Assembly: GCF_964355755.1 (NCBI RefSeq)
Contig: NC_092678.1
Location: 4,232,422 to 4,296,421 of the forward strand
Origin: Antedon mediterranea
Taxonomy: Eukaryota; Animalia; Echinodermata
DNA length: 64,000 nucleotides
Reading direction: 5' to 3'
The position numbers and the translations under genes were made by a program. The notes below the pieces were generated by a model that worked only from the letters and a program-made list of their open reading frames with translations, ran no database searches and had not been told where the DNA came from. Positions 1-64,000 of this stretch are shown here, in pieces (position 1 is the first letter of the stretch; each line of letters opens with the position of its first letter).

Positions 1-427
1 ATATTGATTATAAAGCTTTTATTTGTTTGCATATTTTAGTGTTTATTATTCTGTTTCTATTTTTTTTAGGCTTCAGGAAGAAGCTGAGCATTTCATCAGC
101 CAAGGAGTGTAGGCCCCTGAAATGGACAAGTTTTTATATAAGATTTATGTTACTAAAATATTGCTCGTTTAATGATGAATCTTCAATTCCAGAGTAAGAA
201 TTAAAAATAGGATTTAGCATGGGGTATCACTAAAGATGGTGAAATTTCCCTTTTATTTATTCATGATACTGTAAGATTTTTAGTCGGTCGGTCTGTCTGT
301 CGGTCCGGTATCACTATGCATTGTAGCACGCGACTTAATGGCTGTTGGCCTTGTTACTATAAAGAAACATGTATAAATGCCACAATGTGTATCAAAATTG
401 CTGATTAGTCTACTAGGCCTCTTTAAG
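1..427. repeat. Rearranged local duplication: 1-119 is an inverted copy of 2866-2987; 120-427 is a direct copy of 3281-3513 with a ~75-bp insertion
   Basis: Aligned by eye: TTTTAGGCTTCAGGAAGAAGCTGAG..CAAGGAGTG matches the reverse complement of ~2878-2921; AGATTTATGTTACTAAAATATTGCTCG...AGGCCTCTTTAAG matches 3302-3513. Confidence 0.9.
281..355 (+). mobile_element. Short Helentron/DINE-1-like (HINE) non-autonomous insertion
   Basis: Absent from the paralogous copy at ~3440; inserted in a T run with no TSD; sub-terminal AGTCG/CGACT, (GTCG/GTCT)n microsatellite and a 3' hairpin ending GGCCTTGTT. Confidence 0.6.
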
Positions 428-745
428 ATTAATTATTATAATGCAACAAAATAATCAAATATTTCATTCTTGTACAATACAAGGTTTAAAAGTAAACATA
501 CTGTATATATGCAGAGACAAATAATGGCACAATTGGTGCTCATATGGATAGATGAAGCATTTAGTTTGAAAGCAGAAGAAGTCTATCTGTATATATATTT
601 ATGAAAGCCTAGACTACGACAATTAAAAGCGGCAATTCTTTGTAAAACTAAAAGTCCTTTATTGTAAATAGCATTCATGTATAATTTAAATGTTCGACGA
701 TAACTCTATACTGTAATAATTTTTTATAATTTTAAAAGTATTTTA

Positions 746-1028
746 ACATTAGCCTATTAACCGTATTTTATCATTGGCCTATTAACTGAATTTTATCATT
801 GGCCTATTAACTGTATTTTGTCATTGGCCTATTAACTGTATTTTATCATTGGCCTATTAACTGTATTTTATCATTGGCCTATTAACTGTATTTTATCATT
901 GGCCTATTAACTGTATTTTATCATTGGCCTATTAACTGTATTTTATCATTGGCCTATTAACTGTATTTTATCATTGGCCTATTAACTGTATTTTATCATT
1001 GGCCTATTAACTGTATTTTATCATTGGC
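746..1028. repeat. Minisatellite, 25-bp unit TCATTGGCCTATTAACTGTATTTTA, ~11 copies
   Basis: Near-identical units start every 25 bp (771, 796, 821 ... 1021). Confidence 0.97.
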
Positions 1029-1945
1029 ATCTCCAACGTTGATGGACGCTCATGAAGCCTTAAATGTGATACAATGGGTCGCATGGGTACAGTATCCACG
1101 ATATAAATTATTTTTATTATTCGTACATTGACTGTACATATAACATACAGTATGTTAATGATAAACTCATTTATGCAATGCAGGTTCCGAAGATCTATTC
1201 CATTTCCTTTTTTTACATTTCTGGTGATCATAGCATTTGTGTAATTTTATGTAATTTTCTTTACAGTTTTATTGTCATAATTATGCAAATCAAAAGGAAT
1301 TTCCATTTAAGTGGACTAATAAAATGTCTTGAATATGTAAAAATACCTTCTTAAAATATTTGGGATGGGGGCGGGGATGGGGGAAGAACATTACCTTGTG
1401 AATACATGCTGTATATACTTTATATGTTTAAATTTACTGTTATATTTAGTTTATTCATGGTTTTATGACATAAAATTTGTATTATTGAGAGACAATATCG
1501 TAATAAGACAATTAATCAATATGTAGGCTAGGCCTAAGTGATAATTTTCATTGCTTTACAACAGCTGGGTCAGGCTTGAATTATTCTTTTGCATTGTAGC
1601 ATAGGAATGTAGTATAACAATGTCGTAATACACATTTTGTGATATCAGCCTTGTGACTTAATTTATAAATGAGTTGAAATTCACAACTGTAGAGGGCTGT
1701 GTTTTTGGTGTTGGATCTTGTGATTGGAAGAATAATATTTATAATGGCATATTCTGTAGAAAAAGCTATTTCCATTCATCCACAATGTCTAGGCATATGC
1801 CTCCATTTTGTATATAGGCCTATACAAGGAAGCCTAGAAAAGCATGCAAAAAAATGCATGCACAAGAAAAGGAAAAGAAATTAGAGAGGAGAGTGTGCAT
1901 CTCAAAAAAATAAATACAAAATAAATAAACAAAATTAAACAAAAT

Positions 1946-2915
1946 TTACCATGTTGCTTCATATCGAACTGGTGGCCGACTCCTTCTCCCGGATCTAGTT
2001 CTGTAAACCGTGGCTGCCAGAGCCGGGGGTGTCACCACAGCCGGAGGCACAACCGTGGCCAGAGGTACCATCACTGCCGGAGGCCCCACCACAACGGGTG
2101 CGGCAGGGACCTCTGGAGGAGCGGGTACTTCTGGTTGGGCTGGCACATCCAGTGCGGCAGACACCTCATCCTCATCATCACTGATGACGACCGGACAGTC
2201 ATCTGTGATTAGAACCGGTTCATCCTCCATAATGACTACCGGTTCATCATCATCACTAATAAGAACTGGTTCTTCATCAATGATTCGCACCGGTTCATCA
2301 TCATCATCACTAATGACTACCGGTGCGTAATCAACGATTTGAACCAGTTCATTATTCCATCTCCAACCGACCGGTCGATCATCAATGAAGACAGCCGGAT
2401 TATCATCCACAGGTTCACCATACATTTCATAAATTTCTTCCCTTCTTGGTAAATTATCTCTATCCAGTGGACCTAAACGCCTGTGCCATCCTTCTAGGAA
2501 GTACCAATTAAATCCATATGGAACACACCTACGATCAACATAATCAGGATAATCAACTAAAGGATAAAAAACAGGTTCAGGCACAGGAAATAAAAATACA
2601 GGTGGACGGATTCGGGGTAAATTTGGTGATGCTGGTGGTGATCGTGGGGGAGATGCTGGTGGTGGTGGAGATGCTGGTGGTGGTGGAGATGCTGGTGGTG
2701 GTGGAGATGCTGGTGGAGAGGGAGATGCTGGTGGAGAGGGAGATGCTGGTGGTGGTGCTGGTCGGGGTGGTTGTGCTGGGGAGTGGTGGACAACTCTTGG
2801 ATTTCGGCCAAAAGGATGAAATCTACGACACCTTCTTGATCTTGAACGTGGTTCAGAATTTGCTCCAGAGGCCTTCACTCCTTGGCTGATGAAATTCTCA
2901 GCTTCTTCCTGAAGC
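1946..2915 (-). CDS. Orphan terminal coding exon: basic N-part, (PPASP)n tract, six SIM-like motifs, C-terminal YRTRSGRRSRPPVRY
   Basis: 970-nt open GC-rich exon behind a strong acceptor (TTTTTTTAG|G at 2916/2915); stop at 1946; upstream exon/start not identified; the ORF-track ATG at 2956 lies in intron-like sequence. Confidence 0.6.
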
Positions 2916-3513
2916 CTAAAAAAAACAGAAACAGAATAATAAATACAAATATGCAAACAAATATAATATACATATTATAATCAATATTGATCTATTATAT
3001 GAAATTGGTTAATCAAAAATTGTCGTCTATTATGCTTTATCTAATGATAATAGAATAAAGTGCCAGTGGATACAGACTTCACCTTTAGTTCAGAGGGCAC
3101 AAGATTATTTTATTTTATTTTGTTCAAAAGGCCTACCTTATTATTTTATTTGGTATAAAAAAATAATTTACACTAGGTATATATTATATATAAATCGGGC
3201 ATAGAGAAACACTACAAGTGACCCGGACCATGTATGTATGTATTTGCTAGTTTTATGGAGTAATCATTGATGTACTGTACAAATGAACAAGTTTTTATAT
3301 AAGATTTATGTTACTAAAATATTGCTCGTTTAATGATGAATCTTCAATTCCAGAGTAAGAATTAAAAATAGCATTTAGCATGGGGTATCACTAAAGATGG
3401 TGAAATTTCCCTTTTATTTATTCATGATACTGTAAGAGATTTTTACTATAAAAAAACATGTATAAATGCCACAATGTGTATCAAAATTGCTGATTAGTCT
3501 AGGCCTCTTTAAG

Positions 3514-4650
3514 CTAAAGCAAACCGATGAATTCGTCAACAATTTTGTCATGCAAATAAAAGAGAAATCTGCGTTGTGTAAATTCAATGACGTAGAATCA
3601 GAAGGATGGTTGATCGAAGCGCTAATAGTAGGTGTCGCATCTAACATAATACAGTGAGAATTGTTAGGAAAAGATTAAAAATTAAAACTCATTGAAGAAA
3701 TTGATATGGCTAAGTGACACAAAGCTACTGTGCACCACATGGATCATTTTAGAAAACTTAATAATGGACATTTAACACCATCATGTGTGAATGCAAAGAA
3801 CATTGTCCGGCTGCAAAATCCAAATGTAGGAAATGTTGTAAAATTAGTCATTGGATATCAAAGTGTCATTCATCGAACAACCAAGGGACGACAAACAAAA
3901 AACATTTTAGACAACATGGTCGGTGGAACATATAGAATGTGTGAAGAGTTTGAAAACTTGGACTTGGACTGGTGAAATTGAAATTATTATTATGTACACT
4001 CCTCCTGTATAAGAAATGACAAAACTAAAGCAGAAAGTATAATTAATATTAAGTTACAAAATAGAAGGGGTAAGCTATGTACATTAAGAGGAAAGTTAGA
4101 TTCAGGTGCTGAAGTAAATGTTAGGATTTTTAGGGAAATGTTTCCAGATATGTACGGGTTACCATTGCAAAATTGCAAGTTCCTTAAGATATACAAAGCT
4201 AAGAGCATATAATAACACCACTATCCCAAGCTATGGGTATGTTGAAATTGAATGTGAATATAATGGGAAGTGGGCTATCGCAGAGGCAGAATACGCCCTG
4301 TTTGGACTACCTATCAAGTTATGCTTAAATACAATAAATACCATCGAAGGTTGGCACAGAGAATTGCCTGGTACTAGAGAGGCATTATTGGCCAAGTACC
4401 CAAAGCAGTTAAAGGTATAGGTAGATTTTCAGGTGAATTTCATATAACCTTGAAGGAAAATGCACAACTAGGTGTACAACCCCAGAAAGTATCCTATCAA
4501 TATTAAAGATGATATAGAAGAGTTGGATAGAATGGAGAAAATTGGTGTAATTTCTAAGGTCACTGAATCTACTGATTGCTTTAAGCAGAAAGAGTAATGT
4601 TAAACTGCGTATATGTCTAGATTCATCTAAATTAAATAAGGTTCCAAAAC
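3514..4650 (+). mobile_element. Degenerate Ty3/Gypsy LTR retrotransposon gag-pol remnant
   Basis: Gag-like KQTDEFVNNFVMQIKEKSALCKF..LIEALIVGV; zinc knuckle CPAAKSKCRKCCKISHWISKC (~3804-3866); aspartic protease LDSGAEVNV (~4096-4122); RT start ELDRMEKIGVISKV..KLRICLD; many stops and frameshifts, no LTRs seen. Confidence 0.88.
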
Positions 4651-4972
4651 ACACTGAGGTTGCAGCGACTAAAATTACATTATTATGCAGCCATAAGATT
4701 ATAAAGTTACGTATACAAAATGATGTTTGAACTCGATACCGAGTCCCGCAATCGATATAGATAGATAGAAAGACCAGGAGTGGGCGAACAGATCACTTAA
4801 CTGAATCAGAAAAGTAGGTGATGATTGTGTTCACATTTTAATATGTTATTTGAAATAAATAGGAATATGAACAGATTCTTCTGAATCTTATATTAATGTT
4901 CTATTGTGAACATAATATATATTATGGCAGCACTTGCCAGTTCTTATACTATGATGTTATCCAAATTCCTTC

Positions 4973-5085
4973 ACTTGCACTGATGAAGGCTAGTGTTGCC
5001 CGAAAGCTCTGCTAACTTTTCTGGTTGTTTTACTTTATTGTTTTGATTTAGCTTTTTTTTCGTATCTCCATTGAGTTCTAGCCAC
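4973..5085 (+). mobile_element. Penelope-like element terminal-repeat fragment with a minimal hammerhead ribozyme motif (copy 1)
   Basis: GCA-CTGATGA-(A)GGC-TAGTGTT-GCC(C)-GAAA-GC-TC-TGC at 4977-5012; whole segment repeated at 40898-41006. Confidence 0.65.
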
Positions 5086-5204
5086 TAATATGTAACTTTA
5101 TTTTGAAGTTTCATTTAACTCTGACTATATCATTTTTGTGTAAAATTTAAAAATAAAAACTAATATTGATTCATTGTGTGTGTGTGTGTCAAATTGAAAA
5201 TTAT

Positions 5205-6886
5205 AACTAGACATGAAACTAGTCACTTTGACGAGTTAGTTATCCGCTCGACAAACGTCATGTGCACGTCATACGTTGGAATGTTGCACACATAAAAAGA
5301 TTATGGCATTATGACCTGAACTGAAGAATATGATATGTTGTTAGTGCTAAATTCTGTCTATTTTGTGTCATAGTCATATAAAGTTTACAGTACACAGTAT
5401 AATCTGTATACATATTACATACAGTGTAGAATAGGCCAAATTACGGGAAGTGCCATTTATTCCAATTTTTAACATGGTGACGGTATCAAAATGAAACACG
5501 AAGATGGCAATTTGGAAAGAAATTATCTCAGCAAAAACATATTAACGTGTAGAAGAAATTTGAACACGTGAAATATGGATGTGCGCTATTTGAAATGTGA
5601 TGAACTAAAATGCAAAATATGAAAATACGACTTTTTTTATTCAACTGGCCATATGATAATGTCACAACCTCTGATTGGCAAAATGTTAAATGAATTTGTA
5701 TCTATAATCCAATAGCTTCCAGAAAATGTTTTAATCATGATTATCACTTTTTATTCTGACGAGCTATAACAGATCGAAATTTACTGTAAAGCTGAAAATA
5801 AGTGACCAACATTATTAACACTTTTAGACATGATGACGTCATAAAAATTAAAATATTTTTAACTCATGCGAAAGATAGTTGATTAACGTCGACAATATTA
5901 AAATCATGCGGGGAAATGGAATACGTATAAGCGAGATGCGCTCTGTTGAATGTGATGAGCAATAACGAAAGAGACAAAAATTCTATATTTTACATTCGTC
6001 TGGCCATACGATGACGTCACAATGTCCGGTTAGCCATATTGATTTATGATCCGATATCTACAACTCATCACCTTCCAGAATATGTAATTTTAAAAAAGTT
6101 CACCTCGTGGTTTAGAATCTATGACTGTTTAAAAAAAGGCATAATTTTGACAAATTTTTGAACTTTTTCATCAAAAACGCACATAAAGTATCCAATTCAA
6201 CGTGCCCGTATGACGTAATTGTAAGTTGAAATTGTTTTAAAATTGGTAAAATTACTATAAAAGGCTGGAAAAACATATAAAAAAAAATACTTTTAGCGCT
6301 ACGTGTGCACCACGCGCATAAAATTGTTCGCGCGCTCAAAATGTCATGATCAGCGTAGAAAGTTGATTAAAAATTAATTTTGAATTTTAAATGCGCGTGC
6401 GCGCGTAACTTTGTGTAAAACACGCAATTTTTTTTCCACAGAAAGTTAGCGCATGATATAAATTAAACTTTTGCTAAGTTTCAATTTAAATTGTTATATG
6501 GTTTTAAATCTATGTTAAATACGCGAAATTCATAAAATCGCGCGTAAGTCACGTTGCGCAACTCTGACGTCATTCAAAAATAGGAGGTGCACAACTTCAC
6601 GTAAATGTCCATATGCAGACAAAGTTATGAAATGTTATGTTTACAAGTTTTTGAGATACGCGAGACACAAAAATGAGGGAGAAAGAAAGAAGAAGAAAAA
6701 AAAGTAACAGGACGATTACAAGGAGTTATCCGCTGAATGCGGATAACTAATAAAGAAGATGAAAAAAAAAAAGATATTTACAATAACAAGGGTTATCCTC
6801 AACTTCAAAAGTTGCGGATAACCCAAAAAAAAAAAAAGCAACAGGACAATTACAAGGAGTTATCCGCTACTAAGCGGATAACTAAT
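5205..6886 (-). mobile_element. Long non-autonomous Helentron/HINE-like element with a triplicated hairpin end
   Basis: TTAGTTATCCGC at 5236-5247 is inverted to GCGGATAACTAA at 6739-6750 and 6874-6885; AACTAG..CTAGT stem-loop at 5205-5223; GAA-rich tract near 6680-6700; no coding capacity. Confidence 0.6.
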
Positions 6887-9800
6887 TATGAGCCTACATA
6901 TTACTGTGCCGGTAACCGCATATTGCGGTTTTGCCGTTCCATGGATATTGGTCGACCTGACTATGGAGGTATACCTCCATGACCTGATCATAGTACCATG
7001 TGAGTATCGCCAGAGCTTAAGTAAAAAAGAGCCTCACGTCACGCCGTCACAGCCTACTAACTAGCTAAGGCCAGAAGAAGTCTTACTGAATTAAATTTAC
7101 TCATGTTATTAAAGGCCTACACAATTACATGTTACTAAAACAGCTGAAAAGCCTACTAACTAAGGTGCTACTCACAGGCGAAGCCTTCGCAACCTTCTTG
7201 TGGACATTGTTTTTTTTTTAGCCTATAACTGATAGTATGATTTATAAGGAAAGAGGTGCGCGGGCTAATTCGACGTGGTTTTATAGACATGGAAATCAAT
7301 GAAGCGTAACATCACCTGCAACATTATGCATATCATGTATGATTGAAGACCAATCAAAATAGAGATTGAAACAACTAACCCTCTCATTATTCTATTTGTT
7401 TATTTATGCTATTTATTAATTCTGCTCTTCATAGAAGTTGCATTACACAGTAAATGGTGCTACCCGCTATGTCAGGAAAGAATAGGCCTACCTCGTTTTG
7501 AATGAGTTTCGTGCTAAGAACCATCGAAAAACGTACTCTACTTCAAATGTATATGAATTATAAAAAATACAGTCCCAACAACGCAGCAATAGTCAGTGCG
7601 TTGCAAGCAAATTATAAATGAATCCAAAATACCATAACCACTTCTTGCAGATTGTAAAATGAAAGTGACTAAGGAGCGCGTATGGTTCGACAGTGCACAT
7701 GTAAAGTGAACAAATGTATAAATAAATAATAAATGTTTTAAATTATAGGTGGAATAAAATAATTGTAGGCCTATGAGTATTTGGACTTCTTATAATGTCT
7801 AAATATAATACTAATTTACTTCATAATTATAGTGTTTCGAGTGTTTGATTTGTTAAGCAATAATGGTGCAATTTTGCGTGCAGCGGCGGCTTTTTATTAT
7901 CTTAACTAATTTTAAGCCGTACGTCAAAACTACAAGACGGATCATTATCACGATTCCAGATTCCGGTGGTGGGGTGGGGGGGGGGGGGGGAGCATTTCTC
8001 GTATAAAATGGAATTATACAAATATGCACACAAAAGAAACCTATTATATGAAAAATATATCGGTATATATTTAATTTTTTTTAAATGATTTAAAAGGTCA
8101 TGGTCACAATCCAAAAAAACAAATTACTAATTACTCATTGTCTAAACAGGTAAGTTTCCATCAGAAAATGTGTTGAACTTAGGTTCATAGTGCAACAAAA
8201 TAAAAATATAAAGTATTATTACGAATAAAAAAAATAGATAAAATATTTTTTTAAAAATAATAATGATGATGGAAAAAAAGATCCCTAGCTGGATTTGAAC
8301 GAGGGATATCAACTGTGAAAGGCTGGATACATAACCATTACACCAAACTCTCACTCACAACGCCGTAGTGAAATTAGCCTAATCACTCAAAGCCTCAAGA
8401 CACAAAAATAAAAAATACATATATTTTTGGGGAAATTTTTAAATACCGGAATGTCATAGTAGGCAGATTATGTACTCTTCTAGTTCATTATTTATTTAAT
8501 CCTTCTTAATATTTACATAACAAATTAAAAATTAATTTGGGAGACCAGTGTCAACTATTATTATTAATATTTAAAAACTGATTTTCGCTTATTTAATTGA
8601 ATTGATATCTAAAATGGGGAGGGTCCCACTTTGTTTGCTTAAATCAATTTTATTTGTTGATATAAAGTTTGCGGTACACCACGTATATTAGTTTTGAAAA
8701 GAACTGATGAGTTTCTCGACGTTTTGATCAATATGCTTCAATTGTCCTCAGGAGTTTTTATTATTATTTGTCATTATCATTTTGAAATGTGATATGTACA
8801 AAGAAATTGTCATTGTCAACATAAGTGAACTAAATCACTGCAGTAGCTGAGCCAAACCGAGCTGACAACAAAACATGACCGGGGAATAATGTGAAGCGCT
8901 TAGAAGCATTGTGTAATGAGCGTTGTGTTGAACTATGTCTATATACACTATCAAAAACATGATGATGTTATATCACTACCATATTTAGGCTAAGCATATC
9001 ACTACCATATTTGGCCACATCACACCTTTTTGTCAAACTAGTATAGACAGCAGAGCTTAAGGATGATTATTATTATCCTTCAACCTTTAGAATGAGTCAA
9101 TCGAGACTCCTGTTTTTGGAGTTGTTTCAGATTTAATTATGTGTTTTAACTAATTTAAATGGACAGTGTGCCACGCGTGGACAGTGTGCCTATGATTTTG
9201 TATGCGCAATTTGAACGATTTGTGCAATTTGAAAAGAAAGGATCGGAACTTGCATAGCAAAACTTACTTAAAACAAAAGCCTAAAAATGATTATTTTCAT
9301 CATTAAAATCAAATTCATTATTAAGCTAAATATCCGCTTGAACTGAACTGAACTTTATTGTATCTCTTTGATATCAGAGGCACAGTCTCAATGAGATGTG
9401 CAACAAGTATACAGTACCTTTTAAAAAAAAAGACAGAAAAACAAATTACAAAATATTTACAGAGTATGCTTTGTCATGACAAACCACTGAAAAAGTTGAG
9501 ATCTTCAAATATTAACTTGTATATTAAAAAAAACAAAAAAACAATTATTAAAATAAGCTGAGAAAGATTAAAAACTAAGAACTTATGTACACAATTAAGT
9601 TTGAGAAGGAATTATATTAAAGATATCATTTCGTGTGTTGCATGTTTTTCGAAAATATTACTTGCTAATTCATATTTATCATGGGTTAATTGAATTGGTG
9701 TAACTTTTAATTCATTGTGGATTTCAAGATCATCAAGGAATAAGTGGTATTTAATATCTAGAAGTAGTAAACAATTCCCAATTTGAAGTGACAGATAACA

Positions 9801-10423
9801 CAGCACAATAATTCCCTTCTGATTTATCTGTCACGGATTGTTTAAACAAACTAAAATGATGCAACATTAATTTATTTAGGTTAAATGCCTAATTTAAAAT
9901 TAGTCATTAGACACGGGTACAAAAACGTTCTACTTTTAATATAGACAGTTATTGTTTATCCCCAAATTCAAAGAAATTAATCCGCATAAAAATAGAACGA
10001 TGCTGATGTCATGGCATTCAAAGAATCATAGCCCATTTTCCTTTTACTACTTTTATTGATATCCCCTGCATTGTAATGAATTTATGAATATTTTCCATAA
10101 AAACAATAGTGACTGTGAATTCAATAGGAAAATTACAAAACATCAGGATTTTCAAACGTGTGTGTAAGCCTATTTGCGGGGTACGTAAGCCTCCAGAAAC
10201 CACATTTTCACGTAATAACCTTTATGTTTTGTCTGGTCTTTTATGCGACAGCAGAATTTGAATGAAATTACAAGAAGAAGAGTGACAGAAAGACAGAAAA
10301 GAACAAAGCAGCAACGGATTGATTTGCGACGACAAGATGTCTTCAGGACATGGGTATAATCCAACGCCTAAAATATCCTTTGAAATTAAATCTTTGATTT
10401 CAACCCCAACATGCCTTTAGTTT

Positions 10424-10460
10424 GATTGGTAGATGTGAATGACATGAACCTTATATAAAA
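10424..10460 (+). promoter_or_regulatory. CCAAT box (ATTGG) and TATA box upstream of subtilase 1
   Basis: ATTGG at 10424-10428 and TATATAAAA at 10452-10460, ~65-70 bp before the ATG; the same arrangement precedes paralog 2. Confidence 0.6.
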
Positions 10461-10523
10461 TGATCCAACGTTACACCATGCTCATAGGATCCGCCATCAA
10501 CAACTAGTTAGCAGTACGTCAAA

Positions 10524-13679
<3,156 letters not shown>

Positions 13680-14277
13680 CCTTTCATGCAGCTTTTTAAC
13701 AAACCAAGGAACCTTTATCAGCACCTCAACAAAGTCACGAATATGATGAACGGTGGAATGCCCGAGAGTTTTTTTTTTACTGTCGAATTGACATAAGTAC
13801 AATACCCAGAATACACTTTAATTAAGCTATAATTCATTACCGATTAGACATTAGTTATCACAAAGTTGATAAAGAAATAATAAATCTGAAAATGGATAGA
13901 ACGCATGTCTCTGTGTATTTCTTTAAAATCAATGCTCAGTAATAATAATACAACTATTGTTTAAAGATGTCCTTTGGTAAAATAGTTATAAAATGACATC
14001 ACAGAATTGAAAATTCTCATTTAAGACAAACATACAAATGAAAGACGGAAGTACTTAGCAAAGAATATAAAAGACAAAAGGCACTCAACAAAACATGACG
14101 GGATATATAAATACATCAAACATCGGGCATCATATCTACATTTACTTTGTGGCTCAATAAAAGTTACAGTATCTTATCTCGTGTGGTGAAACTAATTCGC
14201 TATAATAAAATACCATAAAACTCACTGAAGCTACACCGGATACAAACACTTAGATAATATTTAAATATCATATCAAA

Positions 14278-14386
14278 ATTGGTAACACACTTATTATTTT
14301 GTGATTGGTCCACAAATATTGGCAACACACTTATTATTTTATGACTGGTCCACCGAAGAACACGAAGCCCAAAGCACCTATATAAA
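14278..14386 (+). promoter_or_regulatory. Promoter of subtilase 2: 40-bp tandem duplication with CCAAT boxes, plus TATA box
   Basis: ATTGG(T/C)AACACACTTATTATTTT(G/A)TGA(T/C)TGGTCCAC occurs twice (14278-14353); TATATAAA at 14379-14386. Confidence 0.6.
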
Positions 14387-14439
14387 TAATCCACACAACA
14401 CCAATACAAGACAAGTTGCACGTCCAACAAGTTAAAAAT

Positions 14440-17618
<3,179 letters not shown>

Positions 17619-18568
17619 CAAATATATCATCATGTTAAATTCTCTGTTGTATACATGACATACATCATAAACTAGATAAGGCGTATGCCTACCACTAATC
17701 TGATAAGAACCACCATGTTATAATTTTACAATAAACCGAATTATTTGTCAATAAAATCCTCATAATTTGAGATTATTAAATATTATTCTTTTCGTTTATT
17801 TTAAAGCATTCACATCATTATTATTAATCAATGTAACAATCTACCAGAATTTATTATATTTAAAAGATATTTACAAACTATATTTTAAAAATTTTTTACA
17901 TTTTCAATACTCAAAAATAAATAGCTAAATATATAAGAGATATGATACCCCAGTTGTATAGCAACGACTTACGAGTTCTAATGAACATTTAAAAAACGTA
18001 ATAGGGCCTAAGTGACCTTTTTCTAGTGTTTAGTATAATTCCTGGATTTTATATCACAGGTAACTATCGATACATATACAACACTTAACGTTTCATCATA
18101 AACCTTATACAACAATAAACAATTGTCCTTGATACAGACTTCATGGGTTGGGGGTTTGGCTGTGTACTAGAATCGGGTGCAATATGTTCATGAGTTGCAT
18201 CGGTAGGCCTATGTTATTAATTTCATCAATAATTACTTTTATCTACAACAATGCTATTCTATATTAGAAAGACTTTATATCCTTATAGACTTGACAAAAG
18301 ACTAATGGTTTACTGCCAGAAAGCAAAATCTCCAACATCTGAACTATGTAAAATTGCAGGCATAGATGGCCACTATGAAAATAAATGACGGTAATGGCGT
18401 TCCATAGCTACACAATCGCTCATTCAATTAACTATTTATACATGTTTGTTTGTTTTGTATTAATTCAATACAGTATCTATGCTTATATTGTAAAGTTTAT
18501 TTGTTATTTATTTATGAATTGGAATGATAATTTCGTGGTTAGGTTCCTGTTTTGAATATTAATAGTGT

Positions 18569-21500
18569 TTACTGACTAGACATCTTTCCTATTCTAACAC
18601 ACAGTTTCCTTGCATCTAACGCCGACATACCAAGTTCCTTTAACATTTGTTCATCCAGTGCCAGTAACAGAGGCCCGTCGATGTTCTCAAGTCTGAAACT
18701 AGTTGCGTGTTTTTCTAACTTGATTTCTTTTAAGAATTTTTCCACTCCTGCTACTGTGTAAGTCTGTAGTTGATCCGCACACACCTTCATGCCTGGAGTC
18801 ATACCAGCGGCAGGACTGTTGTAAATATTCTGTGGCATCCCTGAAGGTGGTACTGGCAGAGGTCGATCTTCCGATATCGTATCGTAAATGTCTTCGTCTT
18901 TGTTCAGTAATGAGTCGATTTCTTGTTGAAGTGAATAAATATGGTGAACATGTTCCTCATTTTTACTTTTTGCTTCCTGCAATAAAGTGTTTTAGTTAAT
19001 ATTGAATGAAAGGTATTTTGAAGATTTATATCATTGTTATCTCGAAAAGAGGCCTATTTCGTCCTAGAAAAAAACTTCTTTTTACGGTATGAATTTTACT
19101 TACACGCAATTCTTTCTTTAAACCTGTTTCTTGTTTTCGAAAAGCTTCAATCATCTAAAAGAGAAAGCATAGAAAGTTTGCATTATTTTATGATGCTAAA
19201 TTTTACGCGTTTAAAGGAAGATCGATCATTGGAAATATTGCTTTTGCATATTTGAAAATAAAAAATAAAAGTTTAGACCTACTTGTAACTGCGAATCAAG
19301 CGTACGTTTTAGCTCTTGCATCTTTTTCGTCTGACTATTTGTAATGTCATCAATTTCCTCGTAACACCTAGAAAACACAACTGTATTCATTAAATGATTG
19401 AACCAGTGAGGAAAAACTGTTGATTGCTTATTGACAAAGTGACGTATGCATGCGATATGGAAATTTTTCGAACCACTACCCCGCTCTTATACCATCCGGA
19501 ACACGAGCGGTATATCATGTCAGCGACAATAAACAAACTCGCGTATTCTGACAGCAACTCTAAAAATCTACTGCGAAAGCTATCACGAATACACAAACTT
19601 GTAATATTAGGGAGCTTTAGATGTGTCGCGACGACCGACGAGCAAATCTAGGCCAATCGATGTGCCGTCGGTCGTCGCCTGGACCTATAAACCATCAAAC
19701 ATGTGTCGCGGTGAGAAGCGAGGATACACGTCCAACTATTCCCGCATGCACAATGAACTAACATGACGTAGTCAAAGGCTTCATAATATATAGAAATACT
19801 AAATATTAACTACTTACTCTAAATCATCTTCATCATCAGAAGGCGCGGTAAGTTTACTTTTATTAGTGTCTATTGGTTGTTCATAATCTAGTTCAACCGA
19901 TTGTTGTGGTGGGGGCGATGTCGGCGATTTTGCTGTCTTCAGCATCTTCGGTGATTGTGGAAGTTTGATCCCCATCATTTTACTTTTAATAATTGAAGTA
20001 TAACCCTTCTTGGGTGCTGAAGAGAACGACGGTTTATTTTCAAGTTTTGGTGGTGTCGTCACTTTTTGGTTTGGTTTAGGGGGTCGTGCAGGAGGCATAA
20101 TAGGTACATCTAGACGCTTTGGTACTTCTGGTGTAGATGTTTTGACAGTTTCGTAAAGATTTTTCCACATGTCAACTTCATTTTTTAAGTCTACAATTTG
20201 CCTTTTTATGTCCATTTCGTTCACTTTAGCCGCCTCTTGTACACACTCCTTCCCTATGAATAAAATTGAAAAATATTAAATTACAGTTACCATCTATCGA
20301 AGTGTAACAACTGAAATACGCATTACGTGATCAACAATTACGTATAATACAGTTAATTGTCCCTTAATGCAGTTGACTGTAAATGCAGTTAACTGAAAGA
20401 TAAATGTGAGAGGCAAACTTCTCATAAACAGAAGTGAGCAAACACAAGATTGGCTAAAGTTGTATGCCTCATAATGCTATTTGTAATATTTTAGTTAGAC
20501 AAAACTCAACTTAAAACTCAAATCATTTTCTTGCAAATTAAGATTGGCATATATAATATTCTAACCTTCGAAAGAGCTCAGCCAGGGCTGTAGTATTTCT
20601 TGGGCTGGTTGTGGAAACTGTCGAAATTGAGGTTGTAACGTAGATCGGCCGATTATATCTATGTGCCAAGTCGGATTGACGAGAGCGTACATAGGTGGTA
20701 GTGACTTCGCAACATGTCGAAAATTTCCTGTTGCTAACGTCATTTTAATTGGAATCTTCGAAGGGATTCCGAACACTTCTGGTTTTCCAGGTATTGTCAT
20801 GATCACGTGGTACTCCTTTTCGACACCCAGAAGTTTAATGATCTTCTCTGCTTTAATGTTTGGTCGGGTTGGATCGCTGCTTGGTATTCGAACTCTCTGA
20901 AAACACAAACAATGTTAATGCAATATTTGGGGTTGATAGAATAGGTGAAAATGACAGGACGTTCTGCGGAAAAGATATAAAATATGTAGGTCTACTCACC
21001 TGAGGGAAGTCATTTTGAATTATTTCCGTCATCGGGTGCAAATTTGCACTTAACTTTGTTGTGAAGTGCGCTGTCGTCATGCCTTGGTGTAAGTTTAAAT
21101 TATAGCCTTGTTGATTTTTTCCATAGACACACTGCAAACAAACAATAATAGAAATTTCACTGACGAATCAATTATTCGGCAATCAATGGAGACTACATCT
21201 CTGGAGCTGAAGAACATGGAACATCTGCCAAATAAGTTCACTGACATCATAGAATATATTTTTCTTTTTGTTTCTCAAGGAAATCTTGGTTTCTATATCC
21301 CACTTGACCAGAATATTGAGGGGATGACAATGAGTAATTTGTAACCATTATCGAATTATTTACATCTCATCTTAACTATAATATAAACTATAATATAAAC
21401 CGGAATACAAATGTGTATAATCAACGCTCAACAAGACTCTGCAAGCCTAGCTCCCTTCCTGAATAAGGGGTATCACCGGAATAGCAGCGTCTCATAGGAA

Positions 21501-23560
21501 GGGTATACTGCAATATCGTCTTTTATCTTACCATTCGTCCTCTGTGACGTTTTTCCTCTGGTGCGACGTCAACTCGATACAGCTCTAGTAAATCTTCATC
21601 GTCCACGCATTCTGTAGGATCAGCTGAGTAATAGTTTTCAATAACACGCACCATCGGCGGTAAAATGTTGGCCTTCAAAAGCGCTTCAACTCCTATGTAA
21701 AGGCGATCATCAACTCTTTCATCTATGAAGAAAACAAAGACAAATTTAACGCCGATATTTCTACAAAGCATGACAGTGTTGTTTCTTTAATATCTATGAA
21801 CTAGAGACCCAATAAAAAATATGCCTATTTAAATTATTGTAGTAATTGCAAGGAAGGAAGGAAGTAATAATTATTAGTCCACGAAGGAAGATAATATATT
21901 TAAGTAGGCCTATATGGAATCTATAAATTGCTTCACTTAATAAAAATTCTAGATTTTCAATGAGCACTTAGTAGGCCTACTCAGTTTTCTTAAACGACTT
22001 CACTTTAATTCCTGGTGTATCCTAAAAGCCAATTTTTACGGGTACATCTTATAGATGTTATTACGGCAATTCGACCTAAAAGAATACTTATATATCATTT
22101 AATGTTTTCATCATTGGAATCTTGCTCAATAAGTATTCACATTTAAATTAAATATTTGCTTGACGTTTGAAACCTGTTGATCGATAACATGAACTTTGTA
22201 TGCCTACAGAACAACGACGTGAAAAGTGTGTGTTGTGTTGGTACTAAAGTTTTGTTGTTTTTGGCAGAAGCAACCGTTTTAGGAAATTTAGCATTCATAA
22301 CATGAATTGATCCATCACGCTTTTTGTGTTCTTCTTTTATTTCATATCCAGGTAAATTCAATACCCCTTTACGTACAAATTCAATGGGACACTGTTTTAT
22401 TGTCACGGTTGAACTATTTGTAAAAATATTACACCATAGCAAAATATACGGTGATGCCACAAACATGATCGGGAACCCGGATATACTCTAAAATTTTAAT
22501 ATTTAAGAACAACATCGGATCCATCTTTAACGTTTAATTTGAAATTTAGGCGGATGTAAAAACCAATTGAGCTGACGTGGAATCACGTACTTCCACTTTC
22601 ATGAAAAATATTAATGGGCCCGGTTAACATATGTCAACAATGGCGGCAAAGGTGTGTGTAACTAACGTAAAATTGGCTCTCTTAAACATTACGATCCTCC
22701 ATTCAAAATGTTGAGACATATTCACACACCAAAGAAACATTAGTATTACTACTTATACATTAAGTAACAACTACAGTACTACATCTTATCACAGTTCATG
22801 TTGTCATCCATAAAATAATAGCTAATACACCCCTAATACACGATTAAATACTAAACAAAAAATAGTTTCAATGCAAGACATATACTGTAATTTCAGGCAA
22901 TTACGTAATGTGATCACAGCATATTGAAAAATAACGTTTGCCAATAATAAAGCCTAATACTGGTTCAATCAACCAAGAACCAAAAATAAAATTTGTAGCT
23001 AAAGTAGTAAATGTTTATTTAATAATTCCAGTACACACGTCCTGCAATAATGTTCACCCCTACTAAATCTACCACACCCTACTAAATCTACCACATCCCT
23101 ACTAAATATACCACACCCGTTATTTCATATATGCCTACAACACATATACTAAATATATATACAACATACCTATTGTCAACCGTTCGTAAACTTGTTCGGA
23201 TTGTATTGGTAGATATAAATCCCGTCCATCTTTGTCCACTGCGTGAACCACTTCTCTTTCTACTATCATATGGAGCATTAAAATCTGACCAGCTTTAAAA
23301 CCAACTACGTTACCATCGACTTCGAATTCCTCGGTAACCTGTACAAGTTGTGGAAGCAGTTTGCTACAGACAATCTCCTCCAAATTCGTAGGATTTTGAG
23401 CGATCTCATCTTCATCGAATTTCAATTTTACAGGCCTTGCTTTTTCAAACTTTGAGAATAACGATGGGTCCGGGGGATCGCCTTTTTTGGCGGGTTTTGC
23501 AACCCTGTCGACTCTCGGTGGCATACGAGGCATGTCTTCTATAGGGTATGATCTGTGCAT
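18569..23560 (-). CDS. GAREM/THEMIS-family adaptor: CABIT domain, coiled coil, PPARPPKP, C-terminal SAM; 7 exons, 657 aa
   Basis: Exons 23560-23170, 21722-21532, 21131-21000, 20896-20566, 20253-19818, 19367-19283, 18976-18569; GT-AG with consistent phases. Three CABIT-like barrel units (LPQLVQV..GQILMLH..LYLP; LPPMVRV; FPQRVRI..GIP), PxRPxK SH3 ligand, SAM motif ENIDGPLLLALDEQMLKELGM. Confidence 0.85.
23055..23117. repeat. Short ~20-bp tandem repeat (CCCTACTAAATCTACCACA), three copies
   Basis: Three adjacent copies visible in intron 1 of the CABIT gene. Confidence 0.8.
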
Positions 23561-24007
23561 GATTTGTTCCCAGTACAACACTCTACTTGAACTTCAGACT
23601 AAAAAAATAATCACAAGAACTTCCTTGTCTACTATTACATTTTATGTGCGCGTCAAGGTCCGTTGGTTAACACCAGTAGCATGTTCATTGTATTTATAAA
23701 GTGCACTTGAAGTAGTAAAAACCCAAGTTTCGTTTTGTAAATGACGTAAACAATTAGATACGAGGAACGAGTATCGACATTTCAAATTGTAATTGTATCA
23801 TCTATCCGAAATGTATTATTTTTAACAAACATACACATAGAAACATAGACAAACCGTTTGTCTGTGGTTTTGATCAGCAAATCAGATCCTTCGAATTGGA
23901 AATTACGTCACTCGGGTTATCTGTCGTATCGATCGCGCCATGTCGTAATAACCTTAAATATCAGAACATTAAGTGGGTGGATATTTTGAAAATATTGGAA
24001 TGGGAGT

Positions 24008-24182
24008 CAGTGGCGCAACGCCACTGGCTTAGGAACCCAAGCGGCCCTCCAACGCTGGAGGCCTTGAATGTTTTGAGCTTTTTTTCCGACATATTTTTTC
24101 CTCTGGACGCTGCTCAGGGGCTCTCATAAGATACGGTGCCCCTGGAGTTACCCAATGAGCGCTCATAGCCGTTAGTCTACTG
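24008..24182. mobile_element. Degraded hAT-like MITE
   Basis: GC-rich island with CAGTGGCG start and CTACTG end; imperfect 8-bp flanking duplication ATGGGAGT/ATGGGAAA. Confidence 0.35.
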
Positions 24183-25178
24183 ATGGGAAAGAGAATATGT
24201 GGATGCCGTGTGTAACATGTGGTCAGTTACACCAGCGATATGCCATTTGTACGGGCGGCCGGTTTGAATGTTCATTCATCTCCCATCATCATAAATCCTT
24301 GTCATTAATGCAATATACTAATATATTCATGTATTAAAAAGTTTAATAGGCAACAACTTCCAGTAAGTATATATTATATAATATATATTTATTTATTACT
24401 ACCGTCTTACTTTAAAAGTGATAAATAATTAATATATAGTTTGTCATTGTTTCAGAACTATGTTCTAAATGAATGGAGATAAAATTAAACCAAACCTGCT
24501 CAAGTTCAAATGATATGTTAATAACCAATCCATAGTAAGGAGTGAGATTCTCACAGATTTGTTTTATTATTAAAACATTACAAAAACACTAATTTTTTGG
24601 GGAAAACATCATTTTAATGATTGTATTTTCAATGTTTTTATTTCAGTGTATCAAAAAAAGTAGACAGAATCATCAATCCACAGCAGAAAAAAATTGTTAT
24701 CTCCAGAGAAAATTCTGTTGCATACAGTTCAATTTAAAAAAATCAACAGTATAGAGGGCAGTGTTAAAATAATGTACTTATGGAATAGAGTATCCTTAAT
24801 AAACACTGCATCTCTGTACATCATGGATTCAACATTTTTCAAACCAAATTCTAAAAGCTAAATATAATCATGCTAAAAATATCTGAAAACTATTTGCTGT
24901 TATATTGTTTTTTTAATTAAAACCTAAACATAGCGGTGAGAAGATGAAGAGAGATGTGAAAACAGTAAGTGTGGTAGTATACACTGAATGACACAAAGTA
25001 TAGGAACAAACAATTGCACATTATAAAGTATGTTTTCCACAGATGCTTATGCATGGCGTCAGCAAACTTTCCTCTTTACGACACTCTACACGACTATTTT
25101 TATTTTATTTATTTAGGCAAATTGCCAAGGATAACCATAAGAGAATTCATTCACTATCCTTCTTAAAGGTGGCAATCC

Positions 25179-25355
25179 GTTCACGAGACAAACATATACA
25201 CACGATGCTCTACATTAACAAAGTCTTATTACAAGTCTTTGGGAGTGGAGTTGTAAATTGTCATTAGAAAAAAATCCTGACATATGACAGGACTTGAACC
25301 CAGGACCCTTGGATTGGCAGCCAAGCATCGTATCCACCAGGCCACAACTCCACTC
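25179..25355 (-). mobile_element. tRNA-derived SINE (second family), copy 1
   Basis: Minus strand has A box TGGCCTGGTGG and B box GGTTCAAGTCC; homologous to 56286-56448. Confidence 0.8.
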
Positions 25356-25531
25356 CGCCACTATGCAACTTTTGAGTCATTCTGCACATGCAGTCGAGTC
25401 GAGTGTCGCTAATAAAATCAAAATAGACTACATTCAGCTACATTTGTTTTCGTAACAACATACCTATCTCGGTGCACTGATATGACATGCATAGGCTCAA
25501 GGAAAAGTGGAAAACATACGTTACTGTTACT

Positions 25532-28500
25532 TTAATAAATCGCGACTCGTTTGTCACGTTGTTTACTTCGAACCTTTGTCCGTGCTTTGAAAGCAGCTGC
25601 ATTATATTTCGTCTGAAAGTACAAAATGTTTCAACTTTATTTTCGCAGCTCTAAATTTTTGCAATTTGAAAAACATAGATATTAGATAATATTAAAAAAT
25701 TATGAAAAATACAATGAAAAGATGTAACGTTTTGTTATTAAGTGAAGTTGTGGTTGAGTTAATGAAAAATTATTTATGAAAAAAGTGCATTGAGTTGAGA
25801 ATAGAAACTCTAAAAAAATAAAATTCTACATACCCTTTCAAATTTGCTGCCTCTATTTGAATGAGCCACCAGGACAACTGGGGCACCAAGATCAAATATT
25901 TCACGTAGTAACTCGTTCTCTCGTAGGTGTGTGTTGATACCGGAAGATAATGCCTCACGAAAAACTCCATACTGACGTCTCCGCGACCAGCTGTCAATTT
26001 CGATGAATTCTGTGCCAAACTTTATCTGTTCAAAAGGTGCTTCATATTCCTGGATAAATAAAACATTTGAAAAAAATGTTAGAAAAACTTTTTCGACGGT
26101 AACAATTTTATGTATTTATTTTTTGTCATAATCATATCCATCTCATCTTAAAGTATGTATATGTATTAATTAACACATAGAAAAATAGTGGCCAAAATAG
26201 TTATTTCTAGTCAACTAGTCATAGCTGTTCAAAGTATGATTATCACGAACAACAACAAAGGGAATAACTTTAAGAAACATCCAATCTTTTGGAGTACTGG
26301 AGAGTGACATAGATAGTGATTGCACTGTTAATCTTTAGGGCACTCCATCCACACATGTTTGTATAATGTACGTGTACTCGCGGAAATTGTATAAAATAAT
26401 ATTATTACCTCTATTGTTCTGATGATATCTCTAAAACTGGATCTCTGTGTTCTTCTGTCTTTCTTTGCTCTGTATTTGTTGCTATCGGTGGCTAGTTCTT
26501 TTAACATACCTAAAAGGTCTTCTAAATTCTCACCAACAAATTCCTGAAAAAAAAATATAAAATTGGTACAGTTGCTATTTTTACTATAATATCATGTATC
26601 TGTCGATATTTGGCGTATCAGTACTAATTTATCTTCATTCAATTCCATCCATTTGAGTACACTGTGTGGCGTCAGCAGGATCTATTGAAATAAATCATCA
26701 TTTACACCAGACTTAATTTTAATTTCAAAACCGGAAATGTAAGAGTTTAGAATAGGGGGTAAAGAGGAAGAAAGAAATGAACTGGGAAATTACCTCATCA
26801 TTTTCTCGTTGTAGTTCGTAAAATAGAGCGATAGCTTCACCAGCTACTATTCTTAAATTTACATCTTCAATTTGCAGTAACTCAGGAAGTCTATCAAAAT
26901 GTCTGAAAAACAAATTTAATCATAACCATTATCTAGAAAGTAGAAAACTAGTAATAATGAACTAATGCTCTAGGCCCAAAAATACTCTAGAGCTAAAATA
27001 ACCTAAACATATACTCTATAAAGCTTTCCGAGAATTCTTGTGTTTTGAAAAATATTTGTGGAATGAACTTTAAAACGCATTCTGAAACTATTTATGAGTG
27101 ACCATAAGAATTTAATAATGAAACTCACGTGTATGTGATGCGTTCTATGTAAATTTGAGGTGCAATGGTTAATAGCAATGTCCATGCAGACAATGCAGCA
27201 CAATGTAATGAATGGATACCAGGACTATGCAACGGAACCGAACCATCACCCTTGAGGAAGGAAGCGCTGAACACCTGTGTCAGATTATCCATGATCTCAA
27301 TAACAACCTACAATGTAGAAAACAAATAGTGAATGGTTTTCAGATTAGACATACAGATGTTGGAAACTTATTTTTTAAAGCGGCACAGTATTACACCGGT
27401 GTTGAAAGAGCTTCACTGGCTGCCAGTGTGTAAGAGAATAACGTTTAAAATCTCGCTGATCACTTACAAAGCGTTACATGGGCTTGCCCCTGATTATATT
27501 CGCGAGCTCATTTCTGAATACATCCCGTCACGCTCTTTAAGGTCTGGTGATCAATTTCTTCTAACATTACCAAAATCATCCACTGCTTATGGTAGAAGGT
27601 CTTTTGCAGCAATAGCACCTTCATTATGGAACAAACTTCCACTCTTTGTGAGACTTGCTCCTTCAGTCAGTATTTTGAAATCACGACTGAAAGCCCATCT
27701 GTTCTCATCCGGTATTAATTAAATTATTCATTCATTCATTTATTCCTTCCCCGAAACCTTGACTCAGAAATACCGTGATGGTGTCCGGCGGGGGATAGTT
27801 TTACCTTAGTTAAGCTTTGTTACATTTTTTTTTTCACATTATTGATTGTCTCCATCCCCGAAACCTCGACTAAGAAATACCGGAATGGTGTCCGGCGGGG
27901 GATAGTTTATTACCATTAGTTAAGGTCCTATGTAAAGCACCTAGAGGGGTCAGTGATCCATTGGCGCTATATAAATATAAATTATTATTATTATTATTTT
28001 TTAAATCAAAGATCAAGAATGAATAGTTGGATTACCTGCATATCACCAGCAGCTATAAACGCACATAGTCCCAGAGTGGTGGCACACTACAAGAACAAAA
28101 TTGGGAAAATTATGCCAAATTTACTAATCAAAACTAAAGTAGAACACTTCTTATGGGACTATTCAGGGGACATCCATGGCAACTTTCATTACCGAAAAAA
28201 ATATTTTCTTTATAAATTAAAAATGGTAACGCCAAAAGGGTGCGAGTTCAATTGGGTAAACATTCACAAGACAGACTTGTTGAACAGAAAAGTAAGTGTG
28301 CATCAGTACTAATTTATCTTCATTCAATTCCATCCATTTGAGTACACTGTGTGGCGTCAGCAGGATCTATTGAAATAAATCATCATTTACACAAACAATT
28401 TCATATTGCAAACATTTTTTAATCGCAAAATAAATATTAATTGAAAACTTACAGCAGCACGCGCCTTTGGTGAAGCATTGTTATCGGCAAGAGTGGTTTG

Positions 28501-31500
28501 CAACAGCGTCCTCAACTTGTTAAACAGTTCTTCGCATTCAAGACCACCGCCAAGACTCAGGAAAACAAGGCCTGCAACATTTGCTGCAAGTGCCTGTTCA
28601 TCACCTTTACCTTTAAAATAAGAAAAACAAATTTGAATACAGTAGTACTATGCTTTGTATATGAGCATGACAATTTAGATATACAGTAGAACTAGTATGA
28701 AAACAACTTTTATTTTTGGCTTGCAAGATGGTCTTGTGGTGTAAACTACACCTTTCAGGAAAACCAGGCTTGCAACCTGCAACTGCCTGTTCATCACCTT
28801 TACCTTTAAATAGTAAAAGAAAATTTAAATACAGTAGTACTATGCTTTGAATGTGACAATTTAGATATATGACTATGAAAACAATTTTTATTATTAGATT
28901 GCAAGATGGTCTTTTGGTGTAAAATACAGCTTTTCTTGTTTTTTTATTGAGGTATTGTCAAAAATTAAAGCAAACTAGTATTGCTTATTTGTCTGGATTA
29001 GGTCCGAAGGAAACACTACAGGCAATTTGTTTGGGTCATATCCTGTATAACAACAATAGTAAGTTATGAAAATACTATTGTCTATCAATTCTGTACACAA
29101 TAGTAGACTTAGGTATAAAATCCTCAACCAACCTCCCACTACTTGTTTTCATGCCCCTAGTTGACATTACACTTCTAGATTGATACACGCTGAGATTGCT
29201 ACACATTGAGATTGTTATGTGTTTAAATTTAAAAGAATCCATGTTGCAATGTGTCTATGTTGCTACGCTCCTAGGTTGCTACACTTTACAATCATCACTC
29301 CTCTACATTTCTAGGTTGCTATGCTTTTAGATTGCTACACTTTTTAAGTTGCTACATTTCTAGGTTGCCACACTTCTGGATCGCTTCACTTTTAGATTGC
29401 TACGCTTCTAGATTGCTATGCTTTTAAACTACGCTTTTAAGTTGCTACGCTTCTAGATTGCTACACTTGCGGATTGCTTTACTTCCAGATTGCTACAATT
29501 TTAAGTTGCTAAACTTATAGATTGCTACATTTTAAAGTTGATACACTCTTAGTTTGCTACGCTTTTAAGTTACTACGCTTCTAGATTGCTACGCTTATAA
29601 ATTTCTACATTTGTAGATTGCTATACTTTTAGATTGCTACACCTTTAAGTTGCTACATTTTTAGGTTGCAACATTGCTCTGCTTCTAGATTACTACACTT
29701 TCATATTGCTACGCTTCTAGGTTGCTACATTTTAAATTGCTACGCTTCTAGATTGCTACACTTTTATAGTCTTGGTTGCTACGCTACGATTGTATTGGTC
29801 TAATAGTAATTATACAGGGATGCCTTATAATAGATGCCAACAATTTAAGCTTACCTTTTTTAATGCACCTCTCTGCGCAATCCAAGATGGTAACCTTCCT
29901 GCCGTCTACAAAGTCTTGCAGGTACTTCTTGCAAAGAGCAGCCTGAACAGCAGCTAAACACTTCTGCCTTCCTTGTGCACTGAATATCACAAATAATGTA
30001 AATAATTATAAATCCTATAATGTTTGCATGTATGATATTACATCAGTGTGTACAAATAGCCCAATGGTATAAGGTTTTTTGAAGAGTAAACTTCAAACAA
30101 GATCTGTACTATTTTTAGACTAATAATGCTTCTTGTTAGTACCTCTTTTGTGTAGTACCATCAATAGCGTCTTTCAACTTGTCTTCAAAATCTTCATTGG
30201 CAATCGATTCATCAATGCCGTCGTTAGCAGCAAGGAGGGCACCGTCATCAACGATGCTTCCTGGATCCGATATATGACTACTTGTGACACTCCCTGAGTC
30301 ATTGTCTGCCTCTTCTTCATTCATCTCATTCGCTCCACGACTTGCTCCTACAAAATAAAAACATAGCCATCGTAACATGCATAAATAACATGATATTTTT
30401 ATCGAATGGTGCATGTTATATAAAGAAATGCTTGTTTTTTTTTGCCTCAACATTAGATCAAATAAATATTGATTGTGGTTCAATCTTTTTAAAAACAATA
30501 TTAAAGGTGTATCAGTACTAGATTATCTTCATTCAATTCCATCCTTTTGAGTACACTGTGTGGCGTCAGCAGGATCTATTGAAAAAAATCATCATTTACA
30601 CCATACTATTATATTCATAATCATTTCATTTCTTTATTCGACAACAAGCGGTCCAGGGGTTGCGACAGCAACAGAGCGCCATAACACATTTGTGTCCGCA
30701 ACCCCTGTAACATACAACTTAATACAAGTTAAAAATGAATATAAAATATACAGAATATATAAAAAATTTAATTAATTTGTATTACTGTGTTACACAATTT
30801 AAAATACACCTATACAATTAAAATAAATTTAGCGTTTATCAAGCAGATATTTAACAGCAGTATTGAATTGAATTTTTACATTTCAGTACAGTAGCAGCAT
30901 TCAACTTGACGCAATAGCATGCAAGTATGTGAGTCGCATTATGTTGCTAATGTAAAGTCTAAGAACCCGAGTTAGTGTTACTGTACAGCAATTTATATAG
31001 GAATGTGTAGATGAACTTTATTTAACCTACACAAATATGGCTATCTATCCTATCTATCAATCTATCTATCTCTGAAACATAATTATGTTTACATTGTCTA
31101 TAAAGTTAATAGTTAACTATTTATATGATAAAAAATATACATGTGCATTTAATGGGGCCCCATATAATGTGCTTCAAATTGATAATGAAAACTGGGAGAA
31201 TTGATAATCTTCAATTGGATGAAAAAGAAAACAAGTTTTTTAGTGAATTGAAATGTAGTATATTAATAAAATAATTTTATGAATATGAATAAAAAATGAT
31301 TGAATTCATTAATACTTTGCAGAACTATGTAATTTGTTACAGTTTTTAATATGGTATACCATCCAAAATATTGAGCAATCAATAAAGCTAACAGATTACA
31401 GACATATTTCTCAACCATATGGAATTGTTGACTGTACATCACAAGTAATGGCCTTATGCATCTCAATCATTGGAAATAGTATTAAACAAATTAACGTTGA

Positions 31501-32473
31501 TACTGTTTACTTAGGTGAAATTTAGTTTCCATTATATAATTATTACGCCATATGTTCACAATATGAATGTGTCCGTAATTGGTTTGTTTAAACTATTTAT
31601 AATTGCACCTCTATTATACAAAAATTCACATCAAATAATAATAATACTAAGTATTAGTTCAGGCTAGTGAGTATTTGCTTCCATGTCTTGTCTTAAAAAT
31701 TTGACTTAAATGTGTTGACTGACTAGGACAGGGCATTCCAATTCATTCATTCAATTCACATTTATTTACTCATCGTTTATAAATATAATTTTATAATATA
31801 AATGATGGCAAGGACCCTGCATAGAGAAGTTTACAATTCTATTTTCGCAGGACCCTTTTAAATAAAAAACATAAAACAATAAACACAACATAATAAATAT
31901 AAAATAAAAAAACATTATAAAAATTTATCATTGAGAAATTTCTCTATGAATATAAAATAATTTAAAAAGATGTGTTCATTTTTAAAACCATTATACCAGT
32001 CTAGTAGGCCTACTACTTTAGGCAAAAAGTCTAGGACTAACTTACTTTACTATGGAGTATGGCCTACGCCATCCCGCCTGCCTGCATACCTTTAGGCACT
32101 GCTCGCGCCTGGTCTACTACTAGTACTAGCCTGCCCTGGCTAGGCCTAGCCTAGCCCGATCATTTAAAAATCATATTAATATTATTCTAAATAAAAATAT
32201 TAAACGTAAACTCGTCTAGCCTAGGCTCTAGTGTATGTAGGGCATAACTGTTAGCAACTATAATCTTGTTATCGATTAATTCATTAAACAAAAAACACAA
32301 CACATTAAATAAACATATGGTACTGTAAAGTGAAATGGAATTCATTTTATACAACGTGCTCGCCCGCCAAAATCCTCTCATCCCCGCGACATTGAATCAT
32401 CGTCATGCCTTTTTTGGAAGGTCATGGATGGTGCTAACTTACCTTTCTTTTTATTCCTCTTGTTTCGCGGCAT
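25532..32473 (-). CDS. IFRD1: Interferon-related developmental regulator (IFRD1/IFRD2 orthologue), 10 exons, 429 aa
   Basis: Exons 32473-32443, 30347-30143, 29979-29855, 28610-28453, 28086-28036, 27307-27129, 26902-26794, 26543-26409, 26049-25834, 25612-25532, all GT-AG. Motifs: MPRNKRNKKK, EDKLKDAIDGTTQKSAQGR, KKGKGDEQALAA, LRIVAGEAIALFYE, ATDSNKYRAKKDRRTQRSSFRDI, NAAAFKARTKVRSKQRDKR. Confidence 0.96.
26611..26709 (-). ncRNA. SNORD62: Box C/D snoRNA, SNORD62/U62-like, copy A (IFRD intron 7)
   Basis: C box ATGATGA, guide TTCAATAGATCCT, D' CTGA, C' ATGAAGA, D CTGA, terminal stem TGGTGTA/TACGCCA; same strand as host; 3' end ~67 nt from the acceptor. Confidence 0.9.
27380..27993 (+). mobile_element. 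5'-truncated L2/Crack-clade LINE (ORF2 C-terminus plus 3' UTR) in IFRD intron 5
   Basis: Uninterrupted HSITPVLKELHWLPVCKRITFKI..APSLWNKLP..KSRLKAHLF; tail GTAAAGCACCTAGAG..GCGCTATATAAAT(ATT)n; 12-bp TSD TTATTTTTTAAA (27368-27379, 27994-28005). Confidence 0.9.
28297..28393 (-). ncRNA. SNORD62: Box C/D snoRNA, SNORD62/U62-like, copy B (IFRD intron 4)
   Basis: Core identical to copy A; terminal stem TGTGTA/TGCACA. Confidence 0.9.
28557..28928. repeat. Tandem ~190-bp duplication of the IFRD intron-3/exon-4 junction
   Basis: 28557-28750 versus 28756-28928; the second copy has small deletions in the exon-derived part. Confidence 0.85.
29168..29786. repeat. Diverged minisatellite, ~16-bp unit GATTGCTACACTTCTA, roughly 35 copies
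   Basis: TTGCTAC recurs at ~16-bp spacing within IFRD intron 3. Confidence 0.92.
30506..30602 (-). ncRNA. SNORD62: Box C/D snoRNA, SNORD62/U62-like, copy C (IFRD intron 1)
   Basis: Same boxes and D' guide; three substitutions outside the boxes and the 13-nt guide; perfect stem GGTGTA/TACACC. Confidence 0.9.
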
Positions 32474-32516
32474 TTTTCTTTCTCCTTCTCAGTAGAATAA
32501 ATTAAATAATCTATTA

Positions 32517-32623
32517 TCAAGACGTTGGTATACTTTCCAGACTACGAATAAATTTACCCCAAAAATATTTACGTAAAATAAGCGGTCGTATAGATCTGTA
32601 AACTCGTTCAGTCATTTTCCCAT
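32517..32623 (-). promoter_or_regulatory. Two uORFs in the IFRD leader: MGK* (32623-32612) and 32-aa MTERVYRSIRPLILRKYFWGKFIRSLESIPTS* (32615-32517)
   Basis: Read directly; uORF2 ends 43 nt before the main ATG and is followed in frame by TAA TAG. The transcription start is not known. Confidence 0.6.
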
Positions 32624-32747
32624 GAATTGACTTACCCTGATAACAGAATGAAGACTAATAACCTTTGACCTCTTTACACAATAATACTAACACGTAATGC
32701 ATTGTGGGTACGTTAGAACGGAGTTTATGGTGGGATAAACTAAGGAA

Positions 32748-33097
32748 TGACGTCACATTTCTTCCTCCACATGGCGTTACATATTGTGACGCAATCTTAT
32801 ACTTTAGGAAGTTACGTAATATATTGGCGGGAAAGAAGACAAACACCTACTGCAAATTATGGCATTGAGAGTTTGGAACTGGACCACAAAGAAAAGTTAT
32901 AAAACCCTTTTTTCTTGTGAAGAATTGACAATTCTATGCAAAATAATAAATTGTGTGTATATCAACTGGAATTTATCACATCTTTGGGCCTAATGATAGT
33001 GAAATCTGCAAAATAGGCCTAACCTACTATACCCTGTGTTTTAGAAAGACGTCACAACTTCAACCTCCTCTCGGTAAATTCAATAACTATGACGTCA
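32748..33097. promoter_or_regulatory. IFRD upstream region with a bZIP-site cluster (CRE x2, C/EBP-ATF-like, PAR-type) and an E2F-like site
   Basis: TGACGTCA 32748-32755 and 33090-33097; TGACGCAAT 32787-32795; GTTACGTAAT 32811-32820; TTGGCGGGAAA from ~32824. Confidence 0.5.
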
Positions 33098-34997
33098 CTA
33101 CACGCATTTAATCGATGGGACATATGGGGACATTGAAAAAAAAAAAAACAAAGAAACTTTTGTAGAAAGTGATAAGTAATTTATTTCCAAGAACGAATTG
33201 GAAAGAATACAAGTACACAATGAAACAAAAATGTGATGATAACTGCTTTTCAATAAGAAATAAAAAAACAACACAATTTGAGTTTAAATAAAAAGAAAGC
33301 AAAACTAAAAACATTCAAATGGACAAATTTGATCACTAAAACTCTTTGTACCTTATTTAGATAATTATAAGGTTCTTTCACACACACTGTTATAAACCAA
33401 AATGTAAGATGGCCTTAGTGTGAACAGGACTTAAGCATTCACCTCTTCCATGTCAACAAGCACAAACATGTTCACAATACATATGTTAATAAAATAGGTT
33501 TCGGCAGTTGATTAACTTATGCAAAATACAAATTCATTACCCAATGATTATCTTCCTGTATTTAAAAAAATTTAAACTAAGGAAAGACAAAATATTTTTT
33601 TTTAAATAGTAAATAAATGTATTGAAAGTTTGTTTTTGTTGTGATAAATGAAGTTAATTGAACTATAAATACATATGAACCGATGCCAAACTACTGACTT
33701 GAAAGAATTCATTTTATTTAAAACCACTTTGCATCAAATGAAAATTTAATTTCTTGGCTGACATTCTTAAATTAAACTTTGTTTCATAAATTATTTTATC
33801 TTACTTTTCAAATTGTTAAAATTAAAAGATTTTGAATCTCATGTTGGTCTTACTGTTTAAATCTTCTTTTCCACTACAGAAATATTAATATTTTGGCCAA
33901 AAGCACCTTAACAATAAAGAATACTATTACATACAATATGTACAACAAAACATATACACTGTACAAATTTAAAGCCTCATACGCCGGGCGCCAATTGTTT
34001 CTATATCGTGCTAACTCCATAATAAGGAATAAATGAAAAACGGTCAGTAAGAAATTCAAAATGTTCAGTAATGCTTGACCCTTGACCCTGCAATAAAAGA
34101 CTTTACTTGTAATCGACCGTGACAACTTCAGGAAGTCAACATTTACAATTATGCATTCATTTTTAACTTTAACATAATTTCAGGAGTCTATTATTGTGAC
34201 ACTTGACTAGAGATGAATTACAATCCCTCGTTTCTGTATACTGGGTCTATAACTGAGAATTTGAACAAGTAAAGTTTACGAAACATATTTGGTCACACTT
34301 TTCTTTTTTTTTTTCAATGAAAAATTACCCGTAAGAAATGAAACTAAGAAAATTAATACAATTTATAGAAACTGAGTTGTTCTAAATGATTGTCTTTAGA
34401 ATCACCATTCATGATATTAATAATGATGAATACATGTTTACTTATTAATATTCATAATCACATTAGCATAAACATGAATAACAGTTACAGTTTGATTGGT
34501 TATAAAACACCACAAGCTCATGAATTATTCATGTTAAAATTAGCATTGCAACACATCACTGTAACAGATCATAAGAAATATGTTAATAACATGATTATGA
34601 AATATTCATAATAGTTCATTGAATATTCATGATTAACTATGAATATTAATTACTAGCATAATCAGATCATGTGACCAACATGCACAGGCAGACACCTTGG
34701 CTAATGTGTGCAGTGTGTCCAAATACACATACAGTTCAAATGCATGGACTTGCAGACAACACTGCCAAAAAACATTGCCCTTCTGATCACATGGCTCAAA
34801 TACTTTGACCTTTAGACCACATAGCTGTCCAGTTTGGTGTTGCCTTTTGTGACAGTCTCAAGGCATTTTGTTAGACACATGTCTACAAGAAATTCTTCAA
34901 TTACATTTTTGTCAATGACAAATGCATTGTCTAGATGTTGTTCAGTTTTGTAGATGTGTCTCGGGATACGACAACACAACAAGTGCGCATAATTTCT

Positions 34998-37900
34998 TCA
35001 AACAATACTTTGCATTGTCATGTCTGTTGTGTTTCCATTCTCCATTGAATTGATTGCACTTCTTAGTTGTAGTAACCATTGTTTTTTATCGTGTTCATCG
35101 TTTGCTTGCAGCGAACAAGATTGTCCTCCTCCGTTACCATTCAAGGTGTGTACACGTAATGTATGTTTATCTGTTAAAGAAAACAAATTTAAATAATTTA
35201 CTGAAATAAATTCAAATTTAGTCGTTTTAAATTGTTTAATAAGAAAAATAAAATCAAATGTCAACATTCTGTCAAAACCTGACATGCCAGTATTTAGTGT
35301 TTGTCGCCCTCTAATTACAAAAAATGTACATTACTGCACTGCCTATTACTGCTTGCATAAAGTTAGCAACACAACGAGACTTAGTTTTTGTATTAAGATA
35401 CTTTAATTTGCATATTTTGTTTCATGCCACGAAAGCATCATATGTTTGTAAATACAATGCAAATTAGCTTACATGTTTGATTATTAGTAAACGCTCCTCG
35501 GAATGACCCACTTGACTTGACAGTTCCATCTGACAGATCCTCTACGTCAAGTTGATCAACTGGAATTGGTTGACGATGTACTTGATAGACTTTGTTACCA
35601 TTACGCGTCACCATCCGCGTCATCACTAAGATTTCTTCAAACAGGAATACATGCAATTTCTGAAATTTAATTTGAATAAATTAAAGTTGGTTGGTGCAGC
35701 TGGTAGAGTGCCGATCTCTTTGCCATAAGGCTGGAAGGTCGAATCTTGGTTTATGTCATTGGGCATGACACATTATGTGCATGTGGTTTAAACACTAACC
35801 AGTGTACTAATGTACAATACAGACTAATAAATAAATTAATTTAATAATTTATAATATGACTGCGTGATAGGCGATGACCTAAATAAGGCAAGGCATTAAC
35901 TGACTTTGTCTGAATCACAGCATTACTTGTATGTATCACCAATTGGGAGAATTTAAATACACAAACAATTTTTTTCTGAAGACATAGAACTAAGATAGAA
36001 ATGAACTTACCATTCCCTTGTTATTCTTTAGTAGACCACCACAGAGAAGTACTTTTTGTTCATTTATTAATGGATGTCTTTGTTTGTCTTCTAAGTATTC
36101 GAATGAATTTATGTAATGAAGACACTTTGTTTCACCAGTCCTCCTGTCAACAACTTTTATCATATTTTCTGCAACTTTTATCTAAAAATAAAAACAATTA
36201 TATTTATTACAAATTGTTTGTTTTTTTATGTCAGAAAATATCTAAAATTATTTTACCAACGTACAGGAAAAAATAAATCAATTCGATTAATCTTATTATT
36301 TGTTTATTACAATAAAAACAAAACCACAATTAGTTAATTGTGGGCGTTTAATAGCCACTGTTATTCAAACTAACAAACAAATAAACACACATATTTTCCT
36401 GTTGACATATTCCATTAAAAATATTAATCTAATATTTTACAAAATTCTCAGAATGAAGGACACAAAATAACCCAACAGATAAAATCGTACAAAGAAGGGA
36501 CGAGACATTTAATAGTGCGATTATTAGTCTGGTTATCAACTGACGGTTTCCTGTTGAGACAGTTGGGTTTATTTATTATTGGCTGGGTTTTCACAATTTA
36601 TTGACCTCTGACTGATAGACAGATGATGTTAGTATCTTTTATTTAGCAATCAATTAAACTCAATTAGTTAATTACATATCAAGGATTGGCAATTTATCTC
36701 AAATTTACCATTATATTAATCTATCATCCATCTACAATATAATAAAGATTTTTTTTATATATATTGTATTCGTAAGAGAGGTCTACTTCAAATATTCAAA
36801 CGGTTTCCCTCGAAAATACTAATTTTATCACCAAATAGAATAAAAAATATTCTAAACAATGTAAAAACAAAGGGTAAAAAGATAGTACATAGATAGACCA
36901 GACTAAATATACTAATTAAAATGACACCATAATTAGATTTGATGACCTTAAAGTTTTTAATAGAACATGTGTTTAAGGAGTAGTATCACCTCCATGGTAG
37001 TATTCATTTATAAGATCTCACTTATTTCAAGACAATACTGAAGTTATGTGGCCTTGAATGGAGACTTATGGGTGTGCTGCTTACATGATGTTACTTAAAA
37101 TACAGGTATGTTAATGAAAATGTATATCTTTGGATGGTTACTGGTAATAGTGTGGTTAATGGACAGCTGATAAAGACAGCAAGGTTGTCTGGTGGGCTGC
37201 TGCATTCAGGCCTATTAAATGTATTGCTATAGGAAGTCATTTGATGTAGATAACCATAACATATAAACATGATTTAATGAAGCAGAATTCTTATCAGATG
37301 TCAGGGATCCATCAATTTCATCATGTGATACACTTAATATGAAGTACGGAATTCTTTTTTGGGAATCTTTTGTCTCCATTATCAATTTTTAACAAATAAA
37401 TGAATTAAAATGTTAGGTAGATGGTTGAAACTTAATAAATGTTATAAATATACTTACTGCTTCAACTAACGACTGTCTATCTTCATGGTCTCCAGGCGTC
37501 AGCATCAAGATGTTTTTTAACAGAAGAGGGTATTTTACAAGCCGACTCCTCGGAACGTCTAGGAAGTTCCACAGATCAAGTTTACGACTAAAAGGCGATT
37601 CTCGACATCTTTGCAGAAAATCGTTGACTTGTTTTGTTTGCTTTTTCTCGTCTAGAAGCGTCTTGGCTGCAAGTTGGTTGGAACAATACGTAATGTATGT
37701 ATCTAAAACAGTAGGCAGCTATTGAAGAAAATAAAAAATAATAGTTAAAATATTATATAACAGGAATATTGTATTCTTCTTACTTCTGGTGCGCATAAAA
37801 ACAAAAGGTATGTTGTATCATTCCAATGTGCTTATACCAGACATTAAGGTCAGAGGTTAAGTATAATAAAATATAAATAAACCAAGGAGTACTTCCTTTT

Positions 37901-40900
37901 ACCACACTATGGGGTAAGTTGTTTATCCAATGTAGTGACGTAAATTCAATGTTTACCACATAACTGGTCCTTTTTTTTTTTAATTTAAAGCAAACTTTTT
38001 GATTAAAAAATATTTAAATTATTTTAAAAAAACAGAATTCATTTCATCGCATTTCCATATGACCAGGGATGACACTTATAATTTTTTATTTATGCAAATT
38101 TTTAATGATTAAATTGAAAGACTATACATACCCATTCCAAGAAAATCTTCCCTATAACATCTGTAGTCCCGTCTTGATTTCTCTGTAGTCTTAATTTGTC
38201 AATTAATTCTGAAAAACATACATATATGTGCATATTGAGATAATGTCATTATTTTCAACATTCGTCACAACAGGATCAATGCCCGTAAAGGCAAAACGGG
38301 TGGCTGAGGTGTGGCGTATCCCAATTTCCCATCGATAATTAAATTGTTTTGAACATGTAAGTAAAGAGAAAATTAGTTTTACCCTAAGGAGTGCATAGCA
38401 GGCAAAATTAGGGTTAAATCGTGCAAAGTTACACCCATTTCAATAACATGTATGCCATGTCAGCCTGATTAACTATAACAAAGCATAAAAGAGAAAATTA
38501 GTTTCACCCCCAAGGAGCGGGAAATTGAGGGCTAAGTCATGTAAAATACACTCTTTGCAAATAACACGTGTGAGTAGGCATGTCTTTGCTTAATCAAGCT
38601 TTAAAATTATGCACAGTTTATGACTGAGCTCATGCATAATTCATATAAAGTATGAATAATTCATTAATTCTAATTCATTGGAATAAAATTTAATAGTGGT
38701 TTGATATCTTAGACTCATGTTTCGCAGTTCTTGATTGAAACTCAACACAGACCCTAGGAGGTCGGCAAAGACCCTAGGAGGTCGACTCCTTGTAAAACCA
38801 GTCAACTATCGAAAAACAATTAAAAGTTGCTACAACATAGTTGTAATCTGTTCTGTTTTGTTCAATATAAATATTTTTTCTCAAATTTAAATCATAGGAC
38901 TTTTCAGCGACTGCAACCGATGTTTGTACTTTTTTGCAGCGTTAACAAAATTATAGTTGTTTTGTTAAAAAGCAGCGAGTTCTATCACAAGTAAAAATAT
39001 TTTGCTGATTTTTTTTTTGTTTCTATAAACTTTCCTTCCAGACAAAACTTAATTAACTTTGAATTGTAATAAATAAGTTATCTGGAGGAAGCAATAGTAG
39101 AGACTTAATTAATTTAATTAAGTCAACGAGTTAGTTTCACTTTTGGCCGCACATGCTAAGTTTACCTAATACACCATTCCTGCAACGATATCGTATTTTG
39201 TCATCTCTGAGACCAAATTTGTTTTAAAAGGATTTAACAATTTTATAAACAATTTGAATTTTCTGTTTTATAGTAATTACAGTATTATCAAAGATTGGTT
39301 GATTTCAATCTATTACATTTTTTTTGCTTTAAAATCCTGTTATTAAAACAGCTAAAATGAAACTTCAGAATAAAGAAATTGTTTCAATTTTAAGAATATT
39401 AAAGCAATTAGTATGACTTAGATGGCATCTTGATAGATTACTTTAGTCACAAGTGTGAATCAACTTATCAATGTTGTAATTCCTTCAAAACATCTTTCTT
39501 TAACAGCAGACAGTTAAACAAGAAAACAGAACGCGATTAAATTTATGGCATTTTGCCAGTATGTATTTACGCTTTTTTCAGTTTCTTATTCAAAATTCTA
39601 CGATAACAATTCATGCAGAATGTCACTTACCTTCATGCAATGGGGTCAATGTTTCTAACGTGCCGAATATCGTGTTAAGTTCTTGTTCATTTAACATCTG
39701 TAATGATCGCATTGAATCGCGATAAGTTTTCATGATTAGTTTTAAATCATCTGTCATGTCCTGTTCTCCTTGTAATAGTTCAAATATTGCCTATTAGCAA
39801 AAAAAATAATCAATGTTTATTTAAGAAAATTAATGCCGTCTTACAAAGAATCTATCGTTTAACCGTTTACAAGAAACGCATTTCAATATTACCAAGAAAG
39901 ACTTATTATCTGTAATAGAGAAGAATTGTATAAACAAAACAGTACATAAAACCCGGAGTACGTCAGAGTTGCAGGCATCAGTAGTTGCCTTTATCTGCAC
40001 AACAATGATATTATAACTATTGTATTATTCAATTCAAATTTCTGGAAATGCCAGCATGGACAAACACATAAGCCAAACACTCTGGTCTGGATACCAGATG
40101 ATAAAAGGTTGTGTGCGGCCAGCAGTTGGTGGAGACAAATTGGTGTAGAAAAATTAAAATTGGGTGTCGACAAATTAACTATGACCCAGGCAAGTTTGAG
40201 AAGGTCATTGGCCAGTTATAACAGCTGATATTGTTTACTGTTAGGTCATTTTTAGTAATTTAATTTAAATTTTAGGCCAATATTGGCAATTAAATCTCAA
40301 AATCAGGTAATTTATAGTTGTTTAACCTACAACTAGATCATGGCTTTAACATTTAACTTAATTGGTCTTCCTGTGTATTAACATTAACAATATTATGTAA
40401 TGAATGTATTTGGTTGGCACACAATCCTTGAGCAGTATTTTCTTTTGCACAAGGGTAACACTAGGTAGTCCAGTACTAGGTCTAGATTGTCTCGCCTAAG
40501 CACCTGTTAGCAAGTCACACACCCAGACTACTACAGACACCAGTAGCCATATTAATGAGACTAGCCTTAGTAAATTAATTAATAAGGTTAAATGTTATAA
40601 TTTCTATCAAATTGTATATATATTCACAGGCTATGGAAGTCTTCATTTATAACATTACTTGGTTGACTTATCTACGTACAATCTTAACCTTTGTGTTTAG
40701 CCATAGAGATATTATAATATCTTTATGGTTTTAGCACACTCTATAAATTCACCAACTACATATTCATTCAATCTTTTACTTTGGAATCTGTGGTCCATAG
40801 AAAGTAAAATTACATTTAAACTAATTAAAAATAAACAAGGCTGTACTAATTACTACTATATACAGCTTCTTTTTTTATGAACATTTTTATATTAATTACT

Positions 40901-43900
40901 TGCACTGGTGAAGGGCTAGTGTTGCCTGAAAGCTCTGCTAACTTTTCTGGCCGTTTTTATTTAGCTTGCGCTTTTTTTTTTGTATCTCCATTGAGATCCA
41001 GCCACTTATTTTTTCAGTAATTTGGATTTATATTAATTAAAACAAAACCAATTTCAACAAAAATGTATTATTGCAACCACTCACCTCTTGTCGTTTGATT
41101 TGTCTCTTTGTCATTACTTCATTAATATTTCCTTGTACTGTCTCCGACCATAATCTGCTATCCCTCCTTTTTGTAGGTGTTGCCTGCGGCTTGCTGTATG
41201 GTTTTATTGTCACACTTGGTGATGGTGTGGTGTTTCGGAAACTCATCGACCTCTGTAGAAGCAATTTAGAAATTTGAAGCACATGAAAATTCTCTCGTAA
41301 TTCCACAATGGCAGGCTTTTTCACTTTACTATTATTGTTAGAAATGTTACTCGTATTGGCCATATTTTCTGAGCTGGCAGACTCGTAATAATCTCTGCAG
41401 GGCATGACTTTTGTTCGTACACATAGAGCTAACCAGCTTAGCTCCTGCCTAGCAGACTGCTTATTTGTCAATGATTACATTGGTTCATTGTTCACTGGTT
41501 AAGTGATGCAATTCAACTACAGCCGACCAATCAGAGACAGTCAGTAGGAAATATGACCTTTTCATAGAAGGACAAAGCTAATTCAGGTTTTAATAGTATT
41601 ATAGTACACTGCATGAGTAGAATACTTTATTATACTACAGCCCACCACCTATAGAAATGCAACAAAATATTTCTGTTCATATTTTTTTTCTCCCATGGGA
41701 AATATGTAAACAACGTCAGAAAGCAATTTAGGCGTAGTCACTAAATTTGTTTGTCCATAAACTTTTTGATTACTGATCATCAAATTTGTTTTCTATCTCA
41801 GCAACTAATATTTAATAATCAATTTATTATTTTTATTATGTTTTTCAAATCTACAGTAAATAATAATATACCAGAATTTTATATACTGTACCAACAATAA
41901 CATTCTTGCAAGTTTGAAATTTCTTTGATAAAAAAAGTTATACAATTTACAAATGTAAATGTTTTCAATAAAAATGTTTTAATCTGAGATGAATAATAAA
42001 AATGTGTACATATGTATAACATCAAATATATATATATCAAATTTAATGTTACTGTATATGTATTAATTCCAAGATAATAAAATCAGTAATTAAATTTAAC
42101 CAATCAAATTTCATTTTTATCATGTTGGTTAAATGACAATAAATACTAATGTATCATACATAAATAATTGATTTTAAAGTGATAAAGCTTTGATCCTAAA
42201 ATCGGCAATATGAAGACATATAACACAGCTTGAAATTACCCATCTAATAGCCATCTTGCTATGATACCTGATAAAAATAACTATCAGGTCAAGATCAGTA
42301 TTCATATCTAGTCTATACAACTAAGAACTTTGTTCCAATACTAAGAAATTGGCAGGTATAGCAATCTATTAGAGGAACAACACTGTCTTAATAGGAAGAT
42401 GCTGCTGGGAAGAAACACACAACATAATGGTTGTAGGTCATCATGGCTATTTAAAATTAAAAATGATTAAAAGTATAAATAATGAGTCTATATTATATAA
42501 ATATCTCCTTAAACATGCAAAAATAAATCATGTTGCTATTTAAAATTATTAAAGTATAAATAATAATGAAACTATATTATAATATTAAGATGAAAATCTT
42601 GTGATTATTTAAATTTGTTATTGTCTTCTTGAACTTTTGGAAACATTAACAAAAGTTTAGGTAAACATTTTAGTCTTAAAAATATGTATTTTCTTACTCT
42701 ATCTTTGCTATTTATACACTTTCGACACTATACAGTAGTAGGTTTAAAAAAAAAATAATCATGGTGTTCAATGGTAAATGAATTTGGGACCCTTCGGACC
42801 TCAAGAAAAGTCTGGCTTTGGAGAGTTTCCGGTTTTCAGAGAGTTCAGTATAAGTTGACTAGTTGTTTTGTCATAGTCTTAAGTTGCTTAATATACATAT
42901 TTTTGTATTAAATATTATTTTCTTTCTTATATTACTCTACTCAATCTTCATTATTTCCTTTACATGCTGAATCAATTTAAGTATCATCATATAATCTAAA
43001 TGAACTTTCATTTCAGCGAATATTAACTATAATGTAGGATGCTGATAGGTTGTACTGTAGATACGCACGTTGGTGTGAGGTTTCTCAGCCAATAACACGA
43101 TCAGCACTTGGGATTAGCAGGCTGCCTAACTAACGCAAACAACACATTGCAATTTAAAGAAAGGTTTCAGAATTTTGAAAAGTGTTAACTTGCCTACCTT
43201 ATTATACACCATCAATTATATCATCAAGCTACGATCAAGAGATATGGAATGACTTTCCTAACAATATGAAAACTATCAAACAATGGAATAAATTTTTCTT
43301 TGCAATGATATAAAGAGACAATGATTCATGCACATGGCCAATCAGACAACAATTTTACACATGGATGGAAATTTAAAATAAAATATTCTCATGTATATTT
43401 AACTTGTGGAGTGATGAGACTTAAATAAGTAATCTTTACATTCTTAGATGCCTTTTAAGATTACTTTTATTAAGTACTCTTTTGACACATCTTGATGCTT
43501 CACAACCACAGAGCAATGGCTTACAATTGTTTAGACAGAGTTCAATAGTAGGTAGGAGGTACGTAAAGGAAAGCAGCCAAAATATAGTGCATACTATTGC
43601 ACACCGTGTGACTCACAATCGTTCAATCAAATGACAGAAATTTTAGAGGTTTTATATAATTTCATCTATTTGTTTGTATGAAACAGATCTAATATTGTTA
43701 AATTATGCTTTAGTTGGAAAGGCAAACATGTTTTTTTGTAAACCAACTTCATATTCTTTTTAAAATGTTTGATCTACCTCTTTCAATGATGAATTTACTT
43801 GTGTTTTCAACCTTCTTTATACCATTTCTGTGACTTTTTTAGAATTATTCAAAAGCCTTCCACAAATAAAATTTAATATGCAGCAACCTTCCTCAGTAGC

Positions 43901-46900
43901 ATATTTAATTAACATTGAAAATTTCAATATTGTTTAATATCTTAAATCTTCTGTCATGGTATAAGAATAGATGAGTTTGGATCTGTCAAGACAAATTTAA
44001 ACTTAATCATTTTCATTCATTCAGTCAAGTTAAATAAGGCAGCCTTGCTGTTGTCGGTACACCAGTGAGATCAACTCAGCTTTATAGTTTTCCAATTTTT
44101 TTAGATGTTGGTAAGCTTCTGTAAATTTATTATCGATAAGGGAATTGAGGAAGAAATTTTATAGTTACACATTTCAATTGGTTCACTTACGAGCAATGAA
44201 GTGTACTCAAATTAACTATCGTACGATTGTAAAATAATAAGATGTTTTCTTAATATAATTATAACGATAATCAGTGGCGTCATTTAAAGGATTAAAGTTG
44301 TCATTTTAGGAAAACGGAAATACTATAACAATTTTGAAAATTATTTTTTAAATTGTTTTGTTTGACGTATACATATTGACAATATATTGATTTAAATATC
44401 AATGGAAAAGACACAAACATTCTAGGTAATTTGAATATATTTTTCAGCCTGCATAATTAGAATATATTTGCTATGAATAGACATACTATGTATAAATATA
44501 GATGTTAAAACTATATATAGAATATTGTGGTAGCTGGGATACCTAATACTAAATACACTGAAGTGAAAGTTCTTGACTATGACATGTATAGGTCTGTGAC
44601 CTTATAGCGTGACAGGAGGTTGTTTTGGGTTTGAAATGAGATGCAACAACATAACAAAGACGGTTCTCTATCACGTTCTATTTGCACAAACTCTGAATTC
44701 TAATTTTTAAAGAAAAGACCTTAAAATATACTGGATTACCATCAGAATTATGTGTTTTATCTCATGAATAGCATTAATTGCTAGGATGACAATTAAAAAA
44801 TGTTTTCTAAACTCTTGTCTGGGAGCTAATGAGACATTTGTAGTGGTAATTTATACTAAAGCCAGGCCTAGGACATGAACTTAGGATTTAATAATTGATA
44901 AAACAAACATGATTATAGTTCCACTACAGGTAGAACCCTATTATTTGGCTATAGGAAAAAAAAGTGCTCGGCATTACGCAGCAAAAATGTCATCAGTCGA
45001 AACAAACGCCGAGAAACTCATTAACTTCTATCTTCCTGTTCGGTTTGTCCCATTGAAGTAGGACCCACTGAATATTTTAATAGCATAGGATGTGTTAACG
45101 CCGTTTACAGGTTGCGTGTATGCGGTCAACACTCAATGTCCTTGGAACAAATTTGCCCTCCCCAACGTCGTTCACAGTCAAATATTTCAATGTACTCATA
45201 TGAACAGCAAGTTCAACACTTGTCTAAAACACATGGATCCAATTATTATCAAAGGAACTGCTTTCCTTAGAATTGTTTGGCTTACTTAACTTATCCTAAG
45301 GTTTGTCCTGTTGTGGTATAAAACAACAACGTTTACATCATCAATTACCTTAAAATTAATTTCTATAATTTTGTTTTGATATTTCCATATAATGATGATG
45401 TGTTGGAAATGAACACAGCATTTTTCAACAAGTCCTACACATTTATTTTTGGAATTATTAGAAAGCCAAAAAGGTACAAAATAAAGATTTCAACAAAACC
45501 TCATGAAATTAAGTACAGTACATTGAAAAACAAAAAATAAATTATGGTTTTGGCAAGAGTAACTACTGTTTGAGAATAGGAAATAGAACTAAAAACAAAA
45601 ATAATTAACACTCCTGTTATTACTGTATGCATTATAAATTATTATTATATAAAGTAGGCCTAATTCTAAATTAATTTATAAACTTGTAAAACCATGGACA
45701 TAATAAATAATATGTTGGTATTATATATACAGGTATTACCATCGTCAAAATTGGTTCAAGACAATTAACAATCGAAGTCAACTGGAGAGCAACAAACTGT
45801 GGAAAACTTATATTAAAATAAACAAAACACAAAGGATTATAAATTGCTTACTACCAACAATGCTAATATTTATAAATTGCCAAATGAAGAAGAAAAAGAA
45901 TAAAGAAAGCAGAATTGAAACTATGGGTGACTCATCTAGTCATACAGTATAGAAAACACCTGTACAGATTTTATATTACAGAGAACAATTCTTAGTCAAT
46001 TGCACCCTACTTGTTTCAGAACGCACGCTGTTATCGCTTGTTGACATAATGACCGAACTGAATAAGAAGTTGACAGATTAAAGGAGCTATTGCTTGGAAT
46101 TGCATAAAGTAAAAAAGGCAGTGAAATGAAGTGTGATATCAATGCTACTGAAATAAACGGAACGAAACAAAGAGGTGACCGAGAACGGAAGGGTCAAGAC
46201 GAGGTGCGTGTATAGATGAACAGGTCAAGATATGACATCAGGATGGTTGTAGTAGAATCTAGCACTCTTGACCATGTACTATTTGGTATTGAACAGCTTC
46301 CAATGTTTCTTTATGAATGTAATATTTTTATTTTGGTATTAAGTGGTCCACACGCCTTGGCTAACAATATAGGGCAAGGTAATTCTTAAATGACCCAAAG
46401 TTAAAATAAAAATAATATGTGATCCATGTGAACATATCTTAAAATATTAATCATTAGTAACTAAAACCCAAAAAGCAGTTATCCTTAATAGTTCTGAATG
46501 AAATATAAAAAATTCATCTGCTATCAACACAAGAATTGAAATACTAAATACCTCGCATTAAATTTAAAAGTTGAACTTATATAACATTAGATTTTAAGCT
46601 TAAGATTTCTTTATTTAAAATTTATAATGTTTATTTGATAAAGAAAAATTACTTTTGGAAAGTCAATCGGTTAATAGTCTTCTACAATGATTTTGATTTT
46701 TTTTAAACTGATGAAACTGTTCGGTTGGTTTCATGTCAAGTTGCCTTAAGCTACAAATGACAAATACACAGCTTGACAGCAAATGAAGTACTGTACTTGA
46801 TAAATAAGCATACTATTCATTTTTTGTAAGTAAAGATCATTTATTTCTCCATGTAAAGATGAAACAAGTCATGTTTGCTGTATCATATTATGAAAGGATT

Positions 46901-47264
46901 TTTCAGTTTTGCAGCAGTTTTGCTACGCCATTCCTGTCTTCCTATGTTTTAAAGATTGGATCTACTTTATTGAATGGAGTCACACCTTCTAATTTTCCGG
47001 CACACCTACAGTACCAGTTCAAGACCATCCCCAACCTTTCCCCACCTCACCCCCTCCCCCCCCCCCCACTCAACCACGGATTGAGTCACTCACCTTATCA
47101 ATATCATGTCTCCCACCCCGACTGAGCATTAGAAATTAGCCAAAAGAATGATTAAATCTTACCTGTAGCGCATGGCCAACTTTCTTCACAGAAGATACTG
47201 GGGATAAGAGGCTAACTAGTGATGTTCCTTTCACTAATGACCGCGCACGTCGAGTACCAGATTC
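34998..47264 (-). CDS. NET1: DH-PH Rho guanine nucleotide exchange factor, NET1/ARHGEF3 orthologue (5' end incomplete)
   Basis: Exons 47264-47163, 41252-41085, 39790-39631, 38208-38132, 37718-37458, 36181-36011, 35659-35473, 35170-34998 in frame. Motifs: LQRSMSFR, KRRDSRLWSET, IKRQEAIFEL, YCSNQLAAK, SPFSRKLDLWNFLDVPRSRLVKYPLLL, YQVHRQPIPV, LQANDEHDKKQWL. NET1 versus ARHGEF3 cannot be separated. Confidence 0.93.
40898..41006 (+). mobile_element. Penelope-like terminal-repeat fragment with hammerhead motif (copy 2, core mutated)
   Basis: Homologous to 4973-5085; core reads CTGGTGA..GGGC-TAGTGTT-GCCT-GAAA-GC-TC-TGC. Confidence 0.6.
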
Positions 47265-50200
47265 CTGTAAAGTATAAATAAATTACTTATTAAAATACCT
47301 GCATTAAGCATTATTATAAACATTAAGATCATAAATATATCATATATCATTATTAAATACATAATAAAGCTATGCCTTCATTTAAAATACTGTCAATAAA
47401 TCATGTTTCTCAGAACTAACATAATTTAAATATTCCCAACAGCATGTGAAACTGAAAGAATCAACCTGGACAGATGAAACAAATATGAAAGATCAAATTG
47501 GCTAATTATACAATGTTGGTGTGTGTGTGTGTGTCTGTTGATCTATATGTGTTTGTGTATTTATATGTTTACATTTATTTATATAAGTATATAATCTTCT
47601 TACATGGCTTCCCAACATACAAGTTTCAATTGGATTTTTTTTTTTTCCAATTGATCGATACTTTCTTGGGTTTTTTTGCCTCTTTCATTTTGTATATATA
47701 ACTGAATCATCTTTTTATACATTATGATTTACTGTATTATATCTCTAAAAAAAAAAATATTTTTTTATAAAATATCAGAAATTATAATGTTTTTTACTCA
47801 AATATGAATGAAAGAAATAAATGTTTATTTGAATTGAATTGAATTACAAATTCCTAAGCATCACCCTTTAGGTGGTGATCATAAATACATTTACGTCCTT
47901 ACAACAAGGATACAATATCTGATGGTATGAATACAAATATTTCTTAGTACTTTATGAGGATAAAAGATTAGAAAGGCATTCACAGTGAGGAGTTTTCAAA
48001 TTTAAACTTTAAATATTGAACTTTTATTCTTCGACAATATACTTTATTTATGATTGATTTATATGATTTTACAAAGTTAATTCTATAAAGAAATTCTAAG
48101 TTGTTAAAACCAATTTCAGGTAAATGGCTTGAGACCATATTCCTAATAAGTTCATTAAATATTCTATATAACCAAAAAATAGGATAAATTTATTTGACAC
48201 AGTAGCAAACATGTTTTTGTATTGTGTAATAATTTGCAGTTTCTACAGGGTATTTCCCCAATATAATAATCTCAAAATTCCACGAATAGTCCCACTATAT
48301 ATCTATAGTAGCTGTAGCTTTGAGGAACTGGACCAGGTAATAATCTAGTAACTGGAATTTGAAGAATGTGTTGGCAAGGACCAATTTTATAATTATGTAT
48401 AAATAACCACAATTTACATGGGCATAAATAAACAAAAAATATTCTGTTTACCCCATAGCATACCATACATTTAAAACGCGGTTTTAAGGCCTACTTTTAA
48501 GATTCAGATATCAGGATCTTTCATAACATTTAAGTGTAAACGAGACAATAAGTGCTTTGTTCTCGCTAACGTCATTTGATCTTTTGTGATGTCATTAGAA
48601 GTTTTTTATTTAAATAATTCAAGATATATATACAAGATTGGATAATGGTTTGTAGGCACTTACGAACCTGTTAACAAAAAACCCACTCAATCCAAACAAA
48701 TATCATTATGAACAAAGTTACATTTCCCACACCACCTAAAATTTAAAAAATCTTTAGACAATTCTTTTTAAACCACACGAATTGTTTTGACCAAACTGTA
48801 TACTGGAGCTAGAAATTGCTAAGAGATTATTGTACAGAACCCTGTATATAAATGCCTAGATAGTAAACTACTGTAGAAAGTTCATTCATGTCCAGTGACT
48901 GAGAGTATATAGCACCAGTTTTACTGGTTGGATAAGTTCCGAATGTAAGGCTTACTTTGTATTCAGTCTATGATCAACAACCTAACTTTCTTTGTGTCTT
49001 GGTGGGTTAATGAAAAATTACATAATAATAACAGTTATTATTCTTCTTTGAAAGTAAACATTTCGTCAGTTAGTATGTCAATTTGAGGTCACACGGAACA
49101 GCGAGGTACTTCAATGACAGCTTAATAATCCAAACTTCCTGTACGCATTATGAATTAAGTTCTCAGAAAACTTTCCACAATGCACGACATCAGAACCTCT
49201 AATTGTTTTGTGGTGTCTGCCGTACCTGGGTCTCTGACCTCTAATTAACGTTTAACTTCGAAAAAGTGTTTAAATGTAAACTAATGTAGTTTTATCTAAC
49301 TTTTATTGCCAAAATTAAGATTACAAAGCAAACATTAGCAATAGGACATTAGATAGAGAACATAGATTGTCCTAAAGCCATTACAAATACAAACATTAGG
49401 TTGAAGATGCCGACAGGTTGTCGGCGCAACGTCATTAAAAGTGTTTTAAAGTATGTTATTTTGGTAATAAACTAAAAGACAAAATTCAATACCTGATAGA
49501 TGGGATGACCCCATTTACAAAGAAATCTAGAAACTTGCGATACCACATCTTAATTTTCTTTTCAAACCAAGTCAAAGTTTAAAAAAAATCATAAACTGGT
49601 GGTGTGGACACACTCTTAATTTTTATGTTGATACTTCTACTACTGTTTTGTGTGTTCGTCATTTAGTTTATTGGTTTTTATTTATGATGTCCCGAATTTA
49701 TCCTTGCTTCACTGCGTAAGCAGGCGTTATATCATGGACACTTTCACACAGATCAGGCTTACGACTGTGACGGTAATATTACCGCAATTTTACTAGGTCC
49801 AGAGGCGATCTAACGGAAGCCGACATTAAGGGGTTTTTACCCTTTCACACATAAGCCGGCGTTCGCGAATTACCACAATATTACAGTCTTTCAGCTCTGT
49901 GTGAAAGGGGCTCTTGAGACAAATTAAAAAATAACAAAAGCACAAACAATAAAAGAAATGCAAAGAATAATTCTACAAAATATAAAAAATTTACACACAT
50001 TTCTCAAACAAACCACCAATGGTACTCATAAAATAATAAGTGTTTATTAATATTAAGGTGTCGGACATCTACATACTGTATTTTTATTAATGTAATATGT
50101 CATACTGTAGTCAAATCAACAATGTTAAAATACACAAACATGTCAAAACAAACTACCTACCTGTACATGTCATGTAAAATTCATTTTTATTGCAGTAAAT

Positions 50201-53200
50201 ACAGAATTCTTAGTTAGTAAATTTTGAAGGTTTGAAAATGCCAAAACAAGGTGGTCTTCTTATGTAATTGAAAAGTGAAAATTATATAAAAATGAAATTA
50301 GCACTGATTAATAAAACTGAAGTTCTTCCTATCTGTCGGTTTATAATGAATTGGATTTTAAAAGGTCAATGAAAACAACATTTTATCTTGACATTCTAAA
50401 TGACATAATACAACATATAAAATACTATCTGTATAATGCATTGCAATTAATCATCATGACACTAAATGAAATGTCATACCTTGTTCATTCAATATGATAC
50501 AACAAACATCTTTTATGGGTTATTTTTCACCTAACAAATGTTATAAATGTCACAGGTTACTTGTGTCAGCCAAACCATATTCTTATTTTATATATTTTGT
50601 AAATAAAATTGAGAATTCTTGAAAATGGTTTCATGATGGTTCCGAAACTTCGATCTTTTTGTCATTAAATTTAATTTTAAAGTTATATAGTAAACAACTC
50701 TTAGCAAGAAAAATTTGTTTTTATTATAATGTTTATTAATACATACTTTTCAACATCACATAAAATAATTTATCCATTTTATGATAGGTTAGACTAATTA
50801 CCAATACAGTACAATGCTTGGAATGTAGTATCCTTTTTGTTATCAAAAGTAAATTCCTAAGTATGGAATTTTAAAACACCAAACTTGGAAGGTCATTTAA
50901 TATAAATATTAGAAGTTAAATTCCAAGGGCAGATGATATTGCAGGCTGCTTACAAAGCTATTGTACTTTGTGATTTACCTGACAGGATTAGTACAGTAAT
51001 GTACACTGTCAATCATAACCCTTGGTGGTATTGGAGATGGAATGAGAGGGGGGTTATTTTGAGAGGGCATTGAGCCTTTTGAATGAAACTACACAAAATG
51101 ATATGGGTAGGGAACATGATATGAATCCAAGGTCAGGAATCAGTTAATGAGAAAGGTATTCAAATGTAGGCTTTGAACTTGATAATGTTGAAGATGGTTG
51201 TCTTGATAACCTTGGATGTGCATACCTGACTGGAGGGCAATGCCTCCCAAAGTGTGCGACAAATTTTACACATCAGATAGTGCTTCAAGGGTGTCTCCAT
51301 TAATGGCCAGCGTGACATATATCTTAAATTAATAGGTTTGCTTTAGCATGCTTTAGCATATTGACACCAATACCAATTAGTTCTTTATATAATGATCAAT
51401 TGATTATACAGACTACAGGAATTTTAATGAGTTTTAGAATGGAATACTATTCTTGATAAACTCAGTCAATCTCTTCCAAGAACCGATAATACAGCAAGCA
51501 TGTAAAACATACTTAAGCAAAACGTGACGAGATGTCCTGTACGTGCGATATGCATTAACATTTTTTACGCTTTCATATTGACCTTGAACATTGCGCATGT
51601 CGAACCCAATGATAGTGCATCAGTTAGGATCAAAGTTTGTATAAATGTTTTTCAAGTTAAGTTAACTTAACTATAGTGTAAATATATTTGCTTTATGAAT
51701 CATTGTTCAGTAAACAATTTGATTTTTATTGTGTGTATAGTAGCATAGTGTCTCCTGGTAATAAACAAAATTTGTCAATGAATAAGGTGTATAATTAGCT
51801 CTAAACTTATTACTTCATTTTGGCGCCACAAAATCAACAGACATTTAGAAAAAAAGCCTTGGCCTCCAGGTGTGATGGACTCTTTTGTTTTCCTTTTGCA
51901 ACAAAAAACTCACCTAGTCCCACAACAAAGGTTTTACCTCGGCCAGCAGAATAAGTTACGTTGATAGCAGGTTTTTAATGTAATAATTATGGGCTCTATT
52001 TAGCCTGCAGATTAAAAATTAGGAAGTTCTTAATCAGGCTGAAAAAGACCAACAAAGTGATTGTTAGCAATGTATACAACCAAAGTGTTGATTTGTTATT
52101 GAGTTGTGGAGGTTAACGCCACAAGGAATGACTCTGTTTCTTTGTTAAAACGTAGTAAAAGTAATTATTTTTGACTTTTATACAACTTCTTTGAAGTTAA
52201 ATGAATTGGAAAACGAATAAATAAATGATTATTTTAAAGCAAAACTATTACTCCTTTTGATGTGACTCACTATAGGTGTTTACCATTATTGACTACAAAG
52301 GCTCTGTGACTTTCATAGAAGAAATTACTTTTCTCAATGTTTCAAATAAAAAAAGGTTTTAGAATATAATTCATTCAGAAATGGAAACAAATGGTATTTT
52401 AATGCTAGTGATAAAAAGATACAGTATTTTCCACAAAAAAAGAAACAAGTTAAATCCTTTACCTATCCACCAAGTTCATTAGAAATGCCAATGATCTTTA
52501 GTAAAAAGAAATTTGTGGAAGCCAGTGAAAAGAAATTTTTTGTTCAAGCAAGCACAAACATTTGTCAAAATACAAAGTGCTAAGTTAAAACGAAAATGAT
52601 TGCTAAACAATACAAATATAGTACCAGCAAAATTATTGATGCATGGAAAACAATATTTCAAAGGAAAGGTTTAATAATCATAGGGATATTCAGAACAGAA
52701 TCTTGTTATCCACTTAATGTCAATGATCTTGAATGAAAAGAAATTCATGGAAGCAAGCAAGTATAAAACACCGCATTTGACACAATACAAACACGTTTAA
52801 TATTTTAAGTGACAACTTAATACGAAAATTATGAGCTTCCATTTAAAAGGATGACAATATTATTACAGGTGGTGGAAAAACAATTATTGATGCATAAAAA
52901 ATCATTTATATGAGAATTGATTGTTATAATAATAAAAGTGGTTTATTGATGATAGCGGAACAGTCTGATGTAAAGATATAGAGTTCTATTTTCTGGCTTT
53001 ATTTCTAAAAAACAACACAGTTCTTGGAAAGAAATAATGTAATTTGAAGATGAGTTACTAAATAACCTCAAACAAAATATAATAATACAAAGAAGAGTGT
53101 ATTCCATGAAAGCTGTTTCTAAAAGAAATAGCAACTGGAGTAACAACCTGAATGGTGCACTTTAATTAGACCGAGATCTGGATAAGAATATAGGATATAC

Positions 53201-53241
53201 AGGTACTAGCGTGAACATGCCAGGTCTAAAGCCTTCTCACT

Positions 53242-54158
53242 GGCCCCGTTTCTGCTGCCAAAAATATACCGTATATATACGGTATATTTTATATACGGTA
53301 TATTTTTTGGCAGCAGAAATGGGTCTCATAAAAAATATACTGTATATATTTGCGGTATATATACTGCATAAATATCCCCATCGTTTGTGGATATTATACG
53401 GTATATTCCAAAATATACCGTATATTTCGTTCCCCGTTTCTGCTGCACTCAAAATATACCGTAAATGTGACCCGACTCATGACACGAGGTCAAAAACTAA
53501 CAGAGCGCGACGCGTTTGTTTTGGTTTTTCTGCTGCATTGAAAGTTGAAACACACGTGTAAAAGCAAGCAACAGATCAAAATGTCACTGTGGACCGAACA
53601 AATCACTATTTTTGCAATTCAATTGTGGGGGAAGCTAAGGTTGGGGGGAGACTGCATGGCAACAGAAGAGATACCGAGATTTTAATTACAATAAATCGAA
53701 TGTTCTTACACGACAACAACGTGATGTAAAATCATGGTAAAATACTGTATGGAAATGGAAATTAAAACGGCAATATAGGATAATATAGCATAATATAAAC
53801 TCAATTTGAATAACAGAGTTTATTTATAGTGACATTTCTAGATTGTGCTTGTATGTGCGGTGTAAATTCGTTGCCACTTCTGCTCATTAGATTTAAAATA
53901 GAAAGCAATGCTACGACGTTTTGAGAAACCATCATTGTTTTGATTTTGTCATGTAACCTCACTACACGAGACTCTAGGTCAATCCATACTTCCGTCTCAC
54001 GAAATGCATTTTGGGTAATGAAAGCCAACTTTTTTACAACCCACCCACGAAGTATGTGCAGCGGAAACGGTGCACGAATTTCATATACGGTATATATACG
54101 GTATATTTATACGGTATATTTATACGGTATATTTTGGGTTGGCAGCAGAAACGGGCCC
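53242..54158. mobile_element. Non-autonomous DNA transposon (PIF/Harbinger-like), 917 bp
   Basis: TIRs GGCCCCGTTTCTGCTGCCAA / TTGGCAGCAGAAACGGGCCC (19/20), 3-bp TSD ACT, subterminal TATACGGTATA arrays. Confidence 0.85.
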
Positions 54159-55264
54159 ACTGTTGGACTAACAGTTAATCCAAGGTTTGCATTTGGATCA
54201 GACATTGCACATGTGCATGATAAAGGTATTGGTACACTATTTAAAAAGAGTATGGGATTGTCTCTTGGTGTGCTGATCATGGCCCTGTACTTGGCTCTCT
54301 GGGAGAACTGTCTTGTACTGAAGACCAGTATCAAAAAGCAATACATTTTTAAAAGTTAACTAAGAATATTCTGAAGAATCTCTTCCTGACATTTTTTTCC
54401 ATGAATTCCACACCTGTATTATTCTTTCCATCTTATAAAAGGGCTAAAACTTTCCCATCGAATTGTAGAGATTTGCTATAATTGCCCCAGGTGAACCAAC
54501 ATGATATGGACGATGTATAAACTTAGTGCACCGGGCAAGATGGCCGTGCCCTACGGCAAATGTAAATTATACTAAGCATGAGACTTTGGTTCTACACCGA
54601 CTTAGCTTTCACAGACTCTTTGCCACCAACATGGTGGTGGGCATGTGTGTGAACATTACAATCTAGTCAGGCATAAAAGTTAGTTTGTGTACTCTGGACC
54701 AACAATAAAACAAAGATGGAGATGTCAATGATGACCTCTATTTCAATAATTGACCCATTAAATTATTCTCCTTGATTCTCAAAATCAGTTTATAACAAGT
54801 AAAAACTTTTTGCCGCTAATATTTTTCAAAAATTTGAAGACTAAAAAGAATGTACGTTGGCATTTCATTTGAGGGAATACCTAAAACAGGACACTCAAAA
54901 TAGAAAGTGAAATATAGTCTTCAGCTGGATTTCCATGTACGTAAGAAAGCGTTAAGAACCTGATAACATCTACGATTGACTAGCGAAGAAGCACATGACT
55001 ACACCGGGTGACAAGCCAACGTCACTGAACACATCTTGTGTTCGTCTGATTAGCATAAAGCGTGGCGAAAGAAGCAAAATCCTGCGATATAAGACTTAGT
55101 ATCACCAAGTTTGGATGTTCAATTGCTAATTGAATTTGTTATAGTTATGAAATTGTGCAATCTGCTGAGTTTCAAGAATTATTAATAAATTATTAACTTA
55201 TGTTATATAATTTACTGTCATTAGCTTTTTCCATAGAATAGAATACTCTACCTTTGTTGCCTAC

Positions 55265-55779
55265 TTGACCTGTATTTTCTTTTGTTCCCTTTTTTCTTTT
55301 TCTATCCTTTCTTCTATCTAGTTTTGCCCTACTTTGACGTAATTTTACTCTCTACAACAATTATAAAAAATAATAATTCTAGGACAGAACTAAAACTAAC
55401 AAGCTTCAATATTTATCAACTTCATGTACAGTATTGCTATATAAATTTATTACCACTAATAAGTAATAAATACAAAAACATTTTTAAAGACAATTTTCAT
55501 CTTTTTTAAACAATATTTAAAATCCATCAATTTAAACAGAAAAACCAGTGTCTGGTATTTTTCACTAGGCTTTTTTCATACCTTTTGTGCATGTAATATT
55601 TCCAGTGTATAAGACCCATAAGCATTAGACAAGCGTGCAGCAAAATCTTGTAGCATGGCAAAAGGGTTACTAAACGACACCTTCTTAAGACATACTCCAT
55701 CTTCTTCAAGAATTACATCCGTGCTCAGTGACATCGCGAACATATTATTATTGTTCTCTTCCACCATTTTGTATTCCAT
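55265..55779 (-). CDS. Candidate 5' exons of the RhoGEF (55779-55582 and 55351-~55265)
   Basis: ATG-initiated 66-codon exon ending AAG|GTATGA, then TTGTAG|RVKLRQSRAKLDRRKDRKRKKGTKENTGQ with a phase-0 donor CAA|GTAGGC compatible with exon 47264; basic NLS-like stretch as in NET1 N-termini; no homology proof. Confidence 0.45.
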
Positions 55780-56217
55780 ATCTATACAACACTATCATCA
55801 AAATGAACAAGGCTGCATTTCAAACCATTTTACTTGTGGTTAATTAGGCCCTACAGGTGCAATTCTACACCCTACAGTATTGTCATTAAAAAAACAAGAG
55901 AACAAGGTCATAGACCTTGGTAAGCCACAAAATAGTTGCAACCAATCACAAGTCTACATAGTTTGGAATATACCATTGATAACATGGGGAATAAACTTAA
56001 CTTTCCAGCATTAAAAGAATACAAATTTCGACATTAAAATATGTAAATTTCACTTTTTGGATTATAAATTCAAGTGTCAGGTGAATCGTTACCAACAGTA
56101 CATCAACTAGGAATTGAATATATTTATCGCTGTAAATATCAACAAAAAAAACTAAGTAATTTTTATTTTCGTTGAATGATTGTTTGGGCAGATATTGCTT
56201 ACTAATTTAAAAAAAAA

Positions 56218-56448
56218 TTTTTTTTTTACCATATTTATTGAGGGTGATCCATCCAGCAATTGCTGATCATTAGGGACCCTCAGAGGTTCACAAGACAAAC
56301 ATATACACAAGATGCTGTACATAAACAAAGTCTTATTACAAGTCTTTGGGAGTGGAGTTGTAATTTTGTCCTGACATGGACGGGACTTGAACCCAGGACC
56401 CTTGGAGTGGTAGCCAAGCATCATAACCACCAAGCCACAACTCCACTC
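56218..56448 (-). mobile_element. tRNA-derived SINE (second family), copy 2
   Basis: A box TGGCTTGGTGG, B box GGTTCAAGTCC, A-rich tail on the minus strand; homologous to 25179-25355. Confidence 0.82.
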
Positions 56449-59400
56449 TATTCATTTCATTTCTCTTTATCTTGGGATTCATATCCATAGATAAAAAACA
56501 GTTCATAACAAAAATCTTTAAAACTAATCCAATAGGTGATAACAAACAAACTGTATACAGTACCGCATGCCTGCTGTAGTGTAGGCCTATGTATAGTATT
56601 TTTTATATAAGTTTAATAAATTTCAAAGCTCTCTCCATTTATACAGAAGCTTCAATTCACAAGAAAATTGTTGTTTACAGAATGCAACAATCAAACAAAA
56701 TACTTAAAACATAACAAACACGACAACAGTCTAAAATATACACAATGTATACATGTGTGGGCATACTGTACAGCATTAAACTAGCTTATAAGAGTTTAAT
56801 CAATAAGACGACATAAACAGAGTTGTAATTACGCATCATTTGTTTCTAATAAAGTCTGTAACATATAAAATGTCAAAGGACAATTGTTTAATATTAGAGT
56901 TCCATTAAATCTTGTAATTTTCAAGGAATCATAAATATCCAATTACTGTACATCACCACTTTTTCATAAACCACATCTATATTTTGCTGCTATATTTAGT
57001 AACTAAATTATTGAAAAATTACTAATGGATCTTAAAAAGACTTTGAAATTAAGTTATTTACTCCAAAGAAATCATTTTTTTCTTTTTTAACTGAATGTTT
57101 TGATCCAAATAATTGTAAATATTACTTTAAAATAGCAAAATAAAAATCTGCAAATAGTATAAAATCCACCTCCTCCTATCATGATTAAAGGTTTAATTGA
57201 AATTTGTAGTCCTTTTTTTTTTATTTCATCCCCACTCAACAGTCAGAAATAAACAATAAAATAATACAGTATGATTATGATAATTGATATACCATATAAT
57301 ATGTAAAAAAAATAAAATTTGACAATACAAAATAGTCTGTCATCCTACAGTAAATATTCAAGATATTTAACAACGAAACAAAGACAAAGAATTACAAAAC
57401 AAATATCAATAGAAGTACCATTCAATCAGTGTAATCTTTGAATGAAAGTATGTTTAAAACTTTGTAACAAACACTTTTTAATAGGACAGGAAATATGTAA
57501 TTAACAAATTAAAGGATTTTAGTAAAGTTTTGTCATTTTCACCAGAATTGGATCATGGGGGATATTTTAAGTATCTAAAAATTAAGCAAAAGGTTTTAAA
57601 AATTGAAATATATGCAATTAACAAACTAAAAGATTTTAGTAAAGTTTAAAGTCATGTTTACCAGAAATGGATTATGAGGAATAAATTTAATCTAAAAATT
57701 AATGAAAAAAAAGTTTCAAAAAAAATACAGTATCTGCTATTTCCAGACACTGAATGAAATGAATACAAACTTTGGTTCTACAAAACTCTAGATTTTCTTA
57801 CCACACAGTTTATTTGATGTAGAAATTAACATGACAAGTGTGCCCCACCCTAACCTACAAAATTACTCTAATTCGATAAGAATCACAGAATGTCAGTGCT
57901 CTTGTAAATAGTTTAACTAGTGGGTTAAATCTAATTAGACGTCTGGTGGATGGAAATGTGTAGCACAGATGCACAAAGACATCTAATGAGATAATTAATG
58001 TAAATTTACAAAAGGTAATTACATACAATAACTAACTGGCAACTCCCATTGCATCAGCAAAAAAAACATGATATCAATTTATTGTCTGTAAAAGCATTCC
58101 TTGATAATAATAGGGAGGCCTTTGATTTGCAACGACCGACGACTTTTAGGAACATGTTGTGGGCAATATTTCTCAGTATATTCTTACGACCTCACGACAC
58201 ATCAAAGTGTACAATAGGTCCCAAATCACAAACCTCCCACTATTACTACTAAATATAACATTTCTCCATTCATAACTTATTAAAACAATAATCATATTGC
58301 AAAAATGTATAAATAGATTTTTAATTTACATACGTGGCATATATCCTTGTTTGGCCGACTGGATATGTTATATAACTCAACCTCTTTCCTCCCTTCAACA
58401 TAATCTCCCTCTTCAACCTCTTATCCCTCCTCTATGCACAGACCCCAGCAGGTGGATATGTGACTTTGAATACATAAGGGAATAGCATTATTAAGTTTCT
58501 GCAAAAACTGTATACAGATAACCTGTAGACACTATTGCATACAACACATGTTAAAACTGTATGGCATACTAATTAAATTATAGCTGTAGAAATCTCACAT
58601 TTAAACACTTTACAAGCCGATATTATACAATACTAAAGTTTAAAATCCATTAAAATCATGGTACAGTATTAATAATAATAAATTCTAGTATGACGTTGAA
58701 AATATTTTGCAGAGCACTTTTGTGCGTTATCAAGATGGTTTAGTGTGGGTGGAATTGAATAAGAAGCAAAGCGAAAAGAAGATATACTGGGTAACCCTCC
58801 ATAGTGACAAAATGTATCCCCTTTGACATTACAAAGACATCTTCCCAATAGCGTTTCCATTTTTGTAAAGATCATAATCACAAAAATAGCCATGGCAAGG
58901 TAGTAGTAGAAATAAATGAGCTAGGATGACATTCAGTACTTGCAAGATAATGTGTGGGTGTACTCATTTCTTTCACATTTGATTTACCTTGCATCTATAA
59001 ATAAATGTTGTTTTGAACACTATCTCTTCCTGTATAAGACTATAAGGGTGGGTGAATCTTTCAAGCATGCTGATGACATTTTATGTTTTTGTAAAAATGT
59101 CTTTTTAAAAAATGTTTTAATATGAAAAAACTTTGTCTTGATGCACAAAAGGTGCTTGTTGTACAGCGGTAACAAAGTTTTCATTTCATCTGGTCTATGT
59201 TTCAAGCTTCCCCAGATAAGGCCCAGCCACAATGGCTTCCCCTCCCAAATTTCAAAAGATAGGACATCAGCCTAAGTTCAACACTGGATCTGCCAGTTTA
59301 GTAGGTACTCTAGTTTTTAGGATACACCTATACAGTAGAAGTATTCCTAAATTACACTTGTGGCCCATCCTACTAGTTGGCACACATCTTTACCTTTATT

Positions 59401-61359
59401 CCAAAACCACAAAAACAAAAAAGAAAGAAAAAGAAATCTTCCAAATTTTTAAACCAGTACAGTTAGTTTAAAAATGTCCGTTATTTAAATAAAGTTTGAC
59501 CTGAACCTGACTCCAAATATAAGCAACTTCATCTTCATGTCGCAAACATAACCCATTATCTTATTAACACTTTGTACCTGGTGAAAGCTAATCAAGTTTC
59601 CTGTATTATACCATCAGAGCAACCAGACACGTCCTACAATAATTAAACACTATTCACTTATTAGAGGACAACAACATTTTTCAGACATTAAACGGCCCTG
59701 CCCATTTTTAATTAATTTAGTTTGATAGATCTGCTATCAAATTTGGTATACGGTAATAATAACCAACGATTTCGAAGAGAATAATGTAATTCTTGTAAAA
59801 TTAATTTTATAATTTGAAGCTTTTATAATAGTTGTCGGTATATGTACTTTAGAAACATTATTTTTAAATGAATAGATATTAGGAAATAGATTTAACCATA
59901 AACATCACAATCAACACACTGTTTGAGTCTAGACACTCACTCCATGTAATTTAACAGAGTACAGGAAAGGTTTACTTATTGTAAAATTCAAATACAGTTC
60001 TGTTTACTTTAAATCTATTCTCACTAGTTTTTTAGGAATGTCTTTTTAGGACAGTCTAGACCAGGAAAAAGACAGGGTAACCCTTGCTTGCCAGATATGT
60101 CTAGCATCAGGAAGACACAGGAAGTGCATGGTATTTTATACACTGTCTAGACGACACTTGCTGAAAACTAATGGTACCCATAGTAAACTATGGAATATAA
60201 TTATTTATAATGTAGTATATTTAATAACTTCAAAACACTTATTAATTAATGGGAATTCAATGTGATTGGAATTTAATGATGTTAAATCAAATCTACGGAA
60301 ATAAATAATAATGTTGAATTGAATTAAAAATCACCAAGTCATTTAGTTTCAAGCATTAGTCGATCAGTAGAGAACTAAGTAATTTTAATTAGAAAAAAAC
60401 ATTGTCCCAAAAGTGGTTTTCCAAGAGGATTATTTTTACTCTAAGAAGAGGAGATCATTTGATTCTGTGTGGTGATACAAAATCAACAGGTGAATGAAAG
60501 GGAAAACATGTGACTTAAAACAAACATCATATATCCTGTTTTTACAAGTTATCTTGCGTCTAAGCATCAATATGATTAGGAAGAAGAGGCAAGAGGTCTG
60601 TTTGCTGGGGATGGGTGTGACAAGGAAGGAAACAAAAGTCAGCCGGTACACACGTGCCCTCTTGAAATTACCCCTAAGGATTTATTTCTAATTCAACAAA
60701 TTATCTATCATTCCATCCTTTTAACAAACAGATTTGTTAGCCATTAAAAAAATCTACTACACAATTGGTGGTGATGTTCGTTGGATTTAACGTAAAGCAG
60801 AAAGGGAAGTAGAGTTCTTAAATTTATCAGCGACTTTATCGTGTAGCAGTAACAGAAATCAAATTGTCACTGTTCGTGATATGAATTGACAGAAAACTTT
60901 CAACAGCTGTGGTAATTTGAATGCTATGGGGTTATTACTCCTATACTCTGCAACACACGGGAAAGAAGTAGGGGTCTGACTTCACATCAAAGGGGTTATT
61001 GCTCTCTGACAGGGGGAATCAGGGGTCTAAATTCACACCAATGGGGTCAATGCTTTTAAGTTATAAGACACATAGTTCAAATTCTCATCATGGTGATGTT
61101 CTAATAAGAAGAAGTGAAATCAATCCTTATCTCTTCTAAAGTTGGCATGAACAAAATGACAAATGTTAATAAAGTGGACTTATTCCATAACCTGGAGACA
61201 GGTGTGCAACCATCTTTAACATTGATATAAGGATGGGTTATCTACCCTATACTGTGTTACAGATGATGGTATAGACCGATGGACAATAGATGAGCTGGAG
61301 AGGTGTGCGGTAACCTAAATTTCTTATACGACATCAAAACATTATTTCAAGGTCTTTCA

Positions 61360-61585
61360 ACTAAATTTTCAAAACTCACCCTAAACTTGTCAATACTCAC
61401 CCAAAACTTTTCGAAACTCACTCTAAATTTCAGAATTTACCTAAAAATTTGGGAACTCAACCTAAACTTTACAAAACTCACTCTAAACTTGTTGGAAATC
61501 ACCTTAAACTTTTCGGAATTCACCCTAAACTTTTCAAGACTCACCCTAAACTTTTTGGAACTCAACCTTAACTTTTCGGAACTTT
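61360..61585. repeat. Minisatellite, 21-bp unit (AAACTCACCCTAAACTTTTCG), ~10 copies
   Basis: Periodic CTAAACTT; explains the repetitive ORF 61303-61605. Confidence 0.9.
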
Positions 61586-63232
61586 CAATCCTTAAAGAGA
61601 TTTAAAATTCCTAATCCAACATGGAATTGATCCAATTAGTACGGGAATCTTGAGTAACTTAAAAGCCTCAAGGGAAGCTCATCTTACAATAGCATTAAAT
61701 TTTCATTTTATTTGAAAGGAAATGACTCTCCTTAGATATGATATGAAACATTACATCACGGACAAAGCAGGAAACTAGTGTGCTGGGGGTAACAACTGTA
61801 TTATGTCTGCTTGCCATTTGATGTACTGTACAAATGGAATCATATTAAAATAGTAAGCGAAAAAGGAGAAAAACAATAATAAAAATGTCTACTTTTCGAG
61901 GTATATCTCACTCTTCGAGGAGAAAGGCTATTGTCGGTTTATCCAGGTAAGCTAGGCACGAAATAGACTATACATATTTAGGCAGTCTTCTCAAAGCATT
62001 TTATAAATTGTGATATACACTAGGAAAATTATATAAATGTATCTACTGTATGTTTCTAGAAATGATGTTTTAATATACAAGAAAGCCTAGCCTAAGTCTC
62101 TTGTTTCTGGATGTACTGCTGCAATGCCATTAGTGAACTCTCTGAAAACAAACATCATTAAGGTCCTGAATGCTAATGATACAAGATATTTTAGGACAGC
62201 CTAAAGATATCAGACTGTCGTAGTAGTATCTAGCATATGCTGCGTTGATTTGTCTCCAGCAGTTCTACTACTTTAAAGTTGGTGATTCAATTAATTTATC
62301 GTAATTTTGTATGGATAAGTGAAATTTACATTAATATGTTTATTTCGACAAAAACTTGACCCCTTAAATGTGGAGAGAAATAAAATAATTTGTTTACATC
62401 CATGTGCACAAAGAACTTGTAACTTGTGTTCTAGGGACAGGATATTTCAAACTTGTTTGTGCAGGGGCACATGACATGCAAACAGGGTCACTTCCCCCAT
62501 CTGTTATAAGCAAATATATGTAATCTTACAATAACCAGATTTGCATACGTTAGAGTCCAGGTACTCTCTGACAAAAACATGTAAATTGTAGTAGTAGTGA
62601 AATTGTTCAGTAAAATTAACATAATTAATTTTTTAAGATAATATAAATAAATAAATTGCCAGTATTTGACTTAGTATAATTAGGCCTAGTATAATCTTAC
62701 TGTATGGTTGAGTATAAGCCCACCCCTAATTTAGGCTAAATTTAGACACACGACTTTGGTAAATCAATTGTTAAAGTAATCCATGTATAATAATCTCATC
62801 TCTCATCATAATTTCAGCCAAATTCCGTACCTAGGTATACCAGTACTATATACTACTACATTAGGTCATGATTAAGCAAAATAACAAATACATTAATTAT
62901 AAAATATTATACATTTGTTTTTTAACTACAGTACCTCGATACCACCCACATGCAAGACTGTTTGATGTGGTTAAATCTACCACATCTAAACTTCTAACCT
63001 ATAGTTAGTAGTACAGTAGTAAGTCTATACTCTTACTTACACACCAACTACATGTGCTGTCCAGAACATAATAACAATAAACTAAACATGGTTTTGTGGT
63101 GGTAATCACCTAAGCATTTTGTGCACGTAATTCATTGATGGTGAACTTTATTCAGCCATTTATTTAATTAAAATGAATTTAAAATCAGTTATGAACTAAA
63201 TACTACTCATTAGAGACTTACATGAAGTCTTA

Positions 63233-63884
63233 GACCCCATTTACACTTACGATTTAGGCGGCCCTGGGTCGGCCCTGGGTCGGCAATTGATAAGTGTAAA
63301 TACTCCAAAAAGTTAGGCCGGCCCTGGGCCGGACGCAGATCTGGGCCACCTCTCCAGGTAGGTTCAGGAGCGGCTTTTACGTTTGGGCCGGCTTACGCAG
63401 TGAACCGTGAACAACGTTTGACCTTTTTATGAGGTTGTTGTTATGACGATCCGACATTCTCAGTACATATATCTTCCTCCTTTTCGAGCGACAATTTGTT
63501 TTCTTCATTATATAGTTAAATTTATTTTCAGACATCTTCTTTCAATAAAGTATTCCTCCGCTTGTTTCGCATATACATAAAATATAGCCATACTATATAT
63601 AAAACAGTGGGGTTCATTTTGTTTTTAATGGGACAAAAAACAACAATACAGTATAAATATAAAACGGTCGGTTCGCGCGGAGAGAGTTGAATTGATGATC
63701 GAGAGAGAAAAAATGTAAACAAACTGTACTTCGTATCCCAGCATGTAATGGTACTTCCGATAAAATTATTTACGACCAGTATTCTGCGTCGCTAGTGTAA
63801 ACGCTCTGGGGCCGGCCTAAAAGGTAAATATTTGCAACCGGCCCAGGACCGGCCCTGGACCCAAACGTAAGTGTAAATGGGGTC
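63233..63884. mobile_element. PIF/Harbinger (Tourist-like) MITE, 652 bp
   Basis: Perfect 19-bp TIR GACCCCATTTACACTTACG, TSD TTA on both sides, subterminal GGCCCTGG repeats. Confidence 0.9.
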
Positions 63885-64000
63885 TTACTCTTTGGTAGTG
63901 TACTCATTTCATTCCCCTCTCAATCAAATAGAAAAACTCAAAAGTTTAAATACACAGGGGTGCACATCAAACAAGCTGGTGTTGGCACCAAAGTGTGTGC

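Follow-up and report, generated by a model that had tools for sequence, protein, structure and literature searches.

Structure and surroundings of the exon

The feature under study lies at 2915-1946 on the minus strand of the window (the whole 64-kb stretch analysed) and is predicted to be the last coding exon of a gene, of which it represents a part. One nucleotide closing a split codon is followed by 322 codons and a TAA stop (1948-1946). The minus strand is free of stops from 2974 to 1946, and the resulting 342 codons from stop to stop form the longest open frame of the window, the runner-up having 153. The five other frames contain 9-41 stops across the exon, and base shuffles (n = 2000) gave a longest open frame of 97 codons on average and 241 at most, versus the 342 observed. 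GC contents at the three codon positions were 0.69, 0.53 and 0.29. The exon is preceded by a strong splice acceptor (2916-2935, minus strand; pyrimidine tract and TAG), predicted from its sequence pattern, with pyrimidines at 15 of 17 positions and a rank in the top 0.25% of 3235 YAG sites. Since the first Met occurs as late as residue 164, at a position variable among copies, and the acceptor coincides with the exon start, the sequence is taken as an exon and not as a whole gene. A donor scan of 2918-10400 yielded no convincing upstream coding exon: seven sites were recorded, and in the residues displayed none comes after a frame that starts with ATG and has the correct phase. Runs X8 and X10 contained no splice joint and are uninformative on expression, X8 being RNA only by guess. 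The AATAAA nearest 3' of the stop (1450-1455, minus strand) is a candidate polyadenylation signal. About 900 bases beyond the stop codon, a 25-bp tandem repeat extends over 732-1028 (11.6 copies, 97% matches).

Homologue searches, limited by the low complexity of the exon, gave no relatives. No protein homologue was found at lengths 177-564 and 565-2000 in a database including Antedon and Anneissia proteins; a library of 1.84 billion sequences produced no homologue and one Pro-rich chance match (P0002); IMG/VR (tblastn) and JGI contigs contained no related locus; and Pfam detected neither a RING nor any other domain in the exon. PDB matches reached best E values of 1.6 and 0.34, and a match to Fcp1 was rejected. 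Among the literature matches listed, none dealt with this protein, with a transposon-encoded array of SUMO-interacting motifs (SIMs) or with the viral motif described below. The first-pass annotation had called the sequence an orphan protein; this agrees with the empty searches, but the unit concerned is a last exon and not a whole gene.

At the left edge of the window, 1-119 (plus strand) repeats the acceptor and exon start (2866-2987) in inverted orientation at 88%, with an early stop. Next to it, 120-427 (plus strand) duplicates part of the intron (3281-3513) in direct orientation at 94-98%, apart from a high-copy insert that breaks into it near 283-350; a tandem unit of some 3.1 kb is thereby suggested. 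Our reading of 1-427 is that of a tandem paralogue broken by inversion and situated mostly beyond the window. Very high-copy repeats at 283-350 and 4970-6000 were recorded in four of the four runs compared there.

On the other side, a decayed Gypsy-like remnant (3514-4790, plus strand) runs antisense to the exon. It starts mid-gag, displays a DSG protease motif and the start of a reverse transcriptase, and ends with a TRSGR tail (4773-4787). It is full of stops and frameshifts, and the exon frame does stay open beside it, as had been remarked in the first-pass annotation. Its label comes from motifs recognized by eye, with no profile support in Pfam or PDB. The exon shares with such elements the five residues TRSGR alone, no homology to Gag or Pol being found. 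The surroundings of the exon yielded neither a TIR nor an LTR pair enclosing it, nor any transposase or viral gene, and the sole flanking direct repeat (120-427 and 3281-3513) is devoid of TG..CA ends and abuts mid-gag.

The exon displays host-like traits: a strong acceptor, an AT-rich intron and a GC3 of 0.29 versus 0.31-0.39 in host frames. A RhoGEF exon in the window shares 92% identity with Antedon mediterranea and 88% with Anneissia japonica, which identifies the host as a feather star. Nothing unusual marks the further neighbours, which comprise subtilase, SAM-domain and IFRD-like genes (the IFRD match being weak with E 0.029). The two tandem subtilase (S8) genes at 10512-17405 (plus strand) have matching exons some 3.7-3.8 kb apart. 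Within the IFRD-like gene, 27333-27722 (plus strand) looks by eye like the ORF2 end of a non-LTR retrotransposon, Pfam being silent, and at 28387-28957 (minus strand) a short exon-like IFRD-like stretch occurs in two copies, the second frameshifted. Degenerate 16-bp and 21-bp minisatellites were found at 29303-29766 and 61361-61583.

Regions of the encoded protein

All regions are read on the minus strand, where the motifs reported earlier were found as placed: RRFHPF at 2827-2810, the repeated units at 2323-2165 and the tail at 2005-1961. The basic patch (2797-2843) harbours RRFHPF, is retained in copies where divergence of the flanking sequence sets in near 2797 and 2843/2844, and is likely a nuclear import signal, perhaps akin to a PY-NLS. 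Next comes a Pro/Ser spacer (2618-2779; Pro at 30 of 54 positions and numerous SP sites) built on an 18-bp repeat; the PPASP tract with an 18-bp unit had been announced at about 2628-2760, and the repeat measured here spans 2644-2757 (6.3 copies, 92% matches). The middle region (2324-2617) is rich in aromatic residues (F/W/Y 18 of 98) and its fold is without confidence (single-sequence AF2 pLDDT 41.7); it includes an additional SIM-like LVQIV at 2347-2333. Between array and tail, a Pro/Ala/Val linker (2006-2164) differs between copies, with a 66-nt skip at 2022-2089 and divergence past 2005.

The array (2165-2323) is composed of six tandem SIM-like units, each P-V-x-I followed by acidic residues, and three of them carry CK2-type S-x-x-D/E sites. 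Acidic residues amount to 22 of 53. The SIMa pattern, as defined in a passage of PMC3395311, is matched by units 1, 3, 4 and 6 (4/6). The strict hXhh/hhXh core with I/V/L, taken from a passage of PMC8616421 in which SIM patterns are described as degenerate, is found in one unit of six (unit 2) and in the upstream LVQIV. Unit 5 fits none of the SIM patterns tested. Shuffled sequences contained 0.06 SIMa matches on average; four matches were reached in 0 of 20000 shuffles, and in 1 of 20000 within residues 190-260, values that overstate independence because the units arose by duplication. Elsewhere in the 127,996 residues of the six-frame translation, four other SIMa matches occur. One of the copy differences listed, L218V, shifts a unit toward the commonest one. 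No structure was predicted over the array, but the single-sequence model was low throughout (pLDDT 43.6). Readings of the units as HP1 PxVxL, calcineurin PxIxIT or LIR motifs, judged by eye, fitted more poorly than SIM.

The units follow each other at 10, 8, 9, 8 and 8 residues. For RNF4, SIMs that are too close are unable to bind adjacent SUMOs jointly, according to a passage of PMC3901395 that does not include the critical distances. By analogy, units only 8-10 residues apart may leave too little room for neighbouring SUMOs, and poly-SUMO chain reading is not assured; it is more likely that alternate units, 16-18 residues apart, would do the work. The proposal of a SIM array reading poly-SUMO chains is thus retained as to its SIM-like character (four units of the SIMa type, unit 2 of the hXhh type) and weakened as to chain reading, given the spacing and unit 5, which is of neither type.

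Lysine is nearly absent from the exon. It codes for a single Lys (residue 14) and 28 Arg, leaving residues 15-322 (308 residues) lysine-free, when 6.2 Lys would be expected from its own base use (p = 0.014) and seven host frames display a share of 8.3%. Lysine deserts of at least 150 residues are described, in a passage of PMC10665810, as occurring in fewer than 10% of the proteins in eukaryotes and as typical of Slx5 and RING ligases. Because this desert recalls SUMO-targeted ubiquitin ligases, a ligase-targeting role is preferred below; the analogy is suggestive only, and Pro/Ala-rich low complexity also lowers Lys content.

The tail (1961-2005) bears a YRTRSGR...PPVRY motif, a predicted tether to the nucleosome acidic patch with Arg 307 of the exon as anchor. 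Acidic-patch contacts listed in a passage of PMC9040877 involve M6-R7-L8-R9 in LANA, M483-V484-T485-R486-S487 in IE1 and Y537, L539, R540 and Y549 in foamy virus Gag. When Y304-R305-T306-R307-S308 was aligned by hand, all places matched this register (Gag Y537, LANA R7, IE1 T485, anchor Arg and IE1 S487, respectively), and the tail combines the anchor Arg with a hydrophobic residue at -3, T/L at -1 and S at +1. This agrees with the resemblance of RxRSG to the LANA anchor suggested previously. No match to known tethers was found for the tail in PDB.

TRSGR-like tails are common at the ends of Gypsy Pol proteins, and [TL]RSGR occurs at one other site in the six frames of the window, the end of the Gypsy-like remnant (4773-4787, plus strand). 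A pattern scan of IMG/VR recorded at least 120 loci with the motif (labelled L001-L124), which was recovered in frame in 119 loci and continued with EP in 117 of these among the matches listed. Its carrier is a small acidic protein that has, besides a near-invariant RTRSGR...PPxRYEP, a tract of D/E residues and NLxGF as a short conserved motif. Of the six positions left free by the pattern, three show the same residue in the exon as in the viral consensus, and a fourth shows R in place of K. The retroelement-type tail claimed earlier is not specific to retroelements, a giant-virus family having a near-identical motif. Because the motif is common to mobile and viral proteins, the gene is not dated to Gypsy.

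Copies and selection

Eleven public runs contain the stretch or part of it (three organism labels and one run without label), and six were compared. Coverage gaps (X7 over 1800-1931; X5 past 3800) were not taken as absence, nor summed depth as copy number. Of organism A, one piece was identical to the stretch and another differed at 17 of 102 bases (2531-2632), versus about 1% or less in its non-coding single-copy pieces. In organism B, at least three sequence types occur near 2844 and near the tail, which exceeds one diploid locus. The exon types represented are several, but none was recovered on a long contig. Organisms B and C display near-identical, gap-free exon pieces (1 difference in 197; 3 in 254), and their non-coding pieces, as listed, are mostly gapped. 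The additional copies observed match the exon far better than its flanks.

Conservation follows the motifs. Diverged copies can be aligned across the basic patch (2797-2843), the array and the tail (1968-2005), which are the very motifs singled out by the first-pass annotation, and their loose ends start at the edges of patch and tail. Those past 2005, 2843 and 2844 remain open when read in frame. One copy preserves V-R-Y of the tail through synonymous changes, and the tail motif is retained in frame where the flanks of a copy have diverged. Broken forms also exist: one has a 4-nt loss at 2594, one a frame-shifting joint 2355-2793, and one organism B contig fuses 1826 to 3230, leaving out the exon (1827-3229).

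Within the array, seven codons in each of the six units require minimally 1, 3 and 12 changes at codon positions 1, 2 and 3, respectively (p = 8e-4), and P, V and I are invariant (6/6) although all four V codons are in use. Of the copy differences listed, 35 fall in the exon; 16 of these are synonymous, 19 replace a residue and none is nonsense, with pN/pS of 0.41-0.50 (p 0.008-0.03). This input consisted of 40 of 71 difference rows, from which 5 outside the exon were removed; each site was scored singly, copies were pooled including broken ones, and one row equals the inverted copy within the window. The synonymous excess is moderate evidence of selection. Four of the five exon indels listed keep the frame; they are sited in GAT runs, where slippage yields triplets anyway, and little weight was therefore given to triplet indels. 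A Fisher test on indels was discarded as invalid, the intron gaps coming from one contig per run. The comparison of copies called for in the first-pass annotation hence speaks, through pN/pS, against neutral decay, some copies being nonetheless broken. The exon looks coding and under selection, and likely belongs to a small, fast-evolving, lineage-restricted gene family of feather stars.

Interpretation

The reading we favour, with a probability a little short of even, is that of a host family of SUMO-plus-nucleosome adaptors, disordered and nuclear, by which a ligase is probably directed to its targets. The basic patch would ensure nuclear import, the C-terminal arginine anchor would dock on the H2A-H2B acidic patch, and the six-unit array would gather SUMO-modified chromatin proteins; CK2 and proline-directed kinases, for which sites are present, could tune the protein. 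Hand-over to an effector such as a SUMO-directed ubiquitin ligase, encoded in a missing upstream exon or provided by a partner, is a guess, as neither an upstream coding exon in 2918-10400 nor a RING in the exon was found. The multiple SIMs by which SUMO-targeted ubiquitin ligases are recognized are present as patterns only. The sequences themselves show the open frame, several diverged copies, selection on repeats and motifs, and the lysine desert; that the exon is spliced, of host origin and linked to a ligase, and that its product enters the nucleus and binds SUMO and nucleosomes, is what we infer.

On a separate question, the family may be real and the present copy a dead, orphaned exon whose 5' part was lost or severed by Gypsy-like sequence, working copies being elsewhere; we consider this unlikely, and it fits either origin. 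The empty donor scan, the inversion-broken paralogue next door, the 1826-3230 joint in organism B and the frame-breaking forms (2594; 2355-2793) agree with it. Frame and acceptor are intact, however, and the gap-free, near-identical exon pieces of organisms B and C, set against mostly gapped non-coding ones, speak against it.

The most probable rival of the host reading, though an unlikely one, is that a low-copy transposon or an endogenous virus contributed the exon as part of an accessory gene, coding for a chromatin-tethered SUMO sponge that would blunt SUMO-dependent silencing in the manner of IE1. The presence of the motif in viruses and in the Gypsy-like remnant speaks against the host reading and favours such a mobile origin. 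So do the multiple copies, some broken or rearranged, the lack of a homologue despite Antedon and Anneissia proteins in the database, and the precedent of IE1, which joins SIMs with an acidic-patch tail (passages of PMC8155523 and PMC9040877). Yet no LTR pair, TIR, transposase, viral gene or element boundary was found nearby, IMG/VR and JGI contigs were without a related locus, the similarity of the extra copies observed lies in the exon far more than in the flanks, the remnant runs antisense from mid-gag onward, and intron and GC3 are host-like. The transposon- or virus-derived origin proposed in the first-pass annotation is accordingly not demonstrated.

The fuller form of that proposal is less probable again: an anti-silencer born in a transposon or virus, acting as a lysine-free, nucleosome-clamped scaffold that would take up SUMO through an amplified array of six sites and disarm SUMO-dependent transposon silencing, much as IE1 attacks PML bodies, and surviving as a small feather-star family. 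It would entail, at the same low probability, a tether common to Gypsy Pol, giant viruses and herpesviruses. A role of SUMO in piRNA silencing is mentioned in a passage of 10.1101/533091.

It is distinctly improbable that the repeats, instead of being SUMO sites, form an acidic and hydrophobic surface of a general kind (like an activation domain or a histone chaperone) joined to the tether as in the giant-virus protein. The viral family does pair the motif with a D/E tract (39%) and, among the matches listed, its frames show SIMa in 1 of 119; SIM patterns are moreover degenerate (passage of PMC8616421). Against this stand P-V-x-I fixed in all six units, the acidic C-terminal flanks, the CK2-type serines and L218V. 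Finally, non-coding repeat DNA with a frame open by chance, suggested by the 18-, 24-30- and 3-bp repeats that make up much of the exon, the missing homologues and the low-confidence fold, is very hard to reconcile with third-position bias, synonymous excess, 0 nonsense changes among the 35 differences listed, motif-wise conservation and a strong acceptor in phase.

Comparison with known systems

Should binding hold, the favoured host adaptor would work like HCMV IE1 or like the SIM arm of RNF4/Slx5, membership in either being unproven. IE1 also combines SIMs with a C-terminal acidic-patch tether and T-R-S around the anchor (passages of PMC9040877 and PMC8155523); it differs in being herpesviral with two SIMs, compared with six units in an exon predicted to be spliced in host fashion, and no sequence match was found between them. 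RNF4 shares tandem SIMs in a disordered stretch (passage of PMC3901395) and Slx5 a long lysine desert (passage of PMC10665810). Unlike these, the exon is devoid of a RING, its units are tightly packed and of the SIMa type without VDLT, and its C-terminal tether is of the viral type.

The KSHV LANA N-terminus and foamy virus Gag resemble the tail by a hydrophobic residue at -3 and an Arg anchor, Gag additionally by Tyr at -3 and a distal Tyr, which in Gag lies 9 residues from the anchor instead of 11. In contrast to both, the exon has no DNA-binding or capsid part and no PDB sequence match. Gypsy Pol proteins share the TRSGR that also ends the adjacent remnant. The exon, however, is located 5' of gag, has a predicted intron acceptor, and shows neither bounding LTRs nor Pol homology. 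Plant LTR elements are reported to carry extra antisense ORFs (passages of PMC7264820 and PMC11963269).

SUMO readers and tethers to the nucleosome acidic patch are each well known singly. Here both modules occur in one lineage-restricted piece of protein consisting of motifs only, with selection on those motifs. If binding holds, an echinoderm would have put together on its own a module resembling IE1 or Slx5, which would also serve as a compact tool for probing how SUMO-dependent silencing is targeted or evaded.

Giant-virus proteins with the tail motif

The tail also links an unnamed family of giant-virus proteins to a putative chromatin-tethering role. Examples are L022:2812-3060 and L050:2815-3054 (minus strand) on Nucleocytoviricota contigs of IMG/VR. 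These proteins measure about 80-155 aa in the seven displayed in full, adjoin primase, Nudix, cap methyltransferase and capsid genes, and had no Pfam family in the three of three tested. RTRSGR...PPxRY is shared with the exon. In the viral proteins, however, the motif is N-terminal, ahead of the acidic tract, without Tyr at -3 and in a viral gene context, whereas it is C-terminal in the exon, and no homology beyond the motif was found by tblastn in IMG/VR. For one member, the Atlas pointed to similar Nucleocytoviricota clusters (0.77-0.78), which is no more than a lead. Its sequence makes the family a candidate for a viral tether to nucleosomes or a viral histone chaperone. Neighbouring H2A and H2B genes were observed on an IMG/VR contig of 912 kb (L125:1862-3062), whose acidic-patch residues look intact by eye.
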